A stretch of DNA of 64,000 nt, taken from positions 39,174 to 103,173 of IMG/VR virus record IMGVR_UViG_3300008255_000114; one strand, 5' to 3'. Numbering within the stretch: the stretch's first letter is position 1; every line of letters starts with the position of its first letter. Shown here one piece after another: positions 1 to 64,000 of the stretch. The position numbers and the translations under genes are program-made. The notes under the pieces were generated by a model. It searched no databases and had not been told where the DNA came from. It saw only the letters and a list, made by a program, of their open reading frames with translations. This stretch comes from a virus.

Positions 1-249
1 GTGTTAAAAGGTGATTGTAGTTTAGGGGTATCTAAGAGAAAGAAGAAAGGTACTACTGAGTTCAACGGAAGGTATAATGTTAATACTTCCTCCTGTTACC
101 TTGGAAGGTTTGATTGTGAAAAAGAGGCTGCGGCTTGTTATAAAGAGTACAAGGAATTCTTATTCCAAGAGACAGCTACTATCTTACTGGAAAGGAACAT
201 TATCCCCACTAACGTAGCAGAGGCTCTTTTCTCTCGTGTAGTAAAATAG
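1..249 (+). CDS. C-terminal part of HNH/AP2-type homing endonuclease (truncated by window edge)
   Basis: GVS...YLGRFDCEKEAAACYKEYK matches the C-terminal DNA-binding tail of the endonuclease paralogues at 9129, 18666, 36006 and 47965. Confidence 0.6.
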   Translation: MLKGDCSLGVSKRKKKGTTEFNGRYNVNTSSCYLGRFDCEKEAAACYKEYKEFLFQETATILLERNIIPTNVAEALFSRVVK

Positions 250-295
250 AACATTGACACAACGTAAAGTTACACTAAAATAAAGGAGAACCAAA

Positions 296-634
296 ATGAA
301 CTTAGAAACACGTAACTTCGTTACATCGCTATTAAATAAATACAACTCATATCAAAATGTTGTTGACATTGAATCTAACTTGACAGATAATACTTCTGTA
401 CTAGGGAGCATCAACGGTAACATTATTGAAATTGAGGATAAAGACATCACACTAATCCTACTTGAATTGTGTGAAGCACTCAATGTATTCGATGAAGTCT
501 TAACAATGCCAGTAGATACCGATCCTAAATTACTGGCAGAATTGAAATCCTACATGGAAGAGTTTCGTTTGAAAGGAGACTTAAAAGTTTACTGTGGACT
601 ACAACTTGCACAAGGAATAAATAATGTCGATTGA
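296..634 (+). CDS. hypothetical protein
   Basis: ORF with AAGGAG RBS and upstream TTGACA-N16-TAAAAT promoter. Confidence 0.7.
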   Translation: MNLETRNFVTSLLNKYNSYQNVVDIESNLTDNTSVLGSINGNIIEIEDKDITLILLELCEALNVFDEVLTMPVDTDPKLLAELKSYMEEFRLKGDLKVYCGLQLAQGINNVD

Positions 635-800
635 TATCCAAGTAATGTTGACATTCTTTATATTTATGATAATCTGTGTTGCAACTAACAAAGATATGTC
701 GGTTAAAGAATTCAAGTCACAAATTTTAATGGTTATGATGAGTGGTATTGGTTGGGCTATATTTAAGCTGATTAATATTGCTAATGGGTTTTATATTTAG
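624..800 (+). CDS. small membrane protein (58 aa, not in ORF track)
   Basis: AAGGA RBS; MSIDIQVMLTFFIFMIICVA...; two hydrophobic stretches; fills the gap between ORFs. Confidence 0.55.
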   Translation: MSIDIQVMLTFFIFMIICVATNKDMSVKEFKSQILMVMMSGIGWAIFKLINIANGFYI

Positions 801-811
801 AGGAGAATATC

Positions 812-1306
812 ATGATTGATAAAGTAGAAGCTGGTAAACGGTATAAATTGGTAGATAGAGAGGCATACCTTAGTAACCACCGATGTAATCTGCCTACATA
901 TGCAAAGTGGTTTAAAGATGATATGATTACTGTAGATTATGTGGATAAGGGAAATGGTTTTGTAGAGGGAAATACCTCTAGTGTGGTAGGTTTAAGCGAG
1001 TTTAGCCTATTTGAACTAGTAGATGATTTAGTCCCTCTCACCGAATTAACACTCCAATTCGGTGAATTAGATAATCAGACTAAAAAGGATTTAGTATGTG
1101 CAAGTATTGATGGTGCTGTGATTGAATATCTATTCCCAAAAAGCACACGTTGGGTAGTGGTAACACGAGACACCCACCTAGAATTCTGGAATAATTGTGC
1201 ATATCGAGTAAAACCTCCTGTATCAGAAAAGGACAAACTAATTGCTGCAGCACAGCAGAAGTTAAAGGACGCACAAGAAGAATTGGCAAAAGCTCAAGGT
1301 TTATAA
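812..1306 (+). CDS. hypothetical protein
   Basis: GAGGAG RBS; C-terminal coiled coil. Confidence 0.7.
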   Translation: MIDKVEAGKRYKLVDREAYLSNHRCNLPTYAKWFKDDMITVDYVDKGNGFVEGNTSSVVGLSEFSLFELVDDLVPLTELTLQFGELDNQTKKDLVCASIDGAVIEYLFPKSTRWVVVTRDTHLEFWNNCAYRVKPPVSEKDKLIAAAQQKLKDAQEELAKAQGL

Positions 1307-1318
1307 AAGGAGGTTGTA

Positions 1319-2158
1319 TTGTCAGTAAACTATGAGCAACAATACCTTGAGCTGGGTCAACGTATCCTAACTGAAGGTGTATGGGTTGATAATGTACGAA
1401 CAGGTAGACGTTGCTTGACTATACCAGAACACACATTATGGTATAAACCTGAAGAAATTCCTCTATTATCTACTAAGAAGAGTTTCCCAGTATCAGCTTG
1501 GGCAGAGATGTTGGGTTACCTTCGTAGATATGAATGGGCTGACCAGTTTGATAAGATTGGTACTAGAAGTTGGTATTGCAACGCAAACGAAACCAAAGAT
1601 TGGATTAACAACCCACACCGTAAGGGAGAAAACCACTTAGGTCTTGTTTATGGCGCGGCTCTTGAGGACTGGGAATTATGGGATTTATTCACCAAGCTAA
1701 TGTCGGGTATTGATGATAGGCGCATGATGATTAACTTCTGGAGGCCTGAGAAGTTCCAGTATGGATGTATCACACCATGTATGTATAAACACTCATTCAC
1801 TATATTAGACAGAACACTACATATGTGTTCAGAGAGTAGAAGTTTAGATTACGGGCTTGGTGGTAACTTTAACTCATTACAATGCTGGATTATGCTGAAG
1901 ATGATATGTCATGTAACAGGTTTAAAAATGGGGAGAATTAAACATAATATTATTAATGCACATATTTATGATTCCCATATTGATGGGGTTAAAGAGCAGT
2001 TAAGCCGTACCCCTAATAAACTAAATGTAGAGTTTAAAGTTGAAGATTGGGTTAGTAGTTTTAGTGACTTAGTTGTAGAAGATATCCATGCAAGGGACTA
2101 TTTCACATTGACAGGGTATAAACCTCAAGGTAAGATTGACTTTGATTTAGTGGCTTAA
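1319..2158 (+). CDS. thyA: thymidylate synthase
   Basis: RTG, PLLSTKK, catalytic TPCM, SRSLD..LG.NFN and NAHIYDSH motifs; resembles Vibrio/Pasteurellaceae-type ThyA. Confidence 0.95.
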   Translation: MSVNYEQQYLELGQRILTEGVWVDNVRTGRRCLTIPEHTLWYKPEEIPLLSTKKSFPVSAWAEMLGYLRRYEWADQFDKIGTRSWYCNANETKDWINNPHRKGENHLGLVYGAALEDWELWDLFTKLMSGIDDRRMMINFWRPEKFQYGCITPCMYKHSFTILDRTLHMCSESRSLDYGLGGNFNSLQCWIMLKMICHVTGLKMGRIKHNIINAHIYDSHIDGVKEQLSRTPNKLNVEFKVEDWVSSFSDLVVEDIHARDYFTLTGYKPQGKIDFDLVA

Positions 2159-2167
2159 GGAGTTAGT

Positions 2168-2680
2168 ATGACTATAAAGATGATTATCGCCACTGGCGCT
2201 AACTTTGAAATTGGACAGGATGGTAAACTCCCTTGGGGGTATATCAAAGAGGATATGACTTACTTTCAAGATCAGACTTCTAACCACATTGTTGTGATGG
2301 GACGTAAGACCCAAGACAGCTTACCTAATAAACGTAAAGTACTACCTAATCGAATTAATTATGTAGTATCCTCTAAAGGTAATGGTGAACAGGATGATGG
2401 TTCATATAAAGTAAGTATGGTTAGTCTGGTTAAGTCTATTTTAAGTGGTAAGAGTATTTTCAGCCACTTAGATACATGGGTTATTGGAGGATCTTCTATC
2501 TACCAACAATTACTTCCATATGTAGATGAAATTCATTGGACATTGGTAAATGAAGATTTCCCAGAGGCTGATACTTATTTTGATATGAGTTTCTTGTGGG
2601 CTAATGAAAAAGATTGGTACTTTGATAATTTAACCAAACTGGGTACCACTACAAGTGTGACAGTTTGGAAACGTAAATAA
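2168..2680 (+). CDS. frd: dihydrofolate reductase
   Basis: IGQDGKLPW, VVMGRKT, LPNRINYVVS, WVIGGSSIY and EADTYF motifs. Confidence 0.95.
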   Translation: MTIKMIIATGANFEIGQDGKLPWGYIKEDMTYFQDQTSNHIVVMGRKTQDSLPNKRKVLPNRINYVVSSKGNGEQDDGSYKVSMVSLVKSILSGKSIFSHLDTWVIGGSSIYQQLLPYVDEIHWTLVNEDFPEADTYFDMSFLWANEKDWYFDNLTKLGTTTSVTVWKRK

Positions 2681-2706
2681 TTATAATAAAATCAGGAGAA
2701 ACAATA

Positions 2707-3201
2707 TTGAGCTATTTTAAAAATATGAAAGATAAAGGTGCTTTACCATGTTCAGTGAGTATCGATGTAGTTAATTATGTTGCCACTTTAATGCCAGAAC
2801 AACTAATGTCGAATGGTAAACCTATTGTCCCACGAGTGTTATTTATGTTAGGTTTCCAAGTCGATAATAATGGTTTAGGTTACTCAATTTATGATGGTGT
2901 TCGTATCCGAGACAAAGATCGACCATATTTGACTCATACTAGTTGCATCTACAACGGTAAGGTGCGTAAAGAAGTCTCACACATTGACGAAGATGGTTGC
3001 ATTGTATTCAGTAAAGTAAAGTCACATTTCATGGAACGTGTATATATTGAGAATGAAGTGTTGACATTATCTGGTATGGATAAGGCAATGATGGAGAATA
3101 TCTCTACCATCGGCAATAAGAAGTTCTACGATGACGGTATGGCTGCACTAGATAAACGTGTTGACCCAAACAAGCCAATTCGAAATATTGTAAGACCGTA
3201 A
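2707..3201 (+). CDS. hypothetical protein
   Basis: AGGAG RBS, TTG start, 164 aa. Confidence 0.65.
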   Translation: MSYFKNMKDKGALPCSVSIDVVNYVATLMPEQLMSNGKPIVPRVLFMLGFQVDNNGLGYSIYDGVRIRDKDRPYLTHTSCIYNGKVRKEVSHIDEDGCIVFSKVKSHFMERVYIENEVLTLSGMDKAMMENISTIGNKKFYDDGMAALDKRVDPNKPIRNIVRP

Positions 3202-3214
3202 GGAGGATTAATAC

Positions 3215-3379
3215 TTGGCAACTGCAAATACTAAACGTAACAAAGATGCACATAGCAACGACCTGTATACCACTTCTAACGAGTCTTTGCAGTTGTTGTG
3301 GGGTAACGCACCACATGTACTTAAACGTGCAAATACAGTGGTTGACAATAACTTTGGCTTAGGAAGGAATCCATTATGA
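3215..3379 (+). pseudogene. 54-aa ORF resembling the N-terminus of a DNA methyltransferase (relict)
   Basis: AGGAGG RBS, TTG start; NDLYTT and VVDNNFGLG resemble D.Y.TP and the motif I SAM-binding loop; ends in an ATGA overlap with dam. Confidence 0.4.
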
Positions 3380-4200
3380 AATTTGATAACACAACAGCAA
3401 ACCCGTTTAATTGGGTTGGAAGTAAATTTAGATATTTAAAAGACTTCTTAGAAGTTCTTCCAAAAGAGGAAAATATAAAAGTATTGGATTGCTTCTTGGG
3501 AGGAGGGGATTTAATATCAAAACTCCCGACTTCTTGGTGCATAACAGGAATAGATATAATACCCCAGTTAATTGAGATGCACAAGGCTATACAGGAAGGA
3601 ACACTTAACGTCAGTGGAGTACAAGAAGAATTTATTAAAAGGTCTATGTCAAAAGAAAATGAAATTGCATACTTGAAACTTAGAGATGATTATAATGCAT
3701 CAAACAATCCACAAGACTTATACCTCTTGATGACCAACTCTTTTAATAACCAACTTAGGTTTAATAGAAGTGGGGGATTCAATATGCCATTTGGTAAAAA
3801 CCGTAGTAGTTTTAACCCTAAAATGCAAGCAAAACTTACAAATTACAAAAACGCTATAGCAGAAAGAGTTGTAAATTTTAAATGTGGATCTTATATAGAG
3901 GAAGACTTAAACAGTTATGATTTACTTTTAGTAGATCCACCATACCTAAATACTACTGCGACTTATAATGAGCAAGGTGGATGGAGCAAGGAGGATGACA
4001 TAAGTCTATTACAAAATTTAGACAATTATAAAGGGAAATTTATATACTTTAACCAACTAGTAAGTAAGGGTGTAGAAAATACTAATTTACTGGAGTGGGC
4101 TAATAAGTACCACACTAAAGTACTACAGGATACAACCAAAAACTGCAATCATCAACGTAAAGGTGGGACTACGGTTGAAGTTATGATTACTAATTTCTAA
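3376..4200 (+). CDS. dam: DNA adenine methyltransferase (Dam/D12 family)
   Basis: PFNWVGSK, DCFLGGG, RFNRSGGFNMPFG and DPPY motifs. Confidence 0.92.
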   Translation: MKFDNTTANPFNWVGSKFRYLKDFLEVLPKEENIKVLDCFLGGGDLISKLPTSWCITGIDIIPQLIEMHKAIQEGTLNVSGVQEEFIKRSMSKENEIAYLKLRDDYNASNNPQDLYLLMTNSFNNQLRFNRSGGFNMPFGKNRSSFNPKMQAKLTNYKNAIAERVVNFKCGSYIEEDLNSYDLLLVDPPYLNTTATYNEQGGWSKEDDISLLQNLDNYKGKFIYFNQLVSKGVENTNLLEWANKYHTKVLQDTTKNCNHQRKGGTTVEVMITNF

Positions 4201-4286
4201 TTCCTCAAATTAACACGGATAGTAGGTTGCTTAGAGGGAGTTAATCTACTATAATAACTATTCAACTGTAAAAGAAGAGGTGTAAT

Positions 4287-4529
4287 TTGATTTATGTAGA
4301 GAATAGAAAGCCAGTGGTACCTATTGAATACGAGGGTAGTTTCACACAAGAATTAGGTATTGCCGAAGATAAGTGGCAAGATACTTCTGACATGGAAATC
4401 TACCAATTATTGGGTTACAAAGGTACAGAGTGGCGACTTAAAATGCAGAATGAACATATCGGTGATGCTATGTGGGACCAGAGTGGGTTCGAGCATACTT
4501 GGTCAGAGTTTGATACGGAAAGTGTATAA
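4287..4529 (+). CDS. hypothetical protein
   Basis: GAGGTG RBS, TTG start. Confidence 0.6.
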   Translation: MIYVENRKPVVPIEYEGSFTQELGIAEDKWQDTSDMEIYQLLGYKGTEWRLKMQNEHIGDAMWDQSGFEHTWSEFDTESV

Positions 4530-4549
4530 TTTAAATAAGGAGAAGTTGG

Positions 4550-6850
4550 TTGAGTAAAATAGTGAATATTATTAAGCGTGATGGAAGTAAAGTACCTTTT
4601 GAACCAGAGAAATTAAATAAGTGGGGTGAGTGGGCTACTAAAGCAGACCTAAGTTGGTCAGAGATTGTATTAGATACCTTAGATAATTTATATGATGGTT
4701 GTTCTACTAAAGATATTCACCAAGCTATGATTAATGCATGTGTAGATAAGAAAAATGAAAAACACCTAGAATTTGCTGCTCGTTTATTACGGGGTGATTT
4801 ATATAAGAAAGTTTACGGTTCTGACAAACCAACTAAATTCTCAAGTAAATACCTACAATTGGTAAAAGAGGGACACTGGCAGGATTTTAATTTAAGTCCA
4901 GAAGATTTGGAAAAATTAGATTCTGTGGTTGACCCAGATATTGATAAGACATACGAGTACACCTCCTTATTACAATTCATAGACAAATACGCATTAAGTA
5001 GATATGTCAAAGGTGTTAAGGTTCCAGTAGAGACACCCCACCTAGCTTTGATGGGGATTGCTTTAACTTTATTTAGAAGTGATAGTTTGTTTCATGTAGA
5101 AAAATTCTATAATATTATTAAATATCGAAAAATTAATATCGCAACACCTATCATGGCTGCAGCACGTACAGGTTTTAATGAGTTTACTTCTTGCTTCCTA
5201 TCTACTGCAGGAGATTCTCTAGGGAGTATTATGGCTGGAACTAACCTAGCATATACTATGACAGCTAACCGAAGTGGTGTTGGTTTTGAGTTCGATATCC
5301 GATCTCATGGGGATGTAGTAGGTAACAATAAATGTAAACATGCTGGTAAGTTACCTCATTATGAAATGCTACTAAAGACTATTAAGTCAGTCACACAAGG
5401 TGTTCGTGGTGGTGCTGGTACAGTATACTTTAATGTATTAGACCCAGAGTTTGATGATCTGGTCAGATTAAAAAGTCCTACCACACCATTAAGTAAACGT
5501 ATTGAATTAATGGACTACTCTTTGATGTGGAATAATGATTTCCTCTCACGAGTAGCTAAGAATGAAGATTGGTTATTAGTCAGTAAAGTTGATAAACCTT
5601 TATTACACGAGGCTTTCTATAATAACCGAAGTGAATTCCCTAAGTTAATGGAAGAAGCGCTTAATGAACATAGTAGAAAACCTTCAATCAGTGACTTACT
5701 TAAACCAGACTTTATTGCAATAAAATCAACTGGAAAAGGTAAGGTAGTTAATGCCAGAGATATGTTTAAAGTATTCTTACAGCAAAGACAAGAAACTGGA
5801 CGTATCTATTGTGGTAATGTTGATACACTAAACGACCATACACCTTATAGTGAAGATGTTATCAGAATGTTAAATTTATGTTCAGAGACAGCACTACCTA
5901 CGCGAGGATTTAAAGGTGTGGAATCACTAAATAAACCCGTCCGCAAAGATGATGGTTTGGTAGGGTTATGTTTCCTACTAGCAACAGACTACGGTAAATG
6001 TGAAGAACATGAGGTTGATGAGGTTAACTATTATGCATGTAGAGCGTTAGATAATATTATCAGCATGACATCCTACCCATACAAAACCTTAGAAGATGTT
6101 GGCCTAAACTACCGCAGTATTGGGGTTGGTATTACAAACCTTGCGTATGTAATGGCAAAGAATAAGGTGCTTTACTCGTCTGAAGAAGGTCGTAACTTTA
6201 TTCATCGGTTAGCAGAAAGACACCAGTTCTCTTTATATAAAGCTAGTGTTTCATTGGCTAAAGAACGAGGTAAATTTGGTTGGTTTGATAAAACTAAATT
6301 TGCTAAAGGGTTAATGTGTGTTGATACTTACACAAAAGAAATTGATAAGCACCACTCTCAAGATCTATTGTGCGACTGGGATGGGTTGCGAAAAGAAATA
6401 AATAAATATGGACTAAGGTTCTCCACAAAAAGTGCCCATATGCCGTGCGAGTCTTCATCGGCGTGGGGTTATAGCACTAATGGTTTGTATCCAGTTAGAC
6501 AAGGTGTGCTGATGAAGTCTCGTCCAGAGGGATTGGTACCGTTCTTTGCACCTGAATATGAGAAGTATAAAGAATTCTACGAATTGGCTTGGGATATTAA
6601 TACACAAGATTTATACAAGGTGTATGGTATTATACAAAAGTTCACTTGCCAAAGTATTAGTGCCGATACCTATGTAGACTTTTCTAAACTAGAAAACGGG
6701 AAGGTTCAGATGAGTACAATGATGAAAGATATGCTATTCAGTATGAAGATTGGAATGAAGTCACATTATTACTCTAACTCTAAAACAGAAGATAAAACAG
6801 AATCTGGAAGTAAAGAAACAGACGCAGATTGTGACTCGTGTAAATTATAG
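4550..6850 (+). CDS. nrdA: ribonucleotide reductase class Ia, alpha subunit
   Basis: N-terminal ATP cone (IIKRDG), ATPIM, TSCF, QG.RGGA, NLCSE, MPCESSS and C-terminal CDSC. Confidence 0.96.
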   Translation: MSKIVNIIKRDGSKVPFEPEKLNKWGEWATKADLSWSEIVLDTLDNLYDGCSTKDIHQAMINACVDKKNEKHLEFAARLLRGDLYKKVYGSDKPTKFSSKYLQLVKEGHWQDFNLSPEDLEKLDSVVDPDIDKTYEYTSLLQFIDKYALSRYVKGVKVPVETPHLALMGIALTLFRSDSLFHVEKFYNIIKYRKINIATPIMAAARTGFNEFTSCFLSTAGDSLGSIMAGTNLAYTMTANRSGVGFEFDIRSHGDVVGNNKCKHAGKLPHYEMLLKTIKSVTQGVRGGAGTVYFNVLDPEFDDLVRLKSPTTPLSKRIELMDYSLMWNNDFLSRVAKNEDWLLVSKVDKPLLHEAFYNNRSEFPKLMEEALNEHSRKPSISDLLKPDFIAIKSTGKGKVVNARDMFKVFLQQRQETGRIYCGNVDTLNDHTPYSEDVIRMLNLCSETALPTRGFKGVESLNKPVRKDDGLVGLCFLLATDYGKCEEHEVDEVNYYACRALDNIISMTSYPYKTLEDVGLNYRSIGVGITNLAYVMAKNKVLYSSEEGRNFIHRLAERHQFSLYKASVSLAKERGKFGWFDKTKFAKGLMCVDTYTKEIDKHHSQDLLCDWDGLRKEINKYGLRFSTKSAHMPCESSSAWGYSTNGLYPVRQGVLMKSRPEGLVPFFAPEYEKYKEFYELAWDINTQDLYKVYGIIQKFTCQSISADTYVDFSKLENGKVQMSTMMKDMLFSMKIGMKSHYYSNSKTEDKTESGSKETDADCDSCKL

Positions 6851-6864
6851 GAGATTTAAATTTT

Positions 6865-7983
6865 ATGGGAAGTAGTAGTAGTAATAGTAGACCCCTTTTT
6901 GATATAGATAATAAAGCTAATAATAGTCAGGTTGGGTACCCTTTATTCTTAGGTGCTGAATTAGGGCTTATGGATAATATTCATGAAACTTATCCAAGTA
7001 TTGCAAAGTTACGTGATAAGATGATAACTGACAATTGGGTATGGACTGAGATTAGTTTATCTAAAGATGCAAAGGATATTCAAAATAAAGACTTAGCATC
7101 TGAAACTGACATTATGGTAAAGAATCTAAGTTTCCAGTATTTAGCTGATAGTATTGCAGAAGCATCAATTGGTATTCTAGAGATGTTCTGTTCTAACACA
7201 GAGTTAGAGGGTTTACTGAAGTTCTGGCACTATAATGAGTATGTACATGCCATGCAGTATTCTGAGATTGTTAAAACAGCATTCCCAGATCCTAACACTT
7301 TGATGGAGGAAGTTAAACTTTTAGAGCCAGCAATTAAACGCTTACTTCCACTTGGAAAAGTATTTGACGATACACGTTTAATGGGTTATAAATATCAGAT
7401 GGGAGGAGAAATCCCGCAAGCAGAGCTTAGAAAACAAATATTACGTTTCATGGGGGCTTTACTTTCACTAGAGGCTATCAGTTTTGCAGTTAGTTTTGCA
7501 GCTACCTTTGCTGTTGGTAGAAATGCCAAAGCCTATGATGGTATTGTTAAGGCAGTTCAGCTTATTGCCAGAGATGAATTAGAAACTCATGTTAAAGCTG
7601 ACTTAGAAATTATCCGTATTCTACGATTTGTAGAGGGTTGGGAGACTGAGTACCAAGAAGTAAAGCATGAGCTACAAGAGTTCTTCGATACTGTATTAGA
7701 AAATGAGAAAGAGTGGGCAGATTACTTATTCAGTGAAGGTCGTAATATTGTAGGGCTTAATCAAGGTAATGTGTATGAGTATGCCAAGTACTTATCAGCT
7801 AGTGTGTATAAGGTTTTAGATTTATCTATTGGGTTCACATACCCAGAGAATAATAACCTACCTTGGCTTAAAGACTACTTAGATTTAGATGCTATTCAGG
7901 TAACCAATCAAGAAGGTCAAAGTAATAATTATAAAGTTAATGTTATGCAGGATGATGACGACGGAGAAGACTTAGATTATTAA
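6865..7983 (+). CDS. nrdB: ribonucleotide reductase class Ia, beta subunit
   Basis: W..TEISLSKD, NEYVHAMQY, LEAISFAVSF and IARDE..H motifs; acidic tail. Confidence 0.93.
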   Translation: MGSSSSNSRPLFDIDNKANNSQVGYPLFLGAELGLMDNIHETYPSIAKLRDKMITDNWVWTEISLSKDAKDIQNKDLASETDIMVKNLSFQYLADSIAEASIGILEMFCSNTELEGLLKFWHYNEYVHAMQYSEIVKTAFPDPNTLMEEVKLLEPAIKRLLPLGKVFDDTRLMGYKYQMGGEIPQAELRKQILRFMGALLSLEAISFAVSFAATFAVGRNAKAYDGIVKAVQLIARDELETHVKADLEIIRILRFVEGWETEYQEVKHELQEFFDTVLENEKEWADYLFSEGRNIVGLNQGNVYEYAKYLSASVYKVLDLSIGFTYPENNNLPWLKDYLDLDAIQVTNQEGQSNNYKVNVMQDDDDGEDLDY

Positions 7984-8051
7984 AAATAACAATTGCACAA
8001 GGATGTGCTTTGTTCTACACTGTAAGCTGACAATTAAAAAGGAGATACAAT

Positions 8052-8516
8052 ATGAATAATTACACAGAATCATGGATTGCAAACTTAGATGGCGATATGC
8101 TTGATTGCTTAGCTGGACATCTTACACACGGCAAGACTTACGAAGTGTTAGAGGATTATAATGGGAGTGTCTATAGTGATCGGTGCCACGTAGTCTTAAA
8201 TGATAATGGGGTGACGACAGGATACCACCATTCATGGTTCACCCCAGTTAAACTTTATGACGAAGATGAAAATGAATTGGTTTGTCGTGATATTGAGTTT
8301 AAATCTGGTGATTACCTTGTAAGGAGTAAACATACTGATGAACAAATTATATATTTATCAAAATACTTAACATTCTATGATCTATGTGGCTGGTTGCAAG
8401 GTAGTTGGGAATATTTAACTTGGAATGGGGGCGCTAATAGATTTTCTGGATATGGTGGTAAACCTTACGGTAAAGAGTACCACTTCAACGATCTATTCTA
8501 CTTAGAAGGAGAATAA
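8052..8516 (+). CDS. hypothetical protein
   Basis: AAGGAG RBS; upstream TTGCAC-N17-TACACT promoter. Confidence 0.7.
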   Translation: MNNYTESWIANLDGDMLDCLAGHLTHGKTYEVLEDYNGSVYSDRCHVVLNDNGVTTGYHHSWFTPVKLYDEDENELVCRDIEFKSGDYLVRSKHTDEQIIYLSKYLTFYDLCGWLQGSWEYLTWNGGANRFSGYGGKPYGKEYHFNDLFYLEGE

Positions 8517-8520
8517 TTTA

Positions 8521-9120
8521 ATGTTAAATAGCTACAAAGACTCTTTACCTTTTGTGCAGACTTATATTGATACCACCATAAAACATGAAGGTGGTGATAA
8601 GTATACCAACGATCCTGATGACTCTGGTGGAGAGACAAAATGGGGTGTGACTAAGAAAGCCACTTTGAAGTATAAAGAGTATTTCCACTTGTATAATTGG
8701 AATGGTGATATTAAAACGATGCCCTTAGCGTTCGCACAAGACATATATGCTTACGAATATTATATGGTACCAAAGTTTAACCTTGTGGCTAAAGAGTCTC
8801 ATATGATAGCCCAAGAGTTGTTCGACACTTCTATTAATTTAGGGGTGCAATCTCCAAGTAATTGGCTACAGCAGATCCTTAATGTACTTAATAATCAACA
8901 GGAGTATTATAAAGATATCAAGGAAGATGGCTTAATTGGAAGTGGTACTGTGAATGCACTACGTGCCTTTTTAGACAAGCGTGGTAGTGAAGGTGAAAAG
9001 GTATTGTATAATATGCTTAACATTATGCAAGGTAACTTCTACATCAGACTAGCCATTAAACGTGAAAAGGACGAAAAATTTATTTTTGGATGGGTATCAT
9101 CTAGGGTTGGTTTTAAATAG
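8521..9120 (+). CDS. endolysin, glycoside hydrolase family 108 with peptidoglycan-binding domain
   Basis: HEGG..Y.NDPDDSGGETKWGVT, FDTSINLG, DGLIGSGT and F.FGW..R. Confidence 0.9.
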   Translation: MLNSYKDSLPFVQTYIDTTIKHEGGDKYTNDPDDSGGETKWGVTKKATLKYKEYFHLYNWNGDIKTMPLAFAQDIYAYEYYMVPKFNLVAKESHMIAQELFDTSINLGVQSPSNWLQQILNVLNNQQEYYKDIKEDGLIGSGTVNALRAFLDKRGSEGEKVLYNMLNIMQGNFYIRLAIKREKDEKFIFGWVSSRVGFK

Positions 9121-9128
9121 GAGTTTGT

Positions 9129-10091
9129 ATGGACACTACACAGGTGACTAGGAAGGGTAATACACTTACCCTAGTTGATAAGATTATGGTGAAAAGCAGG
9201 ACACACTTTATAGTGTCATGTGATATCTGCTCTAAGGATACAGAGGTTTATAAAGAAAACTTCCTTACAGTAAAGACCAGTTGGGATAAAGGTATCATAC
9301 CTTGTGGTTGTTCAGGACATTATAAATATAATGAAGCACAAGCTATTATATTGGCGACAAGGAGGTGCACTAATAAGGATAAGAAATTTCATGGTTTTGC
9401 TGAAGAATTCACCAATATTTCAAAGACAAAAGTGAAAGGGCACTGTGATATACATAATAATACTACATGGGATAATATATTTAATTATTTGAAGACAGAC
9501 AAAGAGTGTCCTGATTGCTCTAGGAGAAACATAATATTTGGGGTAGGTATCAATGATACCAAAGGTGCAATAGATGGTTGCCCATATTTTAAAATATGGT
9601 ATGGTATGCTTAAGCGATGTTACCATCCACCATGCTGGGTAAGAAGTCCTACCTACAAAGGTTGTGAGGTACACCCAGACTGGTGGAAATTTTCAAAATT
9701 TAAAGGTTGGATGAAGAAGCAGGATTGGCAAGGTAAGCAACTAGATAAGGACTTACTGTTACAGGGTAATAGGGTGTACAGTAAAGATACTTGCATATTC
9801 ATAACCCATAGGATAAATTGTTTTATTAAGACAAATATTAACCCCAACAAGGAACTTCCTATAGGGGTTACAAAAACTAGAAGTGTAGGTTACGAAAGCA
9901 ATTGCTGTGGTATCTATTTGGGGTCTTTCACTGATGTTGAGGGTGCACATCTAGCTTGGCAGAAAAGTAAGGTGAATACAGCTATAGATCTTTTGGAGGG
10001 ACAAGAATTTCGTGTACAAATTAAACTCCAAAGTATTATAGATAATATAAATGATGATATTACCTCTGGTAGGGTAACTCAGTGGTTTTAA
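9129..10091 (+). CDS. putative HNH-type homing endonuclease
   Basis: W.GMLKRCY, YKGCEV..W..FS.F..W and LDKDLL..GN..YS.DTC; N-terminal Cys clusters. Confidence 0.75.
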   Translation: MDTTQVTRKGNTLTLVDKIMVKSRTHFIVSCDICSKDTEVYKENFLTVKTSWDKGIIPCGCSGHYKYNEAQAIILATRRCTNKDKKFHGFAEEFTNISKTKVKGHCDIHNNTTWDNIFNYLKTDKECPDCSRRNIIFGVGINDTKGAIDGCPYFKIWYGMLKRCYHPPCWVRSPTYKGCEVHPDWWKFSKFKGWMKKQDWQGKQLDKDLLLQGNRVYSKDTCIFITHRINCFIKTNINPNKELPIGVTKTRSVGYESNCCGIYLGSFTDVEGAHLAWQKSKVNTAIDLLEGQEFRVQIKLQSIIDNINDDITSGRVTQWF

Positions 10092-10165
10092 ATAAGGAGG
10101 TACATGGCATAATTTAATTTCGTAAGTAAGAGTAGTCCTATAATTAAATAACACTGGAGAATACT

Positions 10166-10954
10166 ATGAATCAGGAACGCCATGTTAACCGTAAAGGGAA
10201 GAGAAATAAAGCTAAAGTAGTTGATGATCGTTGGGAGAAAAAGAAAGAGGTTGGTCGTGTTATTAGTGATAAATTTATGGAGGAGCGCACACCACCCCCT
10301 ATTGTTGCTAAGAATGCAAAACAGAAACACTACTTTGATATATTAGATAACTGTAATGTAATAGTGGCAGAGGGACTCTTTGGTACTGGTAAATCATTCT
10401 GCGCTGCAGTGACGGCTGCCGATAAACTACGTAAAGGAGAGATTGATAAAATTATTGTTGCTAGGGCTTATGTACAGACAGGTAAGACTGCTGGTTTTAG
10501 ACCCGGGTCTACTTTAGAGAAACTATTCCCTTATGTACGTAATATCTTGGATACAGTTAAAAATCGTATGGGTGACGGTGCGTACACCAATGCACTAAAA
10601 GATGGGTTAACTGGCCAAATTGAAGTACAGGCTTTGGAGGATATCCGTGGAAGGAGTTTTGATGAACCGTGTATGTTAATCATCGAAGAGGCGCAGCAAT
10701 GTTCCCCAGAAGAGATGCTAAGTATTATCACCCGTATTTCAGATAACTGTACCTTGGTTATTAGTGGAGATGACAGTCAAAAAGATACTAGAGGTGAGTC
10801 TGGACTTGGTTGGTTTGTGAAGTTCTCTAAGAAACATAAACTTTCTGGTGTAGGTTATGTAAACTTTGATAAGCCAGAGGATATCGTGAGAGGTGGTTTC
10901 GTAAGAGAGGTAGCTTTTGCTCTAGCTAAAGATAAAGGTATGCAAGGGTTTTAA
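10166..10954 (+). CDS. phoH: PhoH family ATPase
   Basis: G.FGTGKS, GFRPG...EK, IRGRSF, IIEEAQ, GDDSQ.D and DIVR motifs. Confidence 0.93.
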   Translation: MNQERHVNRKGKRNKAKVVDDRWEKKKEVGRVISDKFMEERTPPPIVAKNAKQKHYFDILDNCNVIVAEGLFGTGKSFCAAVTAADKLRKGEIDKIIVARAYVQTGKTAGFRPGSTLEKLFPYVRNILDTVKNRMGDGAYTNALKDGLTGQIEVQALEDIRGRSFDEPCMLIIEEAQQCSPEEMLSIITRISDNCTLVISGDDSQKDTRGESGLGWFVKFSKKHKLSGVGYVNFDKPEDIVRGGFVREVAFALAKDKGMQGF

Positions 10955-11003
10955 ATTATACCAACACACACATGGATGTGTTTTAATCTAAGGAGGTTAC
11001 AAT

Positions 11004-11828
11004 TTGAAAAATAATCAACTATTTTTATCGGCACCATCAGTGCAGGTTACGCCCATGTCATCTTATATTGAAATTTCAATTGACCGTGACATTACCTCCC
11101 CAGAGGATTTCCGTGAGGAAATAGGTGCTATACGTTCAGCAAAAGAAGGGGATGTAGTACTTATTACCCTAAACTGTGGTGGTGGGCAGATTGATACCGC
11201 TATGGCAATCATCGCAGCAATGAATCAATGTCCAGCACATATCATATGTGAGGCTGTGGGTACCGTAGCTTCTGCAGCTACATTAATATTCTTAAATGGT
11301 CACGAATACCGTGTCAATGATGGTATTGAGTGGATGCAACATACAGCATCATATTCTTATGGTGGTAAGGCTAATAATATTGCAGAGTTTGTGACATTTC
11401 AACAAAAGATTGTACGTAATATGGTAGAGAAGAGTTATAAACATTTCCTTACTGATGATGAAATTGAGAAACTATTGGCGGGTGCAGACTATTGGATGGA
11501 TAGTGAGGATGTATGCACTCGCCTAGAAGCTCGTGCTGCAGCCATGTCACCAGAAGAGGAAGCACCAGAAATTACTCGTGAACAACTCCAATCATGGTCT
11601 CATGAACGTTTAGTAAGTTTCATTTATGATGAGGATTATACCGACGAATCTTGGGAGTGTACACACGAAAAGTTAGAGGAAACATCAGTTGATGCAGGTA
11701 TTGATACTACCACCAACACATTAATCAATGAACTGAAACAGGTAGCCGATGACCTTAATATCAAATACCCACATAATATTAAGTTGGAAACATTACGAAG
11801 TAAAATATTAAAATTTATTGAAGATTAG
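11004..11828 (+). CDS. ClpP-like protease
   Basis: LNCGGG, VASAAT (Ser), WMQH (His) and DYWM (Asp). Confidence 0.8.
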   Translation: MKNNQLFLSAPSVQVTPMSSYIEISIDRDITSPEDFREEIGAIRSAKEGDVVLITLNCGGGQIDTAMAIIAAMNQCPAHIICEAVGTVASAATLIFLNGHEYRVNDGIEWMQHTASYSYGGKANNIAEFVTFQQKIVRNMVEKSYKHFLTDDEIEKLLAGADYWMDSEDVCTRLEARAAAMSPEEEAPEITREQLQSWSHERLVSFIYDEDYTDESWECTHEKLEETSVDAGIDTTTNTLINELKQVADDLNIKYPHNIKLETLRSKILKFIED

Positions 11829-11913
11829 TGTTGCAAAGTTAAATAGTTTACCATATACTAATCCTATTCCAGAAATGGTGTAGGATTTTATTTTATGAGG
11901 AGGTATTGTTAAT

Positions 11914-12414
11914 ATGAATGAATTTAAAGTTGGTAATTGTGTTGGGTTACCTAAGACTGGTTACAATACATGGGAAGAGTTTTACAATTCTCAACATATA
12001 CTATGTGAAACTGATATAGCTAGAGGTTATTATTGGTGTAATAATGGTAGTCCCTCTATAGACCTAAGTAATTGTATTCACCACATTGTCCATCTAAACT
12101 ACCGTAATCGTTGTCAGACTCTTAAAGGTAAAGTAACTCAACCTTGTAACTGGAATAGGTTTGTTGAGAAGTATACCACTAAACCTCCATTTGAACGACC
12201 ATGTAATGATGGCATTACTGTGAGTTGTTATATTATGTTCAAAGGAATTACCCAACGTATTGAGGGTGAATACTGGAAAGGTCAGGTTTACTTCTTTGGT
12301 ATGAATAATGTGTTTTATAAGACTAAAGTTTATGTGACAGAAGAGGGTTATCTAACTGGATTACATATGTACGGTCTTAGTGATAAACAGAAACGTAATT
12401 CTACTAAGTTTTAA
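11914..12414 (+). CDS. hypothetical protein
   Basis: GAGGAGG RBS; promoter and hairpin upstream (11831-11890). Confidence 0.65.
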   Translation: MNEFKVGNCVGLPKTGYNTWEEFYNSQHILCETDIARGYYWCNNGSPSIDLSNCIHHIVHLNYRNRCQTLKGKVTQPCNWNRFVEKYTTKPPFERPCNDGITVSCYIMFKGITQRIEGEYWKGQVYFFGMNNVFYKTKVYVTEEGYLTGLHMYGLSDKQKRNSTKF

Positions 12415-12423
12415 GGGGGTTTA

Positions 12424-12996
12424 ATGTACAATATTGATAGGTTAATATATCTGTGTGAGCTGGCTATATCCAGTGAGATTGACCCACCAAAACACTTATA
12501 TAAACAAGTAGATGATTTCAATAAGGAGGTGGATACAAGACTACATAACATTAAGGAGACATTAAAACACTTACTGGTGAACGAGAGTACTTTACCTGAC
12601 ATAAATAAATTACTATCTAGGTTTGGAGCAGAAATAATTGAAAGTAATTATTGGGGTGTTAGATATACATTATCTATTTCAGATTCTACAGAAGATATTG
12701 TGAGAGAGGTGTATAAATACTACCACCTAGAGTCTGATTATACTGATAATAATCTCCGTAGAGTGGTGTGTGAGGTTCTTAGAGGATCTGAGAGTATTAT
12801 GTTACCAAGTAAACTTTACCCTACTGGTGGTGTCTGTGGGCGTGATACTGCAAGTGTTAGGGTATTCATAACCAAGCTAAAGAATAATAAATTCTTAGGC
12901 GCAGATACTGTATCTCACATACCAGATGAAGTTACTACGGTTTTATTAAGACTTAAGGAGTTTATAAATGGACGTGAAAACTTTACATTCATTTGA
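12424..12996 (+). CDS. hypothetical protein
   Basis: ORF in operon. Confidence 0.6.
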   Translation: MYNIDRLIYLCELAISSEIDPPKHLYKQVDDFNKEVDTRLHNIKETLKHLLVNESTLPDINKLLSRFGAEIIESNYWGVRYTLSISDSTEDIVREVYKYYHLESDYTDNNLRRVVCEVLRGSESIMLPSKLYPTGGVCGRDTASVRVFITKLKNNKFLGADTVSHIPDEVTTVLLRLKEFINGRENFTFI

Positions 12997-13219
12997 TGAA
13001 GTGTTACACTATGGTTCTCTTGGTGAAGTTGAGATTATTACAGGAGAGGCTTGGTCATACTTAGAGGATTTAATTGAGAAGTATTTAGATGAAAATACTC
13101 CTGAAGGTGACACAGAGTTAGATTCAGCTTATGATAGTGGATTAAATGATGTGTACCATGAAGGAAGATCAGATGGTTATGAAGAATGTTTATGTAAATA
13201 TGGGATAGAGGAGGATTAA
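12968..13219 (+). CDS. hypothetical acidic protein
   Basis: AAGGAG RBS; abuts the ligase gene. Confidence 0.6.
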   Translation: MDVKTLHSFDEVLHYGSLGEVEIITGEAWSYLEDLIEKYLDENTPEGDTELDSAYDSGLNDVYHEGRSDGYEECLCKYGIEED

Positions 13220-14140
13220 ATGAGTAAAGTTTTCAAACCACACCTTGCTACCGATGTTGATGTAAGTAAGTTGGTATTTCCATTGTGGGTACAGTATAAA
13301 GTTGACGGTGTTCGCATGTTAGTACGTGATAATGTAGCAACTGGGCGTAGCATGAAGAAGTATAAAAATACTACTATGACAGAATATTTTAGTCAGCTAT
13401 GTTTTGAGGGGTTTGATATGGAGGTTGGAGTTACTTCCCCTAACGACCCAGATTTGTGTAGATTAACTACATCTCTAGTTAATACAATTAAAGGCGGCTT
13501 ACCTAAATTCGTTGTGGTGTTTGATTATCTAACCAAGCAAAACTTAGAAGGTAATGTCGGTTACAGAAAGCGTATGGAGGCATTACAACATCACCTAGAT
13601 AATACAGTATTTACTGATGGTGTAGAGTTAATTTTTAGTAAGCAGTACCAAGTTAATTCTATCGAGGAGTTAGAAGTCTTCTATTCCGAGGCTTTGTCAC
13701 TTAATTATGAAGGGGTTATTATCCGCAAGCAAGATGGTGAGCATAAGTCTGGTCGTGCCACAGTAACCGAAGGAAGTTACTTGAGATTGAAACCAACTGG
13801 TGATAGTGAAGGTGTTGTACTGCGCTTAGAGGAGGCATACGAGAACTTAAATGAAGCTAAGGTTAATGAGCTAGGACACACTGAACGTTCCACTCACAAA
13901 GCTAACATGGTACCTAAAGGTATGATTGGTGCATTGTGGTTAAGGGATATCCATTCAGGAAAAGAAGTTAAAGTTGGTGCAGGAAAATTAACTCACGAAC
14001 AACGTAAATTATACTTCGAACAGCCAGAGTTGATACTTGGAGATTTAGTTAAGTATGCGTTCTTAGCTACTGGTGAAAAAGATGCACCACGTCATCCACG
14101 TTATATTTCACATCGTGCTTGGGAAGATATTAGCAAATAA
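13220..14140 (+). CDS. ATP-dependent DNA ligase
   Basis: KVDGVR (motif I), FDMEV, VFDY, YEGVIIR, RLKP, VGAG and PRHPRY. Confidence 0.92.
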   Translation: MSKVFKPHLATDVDVSKLVFPLWVQYKVDGVRMLVRDNVATGRSMKKYKNTTMTEYFSQLCFEGFDMEVGVTSPNDPDLCRLTTSLVNTIKGGLPKFVVVFDYLTKQNLEGNVGYRKRMEALQHHLDNTVFTDGVELIFSKQYQVNSIEELEVFYSEALSLNYEGVIIRKQDGEHKSGRATVTEGSYLRLKPTGDSEGVVLRLEEAYENLNEAKVNELGHTERSTHKANMVPKGMIGALWLRDIHSGKEVKVGAGKLTHEQRKLYFEQPELILGDLVKYAFLATGEKDAPRHPRYISHRAWEDISK

Positions 14141-14151
14141 GGAGTAGTCAA

Positions 14152-14313
14152 ATGGAATTTAGTAGTATCCAAGAAATGTGTTACACAAACTCACCATACA
14201 CAGGTGCACTGTCTTGTGGGTTAGAAGATTTATGTGATAATTATGAAACTATACAAGAATTCTGCTTGACAGAGGAAATAGACTTCGCTATAATCGTTAG
14301 TAATTTAAGTTAA
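14152..14313 (+). CDS. small hypothetical protein (53 aa, not in ORF track)
   Basis: AAGGAG RBS, ATG start, in-frame TAA. Confidence 0.45.
   Translation: MEFSSIQEMCYTNSPYTGALSCGLEDLCDNYETIQEFCLTEEIDFAIIVSNLS
14267..14295 (+). promoter_or_regulatory. consensus sigma70 promoter
   Basis: TTGACA-N17-TATAAT. Confidence 0.8.
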
Positions 14314-14326
14314 TAGGAGAAATAAT

Positions 14327-15013
14327 ATGAAGGTTAAACCGTTTTGTATTAACATTGAAGGTATGTCAAATCAACAAGTGGATGATATTCTAAATAAATC
14401 TCTTGCTGCAGGTGGTAATTTTTCAGAAGGTATAGAGGTCAGAAGACTCTATAAATACTTTGGACTTGATCATAATTTAGATACTTATTTCTGGAATATT
14501 GCAGAAACTTATGCAGAAGAAGATGAGGATGTAATTGAGTTAAGATTTGACCAACTTGACGAATATTTAGGTTTAACTAAATCTACACAAAAGGAAACAA
14601 TTATGACAAGTGAAATTAATGATATGAAAAATACTGCTATCTTACCCGAAGGCTTAGATGAAGATACTATTCAAGCTTATATTAAAATGTGTGGTGATTG
14701 TGGTTGTGATGTTACTGGTTTTACTGATAGAGACTCTTTTTCAGAGGATAAATACTTAGAGTGCTGTGATATTGGCAATGGTTTAAAATTATATGGGAGT
14801 GATTGTCTAGAACCAACTACAAGACCTATCAATATAGAGAAAAACACTACCTATACAGTTACCTTACCAGAACGTAAAACTGTAACCTTATTCGGCACTG
14901 AGTACTACGAGGATATGCTTGCACCAATGTTGTCTGCAATGGAAGATGCTAAGGTTCCTGATATTACCCCTAGTGCTGGCTCAGGAACACCGCCCATTAA
15001 AAAGAGTCTGTAG
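14327..15013 (+). CDS. hypothetical protein
   Basis: AGGAG RBS; appears to be two related domains. Confidence 0.7.
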   Translation: MKVKPFCINIEGMSNQQVDDILNKSLAAGGNFSEGIEVRRLYKYFGLDHNLDTYFWNIAETYAEEDEDVIELRFDQLDEYLGLTKSTQKETIMTSEINDMKNTAILPEGLDEDTIQAYIKMCGDCGCDVTGFTDRDSFSEDKYLECCDIGNGLKLYGSDCLEPTTRPINIEKNTTYTVTLPERKTVTLFGTEYYEDMLAPMLSAMEDAKVPDITPSAGSGTPPIKKSL

Positions 15014-15507
15014 TGTTCTTTGTCTTGCCATTAGAGAACTGGGCTATAATTTATAAAATATTAATGATTGTGACTATTGTATTTCACCCTAATATTATGT
15101 TTCGTAAGTTTGCACTTTGGTTCTCTATTAGTTGGATGATTACAGGATTCTTTAAGGAGTATTACCTTACTGGAGGTGCTTGGTTTATGATGCAATCTGT
15201 TCATGAGCTTATCACGATACTCGTAGTAGGTAGATTACTTAAAGATAACCCATTGGTTAAGTATATAATTACAATACAAGCAGTGGGCTTCCTATGGCTT
15301 AATATACTACAATTTCAAACTATAACAAATTGGTTTATGCCTCCAGTTGATTATATTTGGTGGAATATGATAGGTTTTGAGTTGATACTGTTATCGTTGT
15401 GGTTTAACGAAGAAGTATTACTCAGCATCAAGAAGCAGTGGACATTTGAGAATGTCACAATGGTATACATTATAGGTTGGATAATTTATCTGGCTGGAAA
15501 CTATTAA
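15013..15507 (+). CDS. multi-pass membrane protein
   Basis: about five hydrophobic segments; start overlaps the upstream stop. Confidence 0.6.
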   Translation: MFFVLPLENWAIIYKILMIVTIVFHPNIMFRKFALWFSISWMITGFFKEYYLTGGAWFMMQSVHELITILVVGRLLKDNPLVKYIITIQAVGFLWLNILQFQTITNWFMPPVDYIWWNMIGFELILLSLWFNEEVLLSIKKQWTFENVTMVYIIGWIIYLAGNY

Positions 15508-15524
15508 TATTGGAGGGTACTGTT

Positions 15525-16043
15525 ATGAAAAGTTTGTTAAGTGTTGTACTACTATTTATGTCATTTGGTTCACATGCCGAATATATTCTACAGGATGTGG
15601 ACGAAACTACCACTACTTACATTTGTAGTGACCAAGTTAAACCTAATAGTACTATTATTGTACTAAGTAATGGTGGTTTGCTAAGAGAGGCTTATAATAT
15701 TGGTATTTGTCTTAGGGATAAGAATATCAAACTGAAGGTTATGAAAGCCTACTCTGCAGCACCATACATGGTATTGTTCAGCAACGATGTTTGTATGTAC
15801 CCAAGCACTGACATTGGTGCGCATACTCCATCAACTGAGAAAGGTGCTGCCAGCTTATCAGAAGTCCGTGATGTACTTAAAGCTGTTGCTGGTACACTTA
15901 TTAATGATGCTGGTATTGAACAACGTGTGGCACTTGAGATGATTGCATATATGATTGTTACACCATATGATGGTATGGGTATGATACCATTCAATGAATA
16001 CACTCGTATGTTGGGTGATAAATATAAAGGTGTCTGTAAGTAA
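15525..16043 (+). CDS. exported protein, possible ClpP/crotonase-like fold
   Basis: GGAGG RBS before ATG 15525; signal peptide MKSLLSVVLLFMSFGSHA; LSNGG, AYSAA and GAH motifs. Confidence 0.55.
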   Translation: MKSLLSVVLLFMSFGSHAEYILQDVDETTTTYICSDQVKPNSTIIVLSNGGLLREAYNIGICLRDKNIKLKVMKAYSAAPYMVLFSNDVCMYPSTDIGAHTPSTEKGAASLSEVRDVLKAVAGTLINDAGIEQRVALEMIAYMIVTPYDGMGMIPFNEYTRMLGDKYKGVCK

Positions 16044-16117
16044 TAAAGTGTTTGACATTATAAACCACAGGGACTATTATGTTTCTGTGGTTTAATTATT
16101 TTAGGAGGTTTATATTT

Positions 16118-16324
16118 ATGAAACGTTTAATGCTTACAAGTTATAACAGAGTTTTAGATGAAACTAAGGTTTCTGGTCCATATCCTGCAAATGGTTTACT
16201 TGGTTGGTTAAAGAAAGCCCGTACTAATAGTGCTTTGGGTTATTTAGTGTGGGAAACACGAGACCTTACTCCAGAAGAAGAATTGAAACCTACTGGAACT
16301 TATATTCTACAGGGAGCGGATTAA
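16118..16324 (+). CDS. hypothetical protein
   Basis: AGGAGG RBS; upstream TTGACA-N17-TATTAT promoter overlapped by an inverted repeat. Confidence 0.6.
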   Translation: MKRLMLTSYNRVLDETKVSGPYPANGLLGWLKKARTNSALGYLVWETRDLTPEEELKPTGTYILQGAD

Positions 16325-16325
16325 T

Positions 16326-16637
16326 ATGAGTAGATTAAACTTTGATATACCAAACACTACTTTTGCTAACAAGGGTTTGATAGATAATTTAGAATTACGT
16401 CCTTATGATAAGATATCCTTTAGTCTTAGTGACCAATTTAATGCTTTGCTTGACAAAGAGTTCTTCAGGTACTTAAAACACAATAACCTTACAGTAGAAA
16501 CGCTAGTTAAGGAAGATTATACGTTACTGAACTATATGTCTGCAAACAAGACTGAACTCGCATACAAAGGTGAGGTAGTGTTTAGTGTGCAGATTGACCC
16601 TAACTTTTCTATGATAACACGGAGATATTATGAGTAA
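16326..16637 (+). CDS. hypothetical protein
   Basis: ORF in operon. Confidence 0.6.
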   Translation: MSRLNFDIPNTTFANKGLIDNLELRPYDKISFSLSDQFNALLDKEFFRYLKHNNLTVETLVKEDYTLLNYMSANKTELAYKGEVVFSVQIDPNFSMITRRYYE

Positions 16638-16944
16638 AATTCCTAGACATATCCACTGGCAGTCTTACTTTGTTGGCATGAAAGTATACAACCCTAAGAG
16701 AGATGAATTTAACACTATCAATGATATTTCAGATGATGGTACCAGTATTACTGTTGGATCTGAAACATACCCTTGGGGTAATAGGTTGTATCATAGTAGA
16801 GAAGATTATATTATACACAAACGATGCACTGATAAGAGTCTTGATATCTACCACGCATTCTTTTGTGGAAGTATTCCAAAACATGTCACTGAAGATGACT
16901 TAGATAAAATATTAGATATTATCAATAAAAGTATTGACGGGTAA
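16630..16944 (+). CDS. hypothetical protein
   Basis: GGAG RBS; overlaps the upstream stop. Confidence 0.6.
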   Translation: MSKIPRHIHWQSYFVGMKVYNPKRDEFNTINDISDDGTSITVGSETYPWGNRLYHSREDYIIHKRCTDKSLDIYHAFFCGSIPKHVTEDDLDKILDIINKSIDG

Positions 16945-16994
16945 TATTCAGTAGGTTAACATGACTGCAGTTAATAATTAGAGAGGATTTAAAT

Positions 16995-17702
16995 ATGAAA
17001 GTGGTATTATATAGACGTTTGAGTAAAGAGGACAGAACTAAGAACCAACATGGTTTTGACTCACAACTTGCAGATATCAACTACTATTTAAATTCTCTAA
17101 AGTCTTATGAAATTGTAGGCGACTTCTATGAGTTTATATCTGGTGCTGCAGAAGTTAAACCAGAGTTAGATAAAGCTATGGAAATTTGTAAGAATACTGG
17201 AGCTACTTTGGTAATCCAGAAGTTAGACCGATTAAGCCGTAGGGTTTCACAGATTGCACTATACATGGAAAGTAATGTTAAGTTTAAAGTTGCTTCTATT
17301 CCTAATGCTGATAACTTCCAATTACACTTATATGCTGCTATGGCTGAACAAGAAAGATTTATGATCCGTGACCGTGTTAAGCGCGGTTGTGCTGCAGCTA
17401 AAGCTAAAGGTATTAGTAGTGGTAGGGCATCACCTAACTATGGTAAGAACTCTGGCAATGGTGATAAGAATATTGCCGAAGTGTTAGATAAACGTAGACA
17501 ATCTTCAATTGAGGCTACATCTTATGTGGTACCAGAAGTTAAGAAGGCTATCAAGTATCTAGGTAAACGTCCAACACAGGCTAAGGTAGTTGCCTTCCTG
17601 AATGATATGGAAGTATATAATCCTAAAGGTAAGATGTGGACACAAAGTAGCTTACAACGAGTTATAGATAAGCATAATATAAATATTTATGGAGGATGTT
17701 AG
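16995..17702 (+). CDS. serine recombinase (resolvase/invertase family)
   Basis: YRRLS (catalytic Ser), Q, E.ISG...PEL, KLDRLSR and AEQER.MIRDR..G; C-terminal GKMWT HTH. Confidence 0.9.
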   Translation: MKVVLYRRLSKEDRTKNQHGFDSQLADINYYLNSLKSYEIVGDFYEFISGAAEVKPELDKAMEICKNTGATLVIQKLDRLSRRVSQIALYMESNVKFKVASIPNADNFQLHLYAAMAEQERFMIRDRVKRGCAAAKAKGISSGRASPNYGKNSGNGDKNIAEVLDKRRQSSIEATSYVVPEVKKAIKYLGKRPTQAKVVAFLNDMEVYNPKGKMWTQSSLQRVIDKHNINIYGGC

Positions 17703-17703
17703 T

Positions 17704-18666
17704 ATGAAAAAGTTATATTCACAGGAAACACAGGCTTTTAAATTTACACATGAAGATGGTAGTGAAACATCAATTAAGCTGTCACCATCAGGAAGTTTTG
17801 ATAGTAGCAATTTAGACAGAACTAAACCTATTGTAGAAGACAAAGCCAAATACAGTATTATTATCTCTTGTTCTAAGGGTTGTCAGATGGCATGTAATTT
17901 CTGCCATTTAACTAAACTTAAAATGAAGTTTGAACCTCTTACTGAAAAACAAGTATTTGATAATATAATGTCATCTATTCGAGAAGTGCATAAGAGTCGC
18001 CCAGACATATCTAATAAGTACATTAAACTGTGTTGGATGGGTATGGGAGAAGCTATTCTACAACCTGAAACTGTACGTACTGTAAGTATCCTAGTGTTGA
18101 ACACGGTACTAGAGGAAGGATTAGCTATTGGTGTAGATGGGGTGGATATATCCACAGTGATGCCAAAGACAACCAGTAAGTGGAAAGCTGTGTTTTCAAA
18201 CTTGAATGAAAGCTTATACGGTTATAATCTAAATCCTAGTAATATGGTTGGTGAAAGAACTCCACTTAGATTATTTTATTCTTTGCATCACTATAGTCAG
18301 GTTGAGCGAGATATTATTATTCCTAACACTAGAAGTATAGATAGCACTTTGAATATTCTTACATGTTTCCGTGACACTACTAAAATTAACGTGGTACTTC
18401 ACTATATGTTCATGGAAGGAGTGAATGACTCTGAAGAAGATGTGGTTGGATTGGTTGACTGGTTCAATAGTAATGATGATTATTATGACACCCAGTTTAG
18501 AGTACTTCGTTATAACAGTTTTAATACTGTAGATGCAGAGTCATGTAAGATGAACTTAATCGTTAAATATTTAGAAGAAAATATGAAAGTTAAACAACTT
18601 AAAATTCAGTATTCATCTGGTGAGGATATTTCATCAGCTTGTGGTCAATTTATTGGAGTGAATTAA
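17704..18666 (+). CDS. RlmN/Cfr-like class A radical SAM methyltransferase
   Basis: GCQMACNFC (CxxxCxxC), WMGMGE, IST, YSLH, GVND and GEDISSACGQ. Confidence 0.85.
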   Translation: MKKLYSQETQAFKFTHEDGSETSIKLSPSGSFDSSNLDRTKPIVEDKAKYSIIISCSKGCQMACNFCHLTKLKMKFEPLTEKQVFDNIMSSIREVHKSRPDISNKYIKLCWMGMGEAILQPETVRTVSILVLNTVLEEGLAIGVDGVDISTVMPKTTSKWKAVFSNLNESLYGYNLNPSNMVGERTPLRLFYSLHHYSQVERDIIIPNTRSIDSTLNILTCFRDTTKINVVLHYMFMEGVNDSEEDVVGLVDWFNSNDDYYDTQFRVLRYNSFNTVDAESCKMNLIVKYLEENMKVKQLKIQYSSGEDISSACGQFIGVN

Positions 18667-19319
18667 TGAGGAGTAGAAACAGGCTGGTATGTGGTGTTGG
18701 TATAAATGACGCCAGTTACCGCCAAGAAATTAGAGAAAGATATATAGACACTGCAGGTATTAAAAGGTCTAAGCTAATATGGCAATGCCCTTATCACCTA
18801 AAATGGCACAACATCTTAATAAGGTGCTACTCTAGTAAATATCAAAATGAGAAAACAACCTATAAAGGTTGTACTGTGTGTGATGATTGGTTAGTTTTCA
18901 GTAATTTTAAGTCTTGGATGGAGAAACAAAACTGGGAAGGCAAGCACTTAGATAAGGACTTTTTAATTAAGGGCAACAAGCTATACTCGCCAGATACCTG
19001 TATTTTTGTTGATGGGGCTTTGAATTGCTTCTTAACTCTCAACGGCGCGGTAAGAGGAGAATACCCTGTAGGTGTGTCACTATATAAGGTCAATGGTAAA
19101 TACCGCAGTGGTATATGCATAGATGGTAAATGTACACACTTGGGGTACTATCTAACCTCTTTAGAAGCTCATTTAGTGTGGCAAAAAGCTAAACTTAAAC
19201 AAGCAGAGGTTTTACTACTTAGGTATACAGAAGATAAGTTGGTAAGTATGGGTCTTAGTAGGGTAATTCTAAACTTGAAGGATGACATACTAAATCTCAA
19301 GGAAACAGAAACTCTTTAG
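18666..19319 (+). CDS. putative HNH-type homing endonuclease
   Basis: GVGIND, W.NILIRCY and LDKDFLIKGNKLYSPDTC; ATG overlaps the upstream TAA. Confidence 0.75.
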   Translation: MRSRNRLVCGVGINDASYRQEIRERYIDTAGIKRSKLIWQCPYHLKWHNILIRCYSSKYQNEKTTYKGCTVCDDWLVFSNFKSWMEKQNWEGKHLDKDFLIKGNKLYSPDTCIFVDGALNCFLTLNGAVRGEYPVGVSLYKVNGKYRSGICIDGKCTHLGYYLTSLEAHLVWQKAKLKQAEVLLLRYTEDKLVSMGLSRVILNLKDDILNLKETETL

Positions 19320-19388
19320 GTAATTATATTGACATACAAAACTAACCTGATATTATACGTATAACTTATTTGATGGAGGAAAACATTC

Positions 19389-21533
19389 ATGGCAATTCCA
19401 GTAGTAATAGAAACAGAAGTTTATCAAGGTAAATCAAGTCGTTCAGCTAATTTTGGTATGGAGTTTTCCGCTAAGTTAGCACGTACGCTATCATCCACAT
19501 TGTATGACTATAAAATTGAAGCTTGTATTCGAGAGTATGCTACCAATGTTACAGATAGTCACAACGATTCTGGTAAGCGGGGTTTGGCTGGGTACATACA
19601 TCTACCAACTAAAATGGAACCTTGGTATGAAGCAGAAGACTTTGGCTTAGGTATGACAGAAGATACCATTTACTCTATCTTCACAGTATATGGTAAGTCT
19701 ACTAAAGAAGGTAATAACAGTACGAATGGAAACCTTGGTTTTGGGAGCAAATGTGGGTTTAGCGTAGGAGGCCAGTTCACAGTTACCTCTATGAAGGACG
19801 GTATTAAAACTGTTGTAGTGTGTTATAAAGATAAATCTGGTGTTCCTGCTGCAGATACGAAATCCATCACTAAAACTACTGAAGGTAACGGAACTAGAAT
19901 CCGTGTACCTGTAAACACAAAGGATATCAGTGCTTGGCAATTAAATGGAGCTAAGGTATTAGGTGCTTTTGAAGTACCACATAAAGTTAATAGTTTTGGT
20001 TTGTATGGTGCAGAATATGAAGCTACACGAGAAATATGTAATCGTGCACGTCAAGAAGGTAGTATTTACTTAGATAGTAATAGTCTAGGTGAATTTGAAC
20101 ATAGAGATACTCGCTTTGTATTAATGGGTGATGTATTATATGCAGTCCCTTCATGGAAAGATTTAGTACGGGTTACTGGTTTGAAGGATGTGTCTCACAC
20201 TATGACAGATAGCGGAGTTTACATTACACACTTCCCCATTGGGTCTTTAGATTTTGCACCAAGTAGGGAGACTATTAGTTTAGACGAACAGACTTTTTCC
20301 TTATTAAGTAAACGTGTCACTAGTGATGTCATTAAATACTATCGTACCCTTATGAGTGAAGTTACTAACGAAGATAGCTCTAGTTGGTACCTATTCTACA
20401 AGAAGTTCTATGGAACCACTGTGTGGTCTGCATTGGCTGATTATAAACTTCCCTTTACCGATGGTTGGACTTTACATAGAACAACACCAAATAATTACAG
20501 TTACAACGGGACATTCACAGGTAATAAAATTCACCTAGTACCAAAAGACTTTAAGCTTAGTGGGTTAGTCCCTCCAAATAAAAAAGGTATTGGTGGTACA
20601 GCTTTTAATACATCGGTTGAATGGTTACACCAAGAAAGATTATCTCGTATGGATAATGTGGTGTTAGTATACAGCGACAAGGAAGAAGGTCTTAATAAAA
20701 AGAAAGAAGTATTGCAGTTAGTTAATGATAAGTTCCCAGACTCTAATGCTATTCTATACTGTCAGCACAAAACTATGTTAAATAATGTTGCTAAGTGGTT
20801 TGGGGTTCCTCCAGAACGTACAGTATGTGGTGATGAGTTCGTACCTGTAAAGGTACGCAAGGTTAGAGCTAAAGGTAGTAGTCGTGGAGGTTTTGGTATC
20901 ACAGAAGACTTCTACACTGTCGCCACCACCCTCACACAAAATGGGCAAGTACATGGTAAGGTGGATTTATCTGAAGATGGTATTTTCTACGTTGACGGTA
21001 AATTATTAGAGGTACAAGGTTACAATACAGTACATACTTTTAGTGACAATAGCTTAGTTAGGAAGTTACCCCACTTAGACACTCTTGGTATTAATAAAGT
21101 AATCGTTGCCAATAAAAATAATATTGGTAAAATAAAGCGTAATGGTGTACCTTGTTTATCCAAGCACTTATCCTCTTTAGTTAAGAAGAAAGTTAATACT
21201 GTTGTGAAATGTCAAGTAGCTTCTACTGCAAGACTTGGTTTGGACTATAAACAGAAGGCTGTGGCAGATAAGGTTAAAGGTTATACTAGATTCAACAAAC
21301 ATCTAGACAAGTTGAAAAAGGATAATGACCTAGCCACAGCTATTTTAAGTATTAGTGATTTTGGTGTTGGTACTCTACCTAAATATAAGGAAGAGAAAAG
21401 TAAACTCACTACTCTACGTACAGCAGTGTTCGATGATCTACATGACATTAAACAGAGATTACCATTGTGGGATAGTATAAGTAATGAAGATGACTTTAAC
21501 TACTACCTGAAACTTGAAAAATTTATTAAATAA
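19389..21533 (+). CDS. rIIA: rIIA-like protein
   Basis: GHKL-like N-terminus: LSSTLY, IREYATN..DSH, DFGLGM, YGKSTK, GNLGFGSK; also LDFAPSRETIS. Confidence 0.9.
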   Translation: MAIPVVIETEVYQGKSSRSANFGMEFSAKLARTLSSTLYDYKIEACIREYATNVTDSHNDSGKRGLAGYIHLPTKMEPWYEAEDFGLGMTEDTIYSIFTVYGKSTKEGNNSTNGNLGFGSKCGFSVGGQFTVTSMKDGIKTVVVCYKDKSGVPAADTKSITKTTEGNGTRIRVPVNTKDISAWQLNGAKVLGAFEVPHKVNSFGLYGAEYEATREICNRARQEGSIYLDSNSLGEFEHRDTRFVLMGDVLYAVPSWKDLVRVTGLKDVSHTMTDSGVYITHFPIGSLDFAPSRETISLDEQTFSLLSKRVTSDVIKYYRTLMSEVTNEDSSSWYLFYKKFYGTTVWSALADYKLPFTDGWTLHRTTPNNYSYNGTFTGNKIHLVPKDFKLSGLVPPNKKGIGGTAFNTSVEWLHQERLSRMDNVVLVYSDKEEGLNKKKEVLQLVNDKFPDSNAILYCQHKTMLNNVAKWFGVPPERTVCGDEFVPVKVRKVRAKGSSRGGFGITEDFYTVATTLTQNGQVHGKVDLSEDGIFYVDGKLLEVQGYNTVHTFSDNSLVRKLPHLDTLGINKVIVANKNNIGKIKRNGVPCLSKHLSSLVKKKVNTVVKCQVASTARLGLDYKQKAVADKVKGYTRFNKHLDKLKKDNDLATAILSISDFGVGTLPKYKEEKSKLTTLRTAVFDDLHDIKQRLPLWDSISNEDDFNYYLKLEKFIK

Positions 21534-21544
21534 TTGGAGGATTT

Positions 21545-22444
21545 ATGAGTAACCGTAGCGATATTGTAAAGTGTAAGACACAACAGGAAAAGGTTGATAT
21601 CTTTAATCGGTATAACAAACAGCAGCATAAGAACAAAACTAAATTAGCCAAACGGGTGGGCATCTCACTTCGTACACTAAATAGGATATTAAAAGAGTTT
21701 GATACTGATGTCGTAGGTATTCAAACGAAAGTAGATAATTATGATTACACTGTAACCAAAGACGCCATCACTATCTTCTGTAATGAAGATTCTCGCTTGG
21801 TGAATAAAGGTTACCCTAAGTTCAAAACTATCAGAAGTAAATTAATCAGTGAAGATTTCTCTGATGAGGTACTAAAAGAAACTTTTGAAATGTTATCACT
21901 ACCTACTTTTATTGAAAAGTTTAGTGAGGGTAATATTACAGTGTCGCATGAAGAGGGTAAAATCTTTTATGGTACGTTTGAGATTAAGAATAGTCTAGTC
22001 ACACACATGTTTGATATTATGTCTAGAGGAGAGGATGTAATGCCGATGGTGCGCTTCTTAGACATGCTTATGGATAACCCTAAAGAATCTATCGTGGAAG
22101 AATTGTATCCCTTCATGCAGCACAACGATATTGAAATTAATGAGGATGGAACCATTAAAGCATATCGTAATGTCACTATGGATTATAAAGACCACCACAC
22201 TGGTACAATGGATAATTATATTGGTAAGGTAGTTAAGATGCCGAGAACTATGGTTGACAGTAATCCAAACAACACTTGTTCTAGTGGTATTCATTGTGCA
22301 TCTATTGGTTATGCTAAAGGTTTCGGTGGTGGACGTCTTATGGAAGTAATGGTAAACCCATCACATGTGTGTTCAGTACCTACAGACTACAGTGGTATGA
22401 AAATGCGAGTTTGTGAACTTAAGGTTGTCAAAGAGGTGACTTAA
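21545..22444 (+). CDS. rIIB: rIIB-like protein
   Basis: N-terminal HTH; FL..LM.NP, ELYPF, EDG.I.AYR, NTCSSGIH and VCSVPTDY. Confidence 0.9.
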   Translation: MSNRSDIVKCKTQQEKVDIFNRYNKQQHKNKTKLAKRVGISLRTLNRILKEFDTDVVGIQTKVDNYDYTVTKDAITIFCNEDSRLVNKGYPKFKTIRSKLISEDFSDEVLKETFEMLSLPTFIEKFSEGNITVSHEEGKIFYGTFEIKNSLVTHMFDIMSRGEDVMPMVRFLDMLMDNPKESIVEELYPFMQHNDIEINEDGTIKAYRNVTMDYKDHHTGTMDNYIGKVVKMPRTMVDSNPNNTCSSGIHCASIGYAKGFGGGRLMEVMVNPSHVCSVPTDYSGMKMRVCELKVVKEVT

Positions 22445-22596
22445 TGTATAACAAAAATTCACAATGACATTAATATAAGCACAAAGGTACAGTAATTTGT
22501 ATGTTTGTGCTTATATTTTTAAATTAAATAAAAACCTTGACGTGGGTAATTGAACAAGGTATTGTTGTGTTCGAAGAGTAATTGATGGAGGTACTT

Positions 22597-22857
22597 ATGA
22601 ATATTTACACATCAGAAATGTCAGGTAGTGGTCAATATGGAAAGTGTACACACTGTGGTAAACTTCCTATACTTGATAATACAGAAGGTAGTGAACATGA
22701 AGTGTATGACGGATGTCTTGGTAAGCTTACTGGTGATGTCATGAATGCATGTTGTGGTCATGGTGATCCAAGTTTAGCTTACATACAGAGATGGGATGGG
22801 AGTTGTATACGTGGTGACGAAGCTATTGTTAAATTTAAAGAATTGAAAGGAGAGTAA
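22597..22857 (+). CDS. small Cys-rich hypothetical protein
   Basis: GGAGG RBS; CxxC, DGCLG.L and NACCGHG. Confidence 0.65.
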   Translation: MNIYTSEMSGSGQYGKCTHCGKLPILDNTEGSEHEVYDGCLGKLTGDVMNACCGHGDPSLAYIQRWDGSCIRGDEAIVKFKELKGE

Positions 22858-22862
22858 CACAA

Positions 22863-23132
22863 ATGGATAACACTATAGCAATATTTTTATTCTTTGGTTT
22901 TGTAGTATACTCAATAGCAATGGTAGCTTTAACCGCTTATTGGTGGGAAGTTCATTGCTTTAGGTACCCAAAAGAAGGTTTCAAACTCAAGTACCTTATT
23001 GTGTTTATCCTAGCGCCCCACTCAACTATTTTTACTTTATTATTAATAAGTATTCAAATATCAGTTGAAACGGTGTTATCATCTAAACCATACGAGAATA
23101 TTATCAATTTTATTAACAAAGATTTATTTTAA
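22863..23132 (+). CDS. membrane protein
   Basis: two hydrophobic segments; AAGGAG RBS. Confidence 0.6.
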   Translation: MDNTIAIFLFFGFVVYSIAMVALTAYWWEVHCFRYPKEGFKLKYLIVFILAPHSTIFTLLLISIQISVETVLSSKPYENIINFINKDLF

Positions 23133-23142
23133 GGAGAGTGTT

Positions 23143-23913
23143 ATGTTGACAGTTAGAGAGTTTAAAGATTTAGGTGGAGTGTATGTTACCAAAGATATTT
23201 TTATGGGTATATCATTGACAACAGAAGGTGCTGCACGTTTAAACACCTACAATCTCTGGGACAATAAGGTTGTAGTTGATAGCTTTACATTAAGGCCAAT
23301 GGATACTTTACCACTTAACCCAAAGTTTAATTATGCAATCTTCAATCTTGGTGATAAAGATCAGAAATGGGTACCATTGCTTGACCAAGAAGTGCAGCAT
23401 AATCAGCATAACATAGATGAGGTTTTTAAATCTTACGAGAAAATAAATAATGGTGGAGCCAATTTTACCATTCACGAGAAAGCTAACGAAATTATTGCAG
23501 ATAAGTTGAAGGCATTAAGGTTAGCTAAGTCAAATAAACCTACCCCACACCAAGCACCTGAAGTAGGTACCACTCTGGTATTCAATCATTCCATCGACGG
23601 TGATTTTGGTTTCCTTCACAGTGAGAAGTATGGATGGGAAAATGGTGACAGTTTAGAAGTTATTCATAAGACAACAAACCATAATGGTTGTGAAGTATTT
23701 ATTGTGTTGAATACTCAACCTGATATGCTTAATACTGCAGCGATATATAACGTGGAGTTCTTTGATACTAGGACACCAAAGCAAAAATTTATTGAGGGTG
23801 CTGCTAAAATTATGTTTGAGGTTGAAGGTGGTGGTCACCAGATAAATGATATAACACTTGGTGCACTATATGATTCAGAAGTACTAAAGGAGATGTTGCA
23901 TGAAAAACTTTAA
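23143..23913 (+). CDS. hypothetical protein
   Basis: AAGGAG RBS before ATG 23143. Confidence 0.65.
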   Translation: MLTVREFKDLGGVYVTKDIFMGISLTTEGAARLNTYNLWDNKVVVDSFTLRPMDTLPLNPKFNYAIFNLGDKDQKWVPLLDQEVQHNQHNIDEVFKSYEKINNGGANFTIHEKANEIIADKLKALRLAKSNKPTPHQAPEVGTTLVFNHSIDGDFGFLHSEKYGWENGDSLEVIHKTTNHNGCEVFIVLNTQPDMLNTAAIYNVEFFDTRTPKQKFIEGAAKIMFEVEGGGHQINDITLGALYDSEVLKEMLHEKL

Positions 23914-24094
23914 TTTAATTACAACACTATTTGTACTGAGTATCATTGGTACATTGATAGCTATGTTAGGTATGGTTGATTTTAGTACCATACCTTCTTG
24001 GTCTGAATTTAAATTCCAATTAGAACAACCATTAGAATGGAAGAACTGGCATTATGTATTATTAGGGTTTCTAATTTTTATTAATGGGAGATAA
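23900..24094 (+). CDS. small membrane protein
   Basis: two hydrophobic segments; AAGGAG RBS. Confidence 0.6.
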   Translation: MKNFNLITTLFVLSIIGTLIAMLGMVDFSTIPSWSEFKFQLEQPLEWKNWHYVLLGFLIFINGR

Positions 24095-24204
24095 TATGGA
24101 TATCCAAGAAGATTCAACTTATCAGTGCAGTTTATGCAAAAATTATGTTGAAGTTTTAGATGACAACGATAAGTGTGAAGATTGTGTTGAGGAGATTGAA
24201 TTAT

Positions 24205-24498
24205 ATGAATACAACTAAAATGTCTGCTGTGTTTCACAAGGGTTATATAGAGGCAGATTTTAATAATGGGTCTATATTGGAAAACGGTTATCCTATTTTT
24301 GTGGGCGGTTGTGGATATAAAGCTAAAGCTATTGTACTCGCAGTTAACTGTTATGATGAATTAGTAGAAGATAATAAGTTATTACGTGACACACTGTTAC
24401 ATATTGTAATGAAAGTAGAGATGATTGGTGGTTTTCCTGACAAAGGGTTGTTGAAGGAAGCTAGGAGTCTTATAAGTAAATTAAGTGAGGAGAATTAA
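24205..24498 (+). CDS. hypothetical protein
   Basis: GAGGAG RBS before ATG 24205. Confidence 0.55.
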   Translation: MNTTKMSAVFHKGYIEADFNNGSILENGYPIFVGGCGYKAKAIVLAVNCYDELVEDNKLLRDTLLHIVMKVEMIGGFPDKGLLKEARSLISKLSEEN

Positions 24499-24499
24499 A

Positions 24500-25555
24500 A
24501 TGTCTACACAAAAATTAAGTCTTGTTGCATACAATACAGAGAAGGGTTTGTACTACGCAAACTCTAAATGGAACTACCTTAAGAAGCGTGACAGTATTTG
24601 CAATGTAACTTTAATAAACGGTAAACCTTTAGTTGAAAGTGAACACAAAAGTGATTGGTACTTCTTAGAAGGTGAGAGTGAAATAACTTCTATTAAAAAG
24701 AATCAATCTGGTGGTTATGGAGAAGTATCTTGGGTATTACGAGATGAATCCACACACATTGAGGGTGTTATTCCTAAAGTGCTAACTCCTATTGAGGCTG
24801 ATGAAATTGATGAAGATTGTGATTGGTACATTGGCTCTGAAAGTAAGTATTATGCTTACAGAGGATTATATCACCGTGTCAAAGACAGACTGCCAGATGT
24901 CATGATTGATGTCGAATATGAAGTAGATTACAAAGGTACTATTGAGCACACTTTAGTTGAGAACAATTTCAAGGATATGAAGGTTCGTGTTATTACTAAA
25001 AACTTTTACTCTGATAAAGTAGTTGAGAATAACATTACTTCAGTTGCACATTACTATGAACTTGAGGAGTTATTAACACCAGACTTAGTGTTACACAATC
25101 GTCCATGTTATATCAACCAAGACAATACTTATAACATTGTACGCAACTATATTAAGGAAAACATTAACCCTAAGTATGCTAGGGTGAGTGCTGACTATGA
25201 CTTCTGCCTCACTGTAAAGAAACTAATTCACATTAAACCTTTTGTGAAGAGTACAGAGACTAAAAAGAGTAATGGTAGAAGTTATGCTAAACCTAAATTT
25301 AAAACACAAACAATCTCCACTAAAGAAGTAGAAATATTTGAAATGTGTCCAAGTAAGAAGTATAATACCTACACACCAATTGACGGTTTCAAAGGTGATA
25401 GCCTTGCAGACTTAGTGGAGAATATGAAGTTATACTTAGGTACTTTAATGGATACAATCAACGCTCCAGTACATGAGTGTGAGTCCTGTGGTGGATTAGG
25501 TTGTACATATGACAAAGTAGATGATATTAATATTAGAGGGAGTGATAGTAAATAA
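24500..25555 (+). CDS. hypothetical protein with C-terminal CxxCxGxG
   Basis: GAGGAG RBS; 351-aa ORF. Confidence 0.7.
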   Translation: MSTQKLSLVAYNTEKGLYYANSKWNYLKKRDSICNVTLINGKPLVESEHKSDWYFLEGESEITSIKKNQSGGYGEVSWVLRDESTHIEGVIPKVLTPIEADEIDEDCDWYIGSESKYYAYRGLYHRVKDRLPDVMIDVEYEVDYKGTIEHTLVENNFKDMKVRVITKNFYSDKVVENNITSVAHYYELEELLTPDLVLHNRPCYINQDNTYNIVRNYIKENINPKYARVSADYDFCLTVKKLIHIKPFVKSTETKKSNGRSYAKPKFKTQTISTKEVEIFEMCPSKKYNTYTPIDGFKGDSLADLVENMKLYLGTLMDTINAPVHECESCGGLGCTYDKVDDINIRGSDSK

Positions 25556-25875
25556 TGAAAACATTAGCACAATTATTGATTGAATATAATATTGAAAGAG
25601 GTTATGATGTCTCTATTGAAGGGTTACGTGAGACACTGTCAGAATGTTTCCCAGCTAAATGGCAAGGAGATTCAGTAGAGTATCGTTGGCGTGTAGAAGA
25701 GTCTCGTGTAGTTGAGATTATTGATGATAATACACCACGATATTTTATGTTTGATGTATGCACATACTCGGGTGATAACAGTTGGGAAGATGCAGGGTTC
25801 ACATGGCAGTCATTTGATGATATGGTTGAAGTGGAACCTAAAGAGGTTCGTAGTATTAAATGGGTGGCTAAGTAA
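25555..25875 (+). CDS. hypothetical protein
   Basis: TAATG coupling with the upstream gene. Confidence 0.65.
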   Translation: MKTLAQLLIEYNIERGYDVSIEGLRETLSECFPAKWQGDSVEYRWRVEESRVVEIIDDNTPRYFMFDVCTYSGDNSWEDAGFTWQSFDDMVEVEPKEVRSIKWVAK

Positions 25876-25888
25876 AGGAGAATAAGAT

Positions 25889-26122
25889 ATGAAATTTGTA
25901 ACAAATACCGCTCCAGTTATTACCAACAATGTGTACCCTATGTGGAATATTGATACAGGTAAGGCTGATTGGTCTGAAGTGGTACTAGCAGATGAAGGTA
26001 CAATATTTAAAGTCAAAGCAGTCATGAATCAGATAGTATTTCTAGAGAATAATAGATACTCTATTAATGTAGATGTTAATGTATTTAAAGAATTCTTTGT
26101 GGCGCATGAAGTGGAGGTGTAA
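25889..26122 (+). CDS. hypothetical protein
   Basis: AAGGAG RBS. Confidence 0.6.
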   Translation: MKFVTNTAPVITNNVYPMWNIDTGKADWSEVVLADEGTIFKVKAVMNQIVFLENNRYSINVDVNVFKEFFVAHEVEV

Positions 26123-26216
26123 CATAGAAGATATAAAGTGCAGAGTGTTTGGTTTAGGGAATAACAAGCCTCCTACCATCATTGAAGTTAGGTTTACTAA
26201 GAGTTAATATATCACC

Positions 26217-26253
26217 ACACCACTTCAGTATAACAATTGAGGTGGTGTTTTTC
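26217..26253 (+). terminator. rho-independent terminator ending the + strand block
   Basis: ACACCACTTCA...TGAGGTGGTGT followed by TTTT. Confidence 0.7.
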
Positions 26254-26496
26254 TATGTATATCCTACGACTTAATAGGAAGCGTTTTAAGACATCTTACA
26301 CAATACCCTCACAACCACAACACTTCTTAAATATATCCTCTCACAGCTTCATACAGCTCACCTCATTACATTATAACACACTAGTTTACACACCATTTAA
26401 TATTAGATACCAATATTAATATAGAAAACATTGTTTTTAATCTAGTTAGATAACGATTACAACTGTAATACTTTAAACTGAATGTGTTAATTAACA

Positions 26497-26675
26497 CTGT
26501 ATATTTGTACAGTTATAATATTATTGTGTACACTGTTCATTATCTAATGTGATAGTGGAATATAAATACTACTGTATATTCATACATCACTGTACATATA
26601 AACAGGTATATTAAATAATGATATCAATACTTTGTATACTGTATTAATAGACTAATACACTGTATATAACCACAG
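26497..26675. promoter_or_regulatory. cluster of LexA (SOS) boxes
   Basis: CTGT-N8-ACAG at 26497 (CTGTATATTTGTACAG), 26590 (CTGTACATATAAACAG) and 26660 (CTGTATATAACCACAG); one-mismatch copy at 26572. Confidence 0.8.
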
Positions 26676-27221
26676 TAGTTTTATTCTAATGTTATTACTA
26701 TTGTAGTTTAAACTATCGCACCTTTCTGCAAGATAATATTCATCATACCAACCCAGTTTCTGAAAGATACCAACCCCTCCCGATTTTACCAATCTAAATA
26801 TAGCACCCCATTCTTGTATAAACCCCTACATAAAATATCCTACACCAGTATACACATCACCGAATATCATTGTAGCTTCCATAGAAGCCATCTAAGAGGC
26901 TGTAACACTATTAGCAAGGCCAATGTACTAGTATATAATTATAACTTAACTACGGAGCTTACAGGGATTATAGGGTGTATGATAAATTTATAATGTTGAG
27001 GATAGAGAAACACCCCCCACCCCCTATTTTGGGGGTAATAAAATGGCACCCCTGTTTGTCCCTATGTGGGACAGAAAATATCTATATGTTACACCTTAGG
27101 TGTGGGGATTAATGGAGTCTGATGGGATTAATGGTGGCACCTGAGGTGCAATAGTATAGTGATGAGTGGGGTTATAATGTGGGGAAATTCTAAGTTCTAT
27201 TGTCAAGCCATTAAGCAACTA

Positions 27222-27518
27222 AATGAGACTCATTATCATTCGCATTCAAATCGCCGAATATCGATAACACCCTTCAACCCCTTGCTGTGCCTACAATCGG
27301 CACCAACCTAGACCAATACTCACCACAAACTAACTTTATTCAACCTCGTTAACCTTTACCCAGTTTTAATACACATGTATAACCTGAGTTAAATACGAAT
27401 GATTATTATTAACCCACTATTATAGTTGAACCTAAACGGGGCAATTAATTACATTTGTAAATGATAACACTTATCATTTGTATTAGTATTCACAGTGCAA
27501 ATGGTAATGATTATCATT
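27222..27518. promoter_or_regulatory. cluster of Fur boxes
   Basis: 19-mers matching AATGANAATNATTNTCATT at 27222 (1 mismatch), 27392 (3), 27460 (2) and 27500 (1). Confidence 0.75.
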
Positions 27519-27588
27519 AGTGTTATTGTTCTATATTGTGGCGGTGTTAGCCACCAACTGTATAATAGTGTGATGCTATGCATCAAAG

Positions 27589-27667
27589 GTGAAGGGATGA
27601 AAGATTGTTAAGCATAACCTCGTTCGTTTCACTCACTCGTTAGCTCGCCAACTTCATCCGTCATCAC
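27589..27667 (-). ncRNA. candidate structured RNA or DNA hairpin
   Basis: outer arms GTGAAGGGATGAAAG / CTTCATCCGTCATCAC; lies just downstream of a minus-strand TATAAT at 27687-27692; no ORF. Confidence 0.3.
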
Positions 27668-28006
27668 AATTTAAAAGTTACCTACCATTATACTATTGAA
27701 CCAACGGTTCTACTTTTAATGTTAGTTAACCTAACGGTTATAAGTAAAGCCTTACATTACCATCTAATCATATGCTCAACACTTCTAACACTTAGTCACA
27801 CAGTGACAACCATTATATTATTGCACCTAATTGGTGCCAACATAATAAACTATGCACATCCTGTGCCAATTAAATTATAGTATTAAACACAGCATTACAT
27901 TAGCTAATTACAATATTAATTGTAAGCCTCTTAAATAGCGATTTAAGCTATTATCTTGTTTACCTTTACATTGGTATAGAAAGAAATAGATCGTTGAAAT
28001 TAGGTT

Positions 28007-28059
28007 TTATCCACAGAGTTACTAACAATGTATAATTGTTTATGTATAACTTATCCACA
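28007..28059. promoter_or_regulatory. DnaA boxes, putative origin element
   Basis: perfect TTATCCACA at 28007 and 28051; one-mismatch inverted box at 28041. Confidence 0.7.
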
Positions 28060-28363
28060 TTTTAATAGTTGTTGACATAATCTAATTCGTATATGTTGCA
28101 TTTCAATAGTTGGGGAAATTATTAAATTCGCGATAGCTAAGGATCTCCTACGTGGTTCAAATTGACCTATGGTGAAAGTACATTGTTTAACCAATAGTAC
28201 GGCGTTACTCTAACCTCTTATAAAGAGTATTTATCAATTGTGAACCTTGGTGCAATCAACAGTATTATGTCGTAATAGTAATATTAATGATTTGGTATTG
28301 TTGTGTAGGTGTTTTATAACTGGTATTATTATTGCATAGGTACATAAAAGGAGTAATACACAC

Positions 28364-28576
28364 ATGATTAATGACAATACACTAGAAGCTTACACAAAGA
28401 GTTTTAACTTATCTCATCAGACTAGGGAACTTGTAGACGACCTTTTAACAGGTAAGGTGACTACTGACCAATTCAATAGCAGGAAGTACCGTGCAAGACA
28501 GGCTAAAAAGTTGGGACTGCTATTTGACATGGTTATTGCTTATGAACTGTTTATCCTTCTTAAAAAGTCATTATAA
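28364..28576 (+). CDS. hypothetical protein
   Basis: AAGGAG RBS. Confidence 0.65.
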   Translation: MINDNTLEAYTKSFNLSHQTRELVDDLLTGKVTTDQFNSRKYRARQAKKLGLLFDMVIAYELFILLKKSL

Positions 28577-28581
28577 TATGT

Positions 28582-29316
28582 ATGGTGGCATTAAAAGATA
28601 CATTCGACAAGATACCTACCATACTCAGACAAGCTGAAAAAGTACTCCGTATAGATGTTGCACAAGGTAGGGAGTTAACCCTTAAATTAGATTTATCACA
28701 CAAGATAATCTACTGCTACCTGTTTGCTCGTTTTAATTACAATACAAGAAAGAAAGTTAAAACAGCAATGAGTATTGAGTATATAGCCTTACAGTGTGGT
28801 ACTAGTGATTCAACAGTTAAACGTAAAATTAAAGACTTTAAAGAATTTGGAATAATAACCTATTCTACAAGTAGGAGTAAGTCAGGGCATAATTCTAGGT
28901 GTTTGTATTCTGAAGTTGTAGATCTTGTTAATGATGATAGGTACAAATTACAATCCGCCCAATTAACTAAGTTTTTCCGCAATGCTGAAAGTAAGCGCGA
29001 CTACCTACTAGACTTGTTTAACAATGAAAAAACTGATCCTAGTTGGTCAAGTTTACAGCTCAAGTATTTCTTACTTAATAAACATTATGAATTGATGACA
29101 GGTTTATACCTTCAAGGTGATAAGACATCTAACATACTTTATGACAAGAAAGTGTTTGGTGTTAAGTTTTCAATGCAAGATGAACTTAAAGACGGTGATT
29201 TTAAAATTCTCTTTGATTTGAGAAATGAGCAAAGAGATAATTTGATAACTGAAAATGATGAGGAACTACAAGCCAATGATAAACAAGTGTACGACAGGGA
29301 ACTTGAAAACTTTTAG
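28582..29316 (+). CDS. winged helix-turn-helix protein, possible replication initiator or origin-binding protein
   Basis: KIIYCYL...SIEYIALQCGTSDSTVKRKIKDFKEFGII; adjacent to DnaA boxes. Confidence 0.6.
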   Translation: MVALKDTFDKIPTILRQAEKVLRIDVAQGRELTLKLDLSHKIIYCYLFARFNYNTRKKVKTAMSIEYIALQCGTSDSTVKRKIKDFKEFGIITYSTSRSKSGHNSRCLYSEVVDLVNDDRYKLQSAQLTKFFRNAESKRDYLLDLFNNEKTDPSWSSLQLKYFLLNKHYELMTGLYLQGDKTSNILYDKKVFGVKFSMQDELKDGDFKILFDLRNEQRDNLITENDEELQANDKQVYDRELENF

Positions 29317-29569
29317 CTTAGATGACAACGGGATTACATTCAGTGTAGAAGATGCCGCTGATATGGCATCTAGTTGGTTTATGAATGCATTACTTGATAA
29401 TGATAAAGAGTTTATGAAAGTGTTTTATGATGGACTATTGCTAGGTTATGACGGTATACCAGACAAGGTAATACAAAGTTTAATTAATAGTATTAATGAT
29501 CATGGCGAAGTAATACACAAACTTAACTTAGAATTTCAGGTTAGAAACAAATTAGAGTATCCCACTTAA
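29276..29569 (+). CDS. hypothetical protein
   Basis: ORF overlapping the end of the HTH gene. Confidence 0.5.
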   Translation: MINKCTTGNLKTFSLDDNGITFSVEDAADMASSWFMNALLDNDKEFMKVFYDGLLLGYDGIPDKVIQSLINSINDHGEVIHKLNLEFQVRNKLEYPT

Positions 29570-29691
29570 AACTAGCTCAAACCATCATAGACCAACTTTG
29601 TACTAACATTAACCCCATTATATCACCTTCGCAATAAACACTCTTAAATCACATCCTATGGCGTTGTATAGTGTTAAATTGTAGATATGAT

Positions 29692-29716
29692 AAAGCCGCC
29701 TCTATTGGGCGGCTTT
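29692..29716. terminator. bidirectional terminator between convergent units
   Basis: AAAGCCGCC-TCTATTG-GGCGGCTTT. Confidence 0.8.
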
Positions 29717-29731
29717 CTTGTTTACTTACGC

Positions 29732-29995
29732 TTACCAATCAAATACTGGTAACCCTTCCACTTGATAAGCATCACAGTCTAATACTAGCCACTTGCAATC
29801 TAAATCTTGAGCTAAACTGATTAGTCTCTTTAAGTTTGGGTATCCATCGCCAAGGTCTTTTGCTGCGTGTTCTACCACCAATCTGACGTTGCAATCGTCA
29901 CTTGAATAGTTCACTAGGTTATTACTATTAATCTCGTTTTCTGTAACATGGCAAGTACTAACAACCAACTCTTTGTTGATTTCTAATTTTAACAT
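29732..29995 (-). CDS. hypothetical protein
   Basis: ORF ending ...WLVLDCD...GLPVFDW. Confidence 0.7.
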   Translation of the reverse strand: MLKLEINKELVVSTCHVTENEINSNNLVNYSSDDCNVRLVVEHAAKDLGDGYPNLKRLISLAQDLDCKWLVLDCDAYQVEGLPVFDW

Positions 29996-30007
29996 AATCC
30001 TACTTCC

Positions 30008-30163
30008 TTATTGACTCACTACAACACATTGAAATTGATTACCCAAGTTATTCTCAATCACCATACTAATGCAATCTTCCATTGAGTAGAATGATTCTGG
30101 GATCTCTTGATATACTTGACCTGATATTGTGTATGTGAAAACTAAAGCGATTAGTGTATTCAT
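30008..30163 (-). CDS. small hypothetical protein (51 aa, not in ORF track)
   Basis: AAGG RBS; own TTGACT-N17-TATATT promoter near 30213-30241. Confidence 0.55.
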   Translation of the reverse strand: MNTLIALVFTYTISGQVYQEIPESFYSMEDCISMVIENNLGNQFQCVVVSQ

Positions 30164-30245
30164 TTGGTGTTAACCTTTTATGTTATGTATTGGCTCTTAA
30201 TATTGAGACCTTAATATAAAGCCTCAAGGTTTAAAAGTCAACGTG

Positions 30246-30419
30246 TTATTTACTTTTATTTAGTGTCAATGTTTGCTTGGGCTTACTTTCAACAAACCAC
30301 TTACCATAAGCTTTGATTGGCTGATTAAAACCTGTGATCCCTGCTTCTTTTGCATCACGTATAAATTTACGTGCAAGTTCGCGTGTTGAAGTTAGTGTGA
30401 TGATGTTAGATGTTTTCAT
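30246..30419 (-). CDS. small basic hypothetical protein (57 aa, not in ORF track)
   Basis: AAGAGG RBS; MKTSNIITLTSTRELARKF... Confidence 0.6.
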   Translation of the reverse strand: MKTSNIITLTSTRELARKFIRDAKEAGITGFNQPIKAYGKWFVESKPKQTLTLNKSK

Positions 30420-30482
30420 TGTGAAGCCTCTTTGATATTGGTTGAAGTATTCTAGTTGTTTAAGTGTATTGCAAGCTTTATT

Positions 30483-30671
30483 TTAAACTCTGTCTAATTT
30501 AATATACTGGACTATATCCAACACACTAGCTGATAACGCTGCAATGATAATCACTATAGCAGACCATTCAGCCATCGCAAAGTTATCTTGCACAATTCCA
30601 ACAATAAAAGGGATCAACATGAACATGATTGTATACAGTGAATAAGTTTTGATTTTAAGTAATGTATTCAT
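30483..30671 (-). CDS. small membrane protein
   Basis: two hydrophobic segments. Confidence 0.55.
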   Translation of the reverse strand: MNTLLKIKTYSLYTIMFMLIPFIVGIVQDNFAMAEWSAIVIIIAALSASVLDIVQYIKLDRV

Positions 30672-30672
30672 G

Positions 30673-30855
30673 TTAAACACCATTAAAGTAATTAAGTAAT
30701 ATTAAGCCCACAGTGACGTATAAAACAAATTTAAATACACTGATAACCTTTGTTGCTTTTAGTCGCTCAAAACGTGTCTGAGGACGTTTAAACGTGGGTT
30801 TAACAGTGTATGAAGTGAAGCTATTTTTGTTTGCGTCAAATTCTGAGTTTTTCAT
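30673..30855 (-). CDS. small membrane-anchored protein
   Basis: AAGG RBS; C-terminal hydrophobic helix. Confidence 0.55.
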   Translation of the reverse strand: MKNSEFDANKNSFTSYTVKPTFKRPQTRFERLKATKVISVFKFVLYVTVGLILLNYFNGV

Positions 30856-30923
30856 GATAAAAGCCTTATTATAATTAACAATCTTAATCAATGGCACTCG
30901 TTAGAATACCATCTATAAAAGTC

Positions 30924-31118
30924 TTAGTTACATTTGAATATTTCTAGACTACCAGCTAACTTCACCCACTTAAGGTTACTATCATTATTGCAAGCTTGCT
31001 TTGCTTCTCCTCTTAATGCTGATTTAAACTCGATAGCATCATTGTATGACTTGCTAACAGTTGGATAAGATACTACAGCAACAAATGTGAGGATTAAAGC
31101 GGTAAGTAATGTTTTCAT
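30924..31118 (-). CDS. small exported protein
   Basis: signal-like N-terminus; own TTGACA-N16-TATATT promoter. Confidence 0.6.
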   Translation of the reverse strand: MKTLLTALILTFVAVVSYPTVSKSYNDAIEFKSALRGEAKQACNNDSNLKWVKLAGSLEIFKCN

Positions 31119-31173
31119 GGTTAAGTCTCTTTAAAGTGGGGCGTTGTGTTTCAATACCTATCAATATATAGTA

Positions 31174-31443
31174 TTATTTTACTGTGTCAACAATTATTTT
31201 CTTTTTACTTTTCTTTATCGGCTTTGGTGGTTCTTCAACTTCGTATACATTAAAGTAATCTTGCACCCAATGCCACATATAACTAGCCGCTGCCCTGCTC
31301 ACTCCTTTGTCTACACCATCAATCAGTACAGTGAAGCTAGAACGTCCAGCAAGGCGGCAAACTTCCACTTGACACTCTATGTCACCTGATACAATTAAAC
31401 CTTTTCCAGCACGTTCTACGGACTTTGTGATGAGTTTTGACAT
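31174..31443 (-). CDS. hypothetical protein
   Basis: AAGG RBS before ATG 31443. Confidence 0.6.
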   Translation of the reverse strand: MSKLITKSVERAGKGLIVSGDIECQVEVCRLAGRSSFTVLIDGVDKGVSRAAASYMWHWVQDYFNVYEVEEPPKPIKKSKKKIIVDTVK

Positions 31444-31532
31444 GATATTATATACCTTGTTTATTATGGTGAGATTAATAACGTTTAACAATAAAGGCTA
31501 TTAGCTAACCTTTATCAGTTAACAGCTATTAT

Positions 31533-31688
31533 TTAGAGCTGAATTGCATCAGCGTCGAATTGTTGCCATTGTTTGCACTGTTGCCCATTCTGACGACGTT
31601 TCGATAAATTACGGTCTTTGTTTAGACGTTCTGTTTTAAGTTCATCGTATTGACGTGAAGGTTTGTTCATTTTCTCAAAGTTTGACAT
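31533..31688 (-). CDS. small hypothetical protein (51 aa, not in ORF track)
   Basis: AGGA RBS; MSNFEKMNKPSRQY... Confidence 0.55.
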   Translation of the reverse strand: MSNFEKMNKPSRQYDELKTERLNKDRNLSKRRQNGQQCKQWQQFDADAIQL

Positions 31689-31725
31689 TTTAATTTGTAT
31701 CCTATAGTTGTGATTAGTAATTTAA

Positions 31726-32007
31726 TTATACGGCTTTAATTGTATTTGAACGTTTGCAATAATACACTGCGACCACATCAGTACTGTTAACAACGAATTG
31801 ATTATAAAACGTTGCTGGTGATGTGTGATGCTCTTTTATTACTTCACTTACTGATAAAGCAGCATTTAACACTTTTAACACTTCCTTAGTATCAGTGCAA
31901 GGTGAGGTTAACTCACCCCAACCAGTGTATAAATCACTAACTTGTTGCTGGCGGTTGTCGATATTTTCTTGCTGTAACTTGTCTAGGATGTCTGATATAA
32001 AGCTCAT
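31726..32007 (-). CDS. hypothetical protein
   Basis: GAGG RBS. Confidence 0.6.
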   Translation of the reverse strand: MSFISDILDKLQQENIDNRQQQVSDLYTGWGELTSPCTDTKEVLKVLNAALSVSEVIKEHHTSPATFYNQFVVNSTDVVAVYYCKRSNTIKAV

Positions 32008-32011
32008 AAGA

Positions 32012-32389
32012 TTATACCTCTAAATCTTTAATGTAATCAGTCAAAGAATCTTTTAACTCTTCTAATGAGTCACAATCTAGTTCCGATATAACTTCTTCCC
32101 CACAAATGTAAGACAACATACCAGCAATTTTTTCGCTGTTTATCTCAGTATTAAACTCACCAAAATTACTAATTTCATAATCCTTGACGATTTCAATTGC
32201 TTCAAAAGCATCATTAAAGTTTTCTTTAATCCACTCAGATGCAGCATGATAACCAATAATAAATTCAGAAGAGTTAAACACATCTTGGTGTAAATCTTCT
32301 AAGTTACCCTCCGTAACAACCTCATCATTGATTGCATCAAGAATCATATGTGCGTGCTGTAATAAAGTTGCAGAATTAAATGTATTCAT
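32012..32389 (-). CDS. highly acidic protein (candidate DNA mimic)
   Basis: 29 D/E versus 5 K in 125 aa; own promoter. Confidence 0.65.
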   Translation of the reverse strand: MNTFNSATLLQHAHMILDAINDEVVTEGNLEDLHQDVFNSSEFIIGYHAASEWIKENFNDAFEAIEIVKDYEISNFGEFNTEINSEKIAGMLSYICGEEVISELDCDSLEELKDSLTDYIKDLEV

Positions 32390-32486
32390 TTGGTATCACC
32401 TTTAAGTGTGGGTTTAATGTTAAGCATTGGCGCTTATTCATAAGCCTTAAGTTTAAAGGCTTATTGGTAAATGTCAACTAAATATT

Positions 32487-32873
32487 TTAATCTTCGTCAC
32501 TTTCTTCATTTTCCAAATCTTCGATCTCACTTTCTAGGTCTTCGATATTAGATTCTAATGTTTCTATTTCTTCCTGTACATCTTGATACTCTTGGAAGCT
32601 TGATACATCTACACTATCAGCATAATCGTTTAAACCACAACGGTAGAAAGTAGGGTCTTTGTCTTCACATAGGTTAGCGGCAGAACCACAGTAGAATGGT
32701 AAGGCGTCCACCATTTCACTGTATTGTTCATTCAGTAGATCATTATACTGCTCTGTGATTTCGTCTTCAAAGTAAGACATTTTATCATTGTCCATACTTT
32801 GAAGTTTTGTTTCTAATTCAGTTAGATTTTCTTGATTGATTACTAATTCATTTTGCAATTCTAATAAGTTCAT
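32487..32873 (-). CDS. highly acidic coiled-coil protein (candidate DNA mimic)
   Basis: about 39 D/E versus 4 K/R in 128 aa; own TAGACA-N16-TATAAT promoter. Confidence 0.65.
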   Translation of the reverse strand: MNLLELQNELVINQENLTELETKLQSMDNDKMSYFEDEITEQYNDLLNEQYSEMVDALPFYCGSAANLCEDKDPTFYRCGLNDYADSVDVSSFQEYQDVQEEIETLESNIEDLESEIEDLENEESDED

Positions 32874-32955
32874 AATCTAATTCTCTTTAATCTATTTGGC
32901 TAAATTGCCGCTTCAGTGTGTTACATTATACAGATTGTTTTAAAGCTGTCTAGTG

Positions 32956-33348
32956 TTATTTTAAATATATTTCTAAGTTTTTACTTTTTAATATCTTAAT
33001 ACAATTTACCAACTCGTTTGGGTTACGTTCTAAGGTTTTATTTATGAAGTTTATAGCGCTATTGCGATACATTAAACATTGTGTTAATTCTTTTTGTTTT
33101 TCTTCAGGTGTCAAGTTATAGACTATATTCAACACGCTTTGAGTATTGCCACCACAATCGGAGCAATGATTTTCTTGGTTCAATATTTCTCTACTAACAC
33201 AAGAAGTGTCATTTAACAATTCTTGTAATTTTATTAATGATATTTCATCAAAATAATATTCCACGAGCTTTGTTTTATCTGGTATAGCTGCCGCCCATTT
33301 AAAAGAAAATTCTAATCTACCTATTGCATCATGAAGTGATCCTAACAT
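32956..33348 (-). CDS. hypothetical protein
   Basis: AAGGG RBS; CxxC. Confidence 0.6.
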   Translation of the reverse strand: MLGSLHDAIGRLEFSFKWAAAIPDKTKLVEYYFDEISLIKLQELLNDTSCVSREILNQENHCSDCGGNTQSVLNIVYNLTPEEKQKELTQCLMYRNSAINFINKTLERNPNELVNCIKILKSKNLEIYLK

Positions 33349-33451
33349 AATAAACCCTTTTTAAATTGTACCATTATTGGCCCTTAACAAAACTTACTTT
33401 ACATAATAGCCTGATTAATTACAAGCTATTATAAAAATAAATTCTAATTAT

Positions 33452-33592
33452 TCATCCTCGCTGCTTAACATTACTAACATATAAATTGTTTTTAATGGCG
33501 TACTGTTTAGCCTCTAATTTAGCAGCATTTAAATTAGTGCAAGGGAACGTAATTTGGCGCTGATTAGTAAAACTTGCTTGGTAATTATTCAT
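33452..33592 (-). CDS. small hypothetical protein (46 aa, not in ORF track)
   Basis: AAGG RBS; own TTGACA-N16-TATATT promoter. Confidence 0.5.
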   Translation of the reverse strand: MNNYQASFTNQRQITFPCTNLNAAKLEAKQYAIKNNLYVSNVKQRG

Positions 33593-33659
33593 AATGGGTA
33601 AAACCTTATTGTTGTTTCGATTGGTTCAATATACAGGAATGATTTATAATGTCAAACTT

Positions 33660-33887
33660 TTATTTAATATCTTTAATATAAAAATCTTTTTCATCACCTT
33701 GCAAAACACCTTTGTATTCTAAACTAGTGCAAACATTATTTGTAAGGCACCGTATCAGATAATGATCCTCAAATACTCTATGTTTAATTACCCGATAACC
33801 GTCATTTGACCAGTGTACAAGTTTACCCGCTGCAATGGCTTCTTTAATCTGTGATAATAGATCCTTATTATTTATCAGTATGTCCAC
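33660..33887 (-). CDS. hypothetical protein
   Basis: IKEAIAAGKLVHWSNDGYRVIK. Confidence 0.6.
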   Translation of the reverse strand: MDILINNKDLLSQIKEAIAAGKLVHWSNDGYRVIKHRVFEDHYLIRCLTNNVCTSLEYKGVLQGDEKDFYIKDIK

Positions 33888-34032
33888 GTTCTGCTATTGC
33901 CTTGGATAGTTCAATCAACTGTTTAGCGTGATCATATTCTAAACCGTAATGATGAGCGAACCCAAGTACTGATATAAAATTATTTACATAATCAAGATAA
34001 AGTGATTCTAAATTAGCGTGTAAGTTTTTCAT
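33868..34032 (-). CDS. small hypothetical protein (54 aa, not in ORF track)
   Basis: AAGAGG RBS; LYLDYVNNFISV..FAHHYG. Confidence 0.6.
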   Translation of the reverse strand: MKNLHANLESLYLDYVNNFISVLGFAHHYGLEYDHAKQLIELSKAIAERGHTDK

Positions 34033-34055
34033 TATGAAGCCTCTTTATTACTGGA

Positions 34056-34105
34056 TTAATTTAAACCGTGTATCATTATTAACATTGAAACACGGTTTAA
34101 ATTAA
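34056..34105. repeat. perfect 16-bp inverted repeat
   Basis: TTAATTTAAACCGTGT ... ACACGGTTTAAATTAA. Confidence 0.9.
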
Positions 34106-34119
34106 AGTGCAAGGTTTAT

Positions 34120-34599
34120 TTAAAAATACTTTGATAAAAACTTCCCACAATACCAATTGAATGATTTCTCACAATCAATAACATGTTTAACACCTTCAAA
34201 CGTCACATGGTAGGCTTTCTTTCTGAGGTCAAAGCGTTCTTGCAGTCTCTCAATTAAAACCCCGTGATCAGCTTGTGAAGGCGTCCAATCGTTACAAGCT
34301 ACACTCTTTAAGTGTGGTGTTAAGTAATACAGATTAACTTTAATTTTAGAATTAAAAGTAATGCCGCGTTTTCTTAATTCCTTTCTGATCAATCTGTGAC
34401 GTCTTGCAAGGTATAGAAGTTTATCCCTGAAAAACATTACATGACCCGTATTTAAAGTATATTGATCAGGTATTTTATTAATGGTAAACCGTTGCGGGTG
34501 TTTTTCTAATTCGTTTACAATGCGAGGCAATTCCCGCCATTCTGCGGTCAGCCATTCGTTTGTTAAGTCGGACGGGTGAACCGTGTTAATACGTGTCAT
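34120..34599 (-). CDS. denV: pyrimidine dimer DNA glycosylase (endonuclease V)
   Basis: MTRIN, L.AEWRELPRI and YTLNTGHVMFF.DKL.YL..R. Confidence 0.9.
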   Translation of the reverse strand: MTRINTVHPSDLTNEWLTAEWRELPRIVNELEKHPQRFTINKIPDQYTLNTGHVMFFRDKLLYLARRHRLIRKELRKRGITFNSKIKVNLYYLTPHLKSVACNDWTPSQADHGVLIERLQERFDLRKKAYHVTFEGVKHVIDCEKSFNWYCGKFLSKYF

Positions 34600-34815
34600 A
34601 CTGTAAACCTTGTTAAGTGTTGTTTAATTGCGTCCACTATATAGAAGGATAAAACAAAAGTAAACAGGTAAAGTTATTCATATAACGGTGTTGTATTCTT
34701 AATTTAATTATGTATAATGGTTTATATCGAAAGACGAGAACGTCTATAAACTTCAGGTTACCAAAGGATATATCCGAGGGGCTTAATAATACGGGCTGCT
34801 ACTTTAAATTTGGTA

Positions 34816-34834
34816 AATGATAATGATTCTTATT
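34816..34834. promoter_or_regulatory. Fur box in the second non-coding region
   Basis: AATGATAATGATTCTTATT, 1 mismatch to the 19-bp consensus. Confidence 0.6.
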
Positions 34835-35100
34835 CAGTCAAATTAGTGGATTTCTAGAATAATTGACTGAGTATGACTAGGTGTTTTACTTTTCATGTTG
34901 GTCAAAATAAAGATCGTATTTGTTAGTTCGTGTTTAACTTTTCACGATTTCATATCTGTAATTGGTATTTGTCAGTTTTGCTTTTAAGCTTTCAATATAT
35001 GAATTCCGTACCACGTAGTTTATATTAGTCAGTGATACCTCATGTAACGTCCTACACAGAGTTATATTAGATTAGGTAGTAAATGGTATTACAACTAAAG

Positions 35101-35130
35101 AAAAGCCCTGCAGTGTTAACTGAGGGCTTC
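35101..35130 (-). terminator. rho-independent terminator
   Basis: minus strand GAAGCCCTCAG...CTGCAGGGCTTTT. Confidence 0.65.
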
Positions 35131-35150
35131 TATTATTATTTAAATTGTCA

Positions 35151-35465
35151 CTAAGGTATTCTAACAAACTCCCACGTAATACCTCTAGCACCTAACCACT
35201 TACATACTTTAATACTACTTATGCCTTCATAACCTTCAGTAAGTTGAGAATAATAACATGAGTCTAGACTTTCTACTATTTGTAATAAACAATCATCTTC
35301 ATTATAACTACTCCCATTTAAACGGTGAGAGGTACAATTATAAACATCCCAAGTATCACAATAATCGAATCCGTTATCAACTAATTTAATTTTGTGATTA
35401 AATACATAATGGCTATCCATAATACTACACGTTAGTTGGTGGTGATTGTTTCTCAACGTAAACAT
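35151..35465 (-). CDS. hypothetical protein
   Basis: ORF; start possibly ATG 35420. Confidence 0.55.
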   Translation of the reverse strand: MFTLRNNHHQLTCSIMDSHYVFNHKIKLVDNGFDYCDTWDVYNCTSHRLNGSSYNEDDCLLQIVESLDSCYYSQLTEGYEGISSIKVCKWLGARGITWEFVRIP

Positions 35466-35688
35466 CTAAATCTTTATCTCCTACTAGTTTACGTGCCATT
35501 CGTAGTTCTTCTGCATAATCTTCTGCAGCATTTTTAGTTACAAAAGACTGAAAATGTTGTTTTGTATGGTAGCTATCATCGACCCAATTGTAGACACTTT
35601 TCCAACTAACAACCCAAGTTTCAATAGCACCCTCAATTTCTGTTGGTACTTCCTCTGCCTTTTTAATAAAGAAACTAAAAAATTTCAT
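35425..35688 (-). CDS. hypothetical protein
   Basis: AGGAGG RBS. Confidence 0.65.
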   Translation of the reverse strand: MKFFSFFIKKAEEVPTEIEGAIETWVVSWKSVYNWVDDSYHTKQHFQSFVTKNAAEDYAEELRMARKLVGDKDLDVYVEKQSPPTNV

Positions 35689-35758
35689 AAATCCTCCTAA
35701 GTTAAGGGCCTTTAGTTTTCACTAAAGGCAATATTAATTATCAATCTATCAATTGGTA

Positions 35759-36019
35759 CTACGCTACACGAACCACTTGCCAATCTAAGTCGAAGATTTC
35801 AACCTCCTCTAGCTTAACATCACGACCTGTGGCACGTTGGATAGCTTTGTCTACTACTTTCACACGATTATCATTATGTTTTACTAGAGCCTCTGCCACT
35901 TCACCTGACATAAGGATTTGTTGGATAGTACGTTCATCATTATGCTCAGTCATATGGCCTAACTTCTGGAACACCACCTTACTAGCCACCTTTAAGTTAG
36001 GGTTGTTAATAGTCTTCAA
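35759..36019 (-). CDS. hypothetical protein
   Basis: ORF in operon. Confidence 0.55.
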   Translation of the reverse strand: MKTINNPNLKVASKVVFQKLGHMTEHNDERTIQQILMSGEVAEALVKHNDNRVKVVDKAIQRATGRDVKLEEVEIFDLDWQVVRVA

Positions 36020-36839
36020 CTGTATTATAATTTATATAAGTATTCTTAAGTATTAAGCTGACCCTGTTATCTGTCACTTTATCAGAGTCTGCCAACATAC
36101 ATGCTATTTCGTGTTTTCTCTTTTTCCAAGCTAAATGAGCCTCCACGTCTGTACTAAATGAACCTAAGAACTCTTGTTTATGCGTAAAGGGGTTACTTAC
36201 TGAACTTAAGTATTTTCCTGATGATTCCCTATAGTAGGAGCCAATTAAAGTAGTACTCACATCATTACTTTTAGTTATATTAGAGAAGCAATTAACCACA
36301 TTAGTTACATATACGCAGGTATCAGGGCTATATAGTTTATTTCCTTTATACAGTATATCTTTATCTAAGTCATTACCTCTCCAATCTTGAGTTAATACCC
36401 AAGACCTAAATACTGAAAATGTTAACCATTCCTCGCACACGGAACATCCCCTATAAGTTGGATGTTTAACCAAAGATAATTCATCATAACACCTAGTTAA
36501 TAGATTCCACCATAGTAAGTACATCTTTCTTTTATCTGCTGTTGTTAATGTATCTTCTATGACCCACCAATCGTATAAACCCACACCCACGGTCTTTGGG
36601 GTGTTCTGAGATTTTTGAATTGGGTCTACTATATTCCCTCCCCTTAACCTATCAAGGGATGTGGTAGTTTCATACCCAGTTTCCTTAAAAACTACTTTTA
36701 AAATTATACCCTTAATAAACTTTGATACAACTACAACACCATACAGATTTGTGTCATAAGTATCCCCGACAACTATAGCTCTATGTTTCTTCCTACCCAC
36801 ATTCTTCCTCCTCCAAATCATCATCAACCCAACTTTCAC
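36006..36839 (-). CDS. putative HNH-type homing endonuclease
   Basis: WWNLLTRCY, YRGCSVCEEW and LDKDILYKGNKLYSPDTC. Confidence 0.75.
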   Translation of the reverse strand: MKVGLMMIWRRKNVGRKKHRAIVVGDTYDTNLYGVVVVSKFIKGIILKVVFKETGYETTTSLDRLRGGNIVDPIQKSQNTPKTVGVGLYDWWVIEDTLTTADKRKMYLLWWNLLTRCYDELSLVKHPTYRGCSVCEEWLTFSVFRSWVLTQDWRGNDLDKDILYKGNKLYSPDTCVYVTNVVNCFSNITKSNDVSTTLIGSYYRESSGKYLSSVSNPFTHKQEFLGSFSTDVEAHLAWKKRKHEIACMLADSDKVTDNRVSLILKNTYINYNTVEDY

Positions 36840-36993
36840 ATTTACTCAAACATCCATCGCCACTATTACTTTTAATGCTGTGTGCATAACATGTACCGTT
36901 AAAGTAAACGTAACCATAATACATTCCATTATCCAATTCAATATAGATAGAATAACCTTTGTATTTGTCATAACTATATAGTTCTTGCTCCAT
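36793..36993 (-). CDS. hypothetical protein
   Basis: AGGAGG RBS. Confidence 0.6.
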   Translation of the reverse strand: MEQELYSYDKYKGYSIYIELDNGMYYGYVYFNGTCYAHSIKSNSGDGCLSKCESWVDDDLEEEECG

Positions 36994-37007
36994 TTTAAAC
37001 CTCCTAT

Positions 37008-37214
37008 TTAAATACTACCACCAATAAACTTACACCGTACCTTAGCCTGTTTAACTCTGACACCAGCAGGTAAATTCTTCTTTGCTTCCGCAACCAAAGT
37101 CCTTCCAACTTCATGACATTCTGGTACTGAATTAACTTGTTGTGTGAATACTAAGGGACTTGGTGCTTCTTGTCCAGAACTATTTAAAATTATTACTAAG
37201 TATATTAAGTACAT
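37008..37214 (-). CDS. hypothetical protein
   Basis: GAGGA RBS; hydrophobic N-terminus. Confidence 0.6.
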   Translation of the reverse strand: MYLIYLVIILNSSGQEAPSPLVFTQQVNSVPECHEVGRTLVAEAKKNLPAGVRVKQAKVRCKFIGGSI

Positions 37215-37215
37215 G

Positions 37216-37437
37216 TTAGTCTTCCTCTACATCACTTTGTTTAAAGTATAATTTAACTGTAGTTGCAATCATAAACTGTACAGCTTCAATTTGTTCTGGT
37301 GTCAACACTTTATCTAATCCTTCATAAGTATACTCACCATCTTTCATTACACCAACACGAAATCCTGTTAGTTTACCATGTTGATAGTGACTAGACACTG
37401 TTATGTTTTCTTGTTCATTAAGTTTAACTTTTATCAT
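37216..37437 (-). CDS. hypothetical protein
   Basis: AGGAG RBS. Confidence 0.6.
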   Translation of the reverse strand: MIKVKLNEQENITVSSHYQHGKLTGFRVGVMKDGEYTYEGLDKVLTPEQIEAVQFMIATTVKLYFKQSDVEED

Positions 37438-37587
37438 TGTGATTCTCCTAGTTAAGTGTATCTATTTGTATCGTAAAGTTCTACCACAAACATGCATAAA
37501 TTGGCTGGTTGCATTTCAATGTCAATCTCCTTGGGTACCAATACATTAAAACTTTTGATACCGTTCGTGTTGGTTTAGCTAATACTA

Positions 37588-37800
37588 TTAATCCTCCACA
37601 CATTCACGATAAAACACTTCTAACACTTTATCTTCATCTGTCCAGTAGAAGAAGTCATTTGTATCTCTAATGTACTCTGCAAGGTCTTCGGGTAGTAGGT
37701 TAAATATTCCCTGACCTAGACGGTAAGATGGGCTAATTCTACGTTGTTTGTATACCTTACCTAGTAATTCATTGGCTTGTTGGTGTGTTAGTTTGATCAT
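37588..37800 (-). CDS. hypothetical protein
   Basis: AGGAG RBS; RLGQ.IFN motif. Confidence 0.65.
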   Translation of the reverse strand: MIKLTHQQANELLGKVYKQRRISPSYRLGQGIFNLLPEDLAEYIRDTNDFFYWTDEDKVLEVFYRECVED

Positions 37801-37810
37801 TATTAATCTC

Positions 37811-38359
37811 CTATTTAGTCAGTTTTTGTTTAAATATATCCATTACTTCTTTTAATTCTGGATTTGATTCTCTCACATAAGTCATAGTCTGTCTACCATT
37901 TTGTTTGAATCCATAATATGGAAGTAATCTACGTATAGTGGATTTATGTACGAAAGAACATATAGGTCGGTTGTGCTTCTTATCAATTAACCTAACAGCA
38001 GCTTCCAACTCACCCACTTTGACAATGTCCTTTTCCTTTAGTAATTGGTAGAAATCTGCTATGCAGTTTAGGCTTCTTGTGCGTAAACTAATATCGGCTG
38101 ATTTACTATTATTCTTATTATATAAGTTATCTAATCCAATGCCATCAATAACTTCTTGTTCCCACGCAAAAGCCTGTTCTTCTGATAAACCCATGAACAC
38201 CCTTTCTACTGACAACTCACTTCCAGTAAAGAGTGCTTTATTTAATTCAGCACAAGTGCTTTTACCACTTACACAATGTTTGTACCTATTACCCTTACCT
38301 TTACCCACGTACCTCACTATATCATCTACATAACAAACATACACATAATAGTTGTTCAT
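37811..38359 (-). CDS. GIY-YIG-type nuclease (LEM-3-like)
   Basis: YYVY...RYVGKGKGNR..H, E..AF..E and NL.N; AAGGAG RBS before ATG 38359. Confidence 0.75.
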   Translation of the reverse strand: MNNYYVYVCYVDDIVRYVGKGKGNRYKHCVSGKSTCAELNKALFTGSELSVERVFMGLSEEQAFAWEQEVIDGIGLDNLYNKNNSKSADISLRTRSLNCIADFYQLLKEKDIVKVGELEAAVRLIDKKHNRPICSFVHKSTIRRLLPYYGFKQNGRQTMTYVRESNPELKEVMDIFKQKLTK

Positions 38360-38408
38360 ACATCTCCTTTGTACATTATTAATATACACAAGCAAATTCA
38401 ATACAACC

Positions 38409-38510
38409 AATATACGCCACAACTTTTACCCTGTCAATAAATACTTTTACTATTTGTGATAATTATTTATTGAACTGCTACTTGACATTATATTGTAGTG
38501 GAGTAATAAT
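38409..38510. promoter_or_regulatory. divergent sigma70 promoters at the strand switch
   Basis: minus: TTGACA-N17-TATATT (38437-38409); plus: TTGACA at 38482 with an AATAAT-like -10. Confidence 0.7.
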
Positions 38511-38543
38511 GGTTGCAAGATAATTACTAAATAAGGAACTATT

Positions 38544-38918
38544 ATGAACATCAACACTAACAATCTAACTTACTCTCTACAATCAATTCTAAGCAACGCT
38601 ATTGCTGCTTGTAATGAATCATACTCTAAGTATAATAAAACTCAACACGGAGGCACTAGGGACGCTTTAAAGGTATCATTCAATAATAGTTATAATATTA
38701 TTGTATTGTTGATGGATATTATTGTGAAAGACCACTTACCTACACTACAACGTTTAGAGTTAGACAAACTTAAGGTGCTACACAATAGTATAAATAACTT
38801 AAACAAAAGAGTTGACAGTGGTGTTACAGTCAAGCATTATACTGAGACAAACAATAACACCATAGCTAATTTAGCGTGGTACAATGTAAATACTGGCGAA
38901 ATTGAGGAGATGGTGTGA
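38544..38918 (+). CDS. hypothetical protein
   Basis: AAGGA RBS. Confidence 0.65.
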   Translation: MNINTNNLTYSLQSILSNAIAACNESYSKYNKTQHGGTRDALKVSFNNSYNIIVLLMDIIVKDHLPTLQRLELDKLKVLHNSINNLNKRVDSGVTVKHYTETNNNTIANLAWYNVNTGEIEEMV

Positions 38919-39127
38919 TGGAAAATCCATGTGAAGTATGTGGAGTAGTAGGACAATTAAGTACCTATACAAGTTGGAATGAGGTGGAGTATAGGTCTGT
39001 AGCTTCTATTATACTTAGTAAGTCTACGTACTGTTACTTTTGCGGAAGTGACTATACAACGGCTGAACAGGGCAATTGGAATGCCAATCAAATGAAGAAA
39101 TTTAAGTATGAGGTAGATAATGGATAA
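38915..39127 (+). CDS. zinc-finger hypothetical protein
   Basis: CEVCG...CYFCG. Confidence 0.6.
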   Translation: MMENPCEVCGVVGQLSTYTSWNEVEYRSVASIILSKSTYCYFCGSDYTTAEQGNWNANQMKKFKYEVDNG

Positions 39128-39446
39128 CATCACACAATTATGGATTCGTGCTTGTAAGAGTGAGAATAGTAAACAGAGATTACGTAGTGTATATCGTAGA
39201 TTCTATTGTACTATTGAAAACAAAGAACAAGTGGATATTATTATAGCTAACCTTTTAATTGGTATTGTTGACCAGTATTACCCTATGACCACATCCGAGT
39301 GGTGCAGAGAAATGGAATGTTTTTATCGAGAAAGTTTGACATACGAAGAGAAGAAGCATAGTGTACTCGTATCAAGACTTACTTGGACTCCAAGAGATAA
39401 ATTGATTGGTATGAAAACTCCACGTAGATTTAAGAAGGGTATTTAA
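39120..39446 (+). CDS. hypothetical protein
   Basis: GAGG RBS. Confidence 0.6.
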   Translation: MDNITQLWIRACKSENSKQRLRSVYRRFYCTIENKEQVDIIIANLLIGIVDQYYPMTTSEWCREMECFYRESLTYEEKKHSVLVSRLTWTPRDKLIGMKTPRRFKKGI

Positions 39447-39447
39447 T

Positions 39448-39681
39448 ATGAATGTGGAGATTAATGAAATGTATATTAAGTGGTGTCCAGAAGTGGAGGA
39501 GGATGTTTGTGTAACACCAGAATACCAACTTCACCTCTTGGGTAAAACCTTAGAGGGTATGAGTTTAGCCCTAAAGGATTTTCACCATTTTAATAAATAC
39601 CTTCAAGCTAAGCTTCGTATCACTGACAAACAGTATATGGATATGCTCATGGATTTCCAATTGAAAGTAAAAGGAGTTTAA
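39448..39681 (+). CDS. hypothetical protein
   Basis: ORF in operon. Confidence 0.6.
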   Translation: MNVEINEMYIKWCPEVEEDVCVTPEYQLHLLGKTLEGMSLALKDFHHFNKYLQAKLRITDKQYMDMLMDFQLKVKGV

Positions 39682-39683
39682 TT

Positions 39684-40055
39684 GTGGCTATGAATAAAAA
39701 AGAGCAAGCATACCTTGCAGAACTTGAACAAAAACTGGCGGTATTTGAAGCAAATAAAACTACGCACAAGGTACATGCTGATATACCACCACCATCCCCA
39801 TCAGAAAGAGGATTCCCTTTAACCGTTGGTTGGATATTCAATCCGCACAGTAAAGTGGTATCTAATGGGTGTTCTAGCACCGTAGGTCACTCTCGTACCA
39901 GAACAGATAAGACTCAGAGCCAAAGATCTATCTGGTTGTATTCTACGGAACTTCTAGCTACACAAGCTTTACGTTATGAAGTAGAACAAGAACAGATGCA
40001 AGTTTTGGCTAGTATAGATAAGAAGATTAAAACTTTACAAAAAATGGAGGTTTAA
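39684..40055 (+). CDS. hypothetical protein
   Basis: AAGGAG RBS. Confidence 0.65.
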   Translation: MAMNKKEQAYLAELEQKLAVFEANKTTHKVHADIPPPSPSERGFPLTVGWIFNPHSKVVSNGCSSTVGHSRTRTDKTQSQRSIWLYSTELLATQALRYEVEQEQMQVLASIDKKIKTLQKMEV

Positions 40056-40058
40056 AAT

Positions 40059-40466
40059 ATGCTAACACAAGATAAGATAGATAGTGTTGTTAGTGCAGAC
40101 AAAAAGTGTGAACGTGATAGGATTGCATATGATGTTGTTCGTGGAGCTATAAAACATGGTCAAGTGGTTCACCGTTTCAACCAACACAAAACAGGTTTAG
40201 ATAATTTTGTATTCTGTGGTTTTGTTAAGATCCCTGAAAGTGACTCCCTATTTGTTGCTGCACTGCACAGAAACCTTAACCCTGTACATGCCAGTAATAT
40301 GATGTTGGATAGAAATTTCATCAGGGATTTATTATTCTCTGGCAGTTTTGAGTATGAAGCAGAGGCGTACTTCTTATGCAAAGAGAAGGCTGAACGTAGA
40401 CTAAAGGCTTTTCGTATTAAACAAGCTAAAGCTTTGCTTGATACCTTACAAGAGGAGAGTGTATAA
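40059..40466 (+). CDS. hypothetical protein
   Basis: GGAGG RBS. Confidence 0.65.
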   Translation: MLTQDKIDSVVSADKKCERDRIAYDVVRGAIKHGQVVHRFNQHKTGLDNFVFCGFVKIPESDSLFVAALHRNLNPVHASNMMLDRNFIRDLLFSGSFEYEAEAYFLCKEKAERRLKAFRIKQAKALLDTLQEESV

Positions 40467-40630
40467 TGACTGATAAACGTAAACGTGTACAAGAGTTGAA
40501 TATGTTACTTGCTAAACGTAAAGATTATGTGAGAAACTTACAAACAGAATTGGAGCTTGCTCAATTGGATATCAAAAATTTCAATTTAGAGTTGTTTCAT
40601 CTTTTAATTACTAACACTACTGGAGAATAA
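40466..40630 (+). CDS. small coiled-coil protein (not in ORF track)
   Basis: GAGGAG RBS; TAATG coupling. Confidence 0.55.
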   Translation: MTDKRKRVQELNMLLAKRKDYVRNLQTELELAQLDIKNFNLELFHLLITNTTGE

Positions 40631-40631
40631 T

Positions 40632-40778
40632 ATGTCACATAAAATTAAAGTTGAATTAGATGTAAGTGAGTACTATTTGGAAGAGTATACACGAGTAGCT
40701 AAAGCTTATGGCACTACAGTAGAAGAAATCATGATTGCTAGATTAGAAGGTAGTATCCATGAGGAAAAAGGAGAATAA
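40632..40778 (+). CDS. small hypothetical protein (not in ORF track)
   Basis: GGAG RBS; 48 aa. Confidence 0.55.
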   Translation: MSHKIKVELDVSEYYLEEYTRVAKAYGTTVEEIMIARLEGSIHEEKGE

Positions 40779-40787
40779 TAATAATTT

Positions 40788-41075
40788 ATGACTGAACAAA
40801 CAATTATATTTGAAAAAGATGGCTATACATGTGAAGCTGTTGTAGAGTACACACAACCACAGGGCAAGTGGTTGTCGGATAGTGATAGAGACCATGAAGG
40901 TGGTGTTGAAGTATCTGAGATGACGGTATATGATGCTGAAGGTGTAGTTGACAATCACACGGTAACATGGGAAGATGTAATTCGACACTATGAAGTGTTA
41001 ATGGAGACTACTCAGGTTGAATACCAGTTATCTTCTATGGAAGACCCCTGTGACGCTGCTTTCTGGGAGGATTAA
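40788..41075 (+). CDS. acidic hypothetical protein
   Basis: AAGGAG RBS. Confidence 0.65.
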   Translation: MTEQTIIFEKDGYTCEAVVEYTQPQGKWLSDSDRDHEGGVEVSEMTVYDAEGVVDNHTVTWEDVIRHYEVLMETTQVEYQLSSMEDPCDAAFWED

Positions 41076-41078
41076 TTT

Positions 41079-41315
41079 ATGTCTGAAGGTTATGTAGTTA
41101 ACTGTAATAAAACAGCACACATAAGCCCTGAGGAGCTTAAAGCTTGGGTTGAAACTTATTGTGTACAGTATAAGGATAATTCAGATATGCATCAAGTATT
41201 TGCTGACAAGCTACACATTGCTCGATACAATGCTAAAGGTTTAGCTCATAAGATTGCATACTCTTGTCACAAAGGCTTACTTAATTTAGGACATGGTATC
41301 GGAGGGAAGAAGTGA
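41079..41315 (+). CDS. hypothetical protein
   Basis: GGAGG RBS. Confidence 0.6.
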   Translation: MSEGYVVNCNKTAHISPEELKAWVETYCVQYKDNSDMHQVFADKLHIARYNAKGLAHKIAYSCHKGLLNLGHGIGGKK

Positions 41316-41596
41316 TGGAACTATATACTGTGGTTAAATGTAAAACAGAGTATACTGGTTTTGGTATTATTATGGAGATATACAAAATACCAGAGCACAG
41401 AAAGAGTATGTATATGTCAGACAACATTTATAGAGTAGTTACTGATTTTGGTAACGAAGTTGTACTTACCGATGGGGAGTTATTGGATAACTATGAAGCT
41501 ATCTATGTTGAGAGTGATCCATATAATAGACTACTTACTCAGATAGCTAATTTAACTGGTGTTAAGAATAAATACTTCCCAGAGGAGTTATTATAA
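41312..41596 (+). CDS. hypothetical protein
   Basis: GGAGG RBS. Confidence 0.6.
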   Translation: MMELYTVVKCKTEYTGFGIIMEIYKIPEHRKSMYMSDNIYRVVTDFGNEVVLTDGELLDNYEAIYVESDPYNRLLTQIANLTGVKNKYFPEELL

Positions 41597-41877
41597 TGAA
41601 ATTTGATAATTTAACAAATGAACAAATTGAGTGGTTGGAACAGAAAATCTATGAAGCTTATGATGAGGGTTGGACTGACAGTGACAACTATAAAGACCAC
41701 CTAGATAATAGTTGGAAAGAAAGTCTAGCCAAGAACCAAACATGCCACATACTTGCAGAACGATTTATGGTACCAAGTGAGTTTAACTTTGATACTAAGG
41801 ATTTAATTACACACGATGATTATGTACCAGTATTACTAGAATGGTGGTATGCGTACCTAACTAAGGGTAAATTATGA
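41596..41877 (+). CDS. hypothetical protein
   Basis: GAGGAG RBS. Confidence 0.6.
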   Translation: MKFDNLTNEQIEWLEQKIYEAYDEGWTDSDNYKDHLDNSWKESLAKNQTCHILAERFMVPSEFNFDTKDLITHDDYVPVLLEWWYAYLTKGKL

Positions 41878-42179
41878 AACTAGATTACCCTAACACTTGT
41901 CCTATCATAGACAGAGGTATAAGCTCTTGTTCAGATGCTATCTCAAGCCACGTAGAACGACTTGTGGAGAGTTTATTTCCAATGTTGGATACATTACCTG
42001 TAGAATTGATTAACATGGTGCAGGAGACTTCCTATGACATATTACAGGATGTTGAAAGGGAATTTGAAGTGGTACGGAGTACAAATGAGGATATGCGGAG
42101 TGCTGCTGATTGCCAGATTAAAGAGTTGTGTGATGAATTGAGTGAGTTGGAGAGTAAGTGTGAGGAGATGGAGGATTGA
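41874..42179 (+). CDS. hypothetical protein
   Basis: TCP.ID and E.VRSTN..MR motifs. Confidence 0.65.
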   Translation: MKLDYPNTCPIIDRGISSCSDAISSHVERLVESLFPMLDTLPVELINMVQETSYDILQDVEREFEVVRSTNEDMRSAADCQIKELCDELSELESKCEEMED

Positions 42180-42182
42180 TTA

Positions 42183-42638
42183 TTGAAAAAGGTTGAGTTA
42201 TGGAGTGATGGTTCTGCTCTTAAAGCCGAAGATGGGAAGTTCCACTGTGGTGCTGGTACGGTACTTATATTCAATGGAAGAGAGAAGCATATATCTACGC
42301 CACTGCCAGATGCCACAGTTAATATAGCAGAGCTTAGTGCAGCTATTATTGGACTAGAAGCACTAAAAGAGGTATGCTCTGTTACTATATACACAGATAG
42401 TCAGTATACTATTGATTGTATAACTAAGTGGTTTGCTGGTTGGAATAGGAAGAAGTGGAAGACACAAGCTGGAGGTGACGTCAAAAACAAACATTTGATA
42501 CAGCGTCTACACAGCTTATGTCAATATCACGAAGTAGAGTGGGTTAAAGTTAAAGGACACTCAGACTTGTATTATAATGATTTAGCTGACCAACTTGCAG
42601 TACAGGCAAGTAACTTGGTCAAAAGTGGAGGATATTAA
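42183..42638 (+). CDS. rnhA: ribonuclease HI
   Basis: WSDGS, N.AEL.A, YTDSQY, W..GW....WK, KN..L and WVKVKGH....YN..AD. Confidence 0.93.
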   Translation: MKKVELWSDGSALKAEDGKFHCGAGTVLIFNGREKHISTPLPDATVNIAELSAAIIGLEALKEVCSVTIYTDSQYTIDCITKWFAGWNRKKWKTQAGGDVKNKHLIQRLHSLCQYHEVEWVKVKGHSDLYYNDLADQLAVQASNLVKSGGY

Positions 42639-44410
42639 TGGCAGATAAGCAGCCAGACGGATACTATAAGACTAAAAAAACTGGGAGTGGAAGTAAAATG
42701 AGTTACAACCCTAAGTATCAAAATGAGACACTAGAAGATATTGCAACATACCCAATACTTGCCATAGAAGATAGGGGTATTACAGCCAAGACATGCGAGA
42801 AGTATGGAGTTAGGACTGCAGTAGATCCTAAAGACGGTATTACACCCATAGCTCATTACTTCCCATACTTTTTAGAAGGTAAGCTTACTGGGTATAAGAA
42901 GCGAGACCTTACGTTATCCAAACAACAGGACTATCATTTTACGTCTATAGGGTACCAGAGTGTCAAATGTGATTTGTTTGGGACTGACGTAGCTAACAAG
43001 ACTGGCGGAAAAAAATTGTGGATTTCTGAGGGTGAATACGACTCCATGATCATGTGGCAAACACTTAAGAATAAGTACCCACAGGGTAACCCTAATGTAG
43101 TATCTATATCTAATGGCACTGCTTCTGCTGTATTAAATATAGGACAAAAACATAACATGAAGCTACTGAAGAAGTTTCAGGAAATCATACTATGTTTCGA
43201 CAATGATAAAGCCACAGCAGATGAGAAGAACAAGGGTATAAAGAAGGGTGTTGAAGCTACCTCAGACGTCTATGGACTGCTACCAGATATTAAGGTTGTT
43301 AGTCTCCCAGAGGACAGAGACCCATGTGAAACGTTTAAAGAGATCGGAGAGGAGCAGTTCTACTGGTCATTAATGAAACCTATACAGTACACACCAGAGG
43401 GTTTTGTTAAGTATGAGGATATACGCGAAAAGGCAATTGAACTGCCTAAGTTAGGTAAGCCTTGGCCTTGGAATGCACTAACAAAAGTTACACTAGGTAG
43501 ACGAGTAGGTGAAGGAGTTTACTTTGGTGCTGGCGTTAAGATGGGCAAATCTGTAATTGTAGATACGTTAGCTGAGCATGTTATTACTACAGAAAAGAAT
43601 AAATTTGGTGCACCACAGAAGATTGCTCTTTTTAAGTTTGAAGAGCAACCCGATGAGACAGTCAAAAAAATTGCAGGTAAGTTCTATAAGAAAGATTTCT
43701 CCAACCCAGAGAAAATTATCTTTATTGACAACGAAGGTAAGGAAGTGGATATCTGGGGCGATGAAATCAGGAATAAGGATAATTACTATACACACGAAGA
43801 GCTAATTAATGCAGTTGATAGTGTTGGCGATAGTGTTATTATGTACAATAACTATGGCAGGTGCAGTTGGGACGAACTTAAGGGTGCAATCCGTCATGCT
43901 GTACTAGTAGAACATGTGGAAGATATAGTCATAGATCCTGTAACTCGATTGACCGCTGGCATGACTTCTTCTGAAGCTAACACCGAACTTGAGAGGTTTG
44001 CAGATGAAATCAGTAAAATGAGCCAAGATTTAGGTTTTACTTACTACTGTTTCTGCCACCTTAAAGCACCAGAAGGTAAACCACATGAACTTGGTGCAAA
44101 AGTATTCTCGTCACAGTTCAGGGGCAGTCGTGCTATGATGCAAGCGTGTTTCTATATGATAGGGCTAGAGGGTAACAAAGACCCAGAACAACCTGAAAAG
44201 GTTCAGAACACCCGTCACCTTGTAGTATTAGATGACCGTAAGTTCGGCAGGACGGCTAGAATACCTCTATTCTACGATGTAGATACAGGTGTGTTCGCAG
44301 AACCTCCAGAAGGCTTCCTTGACGATCCAGATTGCCAAAGACTGTGCGATTGGGGTATGATGGCGGGTAATAGTGGTGCTGCACCACTAAACGACGGAGC
44401 TGCATTTTAA
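42638..44410 (+). CDS. DNA primase-helicase (T7 gp4-like)
   Basis: RGIT, ISEGEYD, VVSI.NG, CFDND (TOPRIM); GVKMGKS (Walker A), IVIDP, CHL and FRGS. Confidence 0.92.
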   Translation: MADKQPDGYYKTKKTGSGSKMSYNPKYQNETLEDIATYPILAIEDRGITAKTCEKYGVRTAVDPKDGITPIAHYFPYFLEGKLTGYKKRDLTLSKQQDYHFTSIGYQSVKCDLFGTDVANKTGGKKLWISEGEYDSMIMWQTLKNKYPQGNPNVVSISNGTASAVLNIGQKHNMKLLKKFQEIILCFDNDKATADEKNKGIKKGVEATSDVYGLLPDIKVVSLPEDRDPCETFKEIGEEQFYWSLMKPIQYTPEGFVKYEDIREKAIELPKLGKPWPWNALTKVTLGRRVGEGVYFGAGVKMGKSVIVDTLAEHVITTEKNKFGAPQKIALFKFEEQPDETVKKIAGKFYKKDFSNPEKIIFIDNEGKEVDIWGDEIRNKDNYYTHEELINAVDSVGDSVIMYNNYGRCSWDELKGAIRHAVLVEHVEDIVIDPVTRLTAGMTSSEANTELERFADEISKMSQDLGFTYYCFCHLKAPEGKPHELGAKVFSSQFRGSRAMMQACFYMIGLEGNKDPEQPEKVQNTRHLVVLDDRKFGRTARIPLFYDVDTGVFAEPPEGFLDDPDCQRLCDWGMMAGNSGAAPLNDGAAF

Positions 44411-44432
44411 ATTGAATAAACTAGGAGTATAA

Positions 44433-47400
44433 ATGAAAATAACGTGGGATATAGAAGCTAACGGTCTTTTAAACGACACTACCGTAGATTACCTATCTTC
44501 ACCTTATAAACTTAAGGCAAGCTTCAAGATGCATTGCATTGTAGTTGAGATTGTAGATACAGGCGAGATTATTGCATTCGCTGACGGGCAGGACTACGTA
44601 TTTGATGGACGGAGGTATGAAGAGTATGATCCAGTGACTGACAATACATACATATTAGAGGCTGGGTACCCAGTGATAACCTATACAAGAAAACCTCTGT
44701 CTGATTTTAAGGTATGGGTGAATGCTGCAAAGCCTTCAGTAGTTATTGCACAAAACTCTATCAATTATGACCACCTAGTTACCAAACTCTACTATGGTAT
44801 GGATTATACAGTAGAGCCTGACACTTGGGACAACCTACCACTAGAGATCTATGATACTATGGTAATGTCTAAGGTATTGAATCCAGATAGGTTTGGTGGC
44901 CATAGTCTTGACAATCTAGGGAAGAAGGTAGGTTTGCATAAGATAGAATTCAGAAAGCACTTACCAGTTGATATAAGATTCGAATTCTATGCAGCAGACA
45001 TGTTGTATTACTGTATTAGGGACGTTCAGGTTAATACCAAAGTATACCATATGTTGGAAAAAGAGCGACTTGGTTGGGACTGGAACGAAGCTATTAAGTT
45101 GGAGAAAGCAGTAGCAGAGATTATAACTAAAGGGGAGCATAGGGGTTTTTGGTTTGATAGAGAGTTGGCAGAGAAGTCTATTATAGACCTTGATGCTAAG
45201 TTACAGGAGCGCAGAGAGACCGTAGAACCTCTGCTTCCGCCTAAGCCAGCAACTAAGAAGTTCCTTAATGATCATACACCTCCAAAAAATCAGTTTAAGA
45301 AGAATGGGGAGTATGCAGCCAACCTTATAAAGTTTGTAGATAAGTTAGGCGGTACATTAGAAGGTAGAGTTGCAACATTATTAGGTAAGAAATACGACCT
45401 ACCATTAAAAGAAGGTGAGGCTATAGCGACACACATGGCTGCTACTATTGATGATGCTACTTGGATAAAAGAGTGGTTAGTGGGTATGGGTTGGGTCCCT
45501 AGTGAATGGAAAGAAAAAGATATTACTGTTAACTCTAAGAAGGAGAAGTTAGATGGAGACAAGTATGAGGCTTCTGTTGACCGTTATGTATATCAATCGT
45601 TAGCATCTAACTTCTGCTCAGAACGTTGTGACCACCTCAAGACCTCTAGAAGTAAGCTTAAGGGAGTCTTAATGAATCACGATAGATCTAGACCCCTTAA
45701 GGTACTTACTAACCCCAACTTCACAAAAGGCCAAGAAAAAGAGATGTGTCCTAACTTGGAGTTACTATTTGATAAGTTCCCCTATGCTAAACTGTGCGTT
45801 GAGTATCTGACATACAAACACAGACGAAATAGTATATTAGGTGGAGGTCTAGGTTGGGATGAAGAAGAGGAGGCAGAGAAAGGTTACATGGCTCATGTGA
45901 GGTCAGATGGACGTATACCTACACCTGCTGGTACTTGCGATGCAGGCAGTACTAGGTTTAAACATAGGATTGTTGCCAATATACCTAGGGTTACTTCGTT
46001 GTATGGTGATGTTATGAGGTCGCTGTTTGGGACTGATGGTAGGACATTCCAAATGGGGTATGACTTTGATTCTCTTGAGGCTAAAATAGAATCACATTAC
46101 GTGTTTAGATATAAGGGCGGCAAGAAGTATGGCGAAAGCCTTACTGCTGCTAAGCCTAATGATTGTCATACTGTGTTAGCTGAAAAGATCTCAGCTCAGC
46201 TAGGGTATAAATTCCCCAGAGGTAGTGCTAAATCCGTTAAGTACGGTTGTCTACCTATTGATAATACTGAGATACTTACAGAGTATGGGTGGATATCTTT
46301 TAATGATTTTAACAGTAATATTAAAGTGTTTGGGTACGATGCAGAGCGTAAGGTATTAGACTTATGTGATGTAGTAGAAACACATAAGTTTGATGGTGCA
46401 GAAGTAGTCGATAAGGGGCACTCTAGGTGGCACCTAGAGAGTACTTTAGATCACAGATGGTATGGTCAAAGATTAAAGCAGTATGGGAAGACGAGCGGCA
46501 GTCATGTCAAAGTATGGGAAGATTCAGTTTCTAGTACAGAGGATTTAAAGCAGACCTTCCACATACTTAATACAGCAGAATATTTAAGCGGATCTTCTGC
46601 TGTAACAAAAGACGAGGCTGAGTTTGTAGGTTGGTTACTGTCAGACGGCTACTATAAGTGGAGTGAGAATAAAGATATAACATCAGCGTCCTTTGGTAGG
46701 CGTAAAGGTATCATCTCTGTTATCGCTCAATCTGTAGGTAAGTATTGGAAAGAACTTGAACTGAACCTAAACAGCTTAGGGTTAGGTTACTCTAGGGATC
46801 TGGAGTACAAGGATAACGGAAATCACGTATATAAATACAGAGTGTCCAGTCCAGACCTAAGAGCACTATTAGATAGGGTTGTTGGGAGTAGAGAACAAAA
46901 ACATGATGTAGATTGGTGTAAGTGGGTTATAGGTCTAAGTCAGGAAGCTAGATTAGCATTCCTACATTCCTTCTGGTTAGCTGATGGTAACACTAAAAAA
47001 TCTGCTGCTGATTCGAGTTATAAAATATACAAGCAAAATGTAGGTAATATTAGGGATGCACTTATGTTGGCTGGCTTCTTATGCGGGTATAACGTCTCTG
47101 AATCAAAAGTAGGTAAATGTGGTGCTGTGCGTTTCCAAACGAAACGAGACTACACTACAACTCAAGAGTTTAGAGACTTCTCTTATCGCACTACTGATGT
47201 ATTTTGCCTAACTACCACTTTAGATACTTTTGTTATTAGGCAAAATGGTGTTGTTACTATAACTGGCAATTGCTCTTATAATGCACAGCCCCCTAGGGTA
47301 GCTAAGACTATCGGTTGTAGTTTAAAGGATGCTCAAATTGTGTTTAACATGTTCTGGCAAGAGGCCTCTTGTCTGAAGGATCTTAAAGAGAAGATGCAAA

Positions 47401-47912
47401 AGTACTGGGAAACAACAGGACAAAAACGCTTCTTATTGAGCATAGACGGTAGAAAGTTGCCAGTAAGATCGAAAGGTAATGTGATTAATACTGCGTTCCA
47501 GAGTGCTGGTGTTATTTGTGCTAAACGTGCTATGGTATTACACGACAGGAAACTAAAGGCAAACGGTATCAGTGTAGACTTCTTCAAAGATGACTGGAAG
47601 AAAAAAAGCTATTGTTTTCAGATGGTTGCGTATCATGATGAAGCCCAATGTGAAGTTACTAGAGATCTTATTGAGTTTAAGACGTTTGATACAGAACAGG
47701 AGTGTGCCGACTTCAAATCCACACAGGAGTCTAGCACAGATAAGATATGGGGTGACGTTAAGGAAGGTAAGGGTGGCAAGTTCTTCACGTCTTATTCCTT
47801 AGCTGGTCAGCTAGCAGCAGAAGCAGTTAAAGAAAGTGGAGAGTATTACAAGCTTAATGTCGAACTTACGGCAGGTTACATGTTTGGACGTAACTGGAAG
47901 GATTGTCACTAG
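44433..47912 (+). CDS. family A DNA polymerase with 3'-5' exonuclease domain and an intein
   Basis: WDIEANGL, NYD, YDT and RDV (exonuclease); NIPR, GYDFDSLE (motif A), R..AKSVKYG (motif B), NTAFQSAG and YHDE (motif C). Confidence 0.95.
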   Translation: MKITWDIEANGLLNDTTVDYLSSPYKLKASFKMHCIVVEIVDTGEIIAFADGQDYVFDGRRYEEYDPVTDNTYILEAGYPVITYTRKPLSDFKVWVNAAKPSVVIAQNSINYDHLVTKLYYGMDYTVEPDTWDNLPLEIYDTMVMSKVLNPDRFGGHSLDNLGKKVGLHKIEFRKHLPVDIRFEFYAADMLYYCIRDVQVNTKVYHMLEKERLGWDWNEAIKLEKAVAEIITKGEHRGFWFDRELAEKSIIDLDAKLQERRETVEPLLPPKPATKKFLNDHTPPKNQFKKNGEYAANLIKFVDKLGGTLEGRVATLLGKKYDLPLKEGEAIATHMAATIDDATWIKEWLVGMGWVPSEWKEKDITVNSKKEKLDGDKYEASVDRYVYQSLASNFCSERCDHLKTSRSKLKGVLMNHDRSRPLKVLTNPNFTKGQEKEMCPNLELLFDKFPYAKLCVEYLTYKHRRNSILGGGLGWDEEEEAEKGYMAHVRSDGRIPTPAGTCDAGSTRFKHRIVANIPRVTSLYGDVMRSLFGTDGRTFQMGYDFDSLEAKIESHYVFRYKGGKKYGESLTAAKPNDCHTVLAEKISAQLGYKFPRGSAKSVKYGCLPIDNTEILTEYGWISFNDFNSNIKVFGYDAERKVLDLCDVVETHKFDGAEVVDKGHSRWHLESTLDHRWYGQRLKQYGKTSGSHVKVWEDSVSSTEDLKQTFHILNTAEYLSGSSAVTKDEAEFVGWLLSDGYYKWSENKDITSASFGRRKGIISVIAQSVGKYWKELELNLNSLGLGYSRDLEYKDNGNHVYKYRVSSPDLRALLDRVVGSREQKHDVDWCKWVIGLSQEARLAFLHSFWLADGNTKKSAADSSYKIYKQNVGNIRDALMLAGFLCGYNVSESKVGKCGAVRFQTKRDYTTTQEFRDFSYRTTDVFCLTTTLDTFVIRQNGVVTITGNCSYNAQPPRVAKTIGCSLKDAQIVFNMFWQEASCLKDLKEKMQKYWETTGQKRFLLSIDGRKLPVRSKGNVINTAFQSAGVICAKRAMVLHDRKLKANGISVDFFKDDWKKKSYCFQMVAYHDEAQCEVTRDLIEFKTFDTEQECADFKSTQESSTDKIWGDVKEGKGGKFFTSYSLAGQLAAEAVKESGEYYKLNVELTAGYMFGRNWKDCH
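46248..47270 (+). mobile_element. 341-aa intein with LAGLIDADG homing endonuclease in polymerase motif B
   Basis: KYG|CLPIDNTEILTEYGW ... DVFCLTT...FVIRQNG..TITGN|CSY; internal FVGWLLSDG and FLHSFWLADG. Confidence 0.92.
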
Positions 47913-47964
47913 TAGTTAATTAGAAAGATTACCACCTTAGGGTGGTGTCTTTATTGGAGGTTTT

Positions 47965-49104
47965 ATGAGTTTTAATTTTAAAGTTGGAGACAGAGTTACA
48001 AGTGTCTGCGGCAGTATGAGTGGTGTGCTAATATCAATAGACCACAGACATAATCGATGTAAGGTTTTATTTGATAACGGAAGGGATAGGAATTACAGTA
48101 AAGCCGCAATAGAATCTGGAGAAATAGATGACAAACCTTACCAAAAAATAAAAGCAGGTGATAAATTTAATACTAATAAATATGGGGTGGTTACAGTTAA
48201 AGCTTACCTAAGTACTTATAAGATTACTATAGAATTTAAAGATGGTGTGACTAGTTCCACAACAGCGTCTAGTCTAAGATTAGGTAACGTTGGTCACCCT
48301 ATGAGCGGCTTGTATATTGGCTTTGAGTTTACTAACAGTGATGGTTGTACTGGTAAAGTTATTAGATTTAACTCACCATACGATGTAGATGTAGAGTGGT
48401 TTGGTGGTGTGGTAACTAAAGGTCATGCTGCAGCCCATATAAAGTTTGGTGGTGTTTACTACCCAAATTATAAATCTGTTTGTGGTGTGGGTTACTTTGG
48501 TATTGGAGATTATATTTCCGATAAGAGTGGTAAGACGGGGAATTATAATAAAAGAGTATATGGCTCATGGTGTAGGATGTTAGGTCGGTGCTATGATCCT
48601 AAAGAACAAATGAAACCTAAAGGTAGATCTTATATTGGAGTTACTGTTTGCGAGGAATGGCACTGTTTTCAAAACTTTGCTAAGTGGGCAAGTGATAAAG
48701 AAGACAAATTTATCGTAGGTTTTGAGTTGGATAAGGATATGTTTGGTGATGGATTATCATATTCACCTGATAATTGCACATTACTCCCTGCTAGTATTAA
48801 TAGTTTTCTCTCAGAATGCGGCACTACTAAAGTATCAGGGCTGCCAGATGGTGTAAATATAGTTAAGCCTAAGAAGGGTACAAACGCTACTGTGGGTTAT
48901 ATTGCTAGGTGCCATATTGATAATGTAAGGCAATACTTAGGTTTCTATAAGACTCCAGAAGAAGCTGCAGAAGTATATAAGGTTGCCAAGGAAAGCGAAG
49001 CTCTTAGGTTAGCTGACAAGTTTAAGTCGGTTCTCAGTACAGAAGAATATAATAAACTTGTTAATTTTACTTTATCAGATATACATAGAAAGAAAGATAA
49101 GTAA
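47965..49104 (+). CDS. putative HNH-type homing endonuclease with repeated N-terminal beta domains
   Basis: WCRMLGRCY, YIGVTVCEEW..FQNF and LDKD...YSPDNC. Confidence 0.75.
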   Translation: MSFNFKVGDRVTSVCGSMSGVLISIDHRHNRCKVLFDNGRDRNYSKAAIESGEIDDKPYQKIKAGDKFNTNKYGVVTVKAYLSTYKITIEFKDGVTSSTTASSLRLGNVGHPMSGLYIGFEFTNSDGCTGKVIRFNSPYDVDVEWFGGVVTKGHAAAHIKFGGVYYPNYKSVCGVGYFGIGDYISDKSGKTGNYNKRVYGSWCRMLGRCYDPKEQMKPKGRSYIGVTVCEEWHCFQNFAKWASDKEDKFIVGFELDKDMFGDGLSYSPDNCTLLPASINSFLSECGTTKVSGLPDGVNIVKPKKGTNATVGYIARCHIDNVRQYLGFYKTPEEAAEVYKVAKESEALRLADKFKSVLSTEEYNKLVNFTLSDIHRKKDK

Positions 49105-49105
49105 C

Positions 49106-49164
49106 TTGACACCTCCACTTCCATCCCCTATAATCTCCGTATCTTAATTGCTACGGAGATTTTT
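49106..49164 (+). promoter_or_regulatory. consensus sigma70 promoter followed by a hairpin
   Basis: TTGACA-N17-TATAAT, then ATCTCCGTA...TACGGAGAT-TTTT. Confidence 0.75.
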
Positions 49165-49167
49165 ATT

Positions 49168-49455
49168 ATGAAAATATCACCATCTGAAATTATATTAACT
49201 CTTGTAATATTATCAGTCCTATTCTACACTGGAGTTACACGTTACCAATCTTCACTTGTGACACCATCTACATTACCCACTTGTACTGTGACTGACAACT
49301 TAGTCACTCTGTACAATAAAAATTACACTAATGCTAAATTAAAGTTGACATGTGGTAATGAAGTGTTTACTATTGACGGATTGAATGTAGGAAGAATTGT
49401 GTATAAACAAAACCGTAGAGTTTTAGGTTTGAAACATGCACCTGATGATAAATAA
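49168..49455 (+). CDS. membrane-anchored hypothetical protein
   Basis: N-terminal hydrophobic helix. Confidence 0.6.
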   Translation: MKISPSEIILTLVILSVLFYTGVTRYQSSLVTPSTLPTCTVTDNLVTLYNKNYTNAKLKLTCGNEVFTIDGLNVGRIVYKQNRRVLGLKHAPDDK

Positions 49456-49557
49456 CTGGAGGTACAAATATGAAAATTAAAGATATCATTGCTAACTTGG
49501 ATAAGTCTGAAGCTAATATGGATGATAGTGTTAAATTCTACAATACATGGAGAGGTT

Positions 49558-49938
49558 ATGAAGACTAAAGTACTCTTACTTGGTTCTGGTGACGAACCTT
49601 CTGTATTCCACAGTAGAATTATTGACACACTACAACATAGCCCTGAACATTTAATTATTTATATTAACCAAGATACTGTTGACACGATTAAAGGTTTAGA
49701 TTATGATTGTGTCATCTTAGATGAACTCGTAGACTTAGGGTGTATTGAACAAGCTCGTGGTATTACTATTAAGAGTGATAATGTAAATGTTGGTACCATA
49801 GGTCATCCTGATTGGTATTATGATCCTGCACAACTAGTTCAGGTTGATGGTTGTATGGGTATTGCAAATAAAAATTTATCTGGTAAGATAGTCGACACTA
49901 AACATAAGAAGCCATTTTATCAGACTGGTAGATGGTAA
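49558..49938 (+). CDS. hypothetical protein containing EF-Tu-like motif fragments
   Basis: GGAGAGG RBS before ATG 49558; EQARGITIK and NVNVGTIGHPD. Confidence 0.65.
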   Translation: MKTKVLLLGSGDEPSVFHSRIIDTLQHSPEHLIIYINQDTVDTIKGLDYDCVILDELVDLGCIEQARGITIKSDNVNVGTIGHPDWYYDPAQLVQVDGCMGIANKNLSGKIVDTKHKKPFYQTGRW

Positions 49939-49957
49939 ATTAATTAAGGAGAATATT

Positions 49958-50146
49958 ATGCATAACAAATTTATCGTTACAGAATGTATGGGTATTAAAC
50001 AAGTTGGATTCAACGGTGCTATGGGAGTATCTGTGTTGGATGTTGAAGAAATTGTCCATATGTTGAATGGTTTCAATAATACTTGTATTAAGTTGGAAGG
50101 AAGTGTTGATGCACTAACAACAGTATTGATGGGTGTTATTGATTAA
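49958..50146 (+). CDS. hypothetical protein
   Basis: AAGGAG RBS. Confidence 0.6.
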   Translation: MHNKFIVTECMGIKQVGFNGAMGVSVLDVEEIVHMLNGFNNTCIKLEGSVDALTTVLMGVID

Positions 50147-50149
50147 GGA

Positions 50150-50332
50150 GTGTCTATGTACAAAGATAAAAATGGTAAATATATTTCTATCCACTCAGTA
50201 GTTAAGTGTAATGAATATCACTACACTGTCATGCAGATGGATAAGTCTAATGGAAGGGAATTCTTTATTGAGTTGAAGAATGGTTGTGTATCTTGCTGGT
50301 CTAAACCAGAATTGTTGGAGGTAATCAATTGA
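50150..50332 (+). CDS. hypothetical protein
   Basis: AAGGAG RBS; YKDKNG..I. Confidence 0.6.
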   Translation: MSMYKDKNGKYISIHSVVKCNEYHYTVMQMDKSNGREFFIELKNGCVSCWSKPELLEVIN

Positions 50333-50661
50333 TAGCTTATAAATTATTTAGGTTAACAAAAGATAATAAACTTGCACCTTTATTCATTAACCGTAAACTA
50401 CGTATACCTATTGGTATTTGGATTGATGCTGAATTTCACCCTACCAAGGGGTTCTCTGAACGTCAGGGTTGGCATTGCACTTTAACTCCTTCGGCACCTC
50501 ACTTGAAAGAAGTGTTGAAATCTGGGGAAGTTCGTGTATGGTGTCAAGTCGAGATTGAAGATTATAAATATTATGAACGGCCTAAGTCTCAAGGTGGTAT
50601 GTGGGTGTTAGCACAGAAGATGAAGGTTGTTAAACGATTAGACAAATATGGAGACTATTAA
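50329..50661 (+). CDS. hypothetical phage protein
   Basis: AYKLFR, LAPLFIN, R.GWH and QGG.W.LA. Confidence 0.7.
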   Translation: MIAYKLFRLTKDNKLAPLFINRKLRIPIGIWIDAEFHPTKGFSERQGWHCTLTPSAPHLKEVLKSGEVRVWCQVEIEDYKYYERPKSQGGMWVLAQKMKVVKRLDKYGDY

Positions 50662-50853
50662 ATGAACATTAGATTTTCACTGTTAGACTTAGATATCAAT
50701 ACAAACCAACATATCTATGGATTATTCCTAGGTAATTGGTTATTAATTGATGCTACAGGAAAGGTTTCTTCTGAAGATAAATCAGTGTTACGTATTGAGT
50801 ACAGTATTGTAACTGGTTTAGAGTTGGAAGTGTTGGGAGTTACTTTAATTTAA
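50662..50853 (+). CDS. hypothetical protein
   Basis: GGAG RBS. Confidence 0.55.
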   Translation: MNIRFSLLDLDINTNQHIYGLFLGNWLLIDATGKVSSEDKSVLRIEYSIVTGLELEVLGVTLI

Positions 50854-51018
50854 CAAATTCAATTACATCACTTATTCTGAGATAACCTTGAGTTGGTATA
50901 AAGGTGAGTGTTATAATTGTTATACCAAATGACTAGTGGATGGATATTCCACAACAAACCTACTTGGTCAGTAGATACCCGTACAATACGTGCAATTTAA
51001 TTTATAGAAGGATACAAT

Positions 51019-52080
51019 ATGAAATTTACAGTTGTTACAAATGATGCAATCCAGAATACATCTTCTAGTTCAGATAATGCTCCTGATTGGGATAAGATTA
51101 ATGCTGAGAAACGTGAGAAAGAGTTAGCAATTATTAAGATGTTAGAAACTCAGAATAACTCGGAGGTGTTGACAGGTTGTGTAAGTTGCTACTATGACCT
51201 TGGTATTCAGGAACGTGGTGAATATGAGGATATCTACGTACCTACTGACCCAAAACATATTGAGAAGTTGGCTAATGGTAGTTTTGTTGAAGATCGCTAT
51301 AACGCCAAAGAAAAGAAGAAAGTTCCCACAATTTGTACTCCAGCTAAACCAGCTAAAGCGTTTGTATTAGGTGTAGATTTCCCTCAATATATGGTTGATT
51401 ACGGTGGTGAGATTGGTGAACGACCTTTCCGTATGTTTATGGGTGGTAAGTTCTTCGTCAAGAATCCAGATTCTGCTGAAGGTAAGAAGATGGCTATTGT
51501 ACAGAACCCAATGTATATGGTTGAGAATACTAACAACCCTCAGAACAAATGGGCATTGCCTGTTACATCCATGATCAGTAAAATGTGTGTTGCTGCTGGT
51601 TTGGGTGATGAACATGGTTTGGTATCTAAAGATGACATTACTGGTTTATTAGGTAAAGCCTTACAGTTTGAAGTCCGTGTATGGGATAAACCAGCTAAAG
51701 TTGGTGATGCAACTTACTACACAGAACTTATCAAATTTGTAGGTAAACTCCCTAAAGGTATGCCTGTTGTTGAATTAGATGATAAATTCATTGCTGGTGT
51801 GAACATGACATCAGCTAACGACCCTGAGATGGTTAAACAACTTCGTGCTGAACATAAGAACACTATGAAGTTGGCTACAAATTGGGAAGGTAGTGTGTTG
51901 CAGAAAGAGTTGTCCGAACTACGTTCTAGTAATACCCCCACCAAAGCTCCTGAATCAGCCTCAGACAAGAGTTCTCCTACAACTAGTACCAATGTGACAC
52001 CAACTAAAGTTACTCCTCCTAATACGGTTACAGAGCCTGATTTAGATGAAGGTTGGGACGAACAAGAAATACCTTTTTAG
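51019..52080 (+). CDS. putative single-stranded DNA-binding/annealing protein
   Basis: YDLGIQ and LLGKALQFEV; P/T/S-rich linker; acidic C-terminus ...WDEQEIPF; located in the replication module. Confidence 0.6.
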   Translation: MKFTVVTNDAIQNTSSSSDNAPDWDKINAEKREKELAIIKMLETQNNSEVLTGCVSCYYDLGIQERGEYEDIYVPTDPKHIEKLANGSFVEDRYNAKEKKKVPTICTPAKPAKAFVLGVDFPQYMVDYGGEIGERPFRMFMGGKFFVKNPDSAEGKKMAIVQNPMYMVENTNNPQNKWALPVTSMISKMCVAAGLGDEHGLVSKDDITGLLGKALQFEVRVWDKPAKVGDATYYTELIKFVGKLPKGMPVVELDDKFIAGVNMTSANDPEMVKQLRAEHKNTMKLATNWEGSVLQKELSELRSSNTPTKAPESASDKSSPTTSTNVTPTKVTPPNTVTEPDLDEGWDEQEIPF

Positions 52081-52135
52081 ATAAGTAGTTTAGTTATATG
52101 CAGCCCTTATGGGCTGTTTTTATTTGAGGCAGGTT

Positions 52136-52567
52136 ATGAAAGAATGTAAGGAGTGTGGTGAGTGTAAACATCTTTCCGAGTTTTATTCTAACGATGGAAT
52201 GACGGATGGGTGCTTAAACCAGTGTAAAGTTTGTGTCCGTATACGTGTAAACAAGCATAGGTATAATAATATAGATGCTATGCGGCGATATGACCTAGAT
52301 AGAGAGAAAGCTGGGAGAGTAAGAAAGATACGTGCAAAGTACCCCATGAAGAATGCGGCAAGGGCTGCAATCAATAGTCGTATACATTCTGGTAGTATTA
52401 TCAGACCCACAGTGTGTGAATCCTGCGGTTTTATTGGTAAAATACAAGCACATCATTGGTCATACCTAAAGGAACACTGGCTAGATGTAGAGTGGCTTTG
52501 TACTAAATGTCACGCCAAGGGACACATACAGTTAAGAGCTATTGGTATGGAACCAAAAGAACCATAA
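52136..52567 (+). CDS. zinc-finger/HNH-like protein
   Basis: CKEC..K..SEFY, CKVC, CESCG...AHH..Y and WLCTKCH. Confidence 0.65.
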   Translation: MKECKECGECKHLSEFYSNDGMTDGCLNQCKVCVRIRVNKHRYNNIDAMRRYDLDREKAGRVRKIRAKYPMKNAARAAINSRIHSGSIIRPTVCESCGFIGKIQAHHWSYLKEHWLDVEWLCTKCHAKGHIQLRAIGMEPKEP

Positions 52568-52580
52568 CTATTCTAATATG

Positions 52581-52614
52581 AAAAACCCCACAACAGAAAT
52601 GTTGTGGGGTTTTT
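52581..52614. terminator. bidirectional terminator between replication and structural modules
   Basis: AAAAACCCCACAACA-GAAA-TGTTGTGGGGTTTTT. Confidence 0.9.
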
Positions 52615-52747
52615 AATATACAACATTACTAATAAAGTACCAAGCATAAAAGTGTACATACTGCACTTTAAGTAAATATAAGATTATTAATCTATTTGTG
52701 TTGTAGTGTTACTAAAGTTTATATTATGCTGATGTATTACCATTACC

Positions 52748-55012
52748 TTAATCACACAATATTCGCATGTGAGTTGCAGCAGCCTTACCGCCAGCGCCCG
52801 CTGTGAGTGATGCACCAGTTCTTACTGAGACATTTGTGCTGTCTGCATAAGTTGCGCCGTCATCAGCAGCTACGAATCTCCAAGAGCCATTGAATATACC
52901 CATTCCCTCATAAACTATATTTTCTCCACCATTACTAGAGAATTGAACCCTGAATGTCTGGGGGGTTCCACCAAGCAAGTGAGCAAAAGAATAAGTTGTA
53001 TTGACAGAAACAGGACTCCAACCACTATTAAAACGCGGCGGCATTGCTTTTTCTGTAGAACGCCAAATCCATTGCTCAGCCCATATTACAGTATCATTTG
53101 CTACTGGCGTATTTGTTGAGTAACGCAACTTTAATCCAGAACCAGAACCATAATCTAAACTTTGTAATACTAGTTGATAAGCTTGATGTGTACTTGCACT
53201 AAACTTATCACTTACACCATCGTAAAACGTGTTTGATTTTATAAAGACATTGCTACCTACAACTTCAACCTGTTGCAACTTTGAAAACATTGATAGGGCT
53301 GTACCAAATGCGGGTACGCTATTAAACTGGTCATTTTCAGACTGACCCAAAATCCTAACGCCACCACCATTATCTTTTTCGAACCTTATATATTCTAGTG
53401 GGTCGAACCCGTTTAATGGTGGACGCTCAAATTTAAATATACCAGCGTTAGCGTCATGAACAAAATCAAAAACTGGACTAATGTTACTGTCACCAGTATA
53501 TCTATGCAAGCTATAGCTTTGTTCTGGTGTTGTAAATTCCTTAATTATTGGGTCTGATGCATAATGTTTGTTTGATAACTCCATACCGCTAACAGCAATG
53601 GAAATGTCACGAGTACCTTTCTTTGCGCTAACTGAAGTATAGTAATGGTATTTTGTACCGCCATTAATATAAATAAATGGTTTGTGCGCATAAGCATCAT
53701 CAATGTTACCCGCTACTGTTGGTATTAGGGTTGGGCTATAAGCCGTAACCCTCCAATTTAGCGGGAACTCATCATTAGTAGTATATGCAATACCGTCTTG
53801 AGATAAGCCCAATCCAGCACCAAAGAATTGCATAAACCAGAAATCACCTTGACGATACACGCTTGGATCGCCTGTAATTGTGTCATGCCATGAGCCTACA
53901 ACATCCGTAACTATCGGACTATTTGTGTCATCGACTACCCAATCAAATAAATTGGTTGATGATGCGTATCCTATCCGCTCTTTATCTACACCACCGACAT
54001 GGCCTGATGCATTAAAAAACAGATACCATGTTTCATCCTTCTTAACTATAGATGGATGCCATATTGCTGTATCACGCCATTCGCTTGGGGTTGCGGTTGT
54101 TCCAATATCAATTATCGAACCATATCGAGTCCACACTGGTGATGTGATTGACGGTGATGTTGCCAGACACAGTGTTTTTGTTCCAGCCTCATATCCTGAT
54201 GCAGTCAAACCAATGTAAAATAAATAGTAAAGACTATTATGCTTTAAAATATATGGGCCTGTTCCACCAAACTCATCGGGGTCGCCAGTAACTCCAGTCC
54301 CAGAAAGTAAAGCGGTTGCATCTACAACCCAACCATCAACTAAACTTTTAGATTTAGCGTGACAAGGGCTTGCTTGAACCTCACCTGTACCATCGCCATA
54401 GCCAGTGAAAACCATGTGGAAATAACCGTCTGATTCATCCCACCATACAACAGGAGATTCAACATAAACATTCATGAAGTCCTTTGCTGCATCTATCTCA
54501 AGTACTTTACCGAGTTTCCTTAAATCATTACCTAAAAATGGGGTTACTGTATTCCCGTGTGCACTATGATCTCCTTCATTTGCCAATGCATACAGAGCAT
54601 CTTGCAATACAGACCCTTGCAAGTTTCCATCTTTTGTTGATGATATATCCTCAGTATTATGTGCTGACCCATCTGAGGGGTTTCTTCCTGATAATAGAGG
54701 GTGTGAATTTAAATTAATTTGGTAAACAAACCCTAAATCAGGAATTGAACCTACAGTGTAAGTTAATGTTGTTGTAGATATAGGACTATAAGCTTCACCA
54801 TCATAAATCATGTATTGTTTATAAGTTGTGAATGTTTTACCAGTAGCCCAGAACCCATCACCAACTTTTTCATAATCTGTATATTTATCTAATGAGAAGG
54901 CTAACTCTGCAGCCCTCACTTTCTTATCTTCCCCACCTTGACGTATTAGTAGTAAATCTTCATCGCCTACAATACCAGCTCCTACTAGGTCACTTAATTG
55001 CTTTACTGCCAT
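52748..55012 (-). CDS. tail fibre/spike with glycoside-hydrolase-like five-bladed beta-propeller
   Basis: tail-type N-terminus; repeated blades ESPVV..FHMVFTG, GPYIL..YYLFYIG, HPSIV..WYLFFNA, DPSVY..WFMQFFG and KPFIY..YHYYTS. Confidence 0.7.
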   Translation of the reverse strand: MAVKQLSDLVGAGIVGDEDLLLIRQGGEDKKVRAAELAFSLDKYTDYEKVGDGFWATGKTFTTYKQYMIYDGEAYSPISTTTLTYTVGSIPDLGFVYQINLNSHPLLSGRNPSDGSAHNTEDISSTKDGNLQGSVLQDALYALANEGDHSAHGNTVTPFLGNDLRKLGKVLEIDAAKDFMNVYVESPVVWWDESDGYFHMVFTGYGDGTGEVQASPCHAKSKSLVDGWVVDATALLSGTGVTGDPDEFGGTGPYILKHNSLYYLFYIGLTASGYEAGTKTLCLATSPSITSPVWTRYGSIIDIGTTATPSEWRDTAIWHPSIVKKDETWYLFFNASGHVGGVDKERIGYASSTNLFDWVVDDTNSPIVTDVVGSWHDTITGDPSVYRQGDFWFMQFFGAGLGLSQDGIAYTTNDEFPLNWRVTAYSPTLIPTVAGNIDDAYAHKPFIYINGGTKYHYYTSVSAKKGTRDISIAVSGMELSNKHYASDPIIKEFTTPEQSYSLHRYTGDSNISPVFDFVHDANAGIFKFERPPLNGFDPLEYIRFEKDNGGGVRILGQSENDQFNSVPAFGTALSMFSKLQQVEVVGSNVFIKSNTFYDGVSDKFSASTHQAYQLVLQSLDYGSGSGLKLRYSTNTPVANDTVIWAEQWIWRSTEKAMPPRFNSGWSPVSVNTTYSFAHLLGGTPQTFRVQFSSNGGENIVYEGMGIFNGSWRFVAADDGATYADSTNVSVRTGASLTAGAGGKAAATHMRILCD

Positions 55013-55026
55013 CTAATCCCTTCCTT

Positions 55027-55500
55027 TTAAAATTGTTTTTCTATTATAAAAAATAATAAAGTGGTTAACCCTAATAAATTTTCTCTAGTGTTATATCTGT
55101 TATGTTTTGTGGATATATATGCACATAAACTTATTGCTAGTATTGTTAACTCTCTATAAAAATAATTACTATACTCTAAAAAAGAATATCTAAATAACCT
55201 AATGTCATATTCTAAAGTGTTTAATATTATACTCATATCAATCCACCACATACCTAGCATCAATGCAAAGAAAACTATCTTTCCTGATAACTTACAGCAT
55301 AGTATTGTACACGATAGATAGCATACTGTGTGTATTAATAGCAGGGATAATCTTGCTGCAGCTAATGAGTCTAGGTATGTAGTGGTTAATAATGATACTA
55401 AGTAACAATATAGTACCACCCTAGAAACTTTACGAGTAACTTCACAATAACTACCTTCAGCATATAATATTAATACTAATGGAAATAATAATGGGTTCAT
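55027..55500 (-). CDS. multi-pass membrane protein
   Basis: several hydrophobic segments; in lysis cluster. Confidence 0.6.
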   Translation of the reverse strand: MNPLLFPLVLILYAEGSYCEVTRKVSRVVLYCYLVSLLTTTYLDSLAAARLSLLLIHTVCYLSCTILCCKLSGKIVFFALMLGMWWIDMSIILNTLEYDIRLFRYSFLEYSNYFYRELTILAISLCAYISTKHNRYNTRENLLGLTTLLFFIIEKQF

Positions 55501-55515
55501 TACTCGTACCTTAAG

Positions 55516-55788
55516 TTACTTCTTACTGTCTAATATGTACTTATGTAGTAAGTCTTCTAATCTTTTAATTGAATCATCAACACGCTTAAGCGATAACTCT
55601 TGATTCTCAGATCTTTCAACTAACACATCAATCTTGGCATTAGTTTTAGAGTCATTCTTATGTAACTCTTCTACACGTTGTTCTGTCTGTTCAAAACGTT
55701 TATCTACCATAGACCACCCCTTAATTATAATTGGTATGAATGCTGCCCACAGGTATTTAATTAAGGCTAATACATCTATATTACCCAT
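55516..55788 (-). CDS. single-TM coiled-coil protein, holin-like
   Basis: N-terminal TM followed by coiled coil; adjacent to spanins. Confidence 0.5.
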   Translation of the reverse strand: MGNIDVLALIKYLWAAFIPIIIKGWSMVDKRFEQTEQRVEELHKNDSKTNAKIDVLVERSENQELSLKRVDDSIKRLEDLLHKYILDSKK

Positions 55789-55807
55789 ATTAAGGTAGTC
55801 CTTATTA

Positions 55808-56020
55808 TTATTTTGTTTTACATAATTTTTCATAAGTTTCATCATTCATTAGTATATTCCTTGCCAACTTATTACTAATAACAACCTTATCATTATCTGT
55901 TGGTTCCATAGGAATAGCAATTAAACAGTAATCACTTACCACGCTTGAGCAGCCTGTCCCTAACATCATCATCACTAAGAGAATTGATGTCATCTGATAT
56001 TTCTTTAGCAACTTGGACAT
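55808..56020 (-). CDS. putative o-spanin (Rz1-like lipoprotein)
   Basis: lipobox LGTGC; overlaps the i-spanin in another frame; C-terminal NDETYEKLC. Confidence 0.65.
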   Translation of the reverse strand: MSKLLKKYQMTSILLVMMMLGTGCSSVVSDYCLIAIPMEPTDNDKVVISNKLARNILMNDETYEKLCKTK

Positions 56021-56138
56021 TATCTAATACCTTCTGTTGTACTTCACTGTTAGCAGAATCCTTTCCGCTAGTATTACCTTTAAAGAAGGCATAAATAATA
56101 CCTACGATACCAAGTCCCATAGCTATTAAATATTTCAT
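55932..56138 (-). CDS. putative i-spanin (Rz-like)
   Basis: N-terminal TM plus helical periplasmic region; overlapped by the lipoprotein ORF. Confidence 0.6.
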   Translation of the reverse strand: MKYLIAMGLGIVGIIYAFFKGNTSGKDSANSEVQQKVLDNVQVAKEISDDINSLSDDDVRDRLLKRGK

Positions 56139-56347
56139 TACTTTTTAGTATTCCACACAGAAGCTTTATCTAAGATAGATGAAACCACACCAAGGTATTG
56201 CTTAGCTTTAGCTACAAACTCATCATCTTTAGTTGTTGGGGTGATCTTTGCAAAAGTATCAAGTGCACCAACTACTGCAGTTGCGAATACTACTAATGCA
56301 CCAAAGTACATTAAACCATCTTGAAAGTATTGAATATATAGTTCCAT
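56138..56347 (-). CDS. putative holin
   Basis: hydrophobic helix followed by ITPTTKDD; directly upstream of the spanins. Confidence 0.55.
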   Translation of the reverse strand: MELYIQYFQDGLMYFGALVVFATAVVGALDTFAKITPTTKDDEFVAKAKQYLGVVSSILDKASVWNTKK

Positions 56348-56378
56348 TTTATTTACCTTTTTAAGTTAATTATTAATT

Positions 56379-57203
56379 TTATGCTGTTCGTAACCATCGG
56401 TTATAAACTACGTAAGTTTGTGTGATGTTGAATGGGTCTCCAGCACCAGTAGAGTTGTTAGTGGCTAGAGTGAACTGAGAAGCTTCTGCAGTTCCTGCAC
56501 CACTTGCCATTTTGTTGCTTTCGGTACCTGCCTCATCATACATATCCCAGTTTGTTGCATGTTGGTGGGGTACTAGTTCAGACTGAAGCATAACGTGCTT
56601 GTATTCTCCACCAGAGCTCCCAGAGGGGAAGTTTATAGTTTCTCCTCTACTGTCTGTACCGCTGCCAGAACCTATAGATACTCTACCTTGTCCATCGGCA
56701 ACCCAAGTACCCCTACCTAAGTAAGTGTTTGGGTTAGCAGTGTTTGTTTTATTCTCATATATAGTCCCTACAGGATACACCTTATCGAAGAATGTATTAA
56801 ATAAAGTATCTGTATTAAGTCCAAGATTATCTCTTGCTGCGGAGGCACTAGGTATGTCTGATAGGTTAAGGCTACGTTGGTATACATCTAAGTTGCTACG
56901 TGCTGTTGCTTTACTAGGTAAGTCTGCTAAATTACTAGCTTTAGCTAACCCTCCTAAGTTTGACAAAGCGGTTGCAACATTTGTTACGTCTAATAAGTTT
57001 AAATCTGGTGTTAATGTCTCATTCTTTACTGCATCTGTTAATAACTGCAGGAGTTTATTTAAATGTTGTGCATTTACTGGATTTAGTCTTAACCACCCAT
57101 TATTCCAAAGGTCATCGGATATACTAAGCGTGTTTGGTGTGTTTAGTATAGGATCAATCACCACTGTATTAGCCCATACCTTTAAATCATCTTTAGCTGC
57201 CAT
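56379..57203 (-). CDS. tail fibre / baseplate wedge protein
   Basis: three NL.D....A..NL repeats; YPVGTIY..NP....G.GTW, GRV.IG.G, H.H and NI.Q.Y.V...W.RTA. Confidence 0.8.
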   Translation of the reverse strand: MAAKDDLKVWANTVVIDPILNTPNTLSISDDLWNNGWLRLNPVNAQHLNKLLQLLTDAVKNETLTPDLNLLDVTNVATALSNLGGLAKASNLADLPSKATARSNLDVYQRSLNLSDIPSASAARDNLGLNTDTLFNTFFDKVYPVGTIYENKTNTANPNTYLGRGTWVADGQGRVSIGSGSGTDSRGETINFPSGSSGGEYKHVMLQSELVPHQHATNWDMYDEAGTESNKMASGAGTAEASQFTLATNNSTGAGDPFNITQTYVVYNRWLRTA

Positions 57204-57217
57204 GTTATATGACCTCC

Positions 57218-57913
57218 TTAGTTTATAATAACTTGTGCAAGAAGTCCTTCAGACTCTGTTACAGAAGTTCCTGTTGATGTTGTAAGTGCTAGTTCGTCTC
57301 CGTCAAATAAAGTTAGCGGTGTTAGTTCCCCACCAGAGAATATTACAAATTCATCTACTCCTGTCCAATCAAGGTAGGCATATTGAGTATTAGTCTCATC
57401 CCCTGCTTCATTTCTCCAAGAAGGTACAAATCTATCTCCATTGATATTATTAACAACAGTTACACTAACACCTGCTGGTTTTATATTATCTATAAGATTA
57501 TATAATCCTGTAGCATCTACTGATTCATCAATCTGGATTACATTGAATAAGGAAGCTGGGAAATAGTCTATTATTCTTGAGTTAGTTGAACCTGTTTGCT
57601 GCTTTGTGATATCAATGATAATGTTTGGGGTACCGTCACTATTATTCGATGCCACCTTAAGTAATAGAGCTAATCTATACTGTGCATCAGTCCTAGATTT
57701 TCTTGCTTCCCCTACTATCTTTCCAATGTAATCTAACCACACACCTATTGCAGTGTTTATATTCTTTTGGTCTGCTATAGATAGAGTGGCTACTTCTATT
57801 TCTTGTACTTGCTCTAAGAATAATTGTATAAGTTTATTGAAGTTATCTTTATCTAAGAAATCTATATTCCTAGCAAGCCCTTGTTCAATTTGATCTATTA
57901 ACTTAGGTAACAT
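57218..57913 (-). CDS. baseplate wedge protein (DUF2612-like)
   Basis: A.G.WLD.IG.IVG..R, D..YR..L..K...N...GT and PAGV. Confidence 0.75.
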   Translation of the reverse strand: MLPKLIDQIEQGLARNIDFLDKDNFNKLIQLFLEQVQEIEVATLSIADQKNINTAIGVWLDYIGKIVGEARKSRTDAQYRLALLLKVASNNSDGTPNIIIDITKQQTGSTNSRIIDYFPASLFNVIQIDESVDATGLYNLIDNIKPAGVSVTVVNNINGDRFVPSWRNEAGDETNTQYAYLDWTGVDEFVIFSGGELTPLTLFDGDELALTTSTGTSVTESEGLLAQVIIN

Positions 57914-57923
57914 ATAATCTCCA

Positions 57924-59366
57924 TTATGTTAATAGTGGAACTCTATCTACAGAAAATATTAGATTAGTTACATTGTTTACAGGTATTCTTGCAGTAGAAT
58001 AAAAAGGGGTGTCAGTTGGTAAGTCTGTAATAGCTACTTCAATCTTTGAAATATAGACACCAGTTACTTTAGAGTAGATATTTCCATAAAATTTAGTTGG
58101 TTCTAAGTCCTCTCCTCTGTAAAAACCATCTCCTGTTTCAACCACAGCCTCTTTAATTTGATCTGGGCCGTCAGGTAGGAATTCTTCTTCAGAGTTTATT
58201 ACATATGTAATTCTCACCCACGCATACTTATTATCAAACCTAGAGAACTTAACTAATTGATCATCTCCATTGTGATCTACAATTACTACTGAGGTATCTC
58301 CCCAAGTTTCAATTCCTGCTGGTTTAGTTTCCCAGATAACATTTGCAATTGAACTGTCTAACCCACCTGCTACATAAGTCTCATAGCTCTTAGGAGGACG
58401 ACCATCAGCATCTTCTGCGAATGTGGTATTCTCTATTACATATGCAAATGAAACCCCTGTAATGTCACTTATAGATGCTTCTATTGAAGGTTTGGTTGCA
58501 GTACCAGTAGATTGTTCCCTCGTTTCCATTCTCACACGTAGTTCAGCGTCGGACTCTTCATTTCTTCCAATGTTAAAGTCATTTTCATTATTAACTGTTG
58601 AGATGCCAATTACAGGAGACCCCAGCAATGTTAGTGTGTTAGCATAGAAATCAATTGCACCTGCAGTACCTGCTGTAGCTTCTACTAAAGAAGATACTGA
58701 TACTAAGTTAATATTGCCACTATTAGATGTAAGTAAGTTATTATTAGAAGTGTTTGAGGATACTACAATATTACCTCCAACATAGACTGCAGAGTATAGT
58801 TCTCCACCACCTAAAGTAATTGCATCAGCTAAATCTTTTGATACAGAGTTTACTGTATTACCAGAGACTGCAGTTATACTATATAAATCCCCATTAACTG
58901 TTATAGTGTATATACCACCAACTAACACTGTGGGGATAATTAATCTAGTTTGGTTACAAGATAGCCTACTTAATGTAAGCACATTATTTGTCAGTACAAC
59001 TTCTTTGTTAACTGTAGACTTAACTGGAGTGAATGCTGGAACTACCGTATTATTTGTACCAGTGAATAACAATACCCCATTACTACTGCTTGCCAATAGT
59101 CTGGTTAACCCAATCAATGCTGCAAGGTCTGATAGGTACTTACCTTCAGCTTTATCTCGGTTACCTTGGTCAGCAACAGAAGCAGATAAGTCCCACTGAT
59201 CCTTTAAAGCTGCACCAAACAAACCTACTAATACCCCAAATATAGAATCTGGTGTAGTTGGAAATTGTTCTCCAAAGTATTCTGGTGTCTTAGCTCCAGT
59301 TGCCAATTCTTCTACTATATCTGTATATTGTTTATTTTCAAAACCTTGTGATGTTACACCACTCAT
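57924..59366 (-). CDS. baseplate J-like protein
   Basis: AEG..L..LA, G...ESDAELR.R, V.EN.T...D..G.PP.S and KPAGI.T.G. Confidence 0.88.
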   Translation of the reverse strand: MSGVTSQGFENKQYTDIVEELATGAKTPEYFGEQFPTTPDSIFGVLVGLFGAALKDQWDLSASVADQGNRDKAEGKYLSDLAALIGLTRLLASSSNGVLLFTGTNNTVVPAFTPVKSTVNKEVVLTNNVLTLSRLSCNQTRLIIPTVLVGGIYTITVNGDLYSITAVSGNTVNSVSKDLADAITLGGGELYSAVYVGGNIVVSSNTSNNNLLTSNSGNINLVSVSSLVEATAGTAGAIDFYANTLTLLGSPVIGISTVNNENDFNIGRNEESDAELRVRMETREQSTGTATKPSIEASISDITGVSFAYVIENTTFAEDADGRPPKSYETYVAGGLDSSIANVIWETKPAGIETWGDTSVVIVDHNGDDQLVKFSRFDNKYAWVRITYVINSEEEFLPDGPDQIKEAVVETGDGFYRGEDLEPTKFYGNIYSKVTGVYISKIEVAITDLPTDTPFYSTARIPVNNVTNLIFSVDRVPLLT

Positions 59367-59378
59367 TTTATTATTCCT

Positions 59379-59789
59379 CTAGATATTTAATGTTATAGAG
59401 GGAAAGGCTATTTCTACACCATTAGCAATTGCTGAAAATGTGTATGTAAACACTCTAGAACTTTCATTGAATTTATAACTTGATTTTAAACTTGTGATGA
59501 AAGGTAACTCTACAATATATTTATCTAAAGATGCACTAACAAACTGCCCAGCATTAGGAGACTTATCACCTAAGAAATATCTTAAGTTACTCTCTAAACT
59601 TTCCTTTGGATTATAAATATAAGGTAATCCTTTTGTAATATCTGCAAACCATTCAGTTAAATTTAAACTAAGAGCTTGAGTTAACCTTTGTTCTGCTTCT
59701 GTTCTATAATCTGGTGTAAGTTGTAACCCATCTGCATTATCAACTCCGAAGTCTAAGTCACCAGTTAGTGTGCTTAATAAGAAATCCAT
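59379..59789 (-). CDS. baseplate protein (gp25/W-like position)
   Basis: GDL, L....EWF.D...GLPY; between spike and baseplate J. Confidence 0.7.
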   Translation of the reverse strand: MDFLLSTLTGDLDFGVDNADGLQLTPDYRTEAEQRLTQALSLNLTEWFADITKGLPYIYNPKESLESNLRYFLGDKSPNAGQFVSASLDKYIVELPFITSLKSSYKFNESSRVFTYTFSAIANGVEIAFPSITLNI

Positions 59790-59800
59790 ATTATGTTACC

Positions 59801-60529
59801 TTATGATAATGGAGGCACTGTGTTACTATGGTTGTGTTGATAAACTTCTGCTCCACCTACAGTTAAACTATTTCCACTTATTGTAGCAGTGCCAGAAACT
59901 TCAATATTACCACCAACCTTTAAATCTCCTGTAGTCTCCACTAAAGGTGTATCTAAAATAGCCTTAGCACACTTACCTATAATCTGTCCTGTAGTCTCTA
60001 TGGATACGTCAGAGGTTGTGACAACACTAATATTACCGTCTGGTTTGATAGTTATAGTGGTATTTTTATGTCTGGTGATAAAGTCTGTCTTACTAGGGGA
60101 TTGGTTATTACTACGAGTACCAAAACCGTGTTCTACCCAACAGTCTCTTATATCTGCAACCATATTAATAGGTTCATCTACTGCTATGCCAGAGTTATCT
60201 AAGAAGGTGTTTAGGTTTCTGTGCGCCCAGTGTAAGGTAACTAAATCACCAACTTCTATTGGACGGCACTGAGAAAACCCACCACCTGCTGGTAACTTTA
60301 CAAATACCTTTCGTATAAGTACAGATTGGATTATTGCTTCGTCTTCATATACATCGTTTATAACACCCCTAACGTCCACACACTGCATTGTTTCATAATC
60401 ATCTATACCTACTACTGTTGCAGGTAGTGCTATGTACAAATCCTCTCTGGTGAAGTCTGTGAGTGCCTTCTGGATGATTTCTGGAGTACTTTGGGTACCA
60501 ATATCAATAGGTCGTCTTTGTGCTACCAT
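59801..60529 (-). CDS. baseplate central spike (gp138/gpV-like)
   Basis: ALPATVV, GGG....PI..GD.V and beta-helix repeats; C-terminal HxH metal-binding motif. Confidence 0.8.
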   Translation of the reverse strand: MVAQRRPIDIGTQSTPEIIQKALTDFTREDLYIALPATVVGIDDYETMQCVDVRGVINDVYEDEAIIQSVLIRKVFVKLPAGGGFSQCRPIEVGDLVTLHWAHRNLNTFLDNSGIAVDEPINMVADIRDCWVEHGFGTRSNNQSPSKTDFITRHKNTTITIKPDGNISVVTTSDVSIETTGQIIGKCAKAILDTPLVETTGDLKVGGNIEVSGTATISGNSLTVGGAEVYQHNHSNTVPPLS

Positions 60530-61533
60530 TACATTGGTTCTCCTCTTACAGTGACATTCCAGTTAGCTCCAGTAAAATCAGCCTCAACTTTTAATGTAGT
60601 TACTTTGTAAGTACCAGCTAAAGTTTTAGAGGTCTCAGGGAGTATTGTGAAGAACTGCCCTAATTCTATAGGTATTAAAAATGTAGTTAATTGAACACCA
60701 CGTTTAATATTAGTATTGTCATAGTACTTAGCACCATTCTGGATAATAGGGTCTAGCGCTAACACACCATTGATTGGTATTGTGTAAGTATTCCTTCCTA
60801 TTAATAAATACTCAGGTGTACCGTTTACTAATTGAAAAGGTTGTAGGTTATACTTACCATTGAACCTAAAGTAATTAACTCCGTAACTTTTACATAAACG
60901 ATCAAACTCTTTAAGTAGGATACCTTGAATACTTTTACCACCAGTAACTTTTTCTGTTTCTAAGTATTGAATTGCCATCGTACCGATTGTACCTGATGGG
61001 AATGTTTTAATCATATCAGTAAGGATATCTTTAACTGACATTGACTCATCATACTGTAAACTTACTCTAGTATTTTTATTATCAACAAAACCATCTTTAG
61101 CTGTGATAGCATAAACTATATCATCACCGTTACGTTTAGGTTGAATATCATATATGTCACCAGAATAATATAAATCTAATGAATTATCTGAATCATAACC
61201 TAACCATACTTGTATCTGACTGTTCTCAGTATGTAATATACCAAGAGTGTCTTCATTTAAATTAGCTAATTCTATTGTAGTTTTTTCATTTGCTGCACCA
61301 CCTCCCACACCACCACGGGTTGATTCCATCTTGAAATAGAAACCACGTTTACTGTTTGGTGGTATATTAGAAAGGTTAATTATCTTCCCTGCTGGCACTG
61401 TGGTAGCATCTACTTTAAACTCTGGTGCTGGAAGATTTCCAACCACTTCACCAACTGTAGTGTATGCTTCTGTGTTTCTTTGTGGAACACCTATGATTAT
61501 TTTCATGCGGCGTCCGAATGCTGTTTTAGACAT
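60529..61533 (-). CDS. baseplate hub protein
   Basis: I.L.NL, LGY....L.YSG.I and I.A.DG; position upstream of the spike. Confidence 0.7.
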   Translation of the reverse strand: MSKTAFGRRMKIIIGVPQRNTEAYTTVGEVVGNLPAPEFKVDATTVPAGKIINLSNIPPNSKRGFYFKMESTRGGVGGGAANEKTTIELANLNEDTLGILHTENSQIQVWLGYDSDNSLDLYYSGDIYDIQPKRNGDDIVYAITAKDGFVDNKNTRVSLQYDESMSVKDILTDMIKTFPSGTIGTMAIQYLETEKVTGGKSIQGILLKEFDRLCKSYGVNYFRFNGKYNLQPFQLVNGTPEYLLIGRNTYTIPINGVLALDPIIQNGAKYYDNTNIKRGVQLTTFLIPIELGQFFTILPETSKTLAGTYKVTTLKVEADFTGANWNVTVRGEPM

Positions 61534-61637
61534 TAAATTGGAACACCTTTATCTTGAATTGGAACATACCCTAACTATAACATAAATAAAGATATGAATC
61601 AATTAATGTATGTAGTATACTCTATTTACAGATAAAT

Positions 61638-61660
61638 AAAAGCCAACCCGAAGGTTGGCT
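61638..61660 (-). terminator. terminator with UUCG tetraloop
   Basis: minus strand AGCCAACC-TTCG-GGTTGGCT-TTT. Confidence 0.85.
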
Positions 61661-61664
61661 AATG

Positions 61665-62030
61665 TCATCTCTTATTGATACCATACTCAATCATTTCTGA
61701 TTCTGTGAAGTAGAACAAACCCCAAGCATTACCTTCACCAAAGTTATCTTTAGTTAAGGTGTTTGTATAGTCACCCGTTCTATTAAGTACCCACATATCG
61801 CCAGAGAATAAACCAGTATTTAGTCTACTATACCTCCAAGTGATATTCTGTGGTTCACTTATAAGTGTTAAACCTAAAAGTATTGGATTATCATCTGTAT
61901 CATAAATAGAGACATACCAACCATTACGGTTAGTATATCCAACATGAATACGATAGTTTATACTTTCAATCTGGTAATCTCTTACTTCGATAACAAGAGG
62001 GTCGCCAGTACAATTGAATTCAATAGTCAT
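61665..62030 (-). CDS. virion structural protein (baseplate-associated)
   Basis: Y..R..WY.SIYD....PI..G..L; tail operon. Confidence 0.65.
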   Translation of the reverse strand: MTIEFNCTGDPLVIEVRDYQIESINYRIHVGYTNRNGWYVSIYDTDDNPILLGLTLISEPQNITWRYSRLNTGLFSGDMWVLNRTGDYTNTLTKDNFGEGNAWGLFYFTESEMIEYGINKR

Positions 62031-62596
62031 TAAGTAAGCCCCTTAACAATGCCTTTCTGAGTCAACTCAAAGCCATCTATAATAGTTTTAGTTCCTGTCT
62101 TAGGATCAGTCTTACCAGATAAACTAGAGCCTGTATCTGCACTTGGTTTTACTGTAACAGTAGTTAACGTATCAAGTGAAGCCTTCATACCAAAATCTAA
62201 TTGTTGTATTGATAGGTTTACTGCTAAACTATCCTTACCTTCTTTCATATAAGAAAAACTTGTTATAACACAATTATCAAATGAAGGTATCATCCTGTCT
62301 TCAGTACCATACAGAGTAAATACTACCACATCGTCAATAACTTGATTAACTAGAGTAATATAATCTTCTGGTGCAGGAGAGTCATTCCTCACTTTAGTTT
62401 GGTTAATTGTACCAACTAAGTTTATACTAGGTAAGTCTGGGTGGTAATGATCACTAACCTTGACACCAGACTGCAGCGTGTGTTGAGCTACTGATGCAGA
62501 ACGTGTCACTTCCATAGAAGAAGTAACGTCCAACACCAATATAGTAGTGCCGTCCTTGGCTAGGAGGAACACTACGTTTTTTAATAAACTAGCCAT
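62030..62596 (-). CDS. tail tube initiator / Dit-like protein
   Basis: H..QSG..VSDH....P..I.L.G; follows the tape-measure gene. Confidence 0.65.
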   Translation of the reverse strand: MASLLKNVVFLLAKDGTTILVLDVTSSMEVTRSASVAQHTLQSGVKVSDHYHPDLPSINLVGTINQTKVRNDSPAPEDYITLVNQVIDDVVVFTLYGTEDRMIPSFDNCVITSFSYMKEGKDSLAVNLSIQQLDFGMKASLDTLTTVTVKPSADTGSSLSGKTDPKTGTKTIIDGFELTQKGIVKGLT

Positions 62597-63541
62597 TAGT
62601 TTTGTACCGCCCTTATTTCAGATTGAATTGCATCTTTAACTGGACCACTATTGGCAATAGTAACACCCATCCTCTCAGCATCAGCACCAATGGTAACATT
62701 AACTGCTGGCATTTTATTCTCCACGAAGAATCTAGGCAATCCAGTAAAGTCAGTAACAGTTTTATCTATAGACTTTAAGAAATCACCCATTATTGGTATT
62801 GCATTAATATAACCTTCTGCAACTGCACCACCACCAGATGCAACCCTAGCAGCATTAATACCCTCGCGAGGATCATATAATACACCAATCTTATTTCTAG
62901 AGAATAGGAGGTTATCTATCTCTTCTGCCCAAAATGCAATCTCTTTTACCATCCCAAGTAGGATTGCTATCTGTCCTACAAACGGGATAGCCTTTGCACC
63001 CCAACCACCAAATATTTTACCAAGCCACGCTGCTGGTCCAATCATAGCTAATAGATACTCTCTACCACTACCAATTTGGTCTGTTACACTTTTTAATACA
63101 GCCCCCATTGATATTAACATTGGTGTTAAATATTTCACACCATCTGAAATTAAGGAGAATACTGAGCCTATTATTTTACCAAGAGATTGCCATAGTGGTT
63201 TGAGAGCAACCACAGACTTTGCAGTCTCGTTAAATAGCTCTGTCAATCCATCAGCAAATCCAGACTTAAATATCAAGTCACCAGCCTCTTGGAATGATAA
63301 ACCTAAACGGTTCATTGCCACACGGTTAGACAACATGGCTTTGTCTAAACCACCGTTAGCACGAGCAGCCTCAGACATACGTTTAGCAAAGAATGGTAAT
63401 ACCTTTTCAGATATCAATCCCCCAGTTTGCTGTAGTGCCATCATAGATGCAACGGAACCATCTAATGTTAAACCTGCATCTTTTGCTGCAAGTCCCATCA
63501 AGGATATTGCATTCGGAAGTACCTCTCCCATTTGGAGTTTT
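62596..63541 (-). CDS. tape measure protein, 3' exon
   Basis: KLQMGE.LP.A...M..A tape-measure motif starts mid-domain; Ala/Gly-rich helical sequence; in-frame TGA at 63541-63543 unless spliced. Confidence 0.75.
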
Positions 63542-64000
63542 CATTTATATACCTAAATTTTCACTTAGGATTAGACTATATCTTAACCCTGACGGGCCTG
63601 TATTTTCGAGTATTAATCTACCCTACATCCTTTTGGATTAGTCTTTTGAGGTTATACCCCTTTCTGCGTTGGCTTTTAGATATATACTTACCCACCCACC
63701 AAGTGTAACTTTCGCTAATATTTTCAAAAGTATTTCTATACTTTATATTATTGACAGACTTCTTGTTGATTATTTCAATAGAATCATATAAGTCACATAT
63801 GTATTTACACCCAAAACCATATTCAAGTAAATCACATATCTGACCTGCTAATATAATATTTAAATTATCTGTAGGTTCAGGTTGGAGTTTATAATCTTTT
63901 GTAAACCAAGAATACAAAGCCCCTCTTCGGAGCTTACTTATCTTATTTTTACTTATACCAGTAATAGTGTGTATTTCTAAGGTAGATTTACCACCCTCTA
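63542..64000 (-). mobile_element. 3' part of a group I intron in the tape-measure gene
   Basis: S element AAGATATAGTCT (63584-63573), P9 hairpin CCTAAG-TGAAAA-TTTAGG, terminal G at 63542. Confidence 0.8.
63618..64000 (-). CDS. intron-encoded homing endonuclease, C-terminal part (open to window edge)
   Basis: frame open to 64000; tandem HTH-like repeats (GISKNKISKLRRG..YSW; ICDLLE.G...SVNNIK...F..I). Confidence 0.6.
   Translation of the reverse strand, partial: EGGKSTLEIHTITGISKNKISKLRRGALYSWFTKDYKLQPEPTDNLNIILAGQICDLLEYGFGCKYICDLYDSIEIINKKSVNNIKYRNTFENISESYTWWVGKYISKSQRRKGYNLKRLIQKDVG

Follow-up and report, generated by a model that had tools for sequence, protein, structure and literature searches.

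Results

A gene-free stretch upstream of an ORF2-like and gp4-like operon

The window, by which we mean the whole 64,000-nucleotide stretch of DNA analysed here, forms part of a 103-kb viral contig. As the original prediction had noted, about 2 kb of it holds no credible ORF: between positions 26210 and 28363 there is no ORF of at least 60 amino acids, and the shorter ones are not conserved in a close relative (contig L004), where the TTG start of the ORF at 26814-26993 reads CTG and a minus-strand ORF of 46 amino acids is broken by indels. A search of this gene-free stretch for tRNAs found none, and an Rfam scan of it returned no family at threshold. On its left side the stretch is bordered by an intrinsic terminator, present at 26217 as previously described and identical in its letters in L004, which closes the upstream plus-strand operon (rIIA, rIIB, Gad1 and others). 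On its right side it lies directly upstream of an operon of ORF2-like and gp4-like genes, in synteny and homology with ORF2/ORF4 of Vibrio phage ICP1 and with PWH3a-P1. The C/G-rich palindromes reported earlier are likewise present (27020-27149), and no ORF follows either the LexA block or the Fur block, in line with the earlier statement that neither is upstream of a gene. The features of the locus are as follows.

26217-26248, plus strand: intrinsic terminator, 13-pair stem followed by a T run
26491-26519, plus strand: promoter P_A, with -35 TTAACA (26491-26496), LexA box 1 (26497-26512) and -10 TATAAT (26514-26519)
26572-26587: LexA box 2, one core mismatch
26590-26605: LexA box 3, followed after 1 nt by a -10-like TATATT (26607-26612)
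26660-26675: LexA box 4, followed directly by a weak -10-like TAGTTT
26911-26965, plus strand: promoter-like site, TTAGCA, 17 nt, TATAAT
27020-27161: four G/C-rich hairpins (27020-27035, 27059-27073, 27091-27103, 27137-27149)
27214-27609: predicted 396-bp direct terminal repeat/packaging region, left edge TTA^AGCAAC, right edge ATTGTT^AAGCA
27224-27516: Fur-box cluster inside the predicted repeat, with 7-1-7 boxes at 27224-27238, 27462-27476 and 27502-27516 and a weaker one near 27395-27412
27538-27584: two hairpins (27538-27554, 27572-27584) just before the right cut motif
27686-27869, minus strand: three palindrome-plus-promoter modules reading leftward into the repeat (27720 to 27686, 27840 to 27812, 27869 to 27842)
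28007-28059, plus strand: two co-oriented perfect DnaA boxes (28007-28015, 28051-28059)
28058-28130, plus strand: two 32-nt direct repeats (family D5, 78% identity) spaced 41 nt, iteron candidates
28364-28576, plus strand: 70-aa protein, positional counterpart of ICP1 ORF2 (weak match, E 0.001)
28582-29316, plus strand: 244-aa winged-helix protein, ICP1 gp4 homologue with a RepA_N-like N-terminal domain

LexA, Fur and DnaA sites are enriched in the gene-free stretch

When the region was compared with 1000 dinucleotide shuffles of itself, a check that the original prediction had named beforehand, all three classes of site proved to be enriched. The LexA core was observed three times (0.03 expected; a count reached in 0/1000 shuffles), the Fur 7-1-7 motif with at most two mismatches also three times (0.07 expected; 0/1000), and the perfect DnaA box, TTATCCACA, twice (0.05 expected; 2/1000). 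The 103-kb contig has four perfect CTGT-N8-ACAG cores; three of them lie here, at 26497, 26590 and 26660, and are accompanied by a one-mismatch site at 26572, each of the predicted LexA boxes having 4-5 mismatches to the 20-mer consensus of Gammaproteobacteria. Within 27219-27503 we found six of the 15 best 19-mer Fur matches; here, TGATAAT-N-ATTATCA is matched at 13 of 14 positions by the box at 27502 and at 12 of 14 by those at 27224 and 27462. The boxes at 28007 and 28051 are two of the contig's three perfect DnaA boxes. Since no LexA, S24-peptidase or Fur homologue was found to be encoded on the 103-kb contig, host proteins are the likely ligands.

The NtrC/sigma-54 sites that had been proposed alongside these did not hold up. 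The palindromes in question (27135 and 27822-27869) exist, but they are hairpin modules: neither GG-N10-GC spacing (TGGCAC-N5-TTGCW) nor TGCACC-N5-GGTGCA was found conserved in relatives, and the -24/-12 spacing is wrong in the minus-strand copies. Moreover, L004 changes both arms of the palindrome at 27137 in a compensatory manner, keeping the hairpin while losing the TGGCAC and TGCACC words.

A putative recA-type promoter at the first LexA box

LexA box 1 clearly overlaps a promoter, with no ORF downstream. The hexamers of P_A match at 11 of 12 positions, its geometry is that of the E. coli recA promoter (TTGATA, CTGT-N8-ACAG, TATAAT), and L004 keeps both the box core and the -10, only the box spacer being different; this box is probably the operator of a recA-type promoter. 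The occurrence of -10-like hexamers behind the LexA boxes is only modestly unlikely by chance (P about 0.04). Where the LexA boxes of the window and L004 differ, the change is in a box spacer or betters a core, box 2 being perfect in L004. The LexA and DnaA boxes are confined to these two, the LexA array being absent from 1/4, 1/40, ICP1 and PWH3a-P1. The TATATT after box 3 has the same offset as the -10 at box 1. Further to the right, the promoter-like site at 26911-26965 is followed by 30 nt that are 87% identical in 1/4 and 1/40.

Hairpins flank the predicted repeat

In the group of four G/C-rich hairpins, differences between the window and L004 are either located in loops or compensatory in stems. 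The last of the four, at 27137-27149, is joined to a 13-mer, CAATAGTATAGTG (27149-27161), that points right into the terminal repeat, and the three exact CAATARTATARTG 13-mers of the window are found only at the 27686-27869 modules and at 27149. One of these modules (27840 to 27812) has TTGGCA, 17 nt and TATAAT, a match of 11/12. In all, 11 of the genome's 17 hairpin-plus-(-10) modules lie within 26888-27866. We rejected the palindrome-plus-(-10) arrangement as a general phage promoter: across the genome it is as frequent as in shuffled sequence, and no copy of the exact 13-mer lies outside the gene-free stretch. RNA folding of the plus strand at 26945-27215, 27522-27722 and 28095-28365 was no better than that of shuffles (the z values given being -1.1 and -1.7), and minus-strand folds of 26945-27215 and 27522-27722 had z -3.2. 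From 27590 to 27700 the window and L004 are 100% identical.

A predicted terminal repeat that contains the Fur boxes

The termini of ICP1 determined by PhageTerm, reported as 431 (+) and 891 (-) in a passage of PMC7145576, fall inside the two TTAAGC motifs of ICP1_2006_E (428-433 and 890-895), and the Shewanella phages 1/4 and 1/40 have exact 381-bp terminal repeats whose edges carry the same boundary motif. The ICP1 termini, the repeat edges of 1/4 and 1/40 and the motif pair of the window agree to the nucleotide relative to the motif. The two motifs are separated by 397 nt in the window, as against 382 nt in 1/4 and 462 nt in ICP1; the left motif of L004 is TTAACC. Because the window has the TTAAGC pair of its relatives, a 396-bp direct terminal repeat is predicted at 27214-27609, and by comparison with these relatives the termini of the window phage would lie at 27214 and 27609. 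For ICP1, a section of PMC11417361 describes a 577-bp segment of high coverage with a cut site on either side, and in the passages concerned the terminus is interpreted by the ICP1 authors as a pac site for headful packaging instead of a terminal repeat; a 14-bp mimic of the ICP1 pac site is described in an excerpt on PLE. In our scan of viral_contigs the repeat-end pattern was common to only four phages. In all six phages the right cut is approached through the same series of elements, a Fur-like palindrome followed by hairpins and then the cut motif, and the hairpins occupy the same place while their stem sequences differ and co-vary. Scans of metagenome_contigs and genome_contigs found no further relatives; L009, picked up by a single 20-nt match, was rejected as a GC-rich, unrelated contig with a chance match.

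Clusters of Fur boxes at the genome-end region recur in all six relatives, with aligned positions of the predicted boxes retained in 1/4, 1/40 and ICP1. Boxes matching at 14/14 positions are present in L004 and 1/40, and boxes matching at 13/14 in the window, ICP1 and PWH3a-P1. In 1/40 a perfect box lies ~58 nt upstream of S140_239, and in PWH3a-P1 a 13/14 box lies ~30 nt upstream of the gp2-like gene. Within the window repeat, the Fur boxes overlap only -10-like hexamers, and this overlap is weak evidence for promoters because the -10 hexamer TATCAT is inherent in the Fur half-site. The possibility that the Fur-like boxes are operators of gp4/Rep was weakened, as 1/40 keeps the boxes while having no gp4-like protein, and S140_239 is not a homologue.

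DnaA boxes adjoin a candidate replication initiator

L004 keeps the first of the two DnaA boxes and has TTATCAACA in place of the second; perfect boxes are not found beyond the window/L004 lineage. To the right of the boxes and direct repeats, the 244-aa protein (also encoded, in identical form, on a 129.7-kb contig) is 28% identical to ICP1 gp4 (E 1e-24) and matches PHROG replication-initiator families. A sequence search of this protein with Pfam RepA_N gave no match. By structure comparison its best counterpart is 4RO3 (Foldseek E 1e-4; VIA-align Z 12.9, rmsd 2.4 A over 111 residues), identified in part of PMC7145576 as the N-terminal domain of RepA from the satellite PLE, and the next best in VIA-align are the RepA_N initiators 4PQL, 4PT7 and 5KBJ (Z 8-9). 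The modelled fold makes the 244-aa protein a candidate replication initiator.

Discussion

From comparison of the window with its relatives, the gene-free stretch probably belongs to an ICP1-like phage and serves as its conserved genome end, packaging site and replication origin, with host-factor sites that work in cis. ICP1-like myoviruses would keep such a gene-free region between an rII-side module and a gp2-gp4-like operon. Read from left to right in the window, it would consist of the terminator, a rightward and lineage-specific SOS module (a recA-type promoter with a LexA-box spacer, plus three LexA boxes), a set of structure-conserved hairpins, the 396-bp repeat, which holds the Fur cluster and a pair of hairpins, then three strong orphan promoters directed back into the repeat, and finally two DnaA boxes and two direct repeats beside the RepA_N-like initiator gene. 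Cutting by terminase at both motifs would leave Fur boxes at every virion end. LexA may act in cis to keep the rightward orphan promoters shut until SOS, Fur may occupy the repeat and early promoters according to iron status, and DnaA may assist the phage initiator at an origin, while the purpose of transcribing into the repeat from both sides would be to fire the origin or to process junctions, not to express genes. Whatever titration of these host proteins takes place would then be a by-product.

In the original prediction this titration was the function itself: the stretch was read as a DNA sponge with which multiplying genomes soak up LexA, Fur and DnaA, so that SOS and iron uptake are derepressed and oriC is starved of DnaA, a trans effect under selection. 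Fur is titrated by its boxes in multicopy (FURTA assay) and DnaA by the datA locus, and titration of LexA, Fur and DnaA by phage DNA is physically possible. The sites are of high quality and clustered, have no ORF after them and recur, as far as the Fur boxes are concerned, in all six relatives; the contig showed no LexA or Fur gene of the phage's own; and four LexA boxes on at least 100 genome copies would come to about the cell's LexA pool. Each virion genome would, in addition, carry the Fur boxes twice, with titration of LexA and DnaA limited to the window lineage. Yet the region around the sites already has functions in cis assigned to it, as terminus, origin and promoters: the Fur block is wholly within the predicted terminal repeat, LexA box 1 appears to be a promoter operator, relatives have Fur boxes on promoters of real genes, and the DnaA boxes, at two few in number for a titration locus, adjoin the RepA_N-like initiator gene. 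The LexA and DnaA arrays are, moreover, missing in 1/4, 1/40, ICP1 and PWH3a-P1. ICP1 is described in part of PMC11417361 as degrading the host chromosome during replication, which would leave little host transcription to derepress at high copy number. What stands of the earlier claim is that LexA, Fur and DnaA sites occur here beyond chance and have consensus quality; a purpose-built, trans-acting sponge is unsupported, the stretch being homologous, in its position and its motifs, to the terminus/pac and late-origin region of ICP1-like phages, and we regard such a sponge as highly improbable. For the same reason, namely that the stretch is probably a conserved genome-end, packaging and origin region, we consider action of the sites on the phage DNA itself more likely. 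Another explanation would have LexA, Fur and DnaA, which the cell already contains, bind the first-entering DNA within ~1.1 kb of either virion end and form a nucleoprotein complex able to pause or anchor injection, to protect the end against RecBCD or to join the terminal repeats for circularisation. If the termini are at 27214/27609, each end has Fur boxes, the left end has DnaA boxes at a distance of ~400 nt and the right end LexA boxes at ~0.9-1.1 kb. The same LexA/DnaA/Fur triad, with one perfect LexA core, one perfect DnaA box and two Fur boxes, is found in the annotated T5 injection-stop region (9140-10149 in AY543070), where a cis role of DnaA has been proposed in a model in which membrane-bound DnaA halts T5 injection (Davison, bioRxiv 10.1101/866236). 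As T5 is unrelated to the window phage, this is an argument by analogy, and with LexA and DnaA boxes being lineage-specific we find such a role unlikely.

A role for a phage protein in place of Fur has somewhat more to recommend it, while still being rather unlikely. Under this explanation, the Fur-like palindromes would be recognition repeats for, for example, the small terminase of the ICP1 group, and their role would resemble that of the lambda cosB R sites next to cosN. It would account for the presence, at distances of 100-390 nt from the cut sites, of three or four repeats whose order does not change among six phages, and it fits with passages on ICP1 in which TerS has no assigned gene and the pac region is nearly invariant (PMC9040626; PMC11417361). 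Against it, the repeats reach the full Fur consensus in L004 and 1/40 and come within one position of it in the window, ICP1 and PWH3a-P1, some Fur boxes are found beyond the repeat, at promoters of small genes that are unrelated, and 1/40 keeps its boxes though it has no gp4-like protein. The orphan promoters could, finally, produce trans-acting non-coding RNAs, one SOS-induced from P_A and another Fur-controlled, running from ~27524 to the hairpin at 27698-27710. The stretch does contain promoter-like sites and a hairpin resembling a terminator, the segment from 27590 to 27700 is invariant between the window and L004, and ICP1 expresses abundant non-coding RNAs; these, however, are reported in the relevant passages of PMC7567579 from elsewhere in the genome, not from the gp1-gp2 space. 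With no Rfam match in the gene-free stretch, plus-strand folds at the level of shuffles and a signal in the minus strand alone, and with the hairpins explained equally well at the DNA level, we think this explanation has a small chance of being correct.

If the stretch is indeed a genome-end, packaging and origin region, TTAAGC becomes a nucleotide-level candidate for the terminase cut motif in the ICP1 group, and the group becomes a candidate for having a short direct terminal repeat. The consensus Fur-box cluster would be a conserved part of the terminal repeat in Vibrio and Shewanella phages, and in one lineage a LexA-gated orphan promoter and DnaA boxes would have been gained as well, giving the LexA/DnaA/Fur triad seen in the T5 injection-stop region. 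By analogy, this recurrence points to a use, at the ends of phage genomes, of DNA-binding proteins that the host already has.

Among the closest known systems is the "orfless space" of ICP1, which also lacks ORFs, lies upstream of homologous ORF2-like and gp4-like genes, and has paired TTAAGC motifs at the mapped termini, with Fur-like palindromes and then hairpins before the right cut. It differs in having neither LexA cores nor perfect DnaA boxes in that space and in its wider motif spacing (462 nt against 397 nt), and passages by its authors favour headful packaging; keyword look-ups in passages of the ICP1 papers found no mention of Fur boxes or of the TTAAGC motif. Shewanella phages 1/4 and 1/40 (NC_025436, NC_025470) share a gene-free ~2.4-2.5 kb across the record ends and exact 381-bp repeats with the same boundary motif, with Fur-like boxes and hairpins inside, but LexA cores are absent from the region, the equivalent place having GACATATTATGTC twice and TGTCAT-N7-ATGACA twice, and 1/40 is without a gp4-like gene. 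In the E. coli recA SOS promoter, as in P_A, the -35 abuts CTGT-N8-ACAG, the box fills the spacer and TATAAT comes next, whereas in the phage no gene follows and three further LexA boxes lie downstream. The left terminal repeat of T5 (injection-stop and Repeat Regions) is similar in having untranslated terminal DNA, repeats, palindromes and DnaA boxes, yet T5 is an unrelated phage with no sequence homology, a 10-kb protein-coding terminal repeat and two-step injection. Finally, titration loci (E. coli datA and the Fur titration assay) share with the window clustered sites of a high-affinity type on DNA able to reach high copy, but the window has two DnaA boxes, and its sites lie within promoters, within the predicted terminal repeat and beside a putative origin.

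A gene-free region enriched in predicted host-factor sites

The window comes from an IMG/VR virus contig of 103 kb whose relatives include Shewanella phages 1/4 and 1/40. Its largest gap between genes (26210-28363), at which GC skew changes sign, contains zero ORFs of at least 60 aa by ORF scan, bearing out the original prediction of an ORF-free stretch of about 2 kb; a tRNA search of the gap found none, and an Rfam search returned nothing above threshold.

Features of the region and its surroundings (window coordinates)
19389-21533 and 21545-22444: rIIA and rIIB, followed by the Gad1 gene
24485-25555: 356-aa protein matching Pfam Gad1 (Gabija anti-defence 1; E 2.6e-94), just upstream of the gene-free region
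26497, 26590 and 26660: perfect LexA cores (CTGT-N8-ACAG), three of the four in the contig, inside 180 nt
26572: LexA site with one mismatch
27219-27503: 6 of the 15 best-scoring Fur 19-mers
28007 and 28051: perfect DnaA boxes, two of the three copies of TTATCCACA, 44 nt apart
28364-28576 (+): 70-aa protein
28582-29316 (+): 244-aa protein
34120-34599: T4 DenV-like pyrimidine-dimer glycosylase (Pfam Pyr_excise, E 8e-16)
34600-35150: second gene-free stretch (550 nt), after the DenV-like gene, with a Fur-like box at 34818

When the gene-free region was compared with 1000 dinucleotide shuffles of itself, all three motif types proved enriched: LexA cores (3 versus 0.03 expected) and Fur 7-1-7 boxes (3 versus 0.07) reached their counts in 0 of 1000 shuffles, and perfect DnaA boxes (2 versus 0.05) in 2 of 1000. 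Predicted host sites for LexA, Fur and DnaA are thus supported, and a search across the contig found no encoded LexA, S24-peptidase or Fur homologue. The proposed NtrC/sigma-54 sites did not hold up; they are palindromes joined to -10-like hexamers. At 27137, a close relative's contig (L004) alters two stem pairs on both sides, keeping the hairpin and losing the motif words.

L004 is ~90% identical across the region. The perfect LexA cores of its contig number exactly four, and each lies within the equivalent region; its differences from the window in the LexA boxes are confined to spacers or improve a core (ACAT to ACAG). The equivalent regions of phages 1/4 and 1/40 and of Vibrio phages ICP1 and PWH3a-P1 contain no LexA cores. 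L004 also carries a 111-nt duplication of the module corresponding to window 27686-27720 and, directly after its second DnaA box, a 1.08-kb insertion (L004 4432-5510) with three Fur-like boxes, one of them perfect (14/14, 5299-5313), and a small minus-strand gene (78 aa, own terminator) without a match to any known family.

A predicted terminal repeat cut at TTAAGC

In both phage 1/4 and phage 1/40, 2.4-2.5 kb without genes spans the record ends, and each record contains an exact direct terminal repeat of 381 bp, whose edges (TTA^AGCAAC and ATTGTT^AAGCA) are the same in the two phages. These two motifs lie 397 nt apart in the window, making 27214-27609 the counterpart of that repeat; the entire Fur block falls within it.

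For ICP1, PhageTerm termini are given at 431 (+) and 891 (-), beside a predicted rolling-circle origin (PMC7145576), and PMC11417361 describes a 577-bp high-coverage segment between two cut sites. In the first 2.6 kb of the ICP1_2006_E record, TTAAGC occurs just twice (428-433 and 890-895; correspondingly 586-591 and 1048-1053 in L012, also cited for ICP1). Both termini fall inside these motifs, placing the mapped ends at TTA^AGC and TT^AAGC; counted within the motif, these nucleotides coincide with the edges of the 1/4 and 1/40 repeats. This coincidence is the strongest single result and identifies window 27214-27609, by homology, as the predicted terminal repeat or packaging segment. As these are the only two TTAAGC motifs of ICP1's orfless space and match the 1/4 and 1/40 edges, packaging in ICP1 may involve cutting at TTAAGC to give a direct terminal repeat of ~461 bp, and not a simple headful pac mechanism. 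In six of six phages (the window phage, L004, 1/4, 1/40, ICP1 and PWH3a-P1), the 100-135 nt preceding the right cut run from a Fur-like palindrome through two or three hairpins to the cut motif, with stem sequences that vary between lineages.

Predicted promoters and Fur boxes in and around the repeat

The first LexA box lies in a predicted promoter (TTAACA, box, TATAAT; 11/12 hexamer matches) whose geometry is identical to that of the E. coli recA promoter, as read from the K-12 genome. The third box has TATATT at an equal distance behind it, and two -10-like cases of this kind among four boxes would arise by chance with a probability of ~0.04. These predicted promoters point rightwards, via hairpins, into the terminal repeat, while on its right side three minus-strand modules, one comprising TTGGCA, 17 nt and TATAAT, read leftwards into it. 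An exact 13-mer is common only to these three modules and a plus-strand module at 27149. The gene-free region holds 11 of the genome's 17 hairpin-plus-(-10) modules, a genome-wide count not above shuffles. At the phage 1/4 junction (L002/L003), two copies of GACATATTATGTC occupy the place of the LexA boxes and two copies of TGTCAT-N7-ATGACA lie right of the repeat; GTCAC-GTA-GTGAC is identical in 1/4 and ICP1.

In every family member examined, the gene-free DNA at the terminus contains a cluster of Fur 7-1-7 boxes, with perfect 14/14 boxes in L004 and 1/40 and 13/14 boxes in the window, ICP1 and PWH3a-P1; in PWH3a-P1, four of eight genome-wide matches lie within 1.1% of the genome. Some are positioned on promoters of real genes, ~58 nt upstream of S140_239 in 1/40 and ~30 nt upstream of a gp2-like gene in PWH3a-P1. 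Phage 1/40 keeps the boxes and lacks the gp4-like protein, which makes host Fur a likelier ligand than that phage protein; a phage small terminase is a possible alternative.

An initiator-like protein beside a candidate origin

The 244-aa protein is a homologue of ICP1 ORF4/gp4 (28% identity, E 1e-24), and the 70-aa protein corresponds weakly to ICP1 ORF2. ICP1 and PWH3a-P1 share the window's layout, in which 1.3-1.5 kb without genes in those phages precedes a small ORF2/ORF4-like operon and then minus-strand small genes. PHROG replication-initiator families match the 244-aa protein; the Pfam RepA_N profile did not match its sequence. The operon is preceded, at a distance of 250-350 nt, by two DnaA boxes and a pair of 32-nt direct repeats, a layout typical of initiator-dependent origins.

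A structure model of the 244-aa protein built from a 16-sequence alignment (pLDDT >90 over most of residues 31-90 and at least 77 over residues 11-120) gave 4RO3 as the best match of the N-terminal domain (Foldseek E 1e-4; Z 12.9, rmsd 2.4 Å, 111 residues in VIA). Next came three RepA_N plasmid initiators (4PQL, 4PT7 and 5KBJ) at Z 8-9, hardly better than the Z of up to 8.3 seen for generic winged-helix proteins. The 4RO3 structure shows the N-terminal domain of the RepA encoded by PLE, the satellite of ICP1; this RepA has been proven to be an initiator that binds iterons (PMC7145576). Given this modelled proximity, PLE RepA and the conserved gp4-like protein of the helper-phage family may share common ancestry or DNA targets.

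Titration in trans or a role in cis

The original prediction had cast the arrays as a candidate DNA sponge that could titrate host LexA, Fur and DnaA in trans. That operators in many copies titrate their proteins is established physics, the sites here are high-quality ones, and no ORF follows them. Each block, however, sits in a plausible cis context, conservation of the LexA and DnaA blocks does not extend across the family, the DnaA boxes number just two, and ICP1 breaks down the host chromosome during its replication (PMC11417361). We therefore regard a selected sponge as very improbable, and that mechanism is not supported for the gene-free region.

Instead, the region is probably a version of the terminus, packaging and origin control region, a known kind of element in ICP1-like phages. 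A serious variant of this explanation, resting on analogy, is that pre-existing host proteins would act in cis at the entering or packaged end. In phage T5, LexA, DnaA and Fur sites occur together in the annotated injection-stop region (9140-10149), with a perfect LexA core at 9411, a DnaA box, also perfect, at 9510, and Fur boxes at 9658 and 9699. Another untranslated stretch in the T5 left terminal repeat (6121-6228) has two perfect DnaA boxes and the LexA 16-mer CTGTATAAATATACAG, identical in both untranslated stretches (6121-6228 and 9411-9713). Membrane-bound DnaA at T5's DnaA boxes has been proposed to stop injection (preprint 10.1101/866236). If the virion ends of the window phage are those predicted (27214 and 27609), its LexA, Fur and DnaA sites would all lie within ~1.1 kb of one of them. 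The host-factor site content of the gene-free region parallels that of the T5 injection-stop region.

Follow-up and report, generated by a model that had tools for sequence, protein, structure and literature searches.

The described systems closest to the locus presented here all involve elongation factor Tu (EF-Tu). The protease Lit cuts EF-Tu between Gly59 and Ile60, but only once the Gol peptide has bound domains II/III (PMC3014915). The type IV Thoeris caspase, a promiscuous Arg-specific protease, cuts it after R45 and R59 (EEKAR|G; 10.1101/2024.10.24.620036), and for Avs7, domains II/III of EF-Tu serve as a structural cofactor (PMC13581612). None of these three reads the G1 strand of EF-Tu. 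We know of no protease that targets this strand. In the native protein, the core of the G domain encloses strand beta-1, the conservation of the G1 strand stems from core packing and GTP binding, and the P-loop and switch I adjoin on the GTP-pocket face.

Here, we describe a small phage protein, P0001, that carries copies of two EF-Tu pieces, one from the G1 strand and one from switch I. Its gene was found in a 64,000-nt stretch of DNA (referred to below as the window) belonging to a 103-kb phage record that is 76% complete; the source is a marine virulent phage, that is, a Shewanella-phage-1/4-like myophage. The features that one needs in order to follow the comparison are these:

49106..49134, plus strand: sigma-70-type promoter-like site, TTGACA-17-TATAAT, 12/12, a consensus match only
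49549..49555, plus strand: ribosome-binding site GGAGAGG, ending 2 nt before the ATG, as read from the sequence
49558..49938, plus strand: gene for the 126-aa P0001, stop codon included, from the ORF list and with a start shared by homologues
49558..49737, plus strand: N-domain, residues 1-60, beta-alpha-beta-beta, from alignments and AF2
49753..49770, plus strand: switch-I-like peptide ARGITI, residues 66-71 (= EF-Tu 57-62), an exact 6-mer and clade-specific
49780..49815, plus strand: G1-like peptide NVNVGTIGHPDW, residues 75-86 (= EF-Tu 11-22, strand beta-1 and the first half of the P-loop), a selected, portable motif
49900..49935, plus strand: C-terminal basic/aromatic tail KHKKPFYQTGRW, from the alignment, with G-R-W invariant

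P0001 starts with MKTK, homologues with 65-94% identity begin at the same Met, and the opposite strand of the ORF holds 32-aa ORFs only. The promoter-like site precedes a 95-aa membrane ORF, a 32-aa ORF, and then the P0001 gene, with which this small run of plus-strand genes ends. The gene is probably transcribed from a host-type promoter, and the promoter consensus by itself would suggest early expression.

A sequence-only reading of this gene had described a small phage protein with rearranged EF-Tu motifs, and the description holds. When P0001 was compared with E. coli EF-Tu (reference sequence taken from NC_000913.3) by BLASTP, residues 75-85 aligned with EF-Tu residues 12-22 (9/11 identical) and residues 64-80 with EF-Tu residues 56-72 (9/17 identical), and the order of the two pieces (ARGITI, then NVNVGTIGHPDW) is reversed with respect to EF-Tu. 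The best 11-mer match between the two proteins has 9 identities, a value that 3000 shuffles of P0001 never reached (at most 7), and they have six exact 5-mers in common, against a shuffle maximum of 2; the resemblance is confirmed to be far beyond chance. The G1 copy is the sole one across the 103-kb record. Four likenesses to EF-Tu had been listed, two of which, ARGITI and the G1 copy, stand. The other two do not: the AQLVQVDG stretch, likened to AAQMDG, is not conserved (the nearest relative, 94% identical, has VQFDD), and the likeness to PGHADY is merely the tail of the G1 copy (GHPDW) and not an independent match. Between P0001 and its closest relative, there are 7 non-synonymous versus 5 synonymous codon differences, H83N inside the G1 motif included.

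Unlike bacterial EF-Tu (tufA/tufB; PF00009, TIGR00485), P0001 possesses no GK[ST]; its loop reads GHPDWYYD, with no equivalents of Gly23, Lys24, and Thr25. The G3 DxxG, G4 NKxD, and G5 motifs are missing as well, as are EF-Tu domains II/III. Judged by its sequence, P0001 is not a GTPase, and the earlier argument that a 126-aa protein with neither a GKT P-loop nor the later G motifs cannot be one was sound. A Pfam search of P0001 returned no match at E<=10. Among 16 family members, PF00009 was matched by one (E 0.18) and the NCBIfam EF-Tu models by six (E about 0.002), via the short motif only. Searches of Pfam, PHROGs, PADLOC, and NCBIfam yielded no family for P0001, and no defence or anti-defence model in them was matched. 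A profile of the P0001 family searched against the PDB found EF-Tu chains only, through ~20 residues at the G1 stretch, and hhalign of the family against EF-Tu aligned 16 columns.

Structure prediction gave weak models, with AF2 reaching a pLDDT of 36.7 with 5 sequences and a mean of 49.4 with 16. In the 16-sequence model, residues 1-55 of the N-domain have a pLDDT of 63-71. The EF-Tu-like motifs lie in a low-confidence segment that is probably flexible, though shallow alignments, rather than disorder, may account for the low values. The best results of a fold search with this weak model were generic flavodoxin-, receiver-, or periplasmic-binding-protein-half matches, with Z at most 4.6 and no G domain listed. 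A scrambled or circularly permuted G domain, in which the N-domain would stand for EF-Tu 100-142 and INQD for NKxD, was considered and is unsupported: the HMMER stretches score only ~2.5 bits, hhalign does not recover the arrangement, and the fold search with the weak model listed no G domain. Searching the ESM Atlas led to unnamed viral clusters only.

Word-indexed and exhaustive profile searches across billions of proteins yielded ~18 members of the P0001 family, all of them from phages or metagenomes and none longer than ~160 aa. A search for longer or fused forms, covering 1587 candidates that have short words in common with the query, found none at E<=10; one candidate homologue, P0015 (2255 aa), proved to be an RCC1-repeat protein and a spurious match. 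In alignments, the family consists of a ~55-residue alpha/beta N-domain (conserved residues G9, P29-E30, Y35, N37, D50, and D55-E56), a variable and poorly modelled linker, and the C-terminal peptide KPFYxKGRW. The family consensus for the tail is KHxKPFYxKGRW, in place of which the Pseudomonas-phage clade has GKGQRKANxxxRW. One should note that Cygsa01_00085, which is annotated as elongation factor Tu, is a true homologue of P0001 (28% identity, same N-domain). The EF-Tu-like pieces are distributed over the family as follows:

Window clade (P0001, P0003-5): ARGITI present, G1 present
P0010: ARGITI present, G1 decayed
P0011, P0012, Shewanella 1/4, Pseudomonas clade: ARGITI absent, G1 present
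P0009, P0013, P0018: ARGITI absent, G1 absent
P0021 (67 aa): ARGITI absent; G1 then tail only

The G1 peptide of P0019 is 12/12 identical to EF-Tu. P0009 is close to the Shewanella 1/4 protein, yet shows a clean deletion of exactly the G1 segment. On this evidence, the middle of the family behaves as a series of cassettes that are gained and lost.

The sequence-only reading had named both RGITI and NVGTIGH as the possible conserved core of the homologues. NVGTIGH is such a core: between the marine and the Pseudomonas-phage clades, identity is 79% in the G1 motif, compared with 27% in the N-domain, 26% in the linker before G1, and 9% in the linker after it. RGITI is not, being confined to the window clade and P0010; neither Shewanella phage 1/4 nor the Pseudomonas-phage clade has it. 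The codons for the G1 peptide differ at synonymous sites among the window, Shewanella phage 1/4, Cygsa01, and E. coli tufA; selection must, therefore, act on the peptide and not on the DNA, and DNA-level mimicry of tuf, or gene conversion with it, was rejected on the same differences.

The C-terminal peptides also occur in other settings. KPFYQKGRW ends a 63-aa ORF (L112:4714-4905, minus strand) that has neither the N-domain nor an EF-Tu motif. GKGQRKANxxNRW ends a protein (L046) in which the G1 peptide is carried on a different N-terminal part and, as GKGQRKANxxNRW[RS], two other small ORFs without the G1 peptide (L119, L121). In these occurrences, both tails behave as portable modules. The C-terminal tail had no match among PDB sequences. 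In nine viral contigs (L114-L118, L120, L122, L124, L125), we also observed a near-identical 25-codon frame ending ...SVGKGQRKANN, which could have arisen by chance within a conserved gene or could be a genuine micro-ORF.

The G1 peptide itself is found far beyond the P0001 family. A degenerate DNA pattern for NVGTIGHxD matched at least 98 IMG/VR loci, compared with ~2 expected by chance (our own estimate). Among the matches listed were ~40 full-length EF-Tu genes on very large contigs and >50 small ORFs; with the motif masked, the small ORFs represent at least 25 mutually unrelated scaffolds, in a census that is biased by the exact pattern used. A metagenome scan for the peptide added two more loci. 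A tblastn search of 50,697 phage records with EF-Tu residues 7-31 as query identified complete cultured phages with the peptide, and the carriers include cultured Vibrio, Erwinia, Pseudomonas, and Aggregatibacter phages. In henriette 12B8, Va2, ChrisDB, Aaphi23, Jeremy, and Cygsa01, the G1 proteins are encoded in early or nucleotide-metabolism regions.

Some of these carriers deserve individual description. VPDG_00052 of Vibrio phage henriette 12B8 (L104:3486-3665), a 59-aa protein annotated as "EF-Tu GTP binding domain protein" and with a relative in NVP3058O_085, is encoded between DHFR and thymidylate synthase; it copies EF-Tu residues about 6-30, with His22 changed to Tyr, and its C-terminal end is GGGKGDRIRRRQQYKHWR. 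Of the members, it would be the most compact to work with. QPB08564 of Vibrio phage Va2 (L106:3489-4076; 195 aa, annotated as "elongation factor Tu") contains INVGTIGHVDHGR and EEKERGITV in the native order, ~30 residues apart, the remainder being unrelated sequence with a Lys/Arg-rich C-terminal tail. Va2 offers an independent scaffold that pairs the same two EF-Tu pieces as P0001. The peptide is also carried by Erwinia jumbo phages (e.g., ChrisDB gp215), by Pseudomonas phage Jeremy, and by the temperate phage Aaphi23, where the carrier, ORF27, is situated in the nin region. The Va2, henriette/NVP3058O, and ChrisDB proteins have the G1 peptide and sometimes a basic tail in common with P0001, and none is a working GTPase; once the motif is masked, their scaffolds are unrelated to P0001 in sequence. 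Their "EF-Tu" names are motif-driven annotations.

Two side observations belong here. In ChrisDB (L107:2351-2830 and 4089-4574), gp215 immediately follows a RimI-like N-acetyltransferase, and a macro-domain (Appr-1-p processing) protein lies three genes further on. A 74-aa ORF of L072 (IMG/VR contig 3300022542_000613) has the G1 peptide near its N-terminus and a C-terminal CPCRSGKKFKKCHG, which we take to resemble the SEC-C zinc motif of SecA.

How much of EF-Tu is kept can be read from the positions left free by the search pattern, which go on matching EF-Tu on one side only:

EF-Tu position 12: Val kept in 22/32 scaffold representatives
EF-Tu position 22: His, Trp, Tyr, or Phe in 31/32 scaffold representatives
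EF-Tu position 23: Gly kept in 22/32 scaffold representatives
EF-Tu position 24: Lys kept in 11/32 scaffold representatives

Several G1 proteins terminate right after position 22, and several independent scaffolds, P0001 among them, have Trp or Tyr in the place of His22. Since Lys24 is usually lost and some of the proteins stop at position 22, the shared element is EF-Tu 12-23 and not the phosphate-binding loop. When 1889 ORFs from 60+ loci were clustered all against all, no phage gene besides the motif proteins co-occurred across the scaffolds, which points to a host partner; a phage-encoded partner was considered and set aside, there being no gene family common to the scaffolds. Full-text searching of the literature found no paper describing these phage EF-Tu peptides.

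What, then, might such a peptide do? The sequence-only reading saw in P0001 a peptide mimic that soaks up Lit-like proteases or EF-Tu-modifying toxins, or that interferes with EF-Tu partners. Its general part, mimicry of EF-Tu, is favoured by the selected NVGTIGH core, while Lit as the specific target is not likely. An ARGITI loop that titrates or inhibits a protease, either a Lit-like one (peptidase U49) or another that attacks switch I, and thereby spares host EF-Tu, is supported by the fact that the window clade reproduces the switch-I region of EF-Tu cut by Gol-Lit and the type IV Thoeris caspase, EEKAR|G|ITI: ARGITI matches both cut sites (G|I for Lit, after Arg for the caspase), it is placed in a probably flexible linker, and Va2 likewise retains ERGITV. 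However, most of the family has no RG|ITI, the scissile sequence that P0001 carries at residues 66-71, and the function common to the family cannot, therefore, be protection from Lit. Lit cleavage requires Gol on EF-Tu domains II/III, and Pfam, the profile search against the PDB, and hhalign detected no similarity to these domains, the Gol-binding surface, in P0001. The Thoeris caspase, for its part, needs a P1 Arg only and degrades many proteins, and a sequence-specific decoy makes little sense against so promiscuous an enzyme. Both proteases leave the conserved element, which is G1, unexplained. We regard a Lit-type decoy as very unlikely, with ARGITI keeping a protease-related reading alive for the window clade. 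Scarcely probable at all, and disfavoured, are a functionless relic of a captured tuf 5' fragment and a copy of the 5' end of tuf of the attP type. Some small viral ORFs (the L013 group, Aaphi23 ORF27) do copy the whole EF-Tu N-terminus from Met1, as capture or an integration-site copy would give. In the P0001 family, however, the motif is internal and the phages are virulent, with their own replication genes, a misfit with any attP or tuf-integration remnant; the peptide has been conserved, with changed codons, across 28%-identical proteins; and the Aaphi23 copy is in the nin region, not at att.

Two further explanations concern what the peptide might bind. It could form an autonomous mini phosphate-loop, a strand and P-loop which, helped by the basic tail, would have nucleotide, polyphosphate, or nucleic acid as direct ligands, the EF-Tu likeness reflecting origin only. 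A preprint (bioRxiv 10.1101/2020.07.30.228619) reports that NTPs and ssDNA/RNA are bound by short, engineered beta-(P-loop)-alpha polypeptides; GK[ST] and the following helix are kept in the henriette, Jeremy, L029, and L094 scaffolds, and about half of the G1 motif proteins end in Arg/Lys-rich tails. An element of this kind would call for an intact Gly-rich loop with Lys and a helix after it, whereas P0001 has PDWYYDP at that place. With the low retention of Lys24 and the proteins that end at position 22 also against it, and with only the EF-Tu flavour seen and no generic Walker A loops, we find this explanation distinctly unlikely. A takeover of translation is unlikely too: here the peptide would disturb EF-Tu folding or assembly (strand competition), or would dock together with the tail at the ribosomal GTPase centre or EF-Ts, and so re-tune translation. 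The position of the P0001 gene among small genes behind a host-type promoter-like site would be consistent with such a role, both GTP-pocket pieces are copied in P0001 and in Va2, in either order, and the basic aromatic tails could bind RNA. Phages, however, depend on EF-Tu, and the tails are not universal among the motif proteins. This explanation also overlaps with mimicry, from which it differs in the target alone.

We tentatively favour molecular mimicry of EF-Tu as quite a possible mode of action for P0001; its target may be an enzyme that serves defence or acts as a toxin, a partner of EF-Tu, or something that senses the unfolded protein. Because the peptide is equally constant on proteins in which it serves neither core packing nor GTP binding, the constraint is most simply "look like EF-Tu", and the selective agent would be the resemblance itself. 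P0001, on this view a non-enzymatic accessory protein, is a mosaic of modules: a small folded N-domain, a probably flexible linker, and, at the C-terminal end, the portable basic tail KPFYxKGRW. Within the linker, ARGITI and then NVGTIGHxD[W/Y/H] would be displayed as linear copies of the nucleotide-pocket face of EF-Tu, and a host factor whose usual ligand or substrate is that part of EF-Tu would be offered this EF-Tu-like peptide instead. The host factor could be a defence or toxin enzyme that targets EF-Tu, or else an EF-Tu partner such as EF-Ts or the ribosomal GTPase centre; it might be blocked, diverted, or recruited, with the N-domain and the tail supplying multimerisation or anchoring.

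The main difficulty for mimicry is the burial of strand beta-1: a reader of the linear peptide must meet unfolded or nascent EF-Tu, or there is no mimicry. EF-Tu is, moreover, extremely abundant, which makes a stoichiometric decoy implausible; only a tight pseudosubstrate, inhibitor, or recruiter would be workable. Also to be counted against mimicry are the codon differences of the closest relative, with H83N inside the motif, the family members that have no G1 motif at all, and the want of any match to a defence or anti-defence model.

A broader proposal, which we consider doubtful, is that the G1 peptide, joined in P0001 by the switch-I peptide, is a portable linear motif that many unrelated phages have grafted onto small early proteins, and that it neutralises or hijacks a widely conserved host factor that reads EF-Tu. 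One candidate for the target is an EF-Tu-directed immune effector or a sensor of nascent/unfolded EF-Tu, and the portable tails (KPFYxKGRW; GKGQRKANxxNRW) would act as a second docking module. An 11-12-residue copy of the most conserved stretch of EF-Tu, selected at the level of the peptide and with or without a switch-I copy beside it, is present on dozens of unrelated proteins of Vibrio, Shewanella, Pseudomonas, Erwinia, and other phages. If the proposal is true, these proteins would constitute a novel type of phage module for counter-defence or takeover, one that mimics the most abundant protein of the cell by means of a linear motif. For eukaryotic viruses, imitating host proteins by short linear motifs is a major strategy; in phages, to our knowledge, it has hardly been documented. 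Knowing the partner could reveal a new EF-Tu-centred host pathway or defence, the recurrent mis-annotation as "elongation factor Tu" would be corrected, and a compact peptide tool would be supplied. We recommend the P0001 family as the entry point, as it provides natural presence/absence variants for each module and has cultured relatives in Shewanella phage 1/4 and Cygsa01.

With regard to its surroundings, the P0001 gene is part of the replication module of the phage, near genes for ribonucleotide reductase, RIIA, a primase-helicase, a family-A DNA polymerase, and an HNH endonuclease; baseplate and tail genes follow this module on the other strand. Shewanella phage 1/4 is the sole cultured relative with synteny, which covers the primase, DNA pol I, two hypothetical genes, and the homologue S14_184. 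On the upstream side of the P0001 gene, the 95-aa ORF (49168-49455, plus strand) has an N-terminal hydrophobic helix and two conserved Cys. It is also found ahead of the EF-Tu-motif gene in L110 (92% identical) and L111 (42%), with no clear counterpart in Shewanella phage 1/4, and may be a partner gene or merely syntenic. In L110, a 129-kb relative, two added ORFs (199 and 183 aa) lie between the 95-aa ORF and the EF-Tu-motif gene.

The HNH endonuclease (47965-49104, plus strand; phrog_953, E 3e-49) is free-standing and located between the polymerase and the run of small genes. The polymerase itself (44433-47912, plus strand) is a 1159-aa family-A DNA polymerase with PHROG matches at residues 3-607 and about 890-1159. 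Between these matches is an unmatched stretch of ~300 residues starting CLPIDN..., an insert that looks like an intein.
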